From positions 868,001 to 932,000 of the forward strand of contig NW_027117340.1 in assembly GCF_038025025.1 (NCBI RefSeq): DNA of 64,000 nucleotides. The letters are read 5' to 3'. The first letter of the stretch is position 1, and the number at the start of each line of letters is the position of its first letter. The notes under the pieces are model-generated. The model was not told the DNA's origin, ran no database searches, and saw only the letters and a list, made by a program, of their open reading frames with translations. The DNA is from Phyllosticta citribraziliensis. Lineage: Eukaryota. This document shows positions 1-64,000 of this stretch, piece by piece. Position numbers and translations under genes: made by a program.

Positions 1-1350
1 TTATAAAGATATAAAAACTCCTTAAGTAATATTACTACTAGCTAGCTATAAATTACACGATTAATATTTATAGGTAAGGATGCTATATTTACTACTAAAT
101 AAAAGAGTTTTATAATAAAGACCTAGGCCTTCTATAACCCCTAGAGATTCCTACTTGACCCTAGTAATACTTAGCTATAGATTTTAAAGAGATACCTAAA
201 GACTAAAAGGGCTATAATATAATCCTAGTTATTATAGACTAGTTAAGTTAAAGAACCTTTAGTTTACCTTATATAAAAAAGATTAATACTAAAGGAGTCT
301 CTAGGCTCTTTTATAAATATATCTACTATATTTATAGAAACCCTAAGTCTATCCTATCTAACTAAGGCCCTTAGTTTATCTCAGCGTTTATAAATAAACT
401 ATATAAGCTAACTAGTATAGAGTAGCATTTTAACTTATCCTACTACTCTTAAACTAATAGTATTATAGAGATTATTAATCAGCATCTTATATAAAGATTA
501 AGACCTTTTATTAATTACTTTTAAAATGATTAGTCTAATCTTCTACTATTAATAGACCTTATACAAGTAATACTTCCCTATAAAGCTACTAGACTTTTAC
601 CTTTTAAGATTAAGTTAGGATATTCCCCTTAAATGTACTATAACTAGTAATAAAGAACTAAGACCCCCTAGTAACTAGAGAAGATAGCTCGTATAGTAGT
701 ATAAATACTATAAAAGAGAAGATAAGAAGCTTTTAAATTTATAAAGAATCTTATTCTTAAATCCTAAGAGCATATATACTAATAAGCTAATAAATACCAT
801 CGCGCGCTAGACTTTATAGTTAGAGATTATATCTATATTAAGAAAATAGGATGGTCTACTAATTAGCTAAACCTTAAATTAGACTTTCCTAATACTAGAC
901 CTTTTAAGATTATAGGAATAGAAGGATCCTCCTATATCCTTAATCTTCTCTTATATATAAAGATAGTTAACCTTTTCTATACTAATAGGCTATATAAGGC
1001 TGAAATGGAACAGCTTCCTAGTTAGGAATATACTAAACCTAAACCTAAGATTATTTAAGATAAGCCTAAGTGGGAAGTAGACTATATTTAAGCTAGTTAA
1101 GTCTTATATAGGAAGCTTTAATACTAAGTTAAATAGACTAGATATAACTAAGATGACTAGTAGTATAATATAAGTTCTTTTAGTAGCGCGCCGTAGAAAA
1201 TTAAAGAATTCTACTTATTATACCCTGTTATAGTAGGACTACTAAAAAATCTAGAAAAATAGAAGGCTGCCTTCCTCTAAGAAGAACTATAGATTAAAAT
1301 AGAAAGTAATAATAAAATAAGTTACTTAGGCCTATAGTAAATATTATAAA
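1..1350 (+). pseudogene. RIP-degraded Ty3/Gypsy pol C-terminus (integrase core, GPF/Y motif, chromodomain)
   Basis: De-RIPed reading at ~440-550 gives S..HPQTDG.TE..NQHL.QRLRPF.NYFQDDWSDLLP (integrase core). ~898-950 gives GPFKI....GSSY.L.L, and ~1065-1100 gives EWEVD.I.AS (chromodomain start). Confidence 0.85.
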
Positions 1351-3585
1351 GATATAGAAAGTAGACTAATTAGTTTACTATCTACCCTTATATAAATACT
1401 ATTAATCTTAACTTCTACTCTCTAGTCTCTCCTTTTTACTACTTATTTCCTACTATCCTCTTCTTTAATTTCTACCCTTTACTTCTTTCCTTTTCCCTTC
1501 TTCTTATTATAATAGTTATTATATAAGACTATCTCCTCTAGATCCTCTAGCTTATTAGGTAGGATATCCTACTTAGCTAAAGCCTAATTAGTTTAATCCT
1601 CTAACCTAGCTTAGTAGTATAAGTTCTAGAACTCCTCTATATAAATTTTATCTTTATGCCTCTTATAATAAGCAGGCGGCTTAGTACCCTTTAAGTCACT
1701 TATAGTGTAGTTAAGGTTACCTATACCTTAAAGGTAGTTAGTATAGCAGCCCTATAAGAAACCAGGCAGGTAGTAATAACTAATAAACGCGCGAGTGTTA
1801 GTATTATTATAATACTTAGTATAGCTAATAGGGTTATTAATTCTAGTATACTAGATAAGAAAAGCATCGCGTAAGCTAGCTTAAGTTTTAACTAATAAGT
1901 AGTTAAATTACTAAGTAGAAACTATAATATATAAGTAAGGTATGCTATTACCTAAGGCCAAGATATACTTAGTACGCTCTTATACTTTAGAACTACTAAG
2001 GCACGCCTATATAGTTAGTTAGATAAGAATCCCTTATATTAGTAAGATAAACTTACTCGCGCGACACTCTCTATATTCTTATAAGGGATATAAAGCGTTA
2101 ACTTAAAGTCCTACTTAATAGGTACCTTATTAGAGCTAACTAGTAACGCCGCAACGCGAATCTTACTATTACTGCTATTATATAAAGCAGCAGGCAGTAA
2201 GTACTTAGCTGCTAGAACCTAATAAGCTGTAGGATTATAATAATAGTATATATAAGTAGGCTCTTTACCTTCTTCCTCTAAAACAGGCTGCGCGACAGCG
2301 AACCGGCAGCGATATAGTATAATAGGCTGGTTAGTAGCAGGCTATATAGCTATAGATGACGAACCTTACGCGATAACTAATAATACTAATTAAGTAGAAC
2401 CTAATACTATAGTACGCTATAGGTAAAGTAATAAGCCTATAGCTATTCCTAGCTAAATAAGTAAAGCCTAGCCTAACTAAGTCTTTATATAAGTATCCTC
2501 CTCTATAATTATATCGGTTAGTAAGATGGGACGACAAAGTAGTAAAACCTAGATATATAATACTACTTAACAGCCTAGATAATAATTAGTAATAGTTAGA
2601 GATAGAATTAAAGTTTACTTACTTTAGGACTCTATATAATAGTCCTTATAGATACTACTAGCTAAAACAGCTCTCTAAGTAAGTAGTAACTATAATAGAT
2701 TGCAAATAATGCCATATAATAATAACTTAATACTATAACTCTTATATAATAGTAATAAGTCCTAATAGACCAGACTATAATAAGCAGTAGACACATTAAG
2801 TATATAGCAGCTAGGAATGTCTACTTTACTATTAGTAGGGTACAAATTATTTAAATTATTAGAACCTTTACGCGTAATAGTTAGTTTACTAGATTATAGC
2901 TAAATTAGACCAGGATAATAATATACTTTAATAGGGAGCTTTAGATATAGCTAAGTAAGATAGCGACCTTCTATAGGTCGTGCAGTAAAAGAGATAGTAA
3001 TAGAAAGAGATAGTATAGTAGTAGACCTAGACTAATAATTATACTATATATATAGAACGCTTAAATTACTAAATCACCGCCATTATATATTATAAGTCTA
3101 CGCCTATATAAGCGCCTATAGCTGCTAATTCCTATAATTTTAGCTTCTCTTTAGGGGGGGCATATTATAATAGGCGTATATATACCTATATAAGTACTAG
3201 GGCTAGTATAGATAAACCTAGCATTATATAGTTATAGGAAGCACGAGCCTTACCTTAGGTAGCAGCCCACTATAGCTTAGGCTAAAACCTACAGGCTAGT
3301 ACCAGCTACTACAGCCTGGCACTAGCCACTATAGCCTTAGGAAGATACTATATAACAGCCTATTAATACCTTACCTTTATAACTCACCTAATAATAACTA
3401 AGGACCCTTATATAAAGGACAAGAGGTAGAATAGTATAAAGGAAGGACTAGGAAATATATAGGTAGTAAGTATCTTTTATATTTCGTTCTTTTAACTTAT
3501 TAGATTTAATTAAGATATATATATATTCTCTAGTAGTTTACCTTTAGCCCTTACCTATATAATAAGAAATCTACAAGTCGTGATA
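1009..3585 (+). mobile_element. Gypsy element 3' portion, copy A (chromodomain, long 3' region, PPT, 3' LTR)
   Basis: Near-identical direct repeat of 3586-6160 (both start aa[c/t]agcttcctagttaggaat and end aagtcgtgata). Differences are mostly C/T and G/A transitions. Confidence 0.9.
3163..3585 (+). repeat. 3' LTR (423 bp) of copy A
   Basis: Preceded by polypurine tract AGGGGGGG (3153-3160). Termini tattata...cgtgata are the RIP products of the inverted termini TGTCACG...CGTGACA. Confidence 0.85.
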
Positions 3586-6160
3586 AATAGCTTCCTAGTT
3601 AGGAATATACTAAACCTAAACCTAAGATTATTTAAGATAAGCCTAAGTAGGAAGTAGACTATATTTAAGCTAGTTAAGTCTTATATAGGAAGCTTTAATA
3701 CTAAGTTAAATAGACTAGATATAACTAAGATAACTAGTAGTATAATATAAGTTCTTTTAGTAGCACACTATAGAAAATTAAAGAATTCTACTTATTATAC
3801 CCTATTATAGCAGGACTACTAAAAAATCTAGAAAAATAGAAGGCTACCTTCCTCTAAGAAGAACTATAGATTAAAATAGAAAGTAATAATAAAATAAGTC
3901 ACTTAGGCCTATAGTAAATATTATAAAGATATAGAAAGTAGACTAATTAGTTTACTATCTACCCTTATATAAATACTATTAATCTTAACTTCTACTCTCT
4001 AGTCTCTCTTTTTTACTACTTATTCCCTACTATCCTCTTCTTTAATTTTTACTCTTTACTTCTTTCCTTTTCCCTTCTTCTTATTATAATAATTATTATA
4101 TAAGACTATCTCCTCTAAATCCTCTAGCTTATTAGGTAGGATATCCTACTTAGCTAAAGCCTAATTAGTTTAATCCTCTAACCTAGCCTAGTAGTATAAG
4201 CTTTAAAACTCCTCTATATAAATCTCATCTTTATACCTCTTATAATAAGCAGGCGGCTTAGTACCCTTTAAGTTACTTATAGTATAATTAAGGTTACCTA
4301 TACCCTAAAGGCAGTTAGTATAGCAGCCCTATAAGAAACCAGGCAGGTAGTAATAACTAATAAACATATAAGTATTAGTATTATTATAACACTTAGTACA
4401 GCTAACAGGGTTATTAATTCTAGTATACTAGATAAGAAAAGTATTATACAAGCTAGCTTAGGTTTTAACTAATAAGTAGTTAAATTACTAAGTAGAAACT
4501 ATAATATATAAGTAAGGTATACTATTACCTAAGGCCAAGATACATTTAGCACACTCTTATACTTTAGAACTACTAAGGCGTACCTATATAGTTAGTTAGA
4601 TAAGAATCCCTTATATTAGTAAGATAAACTTACTTATATAACACTCTCTATATTCTTATAAGGAATATAAAGTATTAACTTAAAGTCCTACTTAATAGGT
4701 ACCTTATTAGAGCTAACTAGTAATGCTATAATATAAATCTCACTATTACTACTATTATATAAAGCAGCAGGTAGTAAGTACTTAGCTACTAGAACCTAAT
4801 AAGCTATAGGATTATAATAATAGTATATATAAGTAGGCTCTTTACCTTCTTCCTCTAAAGTAGGCTATGTAATAGTAAACTAGTAGTGATGCGGTATAAT
4901 AGGCTGGTTAGTAGCAGGCTATATAGCTATAGATAATGAACCTCGCGCGATAACTAATAATACTAATTAAGTAGAACCTGATACTATAGTATACTATAGG
5001 TAAAGTAATAAGCCTCCTAGCTAAATAAGTAAAGCCTGGCCTAACTAAGTATTTACGCAAGTATCCTCCTCTATAATTATATTAGTTGGCAAGATAGGAT
5101 AATAAAGTAGTAAAACCTAGATATATAATACTACTTAATAGCCTAGATAATAATTAGTAACAGTCTAAAGAGATAGAATTAAAGTTTACTTACCTTAGGA
5201 CTCTATATAATAGCCCTTATAGATACTACTAGCTAAAATAGCTCTCTAAGTAAGTAGTAACTATAATAGATTATGAATAATACTATATAATAATAACTTA
5301 GTACTGTAACTCTTATATAATAGTAATAAGTCCTGATAGACTAGACTATAATAAGTAGTAGATATATTAAGTATATAGTAGCTAGGAATATCTGCTTTAC
5401 TATTAGTAGGGTATAAATTATTTAAATTATTAGAACCTTTATATATAATAGTTAGTTTACTAGATCATGGCTAAATTAGACTGGGATAATAATATACTTT
5501 AATAGGGAGCTTTAGATATAGCTAAGTAAGATAGTAACCTTCTATAGGTTATATAGTAAAAGAGATAGTAATAGAAAGAGATGGTATAGTAGTAGACCTA
5601 GACTAATAATTATACTTTATAACTATATAGAATGCTTAAATTACTAAATTACTACTGTTATATATTATGAGTCTATACCTATATAAGTGCCTATAGCTAC
5701 TAATTCCTATAATTTTAGCTTCTCTTTAGGGGGGGCATATTATAATAGGCATATATATACCTATATAAGTACTAGGGCCAGCATGGATAAACCTAGTATT
5801 ATATAGTTATAGGAAGTATAAGCCTTACCTTAGGTAGTAGCCTGCCATAGCTTAGGCTGAAACCTATAGGCTAGTACTAGCTACTATAGCCTGGTACTAG
5901 CTACTATAGCCTTAGGAAGATACCATATAATAGCCTATTAATACCTTACCTTTATAACTTACCTAATAATGACTAAGGACCCTTATATAAAGGATAAGAG
6001 GTAGAATAGTATAAAGGAAGGACTAGGAAATATATAGGTAGTAAGTATCTTTTATATTTTATTCTTTTAACTTATTAGATTTAATTAAGATATATATGTA
6101 TTCTCTAGTAGTTTGCCTTTAGCCCTTACCTATATAATAAGAAATCTGCAAGTCGTGATA
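3586..6160 (+). mobile_element. Gypsy element 3' portion, copy B
   Basis: Second unit of the ~2.58 kb direct repeat, with the same chromodomain, PPT (5728-5735) and LTR. Confidence 0.9.
5738..6160 (+). repeat. 3' LTR (423 bp) of copy B
   Basis: PPT then tattata...cgtgata, same length as and homologous to 3163-3585. Confidence 0.85.
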
Positions 6161-6544
6161 GTATTCTAGGTATATAGAAGCTTTAAGATAACTAACTCCC
6201 TATATAGAGTTAAATACTTAAGCCTAATTTATATCTACTAAGGTACTAAGATATAATATCTAGATAATAAGACTATTTATACCTATAGGTATATCTTAGG
6301 CTAAACTTAGAGGGGGGTAATATTATAGGTTAGCTAAAAATCTATAATTATATTAAATACTAATTAGTATTAAATATTAGGTATACCTATATTATAACTA
6401 CTAGCTATAATTATAAGCTATATATACTAAAATTATCTAATTCCCTAAGAGCCTTAGCTACTTAGATAACTTAACCCTAGTACTTATATATATAATACTA
6501 ATATAATAATAGAAATAAGAATAGAACCTTCTATACCTATAGTA
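6161..6544 (+). mobile_element. 3' end of a different RIPed LTR retrotransposon (PPT + ~224 bp LTR at 6321-6544)
   Basis: PPT GAGGGGGG at ~6310-6317. Terminal inverted repeat tattataggt (6321) / acctatagta (6535-6544), 9/10 match. No similarity to the 423-bp LTR seen by eye. Confidence 0.6.
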
Positions 6545-7308
6545 GGGATTTAATTAAGTAGTTAGTTTTAAGAAATATATTACTACTATTAAGCTAGTAA
6601 TCTACTATATAATATAGGATTAAAATAAGGTCTTATTCTCTTCTAGTACCTATCTTCCTTCTATTATAATTTCTAAGGTAAGTTAGATAATAGAATATAA
6701 AAGAATCTTATTATATAAATACTATAGATAGCTATCTTTATTTTCTTATAATTAATACTCCTAAGTAGACTTACTATTAATTTAACTTCTATCTTATTTA
6801 TATACCCTTCTTACTTAGCTTTATCTCCTATACTTATATACTCTAGTACTAGGTAAATAGTTACTTAGAACTAGCCTACTAATTAGGTAATCTATTAGCT
6901 TATAATAGTCTTATACTACTTAAATAATAAGATAATAGCTAGATAGTAGCTTATTTTAGTTAGTTTAGTAGTTATTTTAGTCCTATTCTATAGAGCCTAC
7001 TTATTTACTACTAGCTACTATCTCTTATACCTCTTCTAGTACTAGTATTTTAGCCGGCTAAGTAAGTATATTAGTAAGTAGCTAGTCCTACCTATACTAG
7101 TAGAGTAAATTAATATAGACTACTAATAATTAATAGGTAAGGAGTAAGAGTAGTTATTATATAGCCTATATAGAATAACTATCTACTCCTAGGCTAGCTA
7201 TAAATAGCTAGTATATATATAAGTAGTAAATACTAAGTGCTAAATACTATAAAATATAAACTATATATACTATATAGTATATAATACTCCTAGGCTAACT
7301 AAATAAGG

Positions 7309-7312
<4 letters not shown>

Positions 7313-7338
<26 letters not shown>
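7313..7338. repeat. (TA)13 microsatellite within RIPed DNA
   Basis: Direct reading of the sequence. Confidence 0.9.
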
Positions 7339-7343
<5 letters not shown>

Positions 7344-7651
7344 TACTAAATACTATAAAATATAACTAGAATAGTATAGTAGTATATATATAATAATTTT
7401 ACCTATTATCTACTATAGTAACTATATTATTACCCCTTAATTTAACCCTCTATAGTACTAAGTCTTATACTAGTTATTTTAGGTATTATTATAATTAGCC
7501 TAGTACTTAGTAACTTACTTATTAAAGCTCTATAGATATACTTTCTCTTACTAAGATATATATAATTTCTTAATTAACTATGGTAGACTTCACGTATATA
7601 GCTTAAAACAAGCAAGTAAAAGGTGTTCGTGTAAACTATATAGAGAAGAAA

Positions 7652-8989
7652 TTATAACTCGAACGTAAGAATCCGAGTGTTGTCGTACGCCAACTGATGG
7701 TACTTTGAAGCCATCGAATCAAGGCCAGCGCGCTTGAACGCCTTCGCTGCTTGGAAGTAACACATCGCTATCCACTGACCATCGAGGCGTTCCTGCTTCG
7801 CCAACCAGGTCAGCTCCATTGCGTCGTCGAGCGGGCAGCTCGACTCCGAGCTCCAAATCTCGCCACAATTTGGCCAAATCGAGCGAAACTTTTGGATATA
7901 GTTGTCCGAAATGTCCAACTCCTCCAAGCTCCGAGAGCAGTGGGGACAATTGCATTTGAAGCCCCAGCCTCCCTGTAGGACGTACAGCCTTTCCGACCGC
8001 GGCGAGATGAGGTTGATGTCTGGAACAGATGAGTACGAGCACGAGACTTTTCGCGGCTAAAGATTTTCTTACAGGAGACAGTCAACTCTGTGCCGGGTGC
8101 AATCGTTCGCGCAGCGTAAGTGGCTTGCGTCAGGCTGGACGGGTCGAAAGTATATTCAAGACTGGGTCGTCCAGGTTAGTCTTTGTACTTCTGCAGGCGG
8201 CGAAAAGGGTACGCAAGACTTACTTGGGTCGACAGTCATGATTGAAACGCTGTAGGAGAGTAGGTCAGCTCCGGGCAGGGACTCCGTGGTTATGCAGTGC
8301 TGAAGACTTACGGAAACCTCTGGAAAGATGGCAACGAACGTGTTGTCTTCCCCTGCAACACCTCCCATGGCGAATGAGTTTGTGTTGATGATATCCTCAA
8401 CCTCGTCACCGCCAAATTCACCATGCTGTCGTAAGAACAAGCCTTGTTGTTCCGAACCGAGCTGGCGGATAGCTTGATGCTGCATAGATCGCATTTTGTC
8501 CGCGGGTGCAGCGCCTCGACTGCCAACGTGGATCATGACCAGAGGATTGAAGAGGGTGACTCGCTCGCCCTTCTTGATCGCTCTATTCGCTACAGCGCCC
8601 ATACCTCGTCCTGGAATGATTTTGGAATCATACGGAAGGTCGCCCTCACGATTCGCGGCATCCAACAAGCCTTCTTCCGTGAACGCGGGCAACTTCGAAA
8701 CATTGCCAGCGATTTCCGGCGGCATGATCATCGAGATGCCCCGACCTCCAGCGAATGAATTGCTAGTGTAGAGACAAGCATTTCCACCGTCGCCATGCTC
8801 GCATCGCGGGGGATATGCCCAAATCTTCGGGTCGTAGTCCGGAGTCAAGTTAAGTGATGACGGGGAGCCGCACATGCTGGAGTTGTCTGCTTCAACAGTG
8901 CCCGGTATAATCTCTTGATACTGGTCGCCATGGCCTTTCGCAGCCTGACCCAGGACGTAGAAGGAGAGCAAATTGAGGAGCACGGCCAT
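7652..8989 (-). CDS. SET-domain protein (SMYD/Set5-like) with hydrophobic N-terminus; 4 exons (~8989-8312, 8249-8224, 8161-8073, 8019-7652)
   Basis: Motifs IPGRGMGAVANRAIKKGE, INTNSF, spliced FPEVSRFNHDCRPN, GTELTVSY and post-SET GFKCNCPHC. GTAAG...CAG introns restore the frame. Alternative ATG at 9007. Confidence 0.85.
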
Positions 8990-10162
8990 CTTCTTGGAAC
9001 TCGGCATGGTGTAAGAGGTTTGAACGATAGGTCGAAAAAGAGGTGGATGCAAAGAAGAAGCCCACCGTCCTCCTTACAGATGGCAGATACGAGTAGATAT
9101 TTGAAGACCCCAGATGCCCCTAGGATCCCAATCAGGAAAGCGGGACGTGAATCAAGCCTCTGTCTGCACGAATGCTGAGGATCATGGATTCTGCGCATGT
9201 CTGTACGAAGGCTCGAAACGGAAAGCGGTATGAATGAAACGGTTGACGTGAACTGAATGACGTAGGGCGGAGGTGCCAACAAGCTTTGACAAAACTTGGG
9301 ATACGCTTGGGACCACTTGGAAACCAACATCGCAGACCCAATTGCCATTTGCCAATACGACAGAGTGGTAAGGCCAAGAGTGTTTCGATGACGGGTTGGA
9401 AGAAACGGGCAAATGACACGGGACCTTGGTAGCTCCTGATCCCGCGGCTTGAGGCGCGAAACCAGCAACACCACCACGGCATGACAGCAGAGCTCATGGA
9501 TCCGGCAGGGTACATCGTTCAGCAGTTGGGTAAGAGCCAAGCGTACCCCTCCCTCATCGGAAACCTCGCCAATGCTCCCATTGGAATCCGGACCGGACTA
9601 TATGGATAAGATAATGCTCCGCCATAGCATGTCCAACCATCAGTCAGCTACGGCGCGTTGACAACTTACGTCGTGCGTGTCTTTGTAACCCAGAGAATTC
9701 GACGTTGACCAAACGGTTCGCCGTTGACGGATCTAGTCCACGATGATCCTTGGCGACGATATCGCGAGGTGCTATACATGTGAAACGCAAGTGTGGGCGC
9801 CTCCTCATCAAGTGGCCGAGGACTAAAGACTGTCACAAAGCCCTCCCTCGCTCGCAAGGAACTGACCTGAGCAAACACGTGAGATTGACAAAGGGATCTT
9901 GAATTTACATTATCACCAAGGTCGGAACAGTGATGAAGAGCACTCGGGCTTTTGCGAAAACTTGGATGGAAATTCTTCATGCTCAGAAAAAGTTTGGGCA
10001 ACGAGAAATGGCAGTTCAATGTCAAAGATCCTGCGCAAAACAACCTGCAAGTGGCTTGAACGTCGCACATGATTCCTATCCAGGCATGTGGAGGTCTTCG
10101 CATCCGGAACGACGTTCGCGCCAAGCGCGGAGTGGGGAGAGCGGCAAAGACACGGGTTAGCG

Positions 10163-10917
10163 TTACTCCGACTTAGGAGACTTTCCAATGTTCCTGAGAT
10201 CCCAGTTGTTGAGGTAGCCAGAGGCGACCTGCGTGTCGAAGCGCGGTTAGATTCAAACATTGCTGTTGGCCAGTCCAGGGCTCGACGGGGTCTCACGGTC
10301 AAATATGTAGCAAAGCTAAGCCAGCCAAGGTAGGGAGCCATCAACCAGGCAGCGGTCTCATCGACCTCAGCCCACGTCTTGGCAAGATAACCAACAACGC
10401 CTGTCAGGGCAATAATGTCGAAGGTAGCGGCCAGAGGACGTCCAAGTCCGAAGAAGAGAGGCGTCCAGACAAGGTTGAGACCGAGCTGAACTGTGTAAAG
10501 GGTTGCTCCTTGCTATCGAACTGATTAGCACCGACAAGACAGCGACGGAAAAAACTGCTACTCTTCGCACCTTTGCCAGCGATAGTTTGTGCGGGTCGAA
10601 CGAGCTGCTCCCCGCGGACCATGCACGGTAGGAGGCGTAGCCCATGGCGGCGTACAGCAGAGTCCACACAGGACCGAAAACCCAGGCGGGGGGGCTACCA
10701 CGCGGCTGCTTGAGAGCTCTGTACTTGCTGTCTGTCTGGGCTGTCGCAAGTAAAGGCATGGTCAGCGGGTGCCGGGGGGCTGGTCAGGGCAGCAGGACGA
10801 CGCACGACGTGTCATGAAGCCGACGGCCATGCCGGCCGTGACGGGCAGCAGGACGGCGACGGCGGGCCTGTCGAAGACGGCAGCAGGGAGAGTGAGCTGT
10901 GGGATGTAGGTCGTCAT
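10163..10917 (-). CDS. TspO/MBR family translocator protein (4 exons)
   Basis: MTTYIPQLTLP start, YRALKQPRGSPPAWVFGPVWTLLYAAMGYASY, QLGLNLVWTPLFFG and LMAPYLGWLSFATYL signatures joined by GT-AG introns. Confidence 0.92.
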
Positions 10918-12042
10918 GGCGGCGAGTTGATGAGGAGGAAAGGGGAGTTGGAGTGATGATGTAGATGTAATGTAGATGTCGAGCGGGCCGGGGCGTCGCG
11001 GTTGATCGGCAAGAGCTGCGCCAGGGAGCAGTGGTCATGATCTCACGATGTGGGTTGATCGGGCCGGAGCGCCAAGAAAGCGTGAGGTGCATCGGGTCGA
11101 GTCTCGTTCACACATGGTTCTGGCGACTGGAAAGGGCCTGATTATTCCTGACGGGTTGAAGATCGAAGTTGGTGGAGGTGGTGTCGGGTGGTGGTTGTTG
11201 CTGACTAACGGAAGGTGAGAGTCCTTCGGGGCAGGTCACGGCAGGTCCCCGTCCAGGTGGAAGGAACGGACCACGGACCAACCAGCCCAAGCTACCTTAC
11301 CTTACAGGCAGGCAGGCAGTAGCTCCAGTCGGCCCCGTCCTCCTCGGCCACCCGCCCCGGCATCAACACGCCGCACCGCACCCACGTCTCGTACGGCGTC
11401 TTCTCCACACCATCCATCCACCCATCCATCCACCCACCCACTCCTCCTCCTCCTCCTCCTCTTCTCTCTCTTCCACCGCCTGCACACTCGCAGCTCTTTG
11501 TGAGTGCCCGCTCCTTCGTTTTTCTCCATTGCTTGCGGCAGCACTCTGCTCCTCATTGTTTGTCTCCTTTGCCTAGAAACCAACCTCTCTACCTCCTCCT
11601 CCTCCTCCTCCTCCTCCTGCCCCCATCCTCGTCCGCGCCTCGCCGCGTCCCCTCTCCATCTCGTCCCTACGACTCCTTTACCTTACTCCATCTCTATCCC
11701 CTTGCGCTTTCCGCCCTGTGTTTCCGCCATCCTGCGGCAACCTCCACTTTGTCCAACTACTTGGCCCCGTCCCGTCGTCTTGTCTTTCTTTGCCATCCAC
11801 TCCCTCGATCTCTCTCTGATTGTGCATCTCTGACCCGAAGTCATGCTCGCAAACAGCTTCATCCGGAATAGACAATTGTCTACACCCTCAAACGCAATCT
11901 CGGCATCAATGCGTTTGCCTGGTCGCACCCGCCGTCCCCCATACGACTACTAGCCACTGCCTCGTTGCCTCCGGGCCACCACTCCACTCCATCCACCTCT
12001 CTTGTCCAACCCGGCAATTCCAATCTTCACACAATGTCAACC

Positions 12043-14838
12043 ATGGATTCATACGGGTATGTGCTTTTGCCGGAATGTCCAACGACAAGCACGCATGCTT
12101 ATCGTTCTTTCTCTTGGCACAGCACCACTGACAGGGGCGAAACCAGTCGCGACGACAGGTCTGCTACGGATTCTTATCGGAGGAGATCTCCTGGTGAGCT
12201 GCTAACCCTGACCCTTCATTTCCCCTGCGCTGCGTGGCATCTAACCTTGGGTTGGCAGGTGTTTCAGAGCGGCGACCGCGGTCAGGACGGGAAAGATCTC
12301 GTTCCCCCAAAGTCATCGACAGATATCAGCCCGACAGACCGCCTCGAGACGACTACTACCGCGGCCGCGAAGAACACTCGCGACGAAGGTCTCCGCCGCC
12401 TGTGCAAGCAGGTATCGACCGATACGTCCCTGGTCAAGAGCCGGCACCTGGTCCAATGGCAAACCCACTCCCAAACCCCTTGACGCTGGACTATCAGGTT
12501 GGCTTCAACTGGTTCGCTGAATGGTGGCGCATGGATCAAATGGTCAAGGAAGAGAAAGAGCGACAGGCAAACGGCGGCCGTCGACCGGACCGCATCAAGG
12601 GCGAACGCGAGGGCAGGGAAGAGCGCGCACAAGAGAGAGAGAAGATACAGGCAGCGTACGACTTGTACAAGGAGAAGCTTCAAGTCCAAATGGCGCGCAC
12701 CTTTGTGCAACAACACAAAGGAGAGGAGTGGTTCAAGGAACGTTACGACCCCGAGGCCCGCGCGGCCTTTCGACAACACCTTAGCGAGTTTCGACACGGC
12801 CTCTTCAGTCGTTGGGAGCATGACCTGGAGTCTGGACTTTTCGATGAATTCACACTCGAAGGTATCTACAAGAGTGAGAGCAACGGTGCCGGTGGCGTTG
12901 TGGAGAAAGAGGAAGGAGAAACGACGGCCGCCAACGAGGTGCTCGGTGTCAGCGATCTTCTGCCCTGCAAAGGTGGAGACTTGCGGGACGACGCAGCATT
13001 GCAGCCCACGTTGCTGATCAAGACCATTGCCCCGACAGTCAGCAGATCGAAGATGGAAGCTTTTTGCAAAGAAAACCTGGGAGAGGGAGAGGGCGGATTC
13101 AGGTGGCTCAGTCTCAGTGACCCGAACCCAATCAAGAAATGCCATCGTATCGGGTGGGTCATTTTGAATCCCGCAACCGAGCAGTCAGTCAAAGATGAAC
13201 GAGGAGACGGCCGGGATGGAGAAGAAGAGGAAGGCGAGGAAGGCGATGGACTGCATTCGGACGGAGCACGGCCTGTGCCAAGTACAGCCGAGCGAGCACT
13301 CTCTGAAATCAACGGCAAGACAATCCAGGATGAAGTCCGAGGCGACTTCACCTGCCACGTTGGCGTCCATGAGCCCCCCGCGGCTCCGCGGAAAAAGGCA
13401 CTATGGGATCTTTTTTCAGCCCCCGAGAGAGTCGAGCGAGATTTGCAGCTTGCCATCCGCCTGGTTTCGAGGCTCGACGAGGAGTTGGGTGAAGGTCATG
13501 ATGGCATTGCGAGAATCGAGCAAAGGGTAGAAATCCTCCGGGGCAGCGGTGCCATGCAGCCAACGGTCTCGGCAGTAGCCAAGGAAGTCAAGAAAGAATC
13601 AGAGGAGCCGGAGGAAGGGGAGGACGTCAACATGGACGATGGCGAGGAAGGGTCTTACGACGAGGAAGCGGATGACGAGGAGCTCCTGGCGAAGAAGAAG
13701 AAACTGGACTTGCTCGTGGAATATCTCCGCCGAGTGTACAGCTTCTGCTTTTTCTGCGTCTTCGAAAGCGACTCTGTCCACGAGCTTACTCGCAAGTGCC
13801 CCGGAGGCCACCTTCGCCGGCCGCGGTCAAGCCTGACGAGTGCAGCCAAGATGGTGGCCAAAGCCAGCGCAGCCGGACAAGTCTTCCCGCTCAAGAAGCA
13901 CGAGGGCGCGGGCGAGGACGACGTGTCGGGGTCGCCGACGCAAGAGAGAAAGATGTTCAAGACTGGCGTCAAGGCCCAACAGCAACTCCAGAGGGCCTTC
14001 AACTGGGTCAAAACGTACGAGGATAAGCTCCTGCAGCTACTGGAACCGGAGAACATTGACATCCGAAAGCTTGGAGGCAAGCCGATCGAAGAAGCACTCG
14101 AAGACGAGCTCAACAAGCACGTCAAGCAAGAGGACGAGGCCAAGTTTCGATGCAAGGTGCCCGACTGTACGAAACTCTTCAAGGGACACAGCTTCTGGAG
14201 GAAGCATGTGGAGAAGAGGCATGAAGAGTTTTATGAAAAGGTCAAGTCAGAGGTGCGTGGCAAGATGCGTGCTCGAGATTTCGAGGTGGACAGAAGCTAA
14301 CGGGAGGCAGGTCGAGATGGTCAATCGCTACGTGTTGGACCCAGCGCACATAGCGCCGTCTCGCAGCGACGCCAACAGCAACGGACACTTTCCGCTGCAC
14401 AACAACGTGCCCACGGGGACGCCGCGAGGATTCAACCTGGCCACTATGCCGTTTGGGATTCCCGGCATGGCAGCCAACCCTGCAGCGCTGTCAGCGTTTT
14501 TCGGAGCGCAGGGAGTGTCGAATGGGTTCGGGCTTGGCGGGGAAGATGAACGGCACGGGACGGGCCCGATGCGGCGGGGCCAGAGCAGTCGGTACGGCAG
14601 CCGAATGGGTGGACCGTATGACCGGCAGCCCAAGGACGCGCGCAACATGCGCTGGAGCAACTCGGGACGCCTGACTCCGCCGCGAGGCACTACGAGCGGT
14701 CGCCCTGCGGCCGGAGGACGCTTCAGCGATGGAGGCGCAGGGGCCGTGGGGCCTCGAGAGGCTGTCCAGGGGCGTAGCCTGAAGAGCTACGAGGACTTGG
14801 ACGCGGCGGGCGGCAGTGTGGGCGAGCTGAACTATTGA
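12043..14838 (+). CDS. ars2: Arsenite-resistance protein 2 / SERRATE (Ars2) homolog
   Basis: FVQQHKGEEWFKERYDPE, LDLLVEYLRRVYSFCFFC, C2H2 finger CKVPDCTKLFKGHSFWRKHVEKRH and C-terminal RSLKSYEDLDA. Short 5' exons and an intron at ~14253-14310. Alternative ATG at 12034. Confidence 0.9.
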
Positions 14839-15679
14839 GAGGGAGGATTGGATGGATGGATGTCGACAATCAGGGGCGGTGGCAGTGGCAGTGGCAGTGG
14901 CAGTGGCAGTGATGCAGATTGAAGAATGGAACGAATGTCTTGACGACCATGATGCACGGCCAGAAAGCCCAGGCCTTTGTTCCGATCAGAAATAGTCTTG
15001 GTAGAGCCACAAGGAGCCCACTGCCCCGTCCGAGCCCAGACATCTGAGGCTTGGTACATGTAGCTACTGCGAGTTGAACAAGATCAAGTGATTTTTAGAA
15101 AGCAGTCCAGCGACGTTTGGTATGCGGGAGCAATCTTCAAGGACCCAAGAGTACACATAGGACCAGGTGCCACGACTTCTACAGAGCCGAGTGTAACAGG
15201 CTGTAGGCTGTGGGCTGTAGGCACGGTAAGGTACTGTATGTACCCAGCCACGGACACAGCCCGCCCGCCCGCAGTGCTCCCCGCGCCCTCTCGACGTGAC
15301 CCCTCCCTCCCGCTCCGCTGCCCTGCCCCCCTGCCCTGCCCGCCCGCTCACTCGCTCGCTTCCTCCTGCTTGTTCGTCGTCGTCGTCATTCCAAACGCGC
15401 GCGCATCCTTCGCTGCTCCCGGTCCGTCGTCATGCTGAGCTTCATCCATGTCCGCTACCTAAACAACCACTTGCTCCTCGACTCGTCTTCTGTTGCCTGC
15501 TGCCCTCCTCATCCCCACCCGCAGCCCAATTCCCCCTTCGCCTCTTGCCCGTGGCCGCCTCACACGTCGCCTGTCTCACGTCCCTAAACCCGCCGCGGCC
15601 CTGTATCCGTCTCCCTCTTCTCCATCCCGCCCCCCTCCCTCACTTCCTCTCTTGCGCAAACGACATCCCTCCCTCCACC

Positions 15680-18600
15680 ATGACCGTCAGCGCCAACTCT
15701 TCGTCCCACGATCGCCTCAGTCGGCGCGACACATCCGACGAAACTTTCTACGATGCGCCCGAGGACTCTGACCGCCCGCAACGCGACAAGCTCGAAAGAT
15801 CAATAACTTCGTCCAAGTTCTCGGCCATCTCTGTCCCGCCGCCAGGCTCCATCTTGACGGGCAAGCAGGAGCACTGTACGTCTCCCATGGCCCCCCCGCC
15901 TTCCTGGGCCCGCTTTAACAACCCTGACCTCAGATCTCAAGCGCGACCTCATTGCCCAGCAAACCCAATTCGAAATCTCCGAGCTATCCTCTCCAACCGC
16001 CCTGCAAAGATTCGGCGCCCCGTTCCGTTCTGATGCCGGCGAAGTCAAGCCCGAAGACTCGGAGCTTCCCCTCCTGCGCTACATTTTCGTTCACCATGTT
16101 CGCAATTTTCCCTTTCTCGACCAGGCGAGAGAAAAGGAATTCTGGCAGGACAAGTTACAAGTCGTACGTCAATCTCAACACCTTGCGCCTCAAGAGCGAC
16201 GTCGCTGACGCGGCCTCTTGGCTCGCAGTTTCTAGAGTCGTTTGCGAACAAGCACATTTCATCCTCGGAAGATCGACTGGAGGAGACAAAGCGCAAGAAG
16301 CTCGCTGTGAAAGCCCAAAAGCTGGTCGAGCTTATGATGGTCTCCGGGATTCCGACAGCTTCAGGTTATGAGGAAAGAATCCGCTTCTCTGAGATGGAGG
16401 TGGTGGACAGAGGCGCCAATGAGAACGGACTGGTGGTCAACAAGCCCGAAGGACATCCGATCAATGGTTGGGATGTCAATGTGGCTGGCGTTCGCACAAC
16501 TTCTGTCAAGCGTCATGTGCGCTACCACACTCACGCGGTAAGCCCTCACTCGCATTTGTCTTCCAAGCAGGTTTGTTTGACCAGCTGCTAACAAGTTGCT
16601 TGCCTCAACAGGAATACTTGCTTCGCGTGCAACGGCATGGAGAACCAGAGATACACGTTGGCCGGAAGTGGTCCGACTTTGCGAATCTGCACAAAAGGAT
16701 CAGACTTGAGTTGCCAGGCAAAGTATTGCCGCCACTTCCCCGTAGGAACAAGAAGAATTCATACTTCAGCCCCAACGCAGAGTACGCCGACGACGATGAA
16801 TCGCTTTCTTCTGTTTCCACTCAAGATACATCTGCATTTGGCCATGGAATCGACAATGGGACCGAGTCTGGTGGTGGCGGCGGTGGTGGCGGCGGCGGCG
16901 GCTTCAGAAGCTATCTACCAATACCCGGTGGCCATAGACGTAGCGCGTCAAGGGCATCAGTCGGGAGCTCCTCGTCCAGACGGGCTTCAGGCGAGGAGTC
17001 AAGAGTTCGAGAAAAGGTAGTCCTCTATCGCGAGGAGCAACGCGTGTCACTTCGGGCTTTCCTACGGACTTTCTTGAAGTATGAACAGATAGCGAACTCC
17101 AAGGCCATGGCGGAATTCCTGACCAAGGACCCCGTATCTCTGAACGAAGAGGAGATGGAAGACATTGAACGGCGCAAGTCCATGGACGAGAAGCGAGTTG
17201 AAGAGCAACGCAAGTTCTACGAAATCGCCAGGCAGAGAGCCGCCGAGCTCGATGTGCACATGGAAAAGTTCAGGCGCGAAATAGTCGAAGCAAGTGCGTA
17301 GATTCCCATCTATTGGTCGTCCAACCATGCTAACACGGCCATAGATGGATTGTCACACCTCTTCCAAGAAATCCGGGTTAAGAACAAGATTTCGGAGTTG
17401 AAGCCAGAGTACCAAAAGTTTGCCGAATGGTGTCGTATCGAGGTTGCTGCCACAATCTACCACCTCTTCCTAGCCGAGGACAATTCCCCAGACTTGTTTG
17501 CTCAGCTCAAGAGGATCCATTCGATGGTGCCGTACGGAGTTTTGAAGAACGTAATCCGCATAGCAAATCCGGCGGCGGTCATGAGCGGTGTGCTGGATCT
17601 GTTTCTTGCTCAACCATTTGGCGCCCGGTCCCTTCTTCAGCGCATTTTCGGAATGGCCATCAACGACGGCATCAGCAACGTGCAAAAGGCCATCGACAGT
17701 CTTGCAGCTACCAAGATCAAGGACGAAACGCTTGTCGACAAGATCAAAGCCTACACTGAAGCGGATGAGGACGTCAAGGAAATCATTCGCCAGGAGGCGC
17801 AGGACGATCAGGTGGACATTCTCGTCGTCATATTCCGATGCAATTACTTTGGTGCGGAGCTGTCTGAAGAGCAGATTGCCACGACGTTCAACGCATTCGT
17901 AGCGTGGAACAACGCCGTGGAGAACGTGGGTTTTGCACTTTGGATCGAAATCGAAAAGCGCTAACTTTGCTACGTAGGTCGACAAGGAGATGCGTCAAGG
18001 GGCAGAGCTCTTCGCCCATCTGAAGCAGCTTTTGAAGTTGTGCCTGCGCCAAAGGGACAAGAAGATGATGCTGCAGATCATCGAAGAGGTAAGCGTGGAA
18101 ACTTATCGCGAATTGGAGTTGTATTGACCCGGACAACAGCCCACGACCCTCCAATTGTTCCGCGATCTGTTCACTATATTCTACGAACCTCTGGTGCGCG
18201 TCTACAAGTCCGCAAACGTGTACAGCAGCATCACGGACTTTGCAATTTTTGTCGACGACATTATCCGGACCGTCTCAGCAGCCCAGCGAGCCGACATTTC
18301 GGCAGATCCTAACCAGACAGTCCAGGCATTCATCGACCTTTGCGCACGCCACGAGGACAACTTGTATAAATTCATCCACGAGGTTCACATTCACGACAAT
18401 GGCCTGTTCGACTCTCTAATGGGGTGGATAGAAGGCATTTTGGAGTTTCTCCGAAAGGGCCCATCGAGCGGACGCAAGCTAGACATGAACGCGCTGGTAG
18501 CAGGGGCGTTGGAGGCGGGAGTGATTGAAAAGACGGCAGCGATCAAGGAAATCAACTCTTTGATCAAATGGCAGGCAGCAAGAAAGAAGTGGCACTCGGA

Positions 18601-18985
18601 CAAGACGCGACAGAAGATGGCCCAGGGCGGCGACGAAGGGGGCGAAGTGATGATGGGCATGGGCATTGGGGGTTTCAAGAGCAGCGATTTTGGCCTGCAT
18701 GCGGTATGTTTTGGCCTTTTCATCCGCGACTGACAGCAGCGAGCTGACTTGACTGTACAGGACGACATTGAGGACCTCAACATCGACGCCGACGACTCCG
18801 AGACGTACTCGGATGAAGACTCGGATGAGGATGCTGACCCGATCATCGCGGAGCGCAAGCGGCGAGCGCGGCGGGCGGAGCAACTGAAGAGCAAGTCAGG
18901 GGAGCCACCGAAGCCACAAGTGGTCGAGCTCAGAAAGCTACATCCCGCGTTTCTCAACATGCTGAGATCAGTACTGGCCGAATAG
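15680..18985 (+). CDS. PX-domain protein (PXB-PX-DUF3818 type, yeast Ypr097w-like), multi-exon
   Basis: LTGKQEH/YLKR, PX core DFANLHKRIRLELPGKVLPPLPRRNK, REEQRVSLRAFLR, WCRIEVAATIYHLFLAEDNS, LFRDLFTIFYEPLVRVYKSANV. Several short GT-AG introns link the ORF pieces. Confidence 0.88.
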
Positions 18986-19373
18986 ACAGGGGGCTGGTAG
19001 ACGGGGGTGGCGCCGCACGTGCTTTCTACGTCGCCCTGTCGTAGATGATTGACGGGATGCGTTTTTGTTGGAACGCTTTGATTCACTATAGATGCGGCTA
19101 TAAAGACAACCAAGATCTTCGGTGGAGCTAGCTGCATTAAACGGCGAGAGGGTGCCTGCAACACACGGCAGTCGAGGCTTTTTCCTGTCCGTTGCATAGC
19201 CGCCCGGACGCGTAATATGGTAGGCAGCAGGCACTGGAGAACGCCGTCATATCCAGGCCATACAGTGCTGGCTGGTAGGCCTCCTATTTGGGAACCGCGC
19301 CGTCGCAAATTGAGTCCGCTACAAGTGTGAATCTTCCTGAAGAATATTTCCCGTGCACATGCCTTCCCGAGGC

Positions 19374-20153
19374 TTAGCCCATGGTCCTGAGGAAGTTGGC
19401 CTCCTTGATTGCCGCTCTCCTCTTTTGGCGCATCGCTTTTGTGAGTTCGTGTCTGGCCTTCTCTGCCTCCAAGTTGCCTTGAACAGAACCATCTCCAGTG
19501 GGCAGGTCGATGGTCTGCTCGTAGAGAGGCACCTTGGGCGCCAAAGATTCCGGGTTCAACAGGGCCTGCTTGCGCAAGGCCTTGGCAGCAGCTCGGCGCT
19601 GCTTTTTCGATTTAGCTGTTGTAAGATGGCTCGGTCAGCTGTGTTGGAGATTTGGCTATTGGGTCAATGGGCCGGCCAACTCACAGTACAAGTCGGACTC
19701 GAGATTCTCGGCGTCCTTCTTGCCCTCGGGCTTGAGGATCCGCCACAGCCAGGGCGGATACTCCGAGTCCTCCATGGCCACGGGGTCGGTCTTGCTCTTG
19801 AGGAAGTTCAGCCCCTTGAGCGCCGTGCCAGCCGGCACCGAGCTCTGCACCGTGACCACATCGGGAGACTTTTTGGGCGGCTTGACGCTCTCCGGGGGCG
19901 AGGGAGTGGCCGGCGTCGAGAAGGGCTGGGCGGCGGAGGTGGAGGTTGCGGAGGGAGTGTTTTGGCCGGAGCCAGGCGCGCCTTGCCTGGGTGCGGAAGC
20001 TGCTGCCGCCGCGGCGGCGTCGTGGAAGCGTGTGGAGGTGCTGAAGGTTGGTGCGCGCGTCGACACGGTGGACGTGGCTGTTGGCGCGGCGGAGAGGCGG
20101 TGGGCGCGCAGACTCGTGTTGGCGGTCCGGAAGAGGCAGCGGGAGCAGATCAT
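19374..20153 (-). CDS. MRPL37: Mitochondrial ribosomal protein mL54 (L37), 2 exons
   Basis: Arg/Ser-rich presequence, [34 protein letters not shown], and C-terminal [14 protein letters not shown]. Confidence 0.9.
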
Positions 20154-21540
20154 CGTGGGAGCTGGTTGGAGCTGTTACAGAGCGACCGTCAATGTTGATT
20201 GGATTGCAGATGGTGGATTCTGAGGCATCGTCCGGCGGTTGGTTCCATTCGGTTGGCAACCCAAGCCCGGTCAGTCGAATTTCGGTGGCCCGTGCAGACA
20301 AAGAAAGGACACGTGATCTAAATCTTATCTCGGACCTGAAGGCGGAAGATCTGATAACGGAGCCATCAGACGCAGGGCACGGGCAGCGATGGCATTCCAT
20401 GGTTGACGGGACGCTACCTGGCTGGACCCCGTCAATCCTAACGTCCATGTGGCTGACATTGTACCTATGTCATGCGCCAGCAGCACACCCAGTACTGTAA
20501 ACAGCCCTGGCAGTCATGGATAGATGGGATGGAGATGGGCTACTCGGCGAGGCCGATGGAATTGCAGCTGGAAATGGACATGGTTCCCGTCCGGTGGTTT
20601 AGTCAGTGATGGATTGCGGCTGAGGCAGACGCCCGGACGGGAGCAGGCAATAATGACACGACCCCGCTTGGAACGGGTGCAACAGTCTTCACGTTGGCGT
20701 CTTCAATCGAGCGAGCGAGCAAGCAAGCAAGCACACGTCAGCCCGAAGGCAACGCAAGGAAAAGCACATGGAGGCAGGCGTAGCACGAGGCGCGGATTGT
20801 CTGGCCAGGAACAGCGCCTCGAGCCCACGATAATGGGGACGCATGCGAGGTTGCGCAGGCTGATTGATTCGGTACCGAGAGGGCAGGCTGAGACGGGCAA
20901 CACGAGCGGCCATGTGATTGGCAGGCCATGGAGCGGAGGAGACGGACGGACCAAGGCAAACATGTGCGAGGCGGCGGCGGCGTGGGGGGAGAATTCAGAG
21001 AAGAGAGCGAGCGATGATGGTGATGGAGATGATGATGATGCTGCTGTTGTATGTGCCTCAGCTACATGTAGCCAGTGGTCGCAGTCTCCGGCTTCGCGGG
21101 CACGGACTCGGACCGTCGTCGTCCTCGTTAGGTCCCGTCGTCCCTCTTTTAATCCATCCCTCCACCCTCGCCTTCAGACGTCGAAAAACTCTCGTCCGTC
21201 GCCCAATCATCTCCCCAGAGCCAGAGCCAGGCCCAGGCCAACGACATGTAAGTAATGTACTCCATCCATCAATCCTCATGTCATGCACTGCCAGCACATC
21301 GCTCCAATCGCCGCCGCACCCGCCAGCATCCAGCCTCGCACACGCTGCCCACACTGCCCACACAGCCCACCCTCACCCACCACCACCTGTCCGGTCACCG
21401 TCATCCCTCTGCCATTCCTTCCTTCGCTTCAGCTAACAACCCAGCTTCAGCTCCCCCGCCTTCAAATACACATCCCATCCGTGCACTGCACTGCACTGCA
21501 CCGCACCGCGCACCGCACCGCCTCAGCGACAGCCGTTGGA

Positions 21541-21574
<34 letters not shown>

Positions 21575-22246
21575 GCTGCCGTTGATCAATCAAGCTCCAC
21601 CATCCCGACCGTCGCAGACTCTGCCACTTCTGCCTGACCCTGCTCTGTCCCCTCCCCTCCCCTCCCCTCCCCTCCCCTCCTCTCCCCTCGGCGCCGCTGG
21701 CTGCCACCCCGGATCTGCCGCCTCACCCTGACCGTGGCCGCCCAATTGACAACGCATCGCTTCTCGTGACGTGACTCAACCCGGCCGCTCCAGCCAGCGA
21801 CCTCGACGCAACCCCGATAACTAGCCTGCTCCCAACAAGGGACATCGACGCAAGCTCTCGACCCTCACCGACGGTCCGTTACCAAGTCAAACATTGTCGG
21901 CATCTGCTGTCGCGAGGTACGCGGCCCTTCTCGTCTTTGATTGGGCCCCCCGGGACTACGCGCTGACGGGCCTTCCCTTTACCCAGGTCTTCGCCACCAC
22001 CTGCACCTTGTCGACCCAGCCCACCGAGACCACCGACAGGCTCCTCCATTCGCGTCCCCATTCCTCGACAACCGCCCAGGCCCTCGCAATTCGTCCGCGC
22101 ACATATACCTGCCAGGTGCCTGTTTTTTCCGATCGCCAATCAGCCACCGCGCCAGCCAGTGGCGCGTCCGACGCGGTCGACCTCGTTCAACTTTCGCGCA
22201 TCACCACGCCTGTCGAGCCGCCGAGCTCCGCAAAACACCTACCCTG

Positions 22247-23371
22247 ATGATGGAGTACGCGCCGTACCAGCAGGCACACCACGCCGGCAGCCATGGTCAA
22301 TCGCATCTGCAAAACACGTACTCTGCCCCGCAGCAAGCCGCCGGTCCCGGCGCCATCACCTCGCCAAACCAACAGTCGCAAATGCACCCTCAGCACAACC
22401 AAACCTCGCCCATTCTGCCGTCGCAGACAAACCCATACTCGCAGCAAGGTACCGCGAATGCGACTGGTCATGGCGTGCAGCAGATTGGATACGCGTCGGG
22501 AGGCTATCCAGTGACGGGCATGCACCAGCAGTACATGTCGCCGACGCAGGCAGCAGCCATGGCCACGGCGGCCGCAGCCGGCCAGACGTATTATCCCCTG
22601 GGCGATGGAGGCATGCAAAACCAGCTCAGTCAAGATCCGCGAGGCTCGCCACGCATGGCTGGCACTCAAATCAAATCGGACCCTCGAGGCCCGCGCTCAC
22701 CGGCACAGGTCTCGAACAGCATGAGCGCACAACCCCCAATGCCTTCGCAGGTGCAGCTGTCGCGGCGCATGAGCCAGCAGCTTAGCAGCCCGGCCGTCCA
22801 GAACCCCCAACCAGCCGTAAACCACGCCGCTGCACGTCCTTCTGTGCCGCCGCAAATGACGCCGCAAGCGCCCCCAGTCCAGCAGCACCAGTCGTCGCCA
22901 GACCTCGTCTCGACCGGTGCAGACGAGGCGCCTCTGTACGTCAACGCAAAGCAGTTCCACCGCATCCTGAAGCGACGCATGGCAAGACAGAAGTTGGAAG
23001 AAGCTCTGCGCCTCACTTCTAAAGGTCGAAAGCCGTACCTCCACGAATCGCGCCACAACCATGCCATGCGCCGTCCTCGTGGCCCCGGCGGTCGATTCTT
23101 GACTGCCGACGAAGTGGCGGCCATGGAGAAGAATAGCAAGGCAGGCAATGGCGAATCAGAGAGTGGTGGTAACAAGGAAAATGCCGGTACGCCTGCCAAA
23201 TCTTTCCAGCCTGGACAAACTGGCTCGGCCAAGAGAAAAGCTGGTCCTAACTCTCAGTCGACTCCCTCGACTAAAAAGGTAAAAACTGAGGCTCGACCGG
23301 TCCTACACCCCAATACCAGCGACGACGCCAGCGAAGACGTGGACGAGGACGTGGACGACGACGAAGGTTGA
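22247..23371 (+). CDS. hapB: CCAAT-binding complex subunit HapB/Hap2 (NF-YA)
   Basis: PLYVNAKQFHRILKRRMARQKLE...KPYLHESRHNHAMRRPRGPGGRFLT, the CBF-B/NF-YA core domain. Confidence 0.95.
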   Translation: MMEYAPYQQAHHAGSHGQSHLQNTYSAPQQAAGPGAITSPNQQSQMHPQHNQTSPILPSQTNPYSQQGTANATGHGVQQIGYASGGYPVTGMHQQYMSPTQAAAMATAAAAGQTYYPLGDGGMQNQLSQDPRGSPRMAGTQIKSDPRGPRSPAQVSNSMSAQPPMPSQVQLSRRMSQQLSSPAVQNPQPAVNHAAARPSVPPQMTPQAPPVQQHQSSPDLVSTGADEAPLYVNAKQFHRILKRRMARQKLEEALRLTSKGRKPYLHESRHNHAMRRPRGPGGRFLTADEVAAMEKNSKAGNGESESGGNKENAGTPAKSFQPGQTGSAKRKAGPNSQSTPSTKKVKTEARPVLHPNTSDDASEDVDEDVDDDEG

Positions 23372-25144
23372 GGAGCCAGCCGTGTCACTGAGATGATCTC
23401 AGTGCATGGTTCTCCGGAGTTGGCGCGCCCCTTTTGTATACACGATACCACCCTCTCGTGTGCCGCCAGGCCCTGATACGAGACGCTGCGTTTCGTCCCC
23501 AAGGGCTTATCCGCAGTCCCATCGGCTCGCATTGCACATGCGTCCCTCCTGTGTCCCGGTTGTTTCAGTCACGAGTCACGACAAGCGAGCGTGTTTTTGT
23601 TTTCTCAGCGGTGTGAGACTTTGACTCCATGTGTCGACAGTGGTTTCCAGATTGAGCCGGGATTTCCATTCAGCAGCTTTGCTTCCTTTATTGCGCGTGC
23701 GCTTGATTTTCTACGATGACTTCTAAACCAGTCACTCACACTCGCTCCGACGGGTTATAGTTCGACTTGGTTCTCATTTCCATTTCCGATTGAGGTTTGG
23801 TGGCGGGGAGCAATGGAAGGAGAACTATCGTAGATGGGAGCTCCGTCACCGGAGGATATTGGAGACACCGGCGCCATCCCATATACCCCCTCATTTCGAT
23901 GTTGCTGCTGCTTTTTACAATCTCTCCTGCATTGCGTCGGGTTACGGGTTTTCACGGGTTGACGAACAAAGTTGACAGTTTCCCCTTTTCTCCTTGTTCC
24001 CTTAGCTCACCCAAGGAGTATGCCACGAGCACCATTGTGAGGTGTCCAGAGGGCCAGTGTACCTTTGCTACAGAGACAGAGTCCGCTTGGACATGTATAC
24101 AGTCAAGTATCAGTCGGTCTCTAGGAGAGGAATATTCCTTGTACTATAAAAGACCAGCGCAGAGGCAGACACGCCACTGACTCTGTCCAAAAATCCCATT
24201 CCACAAATTGAAACGAAACTTTGTAAACAGTCGGCCGCTCCCGCCTGTAAGATGCTCTGCGTGCTCAGTGAAGTCGTCTGCTGGTGACCTCACTTGCAGC
24301 AATGTTTCGAATTGAGAATTGGATCCACCAATGGGGGCTTGACCTCACCACAGCTCCTACCTTGTTACACGTGAATCAAAACCTCCGTGTCTCGCACAGT
24401 CTCAATGAGCACGTTGCCCAGCCATGCTCTCAAGAACGAAGCAAGAGGGAGGGGGGAAATGCGAGGCTTCGGACCCTTTTCCCATCCGAATGTCCATCTC
24501 CGCGCAGCTCATCTCCGAGCAAACAGCCAGCAACCCGCGCTGCCGGGCACCCAGGTGTCTTTGTTGTGTGTGCGTCGCCGGGGGACCAACAAAGTGAGCT
24601 TCCAAGGGCCGTCGTGGCGCCGCCATGCTGACCTCGTTCGGACGCCCTCGACGGCAACCCGGGTCATCTCACGCATGTCTCACTCCTTCCTCACAGCTGT
24701 GCCATAGCGGGCTGGGTATCCATCTGCACTCGCGACCTTTGCACACGGCACGGCATACGATGCGAACCAGAGGCAATGGCACAGAAAAGAGAAATGGCAC
24801 TATTTGCTTCCTCGAGCAGATGTGGATTGAGGTGGCTCGACGGTTCGATACCTTCGGGAGTGCCATGTATGGTGCTCGGGTTGCACGGCAGCCGGAAGCC
24901 CCCCTTGTGCTGCTGTGCGCACTCTGACCTCCTTCTCTCTCCAATATCGACAACAACAATCGTCGACCAGCGCGACGGTCCTCGTCATCAGAAACGCAGT
25001 GAATCCATTCGTAAGCAACGCTACTCAAGACAACCCGGCCAGTCGTTGCATTGTTTCCTTTCCGCCCCCCTGACAACGCCAACCCGGATGCTAAACAGAG
25101 ACACATTTTCCGACTTGCAGGCCGCACTAAACCTTGGTCCTCTT

Positions 25145-27712
25145 TTACTCGAAATCTTCAATGTCGTCGTCGACGAGCACCAGATCTGCGATGCCAACTT
25201 CGCTAACCTCTGTCGCACTGGCTCCGCGTAACCCTTGTCGCTGTTGCGCTTTCGCTTCCGCGGCTCCCTTCGCCACGAATGGCTTCGATCTTCTCGACGG
25301 GAACACGCTCTGAGTGTTGGTTCCATGCTTGGCGGCCCAGTCGTCAAGGCCGTCTTCCTCGTCGGCACCGCTTTGCATGTTGGGGCCCAACCCAACACTG
25401 CTGAAGCTCGTGACCTTTTCGAGGTCCTCCCGGAGCTTTGGGCGGCTAGCTGGCGTTTGTCTTTGGTTCGTCTGCAGCATTTTGGCCATGTAGGGCAGAC
25501 GCTCGAGGAGCATTTCTCGCCTCATCGAGCCGCTGACGCCCAAGACGGAGGAATTCATTTGTCGATCGCTTTCGGGGTGCGCCACTGGCGTCTCCGGACC
25601 GGAGATTAATCCTCGAGTGAATTCGCCTGCTGTGAGAGTCTTCGTAGCCATGAGACCTTCTTCCTGTGCTATTTTTATCGTGTTCTCGAGGAGACCTTCC
25701 AGCTCTTCCTGCACGCGCCATAGCCTGGATGACGTAGGGTAGAACATCTGATTTTGTGCGCCCCCGGCAAATCTGTTGGCAGTGAAGTTGTCAATGCGCG
25801 GTCTCTTGACAGGCGATGGGAGGCTGAATAACAGTCCCCGGACAGCAATCTCGAAGCTCATTTCGTCTTGCCGCAAGGTGTCGGTGCCGACACCTTGGTA
25901 CGCACGTCTGGTGGCTCCATTCGCGCTGAACCGGTCAGGGCACAGGATGTCAGCATCAGACAGTACGTCAATGCAGTCATTGAGGGAGTCCAGCGTTTCT
26001 TCTTCGCTTGGTCCGCAGCAAGAGAGCGCATAGTTCTCGTGGAGAGCAGCAACGTAGGTTTGAATGTTCGTCCCGAGCTCGTCTATGAGAGCGTCGACAG
26101 CTACTTCAGACTGCTTTGGCCTTCGATGTTGTGGTAGATGAGTGGGTGGCTGCGGAAGCTGCGACGGCCCTTCTCTCTTGTTGTAAACGACTTTGCCGAC
26201 GGCATGAAATATCCCCAAAGTACTTTCTCGCTGGGAGATCATGGCCAAAGAATCCTGTTCCATTTTCGTGAGAGGTTTCTCACCAGCGCTTTTTTTGCCC
26301 TTCCTAGGCTTAATAGTGCTACTCCAGTCACCTGCTTCGTCGCCACGTAGACATAGAAATTCGAGTGCCGACACAGCGCTGCGAACGTCGCCGATCTCGG
26401 AAAGCTTTTTTAGAACGAGAGGGCCAGGCGCGGTCGTTCTCTTGGATATTTGCGCTTCTTTAGCTAATGCGAGCTTGAGCGCCTTGGCCATGAATGTCGG
26501 AGCGACGGGGTTGAACTCGATGACTGTGGTCCCTTGATGGTTCATAATGCTTGGACCAAGAAGCCTGTACGCAGTGAAGCTGTCTGCGGCAGAAGCAGTT
26601 GCCGATAGCAGTGTCTCTGAAATAATCATGATGACCGGGATCGGAGCCGAGCCATTATCTTTGGAACGAGTGAATGCTGACGCCAGGGAAGGCACAGACG
26701 ATGACAGAAACTGTTCAATTGCGGAACGGAACGATTGCAGCGCGTCTGAAGATCGCGCGAACGTGTTGGGGAACTCCTCAATCAAGACTAGCTGATTGCT
26801 TGTAACTTGAGGCAGAGAGGTGCTCTTGGTTGGTCCCTCAGTCTCGAAAGACAAGCTCCCGAATTTGCCACTCCGACCCATGAAGTCTTCAAACTGAGCG
26901 GCCAGGGATACAAAGGTTGAAGATGAGAAGTCAGATCCGACTGGATTCCTCCATTCATTGATGGCAAAGCCCATCTCTTTTGCCAGTAGATTCAGAGTAG
27001 TTGTCTTGCCCGTACCAGCAGCACCTTTGAGTACGAGAAGCCTCTTGCGCTCGCGCCTTGCGAAAACGTTGGTAAGCCAGAGTTTGACATCTGCCACCTT
27101 TTTCTTGTGAACAGCGAGTTCGTCAAGATTTGCAGGGCTGAATCGGTCTACCCAAGGCTTGTGATCCATAATGACGTGAGGTGTTGATTCCTGTACGGGG
27201 GTGGGCCGCCGTTGACCTGACACGGACTTGAGGAACTTTTGGCTCCCACTCAATGGCGCATCAGCACCATCTCCATCGCCAAATCCGAGCGACGTGTCCC
27301 GTGAACGCTTCCGGGCGGTGCGTGCTGTGACTGATGTCTGGCCAGAGGGCTTCAATGCCGAAGGAGCACCTTCATCCAGTGAGTCGTCTTGTATTGTGTC
27401 CTCGTAATCTTCCAACCCATTTTCGTGTTCTTTCTCAATCGTGGGTGAAAGCTTTGGTCGCTGCTTTTGGGCTGCTGCGCTTTGGAAAAAGGATTGGATC
27501 GTCTTGGGTTTCGTAGCTTGGGTTTCACTCTTCGAAGTGCCGGTAGGTTTCAGCGTCTGCGATTTCTGGCGAGGAGGTTGAGATCTGGTCTTCGGTCTGG
27601 ATTTGGCGGAAGAGGATTTGGAGCGAGATTGTGGGCTGTTCTGAGGGCTCTGCTCATCTGGCTCATGGTCTGAGGACGAGAGCACGACGGCCCTCTGCCT
27701 CGGCTGCCGCAT
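25145..27712 (-). CDS. rad17: Checkpoint clamp-loader subunit Rad17 (yeast Rad24)
   Basis: PWVDRFSPANLDELAVHKKKV, Walker A GAAGTGKTT, LIEEFPN, GDVRSAVSALEF and RESTLGIFHAVGKVVYNKR in an 855-aa single ORF. Confidence 0.95.
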   Translation of the reverse strand: MRQPRQRAVVLSSSDHEPDEQSPQNSPQSRSKSSSAKSRPKTRSQPPRQKSQTLKPTGTSKSETQATKPKTIQSFFQSAAAQKQRPKLSPTIEKEHENGLEDYEDTIQDDSLDEGAPSALKPSGQTSVTARTARKRSRDTSLGFGDGDGADAPLSGSQKFLKSVSGQRRPTPVQESTPHVIMDHKPWVDRFSPANLDELAVHKKKVADVKLWLTNVFARRERKRLLVLKGAAGTGKTTTLNLLAKEMGFAINEWRNPVGSDFSSSTFVSLAAQFEDFMGRSGKFGSLSFETEGPTKSTSLPQVTSNQLVLIEEFPNTFARSSDALQSFRSAIEQFLSSSVPSLASAFTRSKDNGSAPIPVIMIISETLLSATASAADSFTAYRLLGPSIMNHQGTTVIEFNPVAPTFMAKALKLALAKEAQISKRTTAPGPLVLKKLSEIGDVRSAVSALEFLCLRGDEAGDWSSTIKPRKGKKSAGEKPLTKMEQDSLAMISQRESTLGIFHAVGKVVYNKREGPSQLPQPPTHLPQHRRPKQSEVAVDALIDELGTNIQTYVAALHENYALSCCGPSEEETLDSLNDCIDVLSDADILCPDRFSANGATRRAYQGVGTDTLRQDEMSFEIAVRGLLFSLPSPVKRPRIDNFTANRFAGGAQNQMFYPTSSRLWRVQEELEGLLENTIKIAQEEGLMATKTLTAGEFTRGLISGPETPVAHPESDRQMNSSVLGVSGSMRREMLLERLPYMAKMLQTNQRQTPASRPKLREDLEKVTSFSSVGLGPNMQSGADEEDGLDDWAAKHGTNTQSVFPSRRSKPFVAKGAAEAKAQQRQGLRGASATEVSEVGIADLVLVDDDIEDFE

Positions 27713-28805
27713 GGCGCAAGACCGAGAAGGCAGCTGGGAGTGTGTCAGGGCTCATCGCGGACTGGAGTGACTGAAGGCGGAGCGAGCAGTACGATGGAGC
27801 AGTGAGCAATTGGAGAAGGCGTGGGACAGGCGCTCGCAGGCGGAGCGGCATTCAGAAGCAGAAACAAGGAACGCAATGCGTGCGCCGGCAGCTCCTCCAG
27901 TCTCCAGCGGAGGTCCGCGGCGGAAGATGACTAAGGAGATAGGTTAGTCAGCGTCGCCGTCAACAACCTGGCGGACATCTCGGCTCCTCCCCACTCCACT
28001 CCACTCCTCCACCGTCACTCTCTGCAAGACATCTCCCGCTACCGTCTCTCTCGTTTTGCACCAATCACCCTCATCCTGTCCATTGGCGCGTGGTCCGCCG
28101 TCGTCTTTCTCTATATTTGAACATTTGCGCCTTACAACCGCCCGACGTGTACGCTCTCCAGTCTCGAATCTTCGCTCTCTCGCCTCGCTGCGTACATGGC
28201 CCTTTCGATGACCAACCGTGCCGAACCACGCAGCGGATGTGTGCGTCACCTAGGCACCATGCAGCTGTGCCCTGTCTCTGCATCTCACCACTCACACCCC
28301 TCGTTCACAGCCTCTTCTGTTTCGGACCACGTCGAGTGGATCCGATGCAGAGTGATGCGCTGCTTTTGCGGCTGACATGACCGTGTACACGTATATCCTG
28401 TGTAACCATCGTCAATCCCTCTGGCAAGTCGCAACTTGACAATTGTTGCGGCGATGACTCCCGCCCCGGCTTCCTTCTCTCATTGATCCCGCTGCGTTCC
28501 AGCACGCGCCCTGCTTCGCCTAACTGTGGCATCATTTCTCCATCGTGTCGCTCTTGATGCCTGTTTTGGGTCGAAATTCGTCCCAAGTCATGTACCTCCT
28601 TCCATAAAAGGAATCTTTCGCCACGCGGTGCATTGACAATCGATTCTCACGCCCGTACTTAGCTGTTCTGGTCCGCTCTATGCTGCCACGCAATCAGAAA
28701 CGCATCTTCCAACTGGTCCTCTTTGACAGACCGACATATTGTGATAAGAATTAACTTAACCTCTACCGTTCTCCTATATCAGAGCAGTCTTCCCGTGCCC
28801 CAGTC

Positions 28806-31800
28806 ATGTATTCACCAAGAACGAGGAAGCTCCTCGAGAAAGAAGGGGACAATCGTCCGAAGGGCAAAGCCCTCAAGAATTCATCCCGTCAAAGCGAATA
28901 TACTCCACCGACAAGTCCTCAGGTCCAGCCAGAAAGCCTGCCCCCTTTACCGCCCTCGGTTCCTTCATCACCTGCTCTTTCATCTCAAAGGTCCAGAAAT
29001 CCCAGCCCTGCTCCTTCAATCGCCTCCCTCAACCCCTCATTCCAGAGATCACGACACGCTTCGCCTGCACCATCAAGTGCATCTGTTGCTTCCAGAGCCA
29101 CTCTGCGGTCTCATCAGCCTATGGTAGAAGACTCGTTGAGTGAAACGGAGGAGCCAATTTCGAATTCATCCCCGAAATCGAAGAGCAGCCTTTCTCAAAA
29201 TCGATCCAAGTTCGAAGCATCTGACGGGGCTCCCGACACTGTTGCCCCAGATACACTCCAGGGTAGCAAGAAGAAGAGTTCTGATCTGAAGGGCAGCGCA
29301 GCTAGCACAGTCTCAACGACCGCACCAGGGACCAAGAGCCAGGTTTCTCGGAGTGCGAAAAGCGAAGCTCCGTCTCAGTCCAACAAAGAAAAGAGTCAAT
29401 CAGAACCAAAGAGCAAGGTGGCCGACACAGTCACAGGGACTGTGTCAAAGACTCAAAGCCAGGTTTCTCGCAGTGTGGGGAGCGAAAGCCCTTCCCAGAC
29501 CAACAAGAAAGGAAAAGAGGCACCAGAGTCGACCATCTCGCAGTCTATTCCACACCCCGACGTAATATCGCCTTCGGACAGCGCCTCTCAGCAGGGCGAT
29601 CCACCTCAAGAACAGCAAGATCAAACTAGCCACGCAACTTCGTTTCACTCCGCGATCCCCGATCCTGCAACAATTGTCGCTCCATCGCCCAAGTCGGTGA
29701 CGCAAAAACCAGAGTTGCAAAAGGCATCTCCATCCCTTTCGTACATCGAGGCAAGAAGCGGCAACCACACGCCGCGCTCCCCGTCAATCACGGCATTCCC
29801 AATACCACCGAGACATCCCTACCATCCCGCATATCCTGATCCATACGGATCCCCACACATGCCAGGTTATCAACAAGGGTACTTTTATCCTCCGCCCAAT
29901 ATGTCGATGACTGCCCCTCAAGGCACTCCACCGCACTATCCGCAATACAATGCGTACAATGGGCCGCCATTCCCCATGCCCTACTCGAGCCAGCGCCACA
30001 ATTCCACTGGATCACGTGCCAGTGCTTTCGGCGAAACGGCGTCTCCTCAAGGTGGGCCTAGTGGTGGCAATGGCTCCGTTATCGATGAAGACGCGGGCGA
30101 TTTACTCTCTCGCATCTCGTCGGCCATACCTGACCTGCACCTTTTGCTTTCACGTTACAACGAGACTCGTGGCCAGCTTGGTGTGCGTGAGGAGTTGATT
30201 CGCAAGGCAGAAGCAGCCCAGGCGGATGCACTTAAGCGCAAGGAAGATTACATCGACAAGCTGACCAAGGAGTTGGCGGAAGCAGCCAAACACCACTCTA
30301 ACGAGAGCAACAAGCTCAGACTTGAAATTGGTAACCTGGAAGACAAGAGGAAAGAGCTTGAGGAGCAAATTGCAGACGCAGAAAAGGCCAAGATCGAGAT
30401 GCAGGAAGCAAAGGCGAGCCTAGAAGAGGAAAAGAAGGCTGTCGAAGAAGAGAAAGGGAGCCTCGAGGCTGCGGCGAAAAGCGACAAGGAGACGCTGTCC
30501 AAGGAGTTGCAAGACGTGAAGACCAAGGCCGCGGAGCTCGAAGAGTCTAAGACGAAACTTGAGGAGACTACGGCCAAACTCGAAGAAGAAAGGGCAAAGA
30601 TAGAAGCGGATAAGCAGCAAGTCGAGGAAAAGGCCGGTGAAGAAAAACGCGAGTTGGAGAAAACACTTGCTGAAGAGAAAGAACGCTTGCAGAAGGAGGC
30701 CGACGAAGCTCAGGCAAAGCTCAAGATCGAATCCCAGGAAGCCCTCGACAAAGCCAAGAGCCAGTCACAAGAAGCTCTTGAGAAATCCAAGGAGACGTCA
30801 GATGCTGAGAAGATGGCCCTTGCTGTCGAGTTCGACCGCATGCAAAAGGACTACCACGACGAATCAGAGCGGCGTCGAGTGCAGATGATTGACGAGCACG
30901 TCAAAGACAAGGAAACCCTTCTGTCTGAGTTTCAGCGCCAGAAAAGGGAATTGGAAGAGAGCTTCGAAAAGGTTCGCAAGGAGCTGGAGTCGAAGCTCAA
31001 TGCCGCTCTGTCAAACTACGAGGGAGCCCTCAAGAAAGAGCGCGAGAGCCGTGATTTTTGGAACGCCGAGAGAGAAAGCCTGAAGAAGGGATGGGAAGAG
31101 GAGTGTGAGCACTTGAAAAAGGGCTGGGACGAACAGCGTGAATCGCTCCAGGCCCAGCATAGTGCTGAAAAGGAGGACATCAAGAAGTCGATGGAGAAGG
31201 CCCAAGCAGAAGCCGAAAAGAAGGCGGAAGATGAACGACAAGCGCTGATCAAGGAAAGAGAGACCATGAAGAAGGAGTGGGACGAAGACAAAGTCAATCT
31301 TGAGAGAGTCGTTGGAGAACTCAAGAACATTGCTGGAAACTTTGGCGCCGAGAAGGAGCGCATGCAGAAGATCATCGAGGGATTTGGTGAGCCGAACATT
31401 GTGAAAAGCAAGGGAGATGAGTACTAGTAAGTCCATTTGCCGAGCTCAAATTGCATTGCCTGGAGAAAGCATGGGACTGGTTTTTTTTTGTGTTTTAATA
31501 AACAAATTGGGTTCGGTTCATGTCTTTAGCACATAATCCATCTTGCTACACCTTCGATTACTGTCCTTCATCGCTTTTGACCCATTGAGTTCAAATCCGA
31601 CTAACAAGGAACTATAGTCTAGGCGCTTTTTCCCGTCTTCAAAGACAGGTCCTGGCTGCATCGTCGAACCATTTCAAGAAGTTACCAGGTCCACTAGCGG
31701 CTGATGTGCTCGCCCGCCTACCGTCCAATGTCCCGGATCTACTCGCCGACAGTCCTTCAGCTGCTCACCTCAGAGTTTCGTACGCCATGTACAGCATCTC

Positions 31801-34312
31801 CAAGATTTTGACCGCACGCATATTCGAACCGTTCTTTTTCAGCCCCGATGGCGATGCAGACGCAAGCGTAAATCTGCTGAAAGAGATTAGCACTCAGCTA
31901 CGGGAGAAGGATCCTGTACGCGAGGCCACATGGCGCCAACACACTCTCAGCTCCTTGTTCCGCGGACCGGATGCCAAGCGACGCATCAATGCGGCAGCAA
32001 GCTCTGTCGTGGATGAGATTTGTAAAACATTGGAACCATTCTTGGCGAACAAGATTGATGAGGAGCTCGTTCGGGCTGAGGTGCGCAGGATTGTCAAGTT
32101 AGCCGCAGAAACATGGAGATTTGCTTGCATTGAGCGCGAGATGATCTCGACAACCCTACCAGCACCTGGCGAGGCTTGTGTCGAGGATGAGAATGACCTC
32201 TTCTGGCCGGCACAGCATTTCGATGCGCCTGACTACCCGGTCAGCTCCATTGGCGATCTCGATGACAAGACAGCGGCGAAGAAATCAAGAGTTCTCCTGA
32301 GGCTGTTCCCGGTCATCAGAAGGGAACCTAAGCACAGGCTACCAAAAGCAAACCCGGAAGATGCGGATGGGACATCGGATAAGGGATGTGTCTACAGCTA
32401 CGGGCTGGCACTTTACGAGGACTCGGCACCTGTTCTGACACGTCTCAAGGAGTTGGGGATAGCTGACGGCTCTGACGGTACGAAAGACGCTGACACTCCG
32501 GATGGAGACAAGAAGAACGACAGTGCTGAATCGAGATCCAAGGGAGAAAGCCCTGACGCGGAAGCTCCTAAGAAGGATGAATCTGCCAACCAAGACTCCG
32601 AGCCCGTCGCTGGAGGAGAGACCGAGTCAAGAGACGCAACGCCCGACGCTGGTGATCAGGATAAGCCTACCGAAGTGACCGAGATTGCCACGCCTCCGGA
32701 ACAGAAGCCTGCTGAACAAGCAGCCAGCGAGGATCAGGAGCAAGAAACCAAGAAAGAGGCATCTGTCGCAGGGGGAGCTACCGATGCCAAAGAGGGGGAC
32801 AACCCAAAGAATGAGGATGGGAAGGAGCTAGCTTCCCAAGATGAGAAAGCAGAGGTCTCCGAAGTTCCCAAAGAGATGCCTGCACCGGATGCGGCAGCAG
32901 AATCAAGCCCAACAAATGCCAAAGAGCCAGAACAGAAGACTGAAGCCGTAGAAGAAAGGACGGACTCTGCACATAACGAAAAGAAAGACGAACCGCCTCC
33001 CACCACTGAACCTATGACTCAGGATTCTGCTGATAAGCCAAGCGAAGAGAAGCCACGTGAAACCAGCACACAGGAGGGTACTACCCATGACAATACCGAA
33101 AGGGCAAAGGTCAACGAACCTGGAGACGACAAGCCAGCAGAGGACAAGCCCACAGAAGACAAGCCCACAGAAGACAAGCCCACAGAAGACAAGCCCACAG
33201 AAGACAAGCCTGCCGAAGACAAGCCTGCCGAAGACAAGACTGCAGAAAACAAGCCGGCTGACGACAAACCCGCGGAGGAAAGGACTGACGACAAGCCTGT
33301 GGAGGATAACCAGACCGAAACCAAGCCCGCGGAAGAGGCTGCTCCTGGCAAGACACAATCAGAGACGAAGGTTGAAGAAACCACAGATAACAAGGCGGCA
33401 GATGAGAAATCACAGGAGAAGACAGAGGAAAATGCAAAGGAGACCGAGCCGACGGACGAAGAGAAAGCGAAAGAGGCCACGACAAAGGAGCAGCCAGCAG
33501 AGGCTCCAAGTGGAGAGTCCGCACCGGCACCAGCGCAATCAGTCGAGACCACACCCGCTGCGGATGTAAAAGAGACGACCGAATCCAAAGCCGAAGAGAA
33601 GAAAGAAGAGCCCAAGGCCGAGTACATCGCCGTGCCTCGCCGGTATGGGACCTCCACCCACACCCTCAAAAGGGAAGGATCCAAAACCTCATCTCCACCA
33701 AACAGCAAGGCTCCCAGCGTGAACGGAGAAAAGGCAGCGGAAGAAATAAAGACTACTAATGCTGGTTCCCGTCCTGCATCTCCGATACCAAGCCGCAAAG
33801 CCGAAAGCATCAAAAGCAGCAAGTCTCACGGCAGCAAAAGCCAAGCTCCAAGCTTCAAGAGTGCAAAATCACGCAGCGGCGACGGCGCAACAGCCGCAGA
33901 GCCTGCAGCAGCTGGAGGCAGCGAGAAGCCTAAGACGGAGCGCTCGTCCTCCCATGCCCGGACCGCCTCGCGCGCAGGTCGAGACGCAACAGACAACTCG
34001 GAACGCCCGCAGTACCGCATGGTTGACAAGCCCAACCTCCAGCGCAATGGCAGCCTGAAGAGCAAGCACCATCGCAAGGAAAGCACGGGCGAGGCGAGGA
34101 GCCCGAGCACTCACCGTCGACACTCGTCCACATTGATTGGAGACCACGCCGTGCCTGACGACACTGGACACGCGCTTGGAACCCGCAGTAGTAGTAGATT
34201 GACCGAGGGGACAGGAAGCAGTCGGAGCGGGAGTGTGGGTAGTAGGGGCACCGTGACAGACAATCGAAGTGCGGCCATCAAGGGGTTGTATCAACATCAG
34301 CATCAGGCATAG
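28806..34312 (+). CDS. Large (~1770 aa) uncharacterised protein: S/P-rich N-terminus, long coiled coil, globular middle, E/K/D/P repeat tail; exons 28806-31426 and 31618-34312
   Basis: GTAAGT donor at 31427 and CTAAC...TAG acceptor ending 31617 join the 873-aa and 868-aa ORFs in frame (GDEY-Y-LGAFSRLQRQ). The true start may lie further upstream (acceptor-like site at ~28782). Confidence 0.8.
33126..33300 (+). repeat. Coding 15-bp tandem repeat (gaagacaagccyrcm) encoding (E/D)DKP(T/A)
   Basis: About 8 near-perfect units plus degenerate flanking units read directly. Confidence 0.9.
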
Positions 34313-35105
34313 ACGGCATCCGAAGAACTTCGAGCAGCGGTGCGGTCATCGTGAGCAGTCAAGAACTCGAAAGCTGGAGGTCAATTCTTGGGCCTTTTGA
34401 GAATTTCCGAACTTTGAGGCATTGGTCTTTTGCAGACAGGGAGGCATGGAGACGCAAGGATCTCACTGTTTCTTCCCCATGGAGATTTTGGACCTTGTGT
34501 TACAGTTCTTCATCCCATCAGCCAGGAAAACTAAAGGTCCGGGGGAGGTGGTTTTTTTGTGCTTCGAGGGCTTCATCTCTCATCCAACAGCAGACGATCT
34601 TTCTCTTGTTCTGCTCTCTCGCTTGCATATAATTTAGTCAATCACTTCCACCGCAGCTGAATTGTGGATAATGAAACGTGTGGGATGTGTACTTTTCCTT
34701 CTAAATGTAACGACCGAGAAATGTCTCGTTCCTAGTCTACCAAAACGAGGCCATAGACTTCAAGATGTACTGTTCTAGCTTAGCTCAATCCAACTACTGC
34801 AAGTAGCCTACAAGTAGTGGTGATACAGACGAGACCTCAAACGACGTTCTGGGGGGATTTTCGACGAAATGTACATGTAAAAGCTGAAAACAAAATAAAA
34901 GATCATTGGGTATCAGGATAGCAGCGTTTAAATGCAAGCAAGACCGACCTGCGCCGCCGCCGTCGCTATTCAATGGCGAGCGCAGGTCCCTTGCGATTCA
35001 ACGGCGAAAATTTTGGGTAAAGGAGAGACGTAGACAGCGTACACTAAAAGCCGTTAAATGGCCCAAAACTTCTCATCAGTGTTTAACATGCCACCGGGTT
35101 TGGCC

Positions 35106-38100
35106 TCACATGCTCCCCTCTTCTTCCTCAGCAGGTGTTGCGGTTCCACTGCTGAAATAGCTTTGGTCAATCTTGAGGATCCATTCAATCTTGTCGCGCT
35201 CGCTCTTTGCCGCAAAGAGGAAGGTGTTCTGGGGCGCGAATACAGCAAAGACATTCATGTTGTGTCGTTGCAACAAGTTCGCCAGCTGCGGCTGGTGATC
35301 AATGCGCGAGTTGCCCAAGTTGATTGCGTTGAGCTCGTCGCCCTCGGGTATGGAGTAAAGGTGCAAGTACGGCCGCCTCAACTCGACAAATCGCCGCACC
35401 CATTTCGTATTGGTGTCGTCGGGGGTCAGGAGATAACCGGATTTGAGCATCGTCGGATTCTTGGCCACGTAGCGCACTTCTGCGATAAGAGTTGGCTTAG
35501 TCTCGCCATTTGGAGGCGTGGCAAAGGCAGCACCACGACTTGGCGGTTGAAGATTTTCTTTGACAAGGAGGAGCTCGCCAATATCCTTTTTGGTCTTCCA
35601 AAGGTCCAGGACCTTGAGGAGAAGTTCCCTCTGGCGATCGGTTGGCTCTCCATCCTCAGAAAAGACGTACTCGTCCCTATTGGCAGTGAGCGCCCGAGAG
35701 CTTAGCACACTCCGGGCCGACTCAATCTCAGCGACTCGCCGCCTACGCTTCCGCGTCCCCATGAAGTCCTTGACAAGCGAGACACCACGCGGGGTCCAGC
35801 CAGAGAGCATTTCTTCGCCCTTGATGTAGTCGTGTTGGGTGCTCATTCGCCACAGATCAACCACTCTCTTGGCCGACAGAGGACGGATCGCGACAGAAAA
35901 CATGCCGACTGTTGAGTGGACTATACGTGAAGCCGCGAAGATCTGAGTGAACATGGAGGATGGGCGTACGTAAGATCGGGAGCGGATCTGTACCGAAATG
36001 TCCAGCGAAAAGGTCATGGGCTTCGAGAGCTTTGCGCACGCTACATCCCATATCAAGGAAACTTGTACGCGATACCTGTCGGCGGTCGTGCGGTCAAGAA
36101 GCAAAGAGGCGTGCATGCTTGAGTCCCATAGACCCACAAAGGTCACGTTGCTCGTCCCATCAGCGTTGTCCTTGACAGTTGGCTTTGATAACAGCTTGAC
36201 GGGGATTTCGGGCTGAGGGGAGTCTGTTCCAGCAGTCCGGCCATTGGGGTCTAGAAGCTTGACGTGACCAACTCGAATGGATGATATGTCTTGCCATTGT
36301 AACACTTTGCCAGAGCTGTGGGTCAGGTTCACAACAAAGCGACGCTGGAGACCCTGATGAAGTTGGTATGCTCCTTGGTCCATGGCGTTGGTCTGTACGA
36401 CATCGACTGGTCGATAATTCCCATCCTCCGACATCTCCTGGATTTGGACGCGCGTGAAGATGTCGTGGCGGTCCTCAGCATAAAACTCAGATTCCGGTAG
36501 CCTTGCGGATTTGTTGCGTCTGAGTTTTGGCGGAGGAGCGGAGTCGCGCATGTCGTCCCAGCTCAACAACTTGTCAAGATGAGTCGTTGTGACCCTGGCG
36601 AAAATGGAAATACGGAGCGAGGCCGTTTTTGGACTGTTGAGAGGCAGGCCCATACTGTGGACACTCTCGAAGCGAATGGGTCCCTCGTTGAAATCCTTGA
36701 TCATTTGCGTTGTGGTCGCGCCCGACTCGTCTGATATCCCAGGGAAAAACAGCTGAGCATGCGCGTCGGTCCCTTCCCTTTCTGGGAAGCCAATCATCTC
36801 ATGCATCACCACGTTGAACTTGAGAGTCGAGGACGATGCCTCGGCAAAGGACGGCTCCAACGAAAGACGCAGTATCCCGACCACCCCTGACGTGTATGTC
36901 GAAACAACGTCAATTGAAAAGTCTTGCACTTTGGATTGAAATACCGCAGCAAGTGGGACATCAGCGTCTCCGATTCGAGAGAACTCGGGCATGCAAGATT
37001 CCGTAAAAGGGTTGTCGAGGCGGAAGTGCTGCGACTCAGGCTTATTGAGATATTGATGTATCTGACGCATAAGCCTGATTCGTCTCCGAAGCTTTTGGAG
37101 CGACCACAGATGAATGATGCGGTTCTTGAAGTCGACGACTCTGACGCCTATGCACGGCTTTGGACAAAGCTCGAGGTCATCGTCGTCCTCGCCCGGTGCC
37201 CCGTTGAGCACTAGATCATACGAGGAAGCAAAGGAATGACCGATATCCACGACACAGAACTGAAACACGACGTGCTTGTCCATTTGCTGGCTCATGATCT
37301 GAGCCTCTTTTAACAAGGCAGCGTTATGGAGCAGAGTCTCTGCCATGGCAACATATCTGCGCTGTCTCCAATGTGAGATGGCTTGTCCAGCCCTATCAGC
37401 CTGAGCCTTTGGCATGGAAGCCGTCGGTTTCGTCCCATCTGGCGTCGGCGTAGCTAGCTCTTGGAGTTGCCTTTCATACTCTTGCTTCTGTTGCTGCAAT
37501 TGCTGTTGCATCTCTTCCTTTGCCGCACGCAGAGCTTCCTCCATTTTCACCTTTTCGGCTCGGATTTCCTCAATCTCGACGGCAGATTCTTCCACGTCCT
37601 TGAGTTTGTCCTCGTATTCAACCTTTTGCTTTTCAAGCTGGTTTTGTAATTCGTCTTTCGTGGACTTGAACCGCTCATCCTCTTCACTTCCAAAGTGGGG
37701 AGTGCCGGGTATTGTCAATGCGGTATCCAAGGAGAAGTTATCGACCGTGCTCGTGGATGCATATTTTTCTCTCACTGGATATGAGGCGTCAGACTCCAGG
37801 TCCTCGTCCTTGTCAAAGATTTTACTCTCGGGTCGAGCTTTGCGGACTGCACGGACTCGCTGCAAGTCGTCGAAGAGCACGTCGAGCTCATCGTCGGTGA
37901 GGTTGGAAATTTTTTGGTCGGGACCCAGAAGGGCGGACACGGCCTCTCTGCGGGCAAAAGACCAGTCGGTATCCCGGCTACTCTTAAACGGAGTGGGAGA
38001 GCCACCCCTGGACGTGTCATTTTCCGAATCTCCCTTACTGAGAGCGCTCCAAGTCCTAGCATGTTCGGGTCGGGTTGGCGTTCCGGATGGCGTGCTCACT

Positions 38101-39991
38101 TGACTTGCTGTCATTGAATGTTTGAGCAGGCTGCCTTCTTTGTCCCTTTCTGCGCGCGCCTCCTCGGGATGATTGAAACGGAAGATGTGAAAGTCTCCTA
38201 GGATGATACGGAAGCCGCTTCGAAGCCGTTTCGGCTCTTCAATGCGAATTCCGTTGACCATGACACCAGCATTAGGCCGTGGCACAACTGTGACGACGCC
38301 ATCTGTGTTTTCAAACGTGCAGTGGTCCTGGAGTATTTTGGAGCCATTCAGACGAATTTCAGCTGATGTCGTGAAGTCGACATTTCCAACATTGGTCGTG
38401 CCCGGTTTCAAATTGTATACCAAGCACTCTGCGAGGAGCGGATCGTCGCTCAAGTTCACCAAATGCGGCATCTTTTTGGGCGTGTGGACACCAACAAAGT
38501 TTTTATCGATGCTGATTCCAAGTTCTTCCAGCTTAGCTTCGCGTTCCTTGTGAATCTCCTCCGTCTTCTGCAGCTTTTCTTCCCATGTCTGGTTCAAGTC
38601 CTCATAGAGCTTTTCGGACTGGCTGAGCTGTTCCACAATTTCTGCTTTCGAGACCTTCTTTATCGTGCCATCCGATGCAGTGATTGACACGATTTGCTTC
38701 TCCAAGGGGGTATCTGGCGCATACTGCTCGTCGAGAGGGACGCCCGGTCCTCCGCCTCCGCCGCCACCACCGCCGCCCCCGAGTTTTGAACGCAGCTGGG
38801 CGAGCTCTTCTTTGAGCTCGCGAATCATGCGAGCGTTTGGATCCTCGTTCACAACGGCGTGGTTCTTGATGCGCTTGGCGGAGTCAGCATATCGCAGCGT
38901 CGATAGGGTTTCCTCGAAGTTGATGTCGGCGGGAGAAATGGCGGCAATCATTGCCGTCATGCTGTTGCCGCCCAGGGAATCCTTGAGAAGCCAGGTTAAA
39001 ATGGAATCTCGATATGGGACCATCGAGGCACTTTTCTTTTTGCCGGAAGACAAGTCGGCGAGCGCCGCAATAACACGTCCCAAGGTGGACAAAGACCTGT
39101 TGATTTCGGCTCCTTCTTTCAATCGCGCACCAGTTGCCCCGGTCGAAGTCGCACGCTCAGACCCGGCAAGGTCGACCAAACTAATTTTGGCGACCTTTTC
39201 CGTGTCCATGCTGGTCTCCGTGTCGTGACGCTTTTGGGTCAAGGTAAGAGTAAAGACAGCATGTGAGCGGGACGAGGTCTCGTTCATGTTTGTCGCCGCG
39301 ACGGTTCTTGCCTTGTTGCCCTCGTCCATGAGATTTTCAATCTCTTGAAAAGAACGCACGACGAGCTTGGCCAAGTCTTCGACATATGGTCCGGTGGACG
39401 GATGCTCGCGGACTTTGAGGTTGCCCTTGGTTGCCGGGTTGAGCAGATCGCGGACGCGCTCGTTGTAGATTTCCAGATACGACACCTCGACAGTGCATCC
39501 CATGTTGGGATCTTTTTGCAAATCACCAATGCGTTCGAACATGCCCTGGCAAATCTTGGGAATGACGCCGTGGTCCTCGCCGTAGCCCATCATGGAATAA
39601 GATTTACCGGATCCGGTCTGGCCATAGGCGAAAATACAGTTGTTAAATCCCTTGAAAGCATTATCCAGCAGCGGCACGCCGAGGTCTCTGAACAAATGTT
39701 CCTGGCCCGCGTAATTTGGGTCATCGCGATTGAAAGACCAGTAGGACTTGTCAAAGTTGAACGACTTGGGCCCCTCGAGGGCGGCTTTGCCAGCCTTTGC
39801 TTTCGGATCGAGGTTCTTCGGCGGCGTCAGGTGCGTCTGGGTCTCTTTCATGCGCACGATACATTGTGCACGGCGGTCCTTTTCTGTCGAGCAGTGAGCG
39901 AGAGCATGCAGAGAGGCTGGGGCGGCGAACCTCTGCTGTTGAAGGGCCGGACGCGCACCACGACCTTGATGTTCCCTCCGCCAGAGGCCAT
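35106..39991 (-). CDS. uncA: Kinesin-3 (Unc104/KIF1-type, UncA/Nkin2) motor with FHA and C-terminal PH domain; intron 39884-39930
   Basis: NIKVVVRVRPFN start, FAYGQTGSGKSYSM, NETSSRSHAVF, LVDLAGSERA, PHLVNLSDDPLLAECL (FHA region) and PH-like WVRRFVELRRPYLHLYS. Confidence 0.96.
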
Positions 39992-40329
39992 GGTGAGGTT
40001 TTGGTGGCCAAAGGGCCGGCGCGACGCGTAGGATCGAGGATCTAATGATGGTCGGCGTGCGTAGTACAAGGACGGGTGTCTAAGGCGGCTTCATAGTCTG
40101 CGGGAGAGAGGGATAGGTTGAGGTGTGTTGTTGACGGAGAATCGCCCACCTACCGTCATTCCAGCTGGCCCACGCGCTCATCCCGCCCTGGCGCGCGCCG
40201 CCCTGCGCCCCCTGCGCTTCCCGTCCGACTAAGGTAGGCATGAGCCAGCGGAAGAAAGGAACTCTTTCTCTCTCTTGCACCCTTATTTCCACATAATTGC
40301 GCCTCCCACTGCTACACCCACGCTCTTCG

Positions 40330-41994
40330 ATGCGAACCTTCGCCAGCACTGCCATCAAGCGCTTCATGTCCGAGCCCAATGTCGCCCATCTCTTTCGGCC
40401 GCCCGTCGACCGTGCCATGCGCACCCTCGACCGCGGCTTCTTCAAGAAAACCTTCCCCGTCTCCGCTGCCGCCGTCAAGCAGAAAAAGGACATTTCCGCC
40501 CTCCGCCAGATCCTGAACCAATCCAATGATGCTCTCAACCTACCTCGGCTGAGCCTCCTTCAAGAAGCTCCAAACATGCCCGACACAAAGTGCATCCTGC
40601 TGAGACCCGAAATCAAGCACGATTGTATAGACGCGCGCTCCCGCCAGATCCAACGCCCAGTTGCTAACGGAAGCAGGAAGACCCCTCTACTTGGAGCCCT
40701 ACGCTCACTGAACTTGCAAACCAATCCCGCGTCGAACTCATCCCGTACGACTTGACTCTGGACTACGACTACTGGAGCTACGGTACGCTCCCGCGCGCTG
40801 CCTACCCGACTCACACAATAGACTAACTGGCAGTAGATCAGATTATGAGTGCCATCGTGCCAGAGGACAACCAAGAGATATACTTTCCCAAGCGATTCAC
40901 CGAAGTCGGTCATGTTGGTGAGTTGGCAAACTCTGGATCCTGAGTCATACTCTGACGAGCTGCGACAGTGCATCTGAACCTGGGACCTGAACACGAACCG
41001 TACAAAAACATCTTTAGCCAAGTGCTGATAGACAAGAGCAGCCGCAACATCAAGACTGTCATAAACAAGCTTAACAATGTCGGCGATGAGAATGCGTATC
41101 GAACCTTTAAGTACGAGGTCCTTGCCGGCCCAGATGACCTCATGGTTGAGCACCACGAGGAAAAATGTCTTTTCAGGTTTGACTTTAGCAAGGTCTACTG
41201 GAACAGTCGCCTACAAGAAGAGCATCGGAGGATTGTCGAGAAGTTTGTACCAGGAGAGGTCGTCGTCGATGTCATGGCGGGCGTTGGACCTTTTGCGATA
41301 CCAGCAGGCAAGAAGCGCGTCTTTGTCCTGGCCAACGACTTGAATCCAGAGTCCTATGCGTACATGGAGGGAAACATCACGGCGAACAGGGTGAGTAATC
41401 CGCGCAGTAATGCGGACCAGCTTACTAAGAAGCATCTAGGTGGACAAATTCGTCCAGCCGCACAACGAGGACGGACATGCCTTCATACGCAATGCGACGG
41501 CGAATCTATTCAAGCAATCAGTCCAGGCTGGTATCCATGATTCGATCCCCAAATCGGCCAAGCCACCCCAGAGGCAGTCAGGATCGCCCAAGCCAAAGAA
41601 GTTCTCAATCATGAATCGGCCACAGGTGCCTTCACACTTTGTGATGAACCTTCCTGCATCGGCAATTGACTTTCTTCCTTCATTTATCGGGCTTTATACT
41701 CGCTCACCGGTACGGGAAGCTTTGGGCGGAACCGACCCGAGGACTCTTTTCGCCCCACACACTGCCGACAAGTTGCCAATGATACATGTCCACTGCTTCT
41801 GCCCGAAGTTTCCGACGGCGGCGGAATCAGAGGAGGAGATTCTGCAACGAATTTCAGAGAAGCTTGAATTCACGATTGACAGGAACATGATGAAGGAGCT
41901 CGACGGCGAGGTTCACGATGTAAGAGACATTGCTCCTGGAAAGGAGATGTTTTGCGTAAGCTTCCGTCTGCCAGCGGAAGTTGCATTCCGTTAG
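40330..41994 (+). CDS. TRM5: tRNA (guanine37-N1)-methyltransferase Trm5, multi-exon
   Basis: [38 protein letters not shown] motif [50 protein letters not shown]. Second in-frame ATG at 40366. Confidence 0.93.
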
Positions 41995-42401
41995 GATGAA
42001 GATGTCGACCAAGTCGACGATGCGTTGGAATAGGAAAAGCAAGATCGTGACCAATTGGGGTCTTTGGCGGACTTGGGCCATTTGTGCTGCTCGAATGGCT
42101 ACGCGCTTCATTCTGATACCCACAAAAGTTTTGGCAATCAATGGGCACGGCTCTACTTGGAGACCTGTGAAGGATATTGGAAAGGCCTCACAGTGTCTTG
42201 ACAGCATTAGCTCAGATGAGAAGAAGTGCAACTTGAAGTGATGGTATCCCTCATTCAGCAACAGCACGTGATGGCGCCGAGCCCGTTGCCGGCGCTTCGG
42301 TCCTCCAAAAGCTGCCCCACTACCCCACCATGACTTCGCCGCTCACCGTCGCCCCTCCTCATTCCACAACCTTTCGAGCACCAGCAAAACAGTCCAAAAC
42401 A

Positions 42402-43216
42402 ATGGCCGAGACTGAGGCACCACAGCTGGCTGAGCCCAAGCACGTCATTTACTGCGGAGGTGCGCCGCCCACTTCACCCAGACCCCCAAACGCTTTTTTG
42501 CACGACACGAGCGCTAACTTTGCCGAACAGTCTGCAGTCTACCGCCAGAAGTAGGTAGGAGGCACAGACGAGGACAGATGCCCAAGAGCACAACCAGTTG
42601 ACCAAGTGGCGTTGGCAGTACTGTGAATTCGGCGGCACGACCAAGAAGTGCGAAGAATGGCTGCAAGCGCACCACCCGGACATGCACTCGCGCCTCTACT
42701 CGGCTGGTATGACGACAGACACCCACCCACCCACCCACCCACCACACGGCGCGATGCGCTCAAGACAGACACTCCCGCTAACACAGACGCGGCCACACCA
42801 CAGACGCCATCTCCGCGAACCTGTCCTCGCTGTCGCTCGAAGCGCAGCAGCGTGCCGAAAAGGACGCCAAGAAGAAGGCGGCCAAAGCGGAGTCGGCAGC
42901 AGCCAAGGCCGAAGAGCTGCGCGCAACGTCGCAGGTGATAATCAAGCGGATCGAGCGCAACAAGCGCAAGTACGTGACGGCCATCACGGGGCTCGAGTCG
43001 TTCGGGCTGGACCTCAAGAAGGTGTCCAAGGACCTCGGCAAGAAGTTCGCCACGGGCGCCAGCGTCACCAAGCTGCCCGCCGGCGGCGAGGAGATTACGC
43101 TTCAGGGCGACCTCAGCGATGATGTGTACGACTTCTTGATCGACAGGTACAAGGAGATTCCCGAGGATAACGTCGAGTGCATTGAGGACAAGAAGAAGAA
43201 GAAGACAGATGGTTGA
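42402..43216 (+). CDS. TMA22: Translation machinery-associated protein 22 (DENR, SUI1 domain), multi-exon
   Basis: VIYCG/VCSLPPE/YCEFGGT Zn knuckle across short introns, and IIKRIERNKRKYVTAITGLESFG...KKFATGASVTK...ITLQGD. Confidence 0.93.
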
Positions 43217-43820
43217 GGCGTTGTGGTTACGGAGGGAGGCTATTCCTCGGGGAAGAGGTGAATGACGACATGAAGCGACGACGTGCCATGAGGATGTTTT
43301 CAGGCATGGTTTGGACGAGGAGGAGGCAGTGGTCTGATCTACGGGCACGTCAATGGTGGAGGCAGACTGCCTGATAACCAGAGCGGAGTTACTTGGACGC
43401 CGCTGAACGCGCACACCCAGTGGCCGCGGTTGCGTCTACCTCCAGTCTCCGACAAGGACGCCAGTGGTTGTGGCAGCATTCAACGAGCACAAAAAGAGCA
43501 GTCGTGGCGATTCAAGGAATCTTTGGGCACTTTCAAAAATTCAAGTCTTGCTACGGGCACTGCGCAGATTCGTGGCGGCTTGTACCAGTCTATTAAATAC
43601 TTTGTCTCTTGATCTTCCAACCAAGCGGGTTCACGGAGAGCGCCCATTCGCTCAGAGTGAAAAATGAAGCTTGTAGGCACTTCACTTGGAGACGGACACT
43701 TCTGGGAAGTGAGAAGAGCAAAGCAGCGGCAGTGAAACTCAAGAAACAAAAATAAAGACGACTCTTAAAATCCATCCCAAGTGCATCCATTCTATTTCCA
43801 ACACGCGTAGGCAAGAAAAC

Positions 43821-45751
43821 TCACAACACCGCGCCCCTCTCCTCCAAAAACCGCGCCATCTGCGTGAGCCCATTCTGCACCGCAACACCCCTCGGCGACA
43901 CGCCATGGTTATCCCTCAAATCCCTTACGCCCTCAGCATCCCGCCTGAGCAGCAGCTCGACGAGCGGCATACAGTTGTTCGCGACGGCCCAAAAGAAGGC
44001 CGACTTGCCGAACTCGTCGCGCATGCGCACGTTGGCGCCGCGCTCGACGAGCAGGCGGGCAGACTCGACGCGGCGCACGAACGCCGCCTCGATGAGCGCC
44101 GTCTTCTGCTGCCAGCTGCGTTGGTTGATGTTGACGCGACCGCGGTCGAGCAGCAGCGCCATGACGGCGACATGGCCGGCGCTGGCGGCGCGGAGGAGGG
44201 GGTGGAACGCGCTGCCGCGGCCAGCGTTGGCGCGGGCATTCAGCAGTACTTCGACGGCTGCGACGTGCCCATGGCAGGCGGCCTCGCCGATGGCCGTGAA
44301 GTCGTTTTCTTGCGTGGCGTTGACGTCGGCGCCGTGCGCCAGCAGCAGCGAGATGACGCGCGTGTGGCCGCCCGTACCGGCTGCGATGAGCGGTGTCACG
44401 CCCTTGAGCGTGGCGGCGTTGACGGGAGCGCCGGCCTCGACGAGCGCCGCGCACGTCTCGACGTGTCCGCCGCCCGCCGCTTCGTGGAGCGGAGTGCGGT
44501 TGTGGGGGCCCAGCGCTTCGACGTTGGCGCCGCGCCCTAGCAGGCCGCGGACGACGTTTGTGGCGCCCAGGCGAGCAAACTCGCAGAGGGCGGTGCGGCC
44601 GTGGGTGTTGCGTGCTTCGGTCGTGGTGCCCCAGAGCAGCAGCCATTGGATTTCCGAGTTGGGTGATGCATAGAAGGACGGCGGTTGGCCGTCTTCGTCC
44701 TCCATGGACGCAGAGGCACCCGCCGCCAGCAGCGAGCGCACCAACGCTGTCGAGTTCGTCATGGTTGCATAGTGCAGCGGCGTCCGCAGGTGGTTGTCCT
44801 CTGCGTTGACGGTTGCGCCTTTCCTCATCAAGAAGTTTGTGAGCTTCGAGTCGCCCTGCCCGGCGGCTATGTGAAGCGGAGTCTGTCCTTCGGCGTCGCG
44901 GTAGCGCACCCATGAGGGATTCTCTTCAAGTAGACGACGCAGGAGGTCGATGTTGCCTTGCTCAAAGGCTTCAAACGTCTTGGGATAGTCTTGGAGAGAA
45001 GCTGTAAAGTAAAAAGTCAACTCAATGCGGCCCTTGTTCGTCGAAACCGAGACCTTACTAGAAGTGCGGACCCGACCGTCGAGTGTCTCTGGGGATGCAC
45101 TGGCCCCGCCATGCTGAGCCCCATGTGAGTTCCTGGAGACGAGGTCGTGGATGCGGTTGAGCTCTTGCGAGAGCAGGTCCATCTGTCGTTCAAAAGTTGA
45201 CACAGTAAGCATGTTCCCTCTGTCCTGTGCCACGATGCGGAGGATATCGGTCAACTGTTGATCGAACTTCTGGTCGAAAGCTCTAAGGGAAACAGTCAGC
45301 GCATTTCTCGTCCTCCAGCTTGAGCATACCTCATTTCAATGAGCAGCCGCGTGTTTATCCGCGCCTGATACGACTCCAGCCGCCTCACCGTGGCGTCCAA
45401 TTCGTCCCTCTCCCACACCAACCTCATCGCTTTAGGCACGTTTTTCAAAGTCGCTTTTTTCTCGCCCTGCAACCGATTCATCTTCCCCAGCAGCACTACT
45501 GCCTGCTTGTTGCAATCGTCACACAGAGTCTGCATATCCCTCTCCCTGGTTTTCCTCACTGCATCGTCCTCGATCGACTTGGACAGCTCTGCGTTGGACC
45601 TTTCCAGATCCCCAACAATGGACCTAAGCGACTCGAGCTCTATTGCCGCGCCATTTTGATACATTTCGCGGCTCTTGATCACGACTTTTACCGAGAAGTC
45701 GACGACTGTAAAGACGTTGCAGGCCAGGCCGAAGGCACTCGCTGGCTCCAT
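43821..45751 (-). CDS. Fungal NLR-type N-terminal (SesA/HeLo-like) domain fused to ~9-10 ankyrin repeats; introns 45283-45329 and probably 45002-45058
   Basis: MEPASAFGLACNVFTVVDFSVKV start typical of NACHT-protein N-termini. Repeated G.TPLH.AA ankyrin motifs. The GTATG...TAG intron joins the two ORFs in frame. No P-loop seen. Confidence 0.82.
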
Positions 45752-46785
45752 CGTGGCTGTTGTCAAGAGGCGGAGCCCTTTCTTTGCAAGAAGGACAAGA
45801 GCGTGGGCAGTCAGGCCGGATGATGCGCGCCGCGAGATTCAGTTGGAAATGATAGTCGAGCAAGGCCGCCTGTCATATAGGTCGAAGATGCCACATAGTA
45901 GAGAGGACAAGGGCTGTAGTCTTTGTAAGAGCGCTGAGTGTAGCGGAAGGCTGTAGGCAGGCAGACGGACGGATAAGATCACGTCGTGACGCAGCTTCTT
46001 CGCCAATGATTCCCCATCCAGCGTCCAGGGCCTGTCTGCACCCGCGAGCTATTTCGGCCCCCATGCTGACAGAACCGCCGGGGAAACCGCTCGGATTCTT
46101 CCTTGGGTATGGTGCTGATATAGTGCATGAGCCCTATAATTGATCACGTTTTGTGAGACGAAAAGGGCCTTATCCTAAAGAGCGTTCCCGAAAACCCGCA
46201 GCGTGAAGGAGAGAGGTAGGAGTCGGATTGAGCCAAGTGCAAGTCAACTACAGTGCTTTCTTGGCCAGCACCTTAGTAATCGACTTAAGCGAATCTGGTG
46301 CCCCAGCAACCAGGTTGCTGGATGAGGTATGCTTTTTGCCAAGCGTTTGATCTCGTAAACATGCATCGTCTTGGGGTGTCGGTTCTTCCTGATCTGATGT
46401 TCAGACTGGCAGAGGGAGTGAGTTGATCTTGGAATGATTATTTGAATTAGGGCAAAAGTTGCTGAATTGTGGTTTTAAGGATATTCAAACAGTAGACATG
46501 TTACAAGTCAGACAGGCGCGAGTCCTACAAGGCGTCAGCATTCAACCCAATGGAAAGTAAGAAACCCCGAGTATTAGAGCTCCAAGCAATAGCTTCAAGC
46601 AGCCAAGAAGAATGGCGGAGCCACCATAACGCCCCTTTCCATCAACTTTTCGTCCTTTGATTGGGTCGCCCGATCCGTGTCTTTGGGTATTTTAACCGTA
46701 GCCTCGTCCCAACGTCTGGCCATTTTCGAAGTGTATTCATAAGCGTGTCATAAGTCGTGAGTTCATTTGGAAGTAGAAGAGTCGT

Positions 46786-47909
46786 TCACTTTGCATGGTC
46801 AATCATCTGCTGGTAGACGTCGTCTGGCACCTTGGAGGCGTTGGCCACGACAAGGCTGATGATCTTTTTTGCCTGCAATGGGGGTAGGGAGCGCAGGATT
46901 TGATTTGGACTGACGTCAGGGGTTAGCAAACGAGTCTAGTGGCATGTCGATCCGGGAGGAGGAGGAGGCTACCTGGGGCTGGCCAGAATCTGGTCCCTGA
47001 TGATGACAAGCTGGGCAACGATGCAGAGAATGTTGAGGTGCGAGCCGTAGGCGAAGAGAAAGTCCCACAGCTGCAATACTTCTGGGAGGGGCGGGGTGCA
47101 GGCGGACATTGTCAAGAGGGAAGCAAAAGCGTAGATCTCGGCGTTGAGGCCTTTGGAGGACAGGTACATGGACAACTTTGGGTCGACAATGTTGAGAACC
47201 GTGTCGACGAGGGCGAGACCCTTGTGGACGCCTTCCATGGAGCCGCGCACGTAGCCGGGGCATTCGGCGGTGATGAACTTGTGGAATGCCACAAAGGCCT
47301 CGGCTTCGGAGTGAGCACAGTAGAGGAAGGGGGCAGCCAGGACGTTCATTCCTTGGACGTAGCCATCTTGCTCGGCCTCGGCGTGGTCGCCAGCCTGGGA
47401 CTGAGAGCCTTCGGTGGCAGTGGTGCCGGTGAGGGAGCTGCGGGAACGGAATGGCTGGTCGTCGGAGAGGGTCGGGGGGGATTGCCAGCCGTTGACGCGG
47501 GCCTCGTGAGCGTCGAGCAGTTTCCAAGCGACGGCGTTGAGCACGCGAATCAAACTGAATTCGCGGACTTGGTTGCGAAAGAGCGGGTCGGTGGCCAGTG
47601 TGCGAAAGGTGTCGTTTTTGATCTTTGTGTAGGCTGGGGAAGCGCCGTTGCGGACGAGGTCGAGGTACATTTCGGTGCGGACGGGCTCGGCGTTGAGCAA
47701 GATCAGCCAGATGTAGATGCGCAGCTCGGACTGTGAAGTGGTCAGTTGATTGTCGGAGCGGTGACCTGACGGGGCTGGCTGGATACCATGCCATCACGGG
47801 CGTTGGCTGGAATTCCGCAGTCGAGAATGTGGAAGCGCAGATCCTTGAGGCCCTGCTGGATATTGCCGTCTGGCGGGCCGTTGAGCAGAAACATGGCCAG
47901 GTTGGTCAT
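46786..47909 (-). CDS. bub2: Bub2/Cdc16 TBC-domain GAP (septation/mitotic exit network), 3 exons
   Basis: LRIYIWLILL, KIKNDTFRTLATDPLF, YVQGMNVLAAPFLY, EIYAFASLLTMSACTPPLPEVLQLWDFLFAYGSHLNILC and last exon PNQILRSLPPL. Start codon uncertain. Confidence 0.88.
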
Positions 47910-49486
47910 GATGACGGCGAGATGGCGGAGGGAGGGCGAGTCGTGTGGTGCCGTGGAGAGTGACGCGGTGGAATGGAGCGCGTTCGGTGTGTTTGGGCAG
48001 CGGCCACTGCGACCAGACCAGACCAGACTGCGGTGGACCTGCGGGCGGGAGCCGGGGGGGCGGGGAGCGGGACTGGAGCGTGGAGCTTCCTTGGAAGGAG
48101 GGAGAGCTGCGCTAGCTGTGAGGTAGCCTTGGCACCAGGGCGGCGGGCGGCGGGCGGCAGCTGAGGGCGGATGCGAGTGTGGGTGCACGGCAACAACCCG
48201 ACCTCACCTCGGTCGGCCTCGCCTCGCACGCCCTTCGCATTCAGGCCCCGACTCCGTCTTTGGTCGCATCGAAATTTCTTCGCCAAGGGCTTGTAGGTAA
48301 GAGAATGGACGGGCGGCCCTGATGCGAAGCGAAAGAGCCCGGCGTGGCGCGGCGCGGCGTGGAGAGAGACGACATTTTTTTGCCTCTGCTCTCCGACGAA
48401 GCGAAGGCCAAGGGCCCGGGCGGACACGCGTTTAGGGGCGACGGGCAACGTCATTCTAATGTCCAACCTAAGCTAAGTCAACACCCACCGCATGTACAGA
48501 TGGGCGTGCATTGGTCGCCTGCGTGGGGACGTGTAGCGGCGACACGGAGGCTGCAATGCGACCGCTAGCGGGCAGCAACAACCTAACGACCATCCTATTG
48601 TCGTCGACGGAACAAAGCATCGGAGGGAGAAGATGAAGAAGCAGCAGAAAAAAGGCTTTTTCTTGCAACATACAGCCACAATCGTCGCCTTCGCGGCCAA
48701 GAGCATCGAGCTGAGGACGAGGGCGCACGCGGCGTGCGGGTCCGCCGTGTCTGCCAAAAGGCGACATCACTGTCGCCGAGCACGCAACTAGCACGCCGCG
48801 TCATTGGACCGTCCCCCGTCTGCCCAACACCACGGCTCCATCGTCAACCCTGCAAATGGTCCATCCAACGTCAACCTGTCCCGTGCACTTGCGCATCCTT
48901 CTCTCTAGTCTCGACATGCGCAGAGCCGCGGCCACGCTCTCTCCACCAAAACACTCCCAGCTTAATTGGACCCTCTCCACCATGGCCCTTTTAGTCAGCC
49001 CCGCTCTCTCTCATGAATGTCGCCGCAAACTTCACCTCGCTGCTCCCGACACCCACAGCTACTTATCTTTCCTTTCTTCTCCCTCGTGTCCAGTCACGCA
49101 ATACTGCTCACCTCTGGCACAACCTCGCCCAACCCTGCCGCAACCCTGCTTGATCCCAAGCATCCCGTTAAGCTTCTCGCCGACGCCTTGGTCCCAAGAC
49201 GGTGGCTGCGCATTGGCAAGGCTGGCACTACCACCCCTTCACCCTGCTCCAGATCCGGTAATCGTCTTTGGCTGGCCCAGATCCCTTGACTCCGAGCAAA
49301 AGACGCCTTGGATCGCCAAACTCCGCGGTGTGTGTGCTCGCGTCCGCCTGTAAATACGCCCGGCCTCCCGCTCAGGATCCATAGCGGCATCCCTGTTCCC
49401 TAAAAGGTATCCGTCACTTTGGTCCCGCCGTCGCACAGAAACCATCTCTTGTCCAAGCTTTGCGCTGTAGCACCAAGCTTCCGCTC

Positions 49487-52085
49487 ATGACGCCTCCCGC
49501 CGCCAACAAGGTCGGCCATGGCCTGGCTAAGATTCTCGGCATACATCTCGACGAGACTGCCTCGTCCAACGACAATGTCACCCGCGGCGAGTCCGTCTTC
49601 TCCGTCACCAGCGCCGACACCTACATCGAAACAGAGCCAACCATCGGAGAATGGTTCAAGAGCATCTGTCCCTCGGGTGCCGACGTCGCCCGCTACTTCA
49701 AGCACCTGTTTCCCTTTTTGAGTTGGATCGGTCACTACAACTTGCAATGGCTGTACGGAGACCTTGTCGCCGGTATGCCCGTCCAGTTCTTCTCCTGCAA
49801 CCAACGCTCACTGACTTGTCCAGGTATCACGGTTGGCGCCGTCGTTGTCCCCCAGGGCATGGCCTACGCTAAGCTGGCAAACCTCCCAGTCTACTACGGA
49901 CTGTATTCGTCCTTTATGGGTGTTTTGATCTACTGGTTCTTTGCTACCTCCAAGGACATTACCATTGGCGTATGTTGACACTTCTCCCCTGACCGACTTG
50001 TGCTGACAACAATCACAGCCCGTCGCTGTCATGTCCACCGTCACCGGAAACATCGTTGCTCGAGCTGCTACCGAGCTCCCACAATACGAAGGACATGAGA
50101 TCGCATCCGCCCTTGCAGTCATTGCCGGTGGCATCGTCTGCTTCCTCGGACTGGCCCGTCTGGGCTGGCTCGTCGACTTCATCTCGCTCACGGCCATTTC
50201 CGCCTTCATGACTGGATCCGCCCTCAACATTGCCGTCGGCCAGGTCCCCGGAATGATGGGCATCACTGGTTTCTCATCGCGTGGTACAACCTACAAGGTC
50301 GTCATCAACACGCTCAAGCACCTTGGGAGGTCCGATCTGAACGCCGCCATGGGTCTGACGGCCCTCTTCCTGCTCTACCTCATCCGCTTCACGTGCACCA
50401 CGCTGGCCAAGCGACACCCCGCCAAGGCCAAACTCTACTTCTTCCTATCGACTCTCCGGACCGTCTTCGTCATTCTTCTCTACACCCTGGTCAGCTGGCT
50501 CGTCAACCGTCACCATCGCGACGACCCCAAATTCAAGGTTCTGGGCACTGTGCCGCGAGGTTTCCAGCACGCAGCCGTGCCAACCGTCAACGCCGACATC
50601 TGCTCCTTCTTTGCCTCTGAACTCCCCGCTTCCGTCATCGTTCTCCTCATCGAGCACATTTCGATTTCAAAGTCTTTTGGACGAGTCAACAACTATTCCA
50701 TCGACCCGTCCCAAGAATTGGTCGCCATTGGTGTCTCCAACCTCCTTGGTCCTTTCCTCGGTGGTTACCCCTCCACCGGATCCTTCTCGCGCACTGCCAT
50801 CAAATCCAAGGCTGGTGTCCGAACTCCCTTTGCTGGTGTCATTACGGCTCTTGTTGTGCTTCTTGCCATTTACGCCTTGCCCGCCGTCTTCTTTTACATT
50901 CCAAATGCGACGCTCAGTGGCGTCATCATCCACGCAGTCGGAGATCTCATCACTCCACCAGACACCATCTACCGGTTTTGGAGAATCTCGCCCCTTGAAG
51001 TTCCCATCTTCTTCGCCGGTGTCTTTGTAACCATCTTCAGCTCCATTGAGAACGGAATTTACACGACCATTGCCGTTTCGGCCGCCTTGCTCCTCTTCCG
51101 CATGTTCAAGGCCCGCGGTCGCTTCCTCGGCAAAGTCAAGGTCAGGTCGATCGAGGGCGAGCACCTGCTCAACGACGAGACAAAGCCCAAGTCGATCGAG
51201 GACATGCTCAAGCAGAACTCGAGGCAGAGCGAGAACAATGACGACTCGACCAGGGAAATCTTCCTTCCCATTGACCACCACGACGGATCCAACCCAGACT
51301 TGCACGTCCAATCGCCCGCGCCGGGAATCTTCATTTACCGGTTCAGCGAGGGATTCAACTACCCCAACGCAAACCACTACTTGGACTACATGGTCGAGGT
51401 CATCTTCAAGGAGACGCAACGCACCAACCCGCAGGCATACGGCAGACTGGGAGATCGCCCCTGGAACGACCCGGGTCCGCGTCGCGGCAAGGAATTGAAA
51501 CAAGACGACCGTCCGACGCTCAAGGCCATTATCCTAGACTTTTCGTCCGTCAACAATGTCGACATCACCTCGGTACAGCACCTCATCGACGTGCGCAACC
51601 AGCTCGACCGATATGCCTCGCCCGAGAAGGTAGAGTGGCACTTTGCATGCATCAACAACCGCTGGACAAAGCGCGCCCTCGCATCGGCTGGCTTTGGATA
51701 CCCCACGTCGGATCTCCAGTCTGGCGAAACATTTGGTCACTGGAAGCCCATTTTCAGCGTCGCAGAAATCGGAGGGGCTGACAGCGCCGCCAACGCAGCA
51801 CATGCCGAGGAGAGGACAGTCGCCAGCCGTCGCGGGGACGAAGAGCACGAGATTGCAACAGAACCGCGCGGATCGTCGGACGAGGAGGGCCAGGACAGCA
51901 TCGACAAGAATTTCAACAAGACGACCGTGCTGGGTCGCGAGCAGAAGCGGGTGCTGGTTCAAGGCGTCAACAGGCCACTCTTCCACGTCGACCTGACGAG
52001 CGCGCTGATTTCGGCGGTCCAAAACGCCGAGAGGAGGAGGATACATCAGCACGGCTACGGCGCCATCAACAAGCCCTCTGAGTAG
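49487..52085 (+). CDS. sB: SulP/SLC26 sulfate permease with STAS domain (sB/cys-14-like), 3 exons
   Basis: WLYGDLVA/GITVGAVVVPQGMAYAKLA, GLYSSFMGVLIYWFFATSKDITIG, TGSFSRTAIKSKAGVRTP and STAS AIILDFSSVNNVDITSVQ. Confidence 0.93.
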
Positions 52086-52956
52086 GAGGTCGCGCATTGT
52101 TTCTTTTTTTCTTCATCTTTCAACTTTCATGACGCCTATTACCGCATTTTATGACGATTCTTATATCCACTTGCACAGCGGAGGACAGGGTTGCTGTTCT
52201 CGGGAAGGGTTCTGCATTTGTCTCATGACGAGCACTTGATTCGCGTTGGGGGGAGGGGACGACGTTTGGGAATTTTTGGGTACAGGTAGACAGCTGGATT
52301 TGCATCCAAATGAAAAAAGGTGGTGGTTTGTCTTGAGAGCGTCGTCGTCGTCGTCGTCGTCTTCAACGTGACTGTGAAACGCTGCGCCGGGGATCAAACG
52401 GCGAAGGTGCCAGAAGAGGCATGGCGCCCTTGTTCCCTGCAGCTGCGGTGGTGCATTGCATTGCGCGGGCGGAGCGGAGCGCGGAGCCAGCCAGACTGGA
52501 CCACCCGGACAGCACCCAGACCACCACCTACGCGTATCCGTAAGGTGGCCTTTATCAAAACCATCATTGAACATTTAGCCGTCGACCCTCACCCCCGAGT
52601 CCCCGCCAACCTCCTTGCGTCCGCCGTCCTCTTCACTCCCGCATGCATCACGGCGCCCGTCCTCTCCCTCGATACCCTTTGTAAATCTACAATTAGCCGA
52701 TTGGCCCTTTGGAGAGCTGCATCCACCAGCTCTTGGTTTCGAAGCGCGACGCTGCGTGCTCGATCGCCTACAGTTCATTTCGAAATCTCTCTTTCGACAC
52801 GACATACGAACGCAGACTAGCCGTGCTCGACCCAAGGGTCTCTCCTCTCGGTCCCCGCCCATCCGCGGCGAAACCACGTCCCGACCTCCCTAGGTACCTC
52901 AGCACCACCACGACGATACTACCCCGCGCCTCGACGGCACCGAGTCCATTACCACC

Positions 52957-54488
52957 ATGCCGGCCAAGTCGCGCTTCACGCGGCTAGATGCCTTTACAAA
53001 GACGGTCGAGGATGCGCGCGTGCGCACCACGTCTGGCGGGCTGATAACAATAACCAGCCTGTTGATGATTCTGTGGCTCATATGGGGCGAGTGGGCAGAC
53101 TACCGGCGAATCCTGGTGAAGCCGGAGCTGATTGTGGACAAGGGCAGAGGTGGGTTGTTGCAATCCTGCATCAATTGATGCGCCACGGACGGGACGAGCG
53201 CTGACGGCCGACGGTGCAGGCGAGAAGATGGAGATTCACATGAACATTTCGTTCCCACGCGTGCCCTGTGAGCTGCTTACGTTGGACGTCATGGACGTGT
53301 CTGGCGAAATCCAGACGGGCGTCATGCACGGCGTCAACAAGGTCAGGCTCTCGCCCGAAAACGAGGGCAGCCGCGTTCTGGAGAGCAAGGCGCTGGATCT
53401 GTAAGGCATCCCCGCGTTCAATTCAACCACCAGCCCCAGGATTGACCATACGGCAACAGCCACTCCGAGGAAGCCTCCCACATGGACCCCGACTACTGCG
53501 GCCAATGCTACGGCGCCCCTCCTCCCACCAACGCCAAAAAGGCCGGCTGCTGCAACACATGCGACGACGTCCGCGACGCCTACGCCAGCATCTCGTGGTC
53601 GTTTGGACGGGGCGAGAACGTCGAGCAGTGCGAGCGCGAGCACTACGCCGAGAAGCTCGACGCCCAGCGCAAGGAAGGCTGCCGCATCGAAGGCGGCATC
53701 CGGGTCAACAAGGTCGTGGGCAACTTCCACTTTGCGCCGGGCAAGAGCTTCAGCACCGGCAACATGCACGTGCACGATCTCGAAAACTACTTCAAGGACG
53801 AGTGGAGCCATAGCTTCAGCCACAAGATCCACTCGCTGCGCTTCGGGCCTCAGCTGCCCGACGACGTCGTGGCCAAGCTCGAGGCGTCGGGCAAGAGCGC
53901 GTCGTCGCTGTGGACCAACCACCACGTCAACCCGCTCGACGACACGGAGCAGCGCACCGAGGAAAAGGCCTTCAACTACATGTACTTTGTCAAGGTCGTC
54001 AGCACCGCGTACCTGCCGCTGGGCTGGGAGTCGCGCGCCGCCACCGACACCAAGACGGGCCTGTCGGCCATCTTGCCCGACACCAACAGCCTGCCCATCG
54101 GCAGCTACGGCCTCGACAGCCAGGCTGGCAGCATCGAGACCCACCAGTACAGCGTCACGAGCCACAAGCGCAGCCTGACGGGCGGCGCCGACGGCGAGGG
54201 CCACAAGGACAGACTGCACGCCCGCGGCGGCATTCCCGGTGTCTTTTTCTCCTATGTGTGTTCTCCTTCCTCCCGATCCGCCCCTCTCAGGAGATGAATT
54301 GGCTAACGAGGCTCGTACAGGATATTTCGCCCATGAAGGTCATCAACCGCGAAGCCCGCGCCAAGAGCTTCTCCGCCTTCCTCGTCGGCGTGTGCGCCGT
54401 CATTGGCGGCACGCTCACGGTCGCGGCGGCCGTGGACCGCGCGCTGTACGAGGGCAGTTCGCGGCTCAAGAAGCTGCACACGGGTTGA
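52957..54488 (+). CDS. ERV46: ER-Golgi intermediate compartment protein Erv46 (ERGIC3), 4 exons
   Basis: RLDAFTKTVEDARVRTTSGG, CGQCYGA...CCNTCDDVRDAY, EGCRIEGGIRVNKVVGNFHFAPG, GGIPGVFFSYDISPMKVINRE and a C-terminal TM segment. Confidence 0.95.
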
Positions 54489-56540
54489 GTAAGTGCTTCG
54501 TTGCATCTCGTGTTTTTGACTTGATGCCGCTCGAGTCGTTGTTGTTAGCCGTAGGCTATTGGATGATGGATGATGTGGATGTACAGTGAGTGAGTGTAGC
54601 CAATCGGAGCATTTATGTGCAGATGGGCAAAACCGGAGACGGAGTTGCGTTTTGTTGCGTTGAGCGTGGTAGAAAGAAACGACGGAGCGGAGGAAACAGA
54701 CGAAATGGCAGTGTGTGGTGACAGCAGCCAGCCAAAGAAAGACGGCAAAAGAGATAACGGGAGAAGAAGTGTTTGTAAGGCCGGGGCGGGCGTATGTAGG
54801 CGTTTGATTTGATTTAGTTGGTAGGTATGTATCCAGGGTCCTCCCTCCCCCTTTTCGCATGTACATAGCTTGAGATAGTCGCCGTCGTCGTGGTTGTTAT
54901 TCTCCTAGTCTTGTCTCTCTTCCTCTTCACCTCCACTTGTCTTCCTCCCTCCTTCACTCTCATCTGACCTCGTCTCATCTCGTCCTCCCATGAAGGAACC
55001 TCATCATTCGTCTATCCAGGCATATCAAGCCAGCCTGCTAGTCCATCCACAAACGCTTCCGGCTTCCAGATCAACGCAGGCAGGCAGGAGTGCGATACGC
55101 AGCACGCACGCACGCACGCACGCCATATATTGCTTCGATGCATCAAGACAGACAACATCAGCCTCATCAGCCTCGTCGGCGTCAGCGTTGCAATTCCTTC
55201 TTCACACACGCATCGATCCACCCATCCATGCATGCATGCATGCCATGCTGTGTTTGCCACGCAGCTTGCGTCAAAAGCAACACCACTGACGAAAGCGCCA
55301 AGGCGTTGAGCTGAGCTGAAATCTGGAGCGAAGGAGGAGTCGAGCTGAAATGTATGTTTGGATGGTGTGTGTGGAGGGAAGGGTGGAGGGATGGGGAGAT
55401 GAGGAGGCGCAGAAGTGGTGTGCTTTTGCGCCTGTCTGTCGCTCGCTCGCTCGCTGCAGTGTGTGTGCTCCTCTGTAACTACCCATGTGACTGGCCTGCC
55501 CGCCGGGTGCATTGTTGGATGGTTCCAACCAAGGTTGGTTGGTTGACTACGTGATTGACGCCATTACTGACGCATGTGGCATCTTCGCTCGCGTGCGTGC
55601 GTGCTACGTGCGTGCTACGTGCGTGCGCTACCAGCGACATAGTTACCTCCCGTAAGCATATACAGGTACACACGCTGCTGCGTGCTCGATTCTTGCTTTT
55701 ACTTTTGCCTTTGCTTTCCACTTTGACTTTCCTTCCTCTGGCTTTTCTCCACTTCCTGTCTTCGCGCTGGGAAATCTACCAACCAACCATCTACCTACCA
55801 GCTGACGAATAGACTCACGTCAAATGTCGAACTTCACTCCAATCCAACTTCGTCGGGGTGGGGAGGCGAGGCTGATTTGAGCTGAGAGCTGAGAGTGGAT
55901 GGATGGAAGAGAGGATAGGGAAGGCAATAGTGGCAGGTGGTAGGTGGTAGGTGGTAGATGTGAGGAGAGGAGATGAGGTAGGTGAGGTGCACAAGTGCTA
56001 CCTACCTCCTTTGTCTTTCATTCCCGTCCCTTCTCTTCTCTTCTCTTCTCTTTTCTTGACATCTCTTGTCTTACCCATTCTTCCTCTACTCTCGCACACT
56101 TTACCTCACCATCTCCCATCCTCTCCAGTCAACAGGCCACCAACAGTCCATCAACCATCAATCACTTCTACAGCACGAACGCGCAACAACAAAGGCGGAG
56201 TGGAAAAAAGTCAGAAGTGGTATTCATTCATATACATAAACCATACAACCAAACCAGCTCAAGGCAAATAGGTATCGTATCGTATCGGACAGATGAGTGC
56301 GTAGGTAGATACCGCGCAAGCTCAAAGGTAGGTAGATGAGCAGCGCCAGATGCGCCGCCGCTTCCCGTCCCCTTTGTCGGTTGCGCGTTTCCTTTCCTTT
56401 CTCCTCTTCTGTCTTGTTCTCTGATGCTCTCGCTCTCCTTGGTCTGAGCCAGCGCTATTTACGCTGCTCGTCGCGTCTTCTCTCGTCTCGCACACCACAT
56501 ACATCGTCATCGTTACAGTCCAACACGGCACGAGGTGTGC

Positions 56541-56777
56541 CTAACAGACCGACCAAAAGCTCTCCTCGCTGGCCTCTCGCACTCGCGCTCCAGCAGCTCC
56601 AGAGCCGCCGTGCGGCGCCAGCTCGTCGCCCCACACGTCGCCTTCATCCTCGTCCTCCTCTTCGCCCTCGGCATCAATCTCTACCACCTCAACGCCGGCG
56701 TCATCGCCCTCGAGCGTCTCCGTCTCGCTCGTCGCCGGCGGGCTCGGCGGCCCCTCGATTGGCCGCCGCAGTAATTG
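56541..56777 (-). other. Candidate stop-codon readthrough extension (78 aa) of the TamA/Dal81-like protein
   Basis: TGA at 56780-56778 is followed by CAATTA, an 8-bp GC hairpin and 78 open codons to TAG at 56543-56541, with acidic, coding-like composition. Confidence 0.7.
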
Positions 56778-59288
56778 TCACGCCGAGCTGATGGGCGTCT
56801 TGAGGCCGCCGCGCTCCTCGGCCTCGTCGGCGTCGGCATCTGCGTCGGCATCCGCTTCCCCGGCGTCGTCTTCCATCATTTCGTGCTCCATCAGCTCGTC
56901 CGCGTCCATGTCGCCGTCGAGCTCCGCGTCGCTGGCGTCGTCGCCTTCGCCTTCGCTCATGAGGAGCATGTGGTCGTCGTCGGGGTCGACGTCCAACGAC
57001 GCAGACGCAGACACCTGGTGCGACGAGGGATGCAGCGTGTAGCGGTGGTAGGGGTGGCCCGAAGAAGACGACGCCGTGGATTGGAAGCCGCTGTGGCTGA
57101 GGGCAGACACCGACGAGAGGCCCGTCTTCCACGACGGAACGCCCGAGTCGGAGACGGAAAAGGGCTGGTTGCGGCGTGGTGGTTGGTGGACTTGATCGGC
57201 CAGGCGCGGCTTCTCGTCGACCCCCTTGAGCATCTCCCGGCTGGCGTCGAGGACGCGGATGGCGTAGTCGAGCCAGCGCGCCTGCGAGGCGCTCACGCTC
57301 AGCGTCCAGCGATACTCGCGAAGTCGCGTGCGGTAAAAGTCGGCCTCCTCCTTTCCTGGCGCCGTGGCCCACAGCAAAGATCCAAACGTGCCAATCAGCG
57401 TGAAGTTGATCTTGGACGCAAAGTACCAGAAGCTCTGCAGGTGCGCCGGGGTCAAGCGGTTCACAAAGTCCATGGCTGAGATGAGGCGCGTTTTGGCCGC
57501 CGAGCGACAGATGAAGAGGAGGTACGGGTCCGACGTGTCGGGGTCAAGCGACTGCACGATGCGCCGGTGCAATGTGATTTCGGTCGCAAAGTAGGCCAGA
57601 TGCAGAGCACCGGTTGCTGCGGGCGGTTTAGCAGGGAAAACGCCACGAAAGGAGTGCGTCAGAGGCGGCGGGGTGGTATTACCAGTACTGGTCGAGGCTC
57701 GCGAGTTGCTCTGGCTGTCGATGCGCGTCGACGGAGGCAACCTCGCGAACCACTCCTTCAGCTTGATTTGCACCGGCTTGGCGCGCTCCAGGATGAGCCG
57801 CGTCGAGTTCTTGCCGGCTGACCGAAAGTCTTGAATGGCCGTCTGCGTGTAAAACGTATCCATGACTTCGGCCATGATGGCCGTCAGGGTAATCATTTGC
57901 GCATACACGTACGCCCCCTTTTCATCCTCGGCCGCCTCGTCCTCGCTGCCTGCTCGTAACACCTCGCCCGTCTGCGACGCCCCCTCCTCGCAAAAGTCCT
58001 CGTCCGTCAGGGGTTCCACTGCCCAGTCGGCACTGAAGATGTGAGATGGTCGGCCATGGATCAGTGAGCTCCACTTGTCCTGCATGTACAGAGCCCAGGC
58101 GATACGCTTCCTCAGCCCCCTTTCCCACAAAGGAATCGTCCAGTTGGTGCAATCCAAGTGCAGGCCCAATTCTTGTCCAATGGCTACCAGTTGAGTGGTT
58201 AAGCTCCACGCGTCCGAGTCGGGGCGCTGGAGCAGCAGCAGGCCAGCCTGGATGGTAGAGAGCTTTGGCCGCTCCATGGCCTTGGGCATCCACTGGTACG
58301 CAATGGCCTCCAGCCTGGCTACGTCAGGCTTTGGGAGCGACGCCAGCCTCGAGTCGTGTGACCACCACTGCAATGCCAAGATGTAGATGCCGGCCAGGAG
58401 CGGCGGCGAGATTTGACGATCGGCATCCCGATGGCGCTGCATGAACAAGCTTTTCTGGATGACGGGGAAGCTGGGATGGACGGTGCCAAAGTAAATGTCC
58501 ATCAGGGTCGAGCCGTGGGGGGCCACGACGGCCTCGACGGCGTTCAAGGCTTCGGTTTCGTGGTCATAGTCTTGGGTGTTTTCGTCGGGCAGCATGATGA
58601 AATGTTCATGGCTGTCAACCTTGCGCAGCACACCGAGGTCAATGGTGCTCTCGTTGCGGTGGTCGAACTGGGCGAGGCTGATGAGCAGCGGGTCCAAGGG
58701 GGTCGTTGGACCAATGTATTTGCTGTGTTGCTTGCGCTGGAGGCCCAGGGTCTCTTGCAGCGTGTGGGCAGTCGTGTCCCTGACCTGGGGGACGTGGGGC
58801 GAGAACCTGGTCCGTGGCGAGCGCTGGAGAGGAGTTGGAGGTTGTCGCGAGAGCTCCCTATCGACGGACCTGTGATGGACGAGAGTCAGTATCACGCAGG
58901 GGGAGTGGGGGGTCAGGTAGGTTCTATGTCGGTACCTCTTCTTGACGCCTTGGTCGGATAGGGAATCTTGGTTGTGAATCTTTCGTTTGCGCGGCAGGGG
59001 GCTCTGGACAAAGGTGCAGTCCTGCTTGTGGAACTCGCACAAGACGCACAGCAGGGCGCCGTCGTGGATGACGCAGCGGCTCTTGCGGCGGCGACAGGCG
59101 TCACAGGGTCTCTCACGGCGCGAGCGGACGGCAGGAGTGATTTGGGCTTGGGACGAGTGCGGCTTCAGAGGAAAGACATTCTCCTTGCCGGGCATGGCAG
59201 ACTTTGTTTTGGGACGGGCGGCAGCTATAGGCACAAGGTCTGGAGCAGGACGAGGCATGGCGGGCTGTATAGCTACGGCCGTCGACAT
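56778..59288 (-). CDS. tamA: Zn(II)2Cys6 transcription factor of the TamA/Dal81 family (probable in-frame introns 58870-58935 and 57617-57682)
   Basis: CDACRRRKSRC...CVLCEFHKQDC binuclear cluster, fungal TF middle homology region (ELGLHLDC...ERGLRKRIAWALYMQDKW), and LHLAYFATEITLHR / AKTRLISAMDFVNRL recalled as TamA/Dal81-like. Confidence 0.85.
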   Translation of the reverse strand: MSTAVAIQPAMPRPAPDLVPIAAARPKTKSAMPGKENVFPLKPHSSQAQITPAVRSRRERPCDACRRRKSRCVIHDGALLCVLCEFHKQDCTFVQSPLPRKRKIHNQDSLSDQGVKKRYRHRTYLTPHSPCVILTLVHHRSVDRELSRQPPTPLQRSPRTRFSPHVPQVRDTTAHTLQETLGLQRKQHSKYIGPTTPLDPLLISLAQFDHRNESTIDLGVLRKVDSHEHFIMLPDENTQDYDHETEALNAVEAVVAPHGSTLMDIYFGTVHPSFPVIQKSLFMQRHRDADRQISPPLLAGIYILALQWWSHDSRLASLPKPDVARLEAIAYQWMPKAMERPKLSTIQAGLLLLQRPDSDAWSLTTQLVAIGQELGLHLDCTNWTIPLWERGLRKRIAWALYMQDKWSSLIHGRPSHIFSADWAVEPLTDEDFCEEGASQTGEVLRAGSEDEAAEDEKGAYVYAQMITLTAIMAEVMDTFYTQTAIQDFRSAGKNSTRLILERAKPVQIKLKEWFARLPPSTRIDSQSNSRASTSTGNTTPPPLTHSFRGVFPAKPPAATGALHLAYFATEITLHRRIVQSLDPDTSDPYLLFICRSAAKTRLISAMDFVNRLTPAHLQSFWYFASKINFTLIGTFGSLLWATAPGKEEADFYRTRLREYRWTLSVSASQARWLDYAIRVLDASREMLKGVDEKPRLADQVHQPPRRNQPFSVSDSGVPSWKTGLSSVSALSHSGFQSTASSSSGHPYHRYTLHPSSHQVSASASLDVDPDDDHMLLMSEGEGDDASDAELDGDMDADELMEHEMMEDDAGEADADADADADEAEERGGLKTPISSA

Positions 59289-59425
59289 GTCGTTTGTGGC
59301 GGAGATGACCAAGCTCCAACCTGATAGACGGATACAGACTGCGGGTCGTCGATTAGTGCCCGTTCCAAGATGGAGGGTCTGGCGGGCTGCGAACCAGTGA
59401 CGTGAGTAGCTCAGGCGGGCCGGAC

Positions 59426-60289
59426 TGATAAGGACAAGGTATGTAAGGTTCAGGTTGGGGTCGGGGTCGGGTTCGGAGTCGCGTGTGGAGGATGGATGTG
59501 GAAGGGCTTATCGGGCGGCGAGGCGAGATGTATGTATGTATGTATGCAGGCGGGAGAAGATGGGCGATTGGATTCAAAAGTAGGTGGGTAGGTAGGGATG
59601 CCGCAAGAGCAGTGCCAGCGCAGCCGGAGAAGACAATCCGAATCCGAAATGGGGCAAATGCTCAAGGGCCGTGAGAGAGGAAGATGAGGAAGTGGATGGT
59701 GCGTTCCGTCATTGAGAGAGCGAGAGGGAAGCGGAGGGCGAGCAGGCAGGAACAGCAGGTCAGAATGGCTGCCTCCTTGTGCTCTGCTGGCGGGCCGAGA
59801 CCGAGACGGGGCGCGGCGCGGGAGCGGGTGGTGATGGCGGGCGTGGTGTTGAGGTCGCATGGCATGGCAGGCTGGAGTTCCAATGAAGATATAGATAAGC
59901 TAAGGGCCCTGAGTAAAGGCCTTGGCGTGGGCTTGGTCGTTGTTACGTACTGGATATTCTCCCTTATCAGGCTGCCGCCATTGGCTCGCGCTGCCCGACC
60001 ATTACTCCCGCTATTATTCACCTTCACCTTCACCTTCACCTTCACCACCTCACAACTCCATCTCCGCGTCGCCTCCTGTCGTTTGGCCCTGTCATCTCTC
60101 CGAACTCATTCCGTCGCCTCCGTCGCCTCCACTCCGTCGTCGCCCTGGCACGTGACGTCCTTCTCTTCCACCAAACCTCAGTTACGTTACCCTTTCGAGC
60201 CCCCATGGCCATCTCTCTCTCCCTCCGCCCCTCTGACGCTCTTCTCGCCGCCAGGACTCCAACTCGCACGACCCTCGCTCCCATTATCT
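59426..60289. promoter_or_regulatory. Cluster of HGATAA (GATA-factor) motifs in the divergent promoter region
   Basis: TGATAA 59426, CGATAA (rev) 59508, AGATAA 59893, TGATAA (rev) 59964, AGATAA (rev) 60284, in otherwise GC-rich DNA. Confidence 0.35.
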
Positions 60290-62090
60290 AATTTTTTGCT
60301 CTTAAATTCCGCAATTTGGTAACACTGCATGCGCCATGGCGCGCCTGCCCCTGCGCCTCGTCCGCTTTCTAGAAAAGATACGCGCCCTGTCCCTCAGCTT
60401 GGCCGTCTGCTTGACCAAACTGAATTGCTTGACCATTACCTAACCTCCGCTCCGATCGTCCCGCTACCACCCGCCTGACCAGAACCTACCATCTTTCTCG
60501 CCTTGCTTGTTGTCGCCTCATACACCGGCAGAGCCGCTGGCGAAAGCAGACATGATGCCGCGTCATGACGAAACGCCGTCTGATTCTGACCGACCAAGCC
60601 GGCCTCGTCACCATCCGGAAACCCGTGACCGATCCGGCCGTTGGAAGGCCGCATTTCGCAGGCAGAGATAGGTACTCACAGGTGGTCCCTGCACGCGAGC
60701 AGCTTCCTGAATCCGAGAGAGCAAAACGTCGTTTCACATGCCAACTGCACCAATGGCCAGCCAGCAGTTGTCCAGTCTGTCTGACGCCGGCCGACTTACG
60801 GTGCCGTGGACCGCAGCTCGGTCCGAACTATCCGTCGACCCTGGCCCTGGCTCTGGCCCTGGCCCTGGACCTTCGCCAAACTACCTACTCATGCACCCCG
60901 CCTACTGCTACTTTCCATCACGACCGCTCTCATTGGCCGAGAAAGCCAGGGTCCTCCAGCTTGGTCTCTACCATCCACATGCCGGACTGATTAAAGGGAG
61001 GGTCGACAAAAGGGGGTGTCCAGGGTCCGAGAACCACAACGTGGTTTGACATACCGTCGACCTCTCCGATTGCCGGATACGGCAGGTTTCACGGCGTAAA
61101 CCCCGCGACACTTCTTTCTATTACACATTTTTCGACCACCACCGCTGCACCGCCAGCCACCCATCGGCAGGTCCATCACCTCCGTCGGGCTCTTCTTCCC
61201 CTAACCCTAGACCAATCCACAGACCATCTGCCCCATGCTCATACACCAACCAACTAACACCATCCGTCTTCCAACGGCCGCTTGGCACGCTGCACGCAAG
61301 CCCGCCCGCCCGCCCACCATCCATCCGCGATGCATCCCGTCCGCCAACTAGGCCATCCATCCACCGACGCCAAACTCAGCCTCCAACGGGGCCCCTTGGC
61401 ACATGGCCCGACTCGCCTCGGCGCAGGCCCGCTGCTGCATCCGCCCTTCCACGTGTGCCTGCCCGGCACCAAGGCCTGACAGCGTGGAAGCATTGCGCCT
61501 ATCTGTCGACGTGATTTGCTACGTTGGCAAGAGGCTAGTTACGTAGGTGGTGTCTTGTCGGCTGTGGGTTGCGTTGAGTGTGACATTTGTAGCTCTTCCC
61601 GTGGCACCTCGTTGTGCAGACTATGGCGTGTCCGTCGCCTTGACTAAGCAGTGCGAGGGGGCGGGGAGGGGCAGGAATCGAGGAGCATTGAGACATCAGA
61701 TGTGCAGGTAAGTAGGTAGGCAGGCAAGGCATCTGTAGATCCCTTGGACGATATACATCTTCGATGCCGTTTTTTGGTCTGTTGTCCGGATTGTGGCTCG
61801 AAAGGACATCAAGCGCCGCCTTTTTGACGCGTTTGTTGGTTTGCGGGGTGTTTCGGAACTGAGGTGATTGGGTGCTGGAGAAGCTGCTGAGTATTTTTGG
61901 TGTTTGATAGTCGGCGGTGTGGATTTCTGTGGCTTGTCGCTGCCGCTGGCGGTAGGCGCTGGTGCATGATATTAGTCGTCTGCCGTGAGTTTGACTTGGG
62001 CTTTACTGAACAGGCGTGAACTGAGTGCCATGTCTGTTTTGATATGAAACGTGTTCAGCGAATGTGTACAGTCAGTTCATCATTTGCGGT
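60050..62090 (+). ncRNA. TER: Candidate telomerase RNA (TER), ends approximate
   Basis: Template CCCTAACCCTA (61199-61209), pseudoknot-compatible element 61762-61812, P6 (61950-61985) + P6.1 (61986-61998) junction, nested long-range helices 60128-60183 with 61857-61923, and no credible protein ORF. Confidence 0.65.
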
Positions 62091-62248
62091 AGGTCTTGGT
62101 AGTTTGAGGACGATGACGATGCTTGAAGAAAAAATCTCCGTGTTCCTTGCGTGCCTGCTCCTCTTGAAACAGAGAGTGAATACTTCACCTACATGGACTT
62201 GCAGTCGTCATTCCTTCTCCTGAGATCTGTCCTTCCACCTTCACAAAA

Positions 62249-64000
62249 TCACCCCTTCCACTTAATATTCAACCAATAATGCCACTCAGGTTTGCGCCAC
62301 CACATCAACATCGACAAAACCCAGAATCCCATTCCGGCAAGCCCCCACAAGGAAGACAGCCCCTCCTCCGCATCGGCGCCCAATGCTCTGCTAGTAGCAA
62401 ATCGACCAAACGCAACAATGACACTTAGAATGAACATCAATATCCAGTAGCAAAAGGCTTTCCAGTTGTTCTCTTGCGCTGCGAGCTTGAGTTGTGAAAC
62501 AACAAAAATCCCGTACAAACCTAGGCTGAACAAGGCGACAGGAAGCCATAATGAACTCGCAGTTGAGGCTCTGTATCAGAGTGAGATAAAATCAAACGTC
62601 TTTGTGTGCGCAGGCTGTTGGGGAACGACGTAGGGCCGGTAGTAAGAAAAAGGTTTGACACATACGTTAAGCTTAGATGAGCCAACCAAATGCGCCACAA
62701 ATAGCTATAGCGGGTCAGAAAACGAATCAACCAACGAATAGTCGCGCCGCCGACCGAAGGCAAGACACCGAAGCCCAAAGTCAACGGGATAGATATGGCC
62801 CAAAAGGTGTTCAGGTCGAAGGACTGGTTGCCACCTCGCGTTGCGGTCTCTGTAATGTTGCTCCCGATAGTCTTGTTGAGATCTGTTGGATCGATGAAAG
62901 TCTGGTTCGTCCACGTAGATACTTCGCCGTCTAGTTGATTGATGTTCATACCGAAAAAGGACTGTCATGAGCTTATAATCAGCGGTCCGCATCGATTTTG
63001 ATGTTTCTCTTTCTCTCTTTTTCATGGGCTTTTTCTTTTGATGCGTCACCTACCGAAACAAATGACATTGGAATGAAGAGACCTGCGAGCAAAGTCAGGC
63101 CCGTTGTCCGCCGCATTTGCATCAGATCTAGCAGCTCTTTAAGCGTCTGGCGAATCCGCTCGGTTTCTTTGGCGAGTCTGTTCAACTCCACAGCGAAATA
63201 GTCGAGATCCTTGGCGAAATTGGCGATGTCTTGGAGATGTTCCCTGTGTTCATCTGCCATCGAGATGTCGAAGTTACCACGGAGATACCCCAGCAGTCGA
63301 TCCACGGTTACATTATTCGTGTGACAGGCCAAAAGCGCACTTCGCCTGCAGTCTTCGAGATGCACCACGTGTTGTAGCTTGCTCGCAGAAGGGTATTTGC
63401 GACCATCAACATCCTATGCCGGACTTAGCTGTATGTTCCAATCGTTATCCGGATTTACCGTATGTCACTCACTAATCTGTACAGCTCTCTCAAGGTCTTT
63501 TCCACAAGAGCGATATAGCAATCTCGCATGTGCCTCACAGCAGATAGCGTGACTTCTATTACCTGGCCATGCCATGTTTTGGCATTGGGCAATTGCCCAA
63601 GATCGTGTGAATTAGGTGCAAGCAGCAAGATTTTGCGGGTGCTTTTGCACTGATGGTGGAATAGACAAATGTTGAGTTGATTCATCCTGGGAAATCCTGC
63701 AAAGGGTCTGAAGACGTAGACGTGAAGGTCCGATGTGAATGATATGATAGTCTTCTTCGTTGGGTACTCAAAAGCGAAAATGTCTCGAGTGGTGAGCTCC
63801 GGACCAACCTCAGGGCTTGAAGAGGGCAGGCCAGCCTTCCACAGGCTCACTTTGTGTATGCGCGGGAATTCATGCGTATAACGATGCGCTCGTTGTTGAC
63901 CCAAAAGGAGGCTGAGTTCGAGAGTATGGTTTGGCCGGAGGTTCCATTCCAGCGCTGCTTCGCGGATGACATAGTGTCTCATAATCCTCGCAACGTTCTC
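62249..64000 (-). CDS. CorA-like (GMN-motif) membrane protein, 5'-truncated by window, multi-exon
   Basis: Helical region then TLLAGLFIPMSFVS/SFFGMN across an intron, followed by FWAISIPLT and further TM segments. Stop at 62249. Confidence 0.75.

Follow-up and report, generated by a model that had tools for sequence, protein, structure and literature searches.

A putative leaky stop codon of viral type at the end of a TamA/OTam-like regulator gene in Phyllosticta

Insects, and a small number of mammalian genes, provide well-documented instances in which the stop codons of cellular genes undergo programmed readthrough. The fungal examples known to us concern a handful of yeast genes and cryptic signals for peroxisomal targeting. 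Signals of type I (tobamovirus-type) have a stop directly followed by CAA-UYA/CARYYA and then by an in-frame extension (excerpts of PMC4132726 and PMC3159437), and the same arrangement, with CAAUUA, is seen at the end of the TamA/OTam-like gene described here. The gene differs from type I in being a cellular fungal gene rather than a plant virus gene, in having UGA and not the usual UAG, and in carrying a stable hairpin, where none is described as required for type I; its readthrough is predicted from sequence. In a human-cell reporter, UGA-CARYYA gave about 15% readthrough, UGA and UAG behaving alike, and the readthrough consensus for yeast is CARNBA (excerpts of PMC4132726), while values of 5.8–10.1% are given for UGA-CAA-UUA (excerpts of PMC3159437). 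Type II signals (alphavirus, tobravirus, furovirus) share UGA-C with the locus, and their stems begin 7–9 nt past the stop, as does the stem here, at 9 nt. According to the same excerpts these stems span about 100–150 nt and show compensatory changes, whereas the TamA/OTam hairpin is compact, with 8 bp and an 8-nt loop.

Other likenesses are with chromosomal genes. The UGA-CUA readthrough of fungi and animals that exposes a cryptic peroxisomal signal (PMC4207609, in part) also has UGA-C and also occurs in chromosomal genes of fungi, but there the hexamer is a different one and the product is a metabolic enzyme rather than a transcription factor, and the TamA/OTam extension ends in SVC, not in a PTS1 tripeptide. 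Drosophila Drifter/Vvl and Traffic jam and human VDR are C-terminally extended DNA-binding regulators, first predicted, as is the TamA/OTam extension, from a coding signature past the stop; unlike it, they belong to another kingdom, have other motifs and are backed by reporter or in vivo proof (excerpts of PMC8417969, PMC9226519 and PMC5868278). A-to-I stop-loss editing in Sordariomycetes likewise gives filamentous ascomycetes C-terminal disordered extensions, but in the available part of PMC13123824 it acts in the sexual stage on UAG in hairpin loops, while the gene described here belongs to a Dothideomycete and its UGA lies outside the stem.

The gene lies on the minus strand of the window (the whole stretch of DNA analysed, 64 kb, to which all coordinates refer), with its ATG at 59288 and its TGA at 56780-56778 (Table 1). 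Removal of two in-frame introns of 66 nt each leaves a spliced CDS of 792 codons. The predicted protein has a Fungal_trans domain (Pfam, E = 5.7e-21) and a CDACRRRKSRC...C motif for which Zn_clus scores 19 bits, slightly below the Pfam cut-off of 21, so that both the Zn(2)Cys(6) cluster and the fungal-specific transcription factor domain of TamA/Dal81 family regulators are present. Its closest match among the 120 relatives listed is P0001, ‘nitrogen regulatory protein OTam’ of Phyllosticta citrichinensis, at 97% identity. The assignment as a TamA/Dal81 orthologue follows source-given names, this one and ‘Transcriptional activator protein DAL81’. Excising intron 1 joins ...KKR to SVDRE..., matching P0001 and P0003. 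The joint of intron 2 (57616 to 57683, skipping 66 nt, CT..AC on the plus strand) is present in contigs of X4, a run of a sister taxon, and of X11, an RNA-seq run; run X10 has a contig that crosses the same intron unspliced, and coverage by run X18 is confined to 57396-57619.

Table 1. Features of the TamA/OTam-like gene and of the region past its stop (window coordinates).
Feature	Coordinates	Strand	Basis and remarks
Zn2Cys6 transcription factor gene (TamA/OTam-like)	56778..59288	-	Fungal_trans domain and names of closest relatives
Intron 1	58870..58935	-	GTACCG...ACTGAC...CACAG, 66 nt; read from sequence
Intron 2	57617..57682	-	GTAATA...CGCAG, 66 nt; transcript contig joint
101-nt block identical to X4	56704..56804	-	Last 8 codons, TGA, CAATTA, hairpin, extension codons 1-24
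First stop TGA, proposed leaky stop (annotated gene end)	56778..56780	-	Sequence; gene models of relatives
CAATTA hexamer	56772..56777	-	Exact match to stop-CARYYA and yeast CARNBA
Hairpin CU-G-CGGCGGCC / aatcgagg / GGCCGCCG-AG	56743..56771	-	Predicted folds
In-frame extension, 78 codons (QLLRRPIEG...EESFWSVC)	56544..56777	-	Open frame, coding-like substitutions, composition
Second stop TAG, end of extension	56541..56543	-	Conservation and composition shift here
Predicted true 3'UTR past extension	56300..56540	-	X4 contig coverage; G+C 0.51, no periodicity

An earlier note on this DNA had described a TGA followed by an exact CAATTA, an all-GC stem of 8 bp starting 9 nt after the stop and lengthened by CU/AG, and an open frame of 78 codons beyond the stop. 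Each element is found as described. Stop and hexamer agree to the base (56780-56772, minus strand); the arms of the stem (56768-56761 and 56752-56745) form 8 G:C pairs around an 8-nt loop, the lengthening being present with a bulged G; and the frame stays open to the TAG at 56543-56541, with a peptide identical to that given earlier. The minus strand around the stop reads ...ATC AGC TCG GCG TGA CAA TTA CTG CGGCGGCC aatcgagg GGCCGCCG AG.

CARYYA occurs once per ~525 positions in the window, and just one of the 100 ORFs of at least 150 aa, that of the TamA/OTam-like gene, has it directly after the stop. The hairpin alone has a predicted folding energy of -18.7 kcal/mol. The 64 kb hold 47 perfect 8-bp hairpins (loop 3–12), and only the one adjacent to the TGA has a stem with at least 7 G/C. 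A 101-nt region folds at -45.6 kcal/mol, compared with -38.3 +/- 3.5 for shuffled versions (z = -2.1; 8 of 200 shuffles equal). The onset of the stem, 9 nt past the TGA, is within the 7–9 nt spacing of structure-stimulated readthrough, and stimulatory stems in known cases have 8–9-nt spacers (excerpts of PMC3159437). Taken alone, 78 open codons are unremarkable, their chance probability being 0.13 from the composition of the region, 0.07 by shuffling and 0.03 from the composition of the window. Given the statistics for hexamer, hairpin, fold and frame, each computed separately, it is unlikely that stop hexamer, hairpin and open frame coincide by chance, although the combination was picked post hoc.

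The extension is strongly acidic, with 23 D/E against 4 K/R, and contains 2 W, 1 F and no Met. Its last three residues, SVC, fall outside the PTS1 consensus S/A/C-K/R/H-L/M. The G+C content is 0.68 (0.79/0.51/0.75 by codon position); exon 3 has 0.65, and past the second stop the UTR has 0.51, with no periodicity. On codon usage, the extension scores log-odds of +0.23 in its own frame and -0.22/-0.24 in the other two; the corresponding values for exon 3 are +0.31/-0.24/-0.15, and the next two pieces of UTR give values of 0 or below. G+C, codon periodicity and codon usage all shift at the second stop.

Seven of the nine Botryosphaeriales gene models fetched (3 Phyllosticta, Macrophomina, Neofusicoccum, Diplodia and Lasiodiplodia) end in ...GGLKTP[IV]SxA, implying an identical stop position. 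Because this ending is shared, the TGA stop is judged to be old, that is, ancestral. The same seven models, together with an unchanged TGA in X4, rule out a nonsense allele or a sequencing error.

The X4 contig allows a comparison across the stop. It is 3547 nt long, lacks intron 2 at the same joint as X11, and reads across the stop and the extension, with no joint there, to about 150 nt past 56300. Its nature as RNA is deduced from the intron-2 joint, the RNA label of the record being a guess, and its list of differences from the window is read as complete up to 57170. Across the 240 nt of the extension there are no indels and 9 substitutions; of these, 7 fall at codon position 3 and 7 are synonymous. 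The preceding 390 nt of CDS have 13 substitutions (6 synonymous), and the 241 nt past the second stop have 18, along with 8 indels that add up to 32 letters. At least 7 synonymous changes would arise with P = 0.0027 when sites are randomised and mutation types kept, and the lack of indels with P = 0.0003 at the UTR indel rate. TGA, CAATTA and stem are unchanged; they lie in a 101-nt block of identity, for which the probability of no substitution is about 0.02–0.04 at local rates. As the stem is invariant in X4, it yields no covariation signal. In X10, indels within the extension total 3 letters, so that the frame is kept, while the part of the extension below 56612, its distal third, is unaligned at 80% likeness; the coverage of X11 omits 56758-56805. 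The coding signature is thus drawn from one complete pairwise comparison with 9 substitutions (X4) and two partial ones with more distant, Phyllosticta-like runs (X10 and X11). Judged by these comparisons, the extension evolves as coding sequence between sister taxa, and it is quite probably coding at all. Of the checks proposed earlier, the one for synonymous-biased substitutions after the stop is thereby answered positively within Phyllosticta; on splicing around the stop and A-to-I editing, the spliced X4 contig crosses the stop without a joint and is unchanged at 56778.

The same data could be read as an untranslated tail, in which the proximal 3'UTR is conserved for RNA reasons (stability, localisation, protein binding) and the codon pattern is a coincidence or the decayed remnant of a coding region. 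The small number of substitutions in the single full comparison fits this, as do the open frame, not rare in a G/C-rich stretch (P = 0.03–0.13), an acidic GA-rich composition like that of the neighbouring coding repeat, protein searches in which the extension has no match, and distant orthologues, 77 of 77 of which are missing the feature. Constraint at the RNA level does not, however, predict that 7 of 9 changes fall at third positions (P = 0.0027), nor does it predict in-frame codon usage or frame-keeping indels. A decaying remnant can be excluded, since the stop is older than the divergence of Phyllostictaceae from Botryosphaeriaceae and yet constraint acts between sister species. Overall, an untranslated tail is considered unlikely.

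A coding extension might also be entered by some route other than readthrough, in the first place a rare alternative splicing event that removes the stop, and CAATTA and hairpin would then be incidental or be splicing signals. This gains from P0004, an alternative P. citricarpa gene model that joins ...LLSVS to the final 17 residues encoded in the extension frame, and from the fact that contigs lose rare isoforms. Weak splice sites cannot be dismissed here because the introns of the gene itself have weak donors (GTACCG, GTAATA). Nevertheless, the spliced X4 RNA has no joint near the stop, and among the 129 frame-keeping GT..AG pairs that span the TGA (35–600 nt, donor between 57200 and the stop) there is no credible intron. 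The pairs that would keep extension codons 25–76, where the synonymous changes lie, all use a GAG acceptor and have no branch-site motif. In the 200 nt leading up to the stop, the sole GT belongs to the GTGACA at the stop, and introns that start there would measure 39 or 54 nt; an intron of the P0004 type omits most of the region with the coding signature. Entry by splicing or another such route is accordingly rated as rather improbable.

If the stop were lost through A-to-I editing at a particular life stage, UGA would become UGI and be decoded as Trp. This has a precedent, since Fusarium and Neurospora commonly gain C-terminal tails by stop-loss editing (PMC13123824, in part), and a hairpin is nearby. 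However, fungal editing favours UAG and adenosines in hairpin loops, is traced to Sordariomycetes and, in the part of PMC13123824 available, is reported for that class only. The TamA/OTam-like gene stops with UGA, the A of which comes after a G and lies 9 nt outside (upstream of) the stem, and the X4 RNA contig is unchanged at this base, all of which makes editing very improbable. Constraint from an opposite-strand gene, an ORF at 56545-57042 on the plus strand whose third codon positions are common with those of the extension frame, has in its favour that 7 of 9 substitutions are synonymous in the antisense frame too, but it is scarcely credible, because the first ATG of this ORF, at 56791, is downstream (in plus sense) of the whole extension, so that 56545-56777 would not be translated from it, and because its product would be a low-complexity Ser/Pro/Ala string mirroring the acidic codons and the transcript contigs are spliced in the minus-strand sense. 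Fungi are not known to have the selenocysteine machinery.

We favour the reading that the UGA undergoes programmed readthrough of TMV type (stop-CARYYA), assisted by the nearby stem and predicted to give a short and a long TamA isoform; this reading is assigned a probability of roughly 0.55. One Phyllosticta TamA/OTam mRNA, unspliced at the stop, would yield two proteins. Most ribosomes would terminate at the UGA and release the 792-residue form ending in ...GGLKTPISSA, while in a minority a near-cognate tRNA would decode the UGA and add 78 residues, an acidic tail containing W and F that ends in ...EESFWSVC. The level of the leak would be set by the UGA with its CAAUUA, a tobamovirus-type stop-CARYYA context, and would probably be boosted by the stable G:C hairpin, 9 nt past the stop and so at a known stimulatory distance. 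We infer readthrough as the route into the extension, along with its efficiency and the residue inserted, which at UGA would be Trp, Arg or Cys if yeast is a guide. The tail may affect activation, stability or partner binding, and to call it an ‘activation domain’ is conjecture.

Searches beyond the close relatives found no counterpart. None of the 120 relatives listed has a protein extending past the TGA stop, and the 78-residue extension matched neither proteins of near length nor any longer protein among 1346 candidates. The single HMMER match among 1.84 billion representatives, to a 2415-aa protein (E = 7.6e-4, 29% identity), reflects acidic low complexity and is regarded as spurious. Among distant TamA orthologues from metagenomes, none of 77 loci has stop-CARYYA or a comparable tail, and their frames past the stop are short or non-acidic. 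There were 80 such loci, 3 of which run off the contig before the stop; the set includes several near-duplicates, and no intron was assumed between match and stop. Because 0 of 77 have motif or tail, the feature is, as far as these loci indicate, young or lineage-restricted and not a property of TamA/Dal81 as a whole. As to conservation in relatives, TGA, CAATTA and stem are unchanged in the sister taxon, the one relative in which all three were read, and the motif is absent from the distant orthologues; the proposed recoding into two isoforms agrees with the sister-taxon comparison and the ancestral stop, but is not general to the family. A separate Rfam match to the SAH riboswitch within 56100-57000 (18.9 bits against a gathering score of 37, E = 0.64) is taken as chance.

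It is about an even bet that a chromosomal recoding switch built like those of viruses (UGA-CAAUUA with an adjacent hairpin) is conserved in the genus and makes a long TamA isoform, which would be the first such case in a fungal transcription factor. If so, stop-CARYYA, best known from plant viruses, would be used by a fungus on a gene of its own, a global nitrogen regulator, and the ratio of the isoforms, which might respond to nutrients or to the state of translation, would add or alter an acidic W/F activation or turnover module. The locus would also provide a compact natural cassette of some 60 nt in which the joint action of hexamer context and nearby stem could be studied, and a check for coding signatures past stop codons would be worthwhile across fungal genomes. 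Present annotations of TamA/OTam in Phyllosticta, a genus of citrus pathogens and common endophytes, would be missing an isoform. In favour of the readthrough reading, the P. citricarpa model P0004 ends in ...AGTRAREASEESSWSVC, with the tail of the extension and the same second stop; against it, 3 of the 17 residues of this tail differ from the window.

The gene is read on the minus strand with two introns, and its product matches the Pfam profile of the fungal-specific transcription factor domain (E = 5.7e-21); the Zn2Cys6 cluster scores 19 bits, slightly below the cut-off of 21. Its nearest database relatives are Phyllosticta proteins with the source name 'nitrogen regulatory protein OTam', the one from P. 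citrichinensis (P0001) showing 97% identity across the C-terminal part; this assigns the window to a Phyllosticta species (Botryosphaeriales, Dothideomycetes). Seven of the nine Botryosphaeriales models fetched (three Phyllosticta species, Macrophomina, Neofusicoccum, Diplodia and Lasiodiplodia) end in ...GGLKTP[IV]SxA, the other two being an alternative P. citricarpa gene model (P0004) and an Aplosporella protein (P0023), and a Logan-derived protein (P0009) ends in ...GGLTPVSAA. Judged from these relatives, the position of the TGA stop is ancestral. Its presence in the seven models and at the P0009 end rules out that the TGA is a sequencing error or a nonsense allele private to one strain.

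An earlier note had placed a leaky-stop motif of the tobacco mosaic virus type (stop-CARYYA), an 8-bp stem and a 78-codon open frame at this stop, and each is present on the minus strand. The CAATTA is correct to the base, CGGCGGCC (56768-56761) pairs with GGCCGCCG (56752-56745), and the frame runs open to a second stop, TAG (56543-56541), with the peptide exactly as written there. The hairpin begins nine bases behind the TGA, has an 8-nt loop, and in the fold its stem is prolonged by CU/AG around a bulged G. According to excerpts of one report, readthrough is promoted by CARNBA in yeast and by CARYYA in many plant viruses, TMV among them, and a human-cell reporter gave ∼15% readthrough for UGA-CARYYA, with UGA about equal to UAG (PMC4132726). 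Excerpts of another give 5.8–10.1% readthrough for UGA-CAA-UUA in a different reporter, and stimulatory stems that usually begin 7–9 nt behind the stop (PMC3159437). The readthrough signals at this site are of the textbook kind.

By itself, the open frame is unremarkable (P = 0.03–0.13, varying with the assumed composition). CARYYA occurs about once per 525 positions, and among 100 ORFs of at least 150 aa in the window only this one has it directly behind the stop. Perfect 8-bp hairpin matches number 47 in the 64 kb, mostly within an AT repeat, and the one behind the TGA is the only one with at least 7 G/C in the stem. The folding energy of this hairpin alone is −18.7 kcal/mol; for the 101-nt region the fold beats shuffled sequences by 2.1 sd, with 8 of 200 shuffles equally good. 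A conjunction of stop motif, hairpin and open frame by chance is unlikely, though it was picked post hoc, so that the argument must rest on relatives.

Sequencing runs with contigs similar to the window (X4, from a sister taxon, X10, X18 and X11) were aligned on 56300-57750 at a likeness of at least 80. X4 gives one contig of 3547 nt (depth 491) that omits exactly intron 2 (joint 57616->57683, 66 nt, CT..AC on the plus strand). Since X11, declared as an RNA-seq library, has this joint too and an X10 contig spans the intron, we infer that the X4 contig is a spliced transcript, the RNA label of its record being a guess. It runs without a joint through the TGA, the entire extension and past 56300; in the sister taxon, genome and main mRNA are therefore collinear in the region of the stop, with a 3'UTR of ∼630 nt if counted from the TGA. 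The 40 rows of differences listed, each with an X4 difference, ordered by position and reaching up to 57170, were applied to the window; 107 further rows lie outside this list. Their seven amino-acid changes within 56781-57170 are exactly those between the window and P0001, and the list is therefore taken as complete for X4 up to 57170.

Features at the stop, with differences from the sister-taxon run X4 and codon-usage scores
Feature	Positions	Strand	Substitutions vs X4	Indels vs X4	Codon-usage log-odds per codon	Remarks
Transcription factor ORF	ATG 59288 to TGA 56780-56778	minus				sequence reading
Intron, 66 nt	58935-58870	minus				in-frame
Intron 2, 66 nt	57682-57617	minus				in-frame
Stop TGA	56780-56778	minus				CAATTA = following six bases
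CDS, 390 nt	56781-57170		13 (6 synonymous, 7 not)	none listed		
Extension + both stops, 240 nt	56541-56780		9	0		
Beyond second stop, 241 nt	56300-56540		18	8 (32 letters)		
Difference-free block	56704-56804					last 8 codons, TGA, CAATTA, hairpin, extension codons 1-24
Extension					+0.23 in frame; -0.22, -0.24 out of frame	
Exon 3					+0.31, -0.24, -0.15 by frame	
Next two UTR pieces					<=0 in all frames	

Seven of the nine substitutions in the extension are synonymous, all at codon position 3, and the other two are P>Q and A>T. With the same mutation types at random extension sites, at least seven synonymous changes arose in 53 of 20,000 trials (P = 0.0027), and the lack of indels has P = 0.0003 at the UTR indel rate. 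On this one complete comparison, with only 9 substitutions, it is very probable that the extension is protein-coding in Phyllosticta and that purifying selection acts on it. The block in which window and X4 are identical throughout (P ∼0.02–0.04) is a weak sign of extra nucleotide-level constraint around the stop.

The intrinsic signals agree with the X4 comparison. The extension has a G+C of 0.68 (codon positions 0.79/0.51/0.75) and exon 3 one of 0.65 (0.63/0.47/0.84), and beyond the second stop it is flat at 0.51; for the codon-usage scores, 8 other long ORFs of the window served as the training set. Within the extension, the indels of X10 (record 2) are single-base deletions at 56678, 56680 and 56683, three in total, so that the frame is kept, and its alignment ends at 56612, with no match below at a likeness of at least 80. 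X11 aligns over 56498-56757, where it shows 32 differences together with 6 gap letters. The P0004 tail, AGTRAREASEESSWSVC, is unlike the window at 3 of 17 residues and shows that P. citricarpa retains the second stop and the final part of the extension. These partial data point the same way as X4, though they are incomplete.

As the extension has no Met, entry must be from upstream. The data do not support a splice across the stop: of the 129 frame-keeping GT..AG pairs across it (introns 35–600 nt, donor between 57200 and the stop), those retaining extension codons 25-76 all use GAG acceptors without a branch motif, and the 200 nt upstream contain a single GT, in GTGACA at the stop itself, which would make introns of 39 or 54 nt. 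No joint is seen in the X4 transcript either, though rare isoforms are lost from contigs. P0004 (695 aa) has a predicted intron of ∼500 nt by which it jumps over the entire acidic C-terminus into the final 17 codons of the extension frame; the model reflects either a gene finder sensing coding potential or a rare isoform, and its joint is absent from the X4 and X11 contigs. Removal of the TGA by A-to-I editing is unlikely. According to excerpts of PMC13123824, such editing in fungi arose in Sordariomycetes and favours UAG and the loops of hairpins, whereas here the stop is UGA, its A is preceded by G and is not part of the stem, and at 56778 the X4 RNA contig has the same base as the window. 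An antisense ORF (56545-57042) shares third positions with the extension frame and is likewise 7/9 synonymous, but as a source of the constraint it is rejected, its first ATG (56791) lying beyond the extension and its product being low-complexity Ser/Pro/Ala, the mirror of acidic codons.

With these three disfavoured, translational readthrough remains. Programmed UGA readthrough is the predicted and best-supported route into the extension, at a probability of roughly 0.55. Literature searches listed no report of readthrough for TamA/Dal81 or for any filamentous-fungus transcription factor; the known fungal case among the papers listed is UGA-CUA in peroxisomal dual targeting (PMC4207609). This would be a known type of recoding, in a gene family and fungal class with none found reported.

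Among 80 metagenomic loci encoding relatives (several near-duplicates, scanned assuming no intron), 77 reach a stop, and none of these has stop-CARYYA or a comparable acidic tail; the feature is not family-wide. Protein searches found the extension in no database protein, and it matches no Pfam family. Its 78 residues include 23 D/E, 4 K/R, 2 W and 1 F, and the tail could putatively serve as a degron, as a site for partner binding or as one more activation module. In many distant orthologues the protein closes with an acidic run and a final W or Y (...EMEVDGW, ...DEDEGDY, ...DMDDWSS; L045-L080, metagenomic loci). An acidic-aromatic C-terminal end thus seems recurrent in the family, and a further instance would be the extension in Phyllosticta (…GDVWGDE…, …EESFWSVC).

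The annotated C-terminus (56781-57000, minus) is itself acidic, dotted with Met/Leu, and carries an (Ala-Asp)n repeat. In X10 the acidic repeat region of the CDS is exchanged at 56837-56939, 101 nt for 77 other letters, a difference of 24 and a multiple of 3, and a further 3-nt deletion lies at 56814; the length of the acidic repeat varies in frame among Phyllosticta taxa. The length of the X4 contig implies a 5'UTR of ∼440–500 nt (59289-59790, minus, upstream of the ATG), long for a fungus. The product of the convergent neighbour (53446-54297, plus) has a domain of endoplasmic-reticulum vesicle transporters (COPIIcoated_ERV, E = 4e-68). The ∼1.9 kb between the two gene ends (54600-56540) has no long ORF, yet transcription reaches into at least the right-hand part of it, which forms the long 3'UTR of the transcription-factor gene. 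Positions 1-7400, especially 7312-7330, are AT-rich in a window of 53% G+C, contain a (TA)n run and numerous perfect hairpins of short length, and may be repeat-derived or RIP-like DNA.
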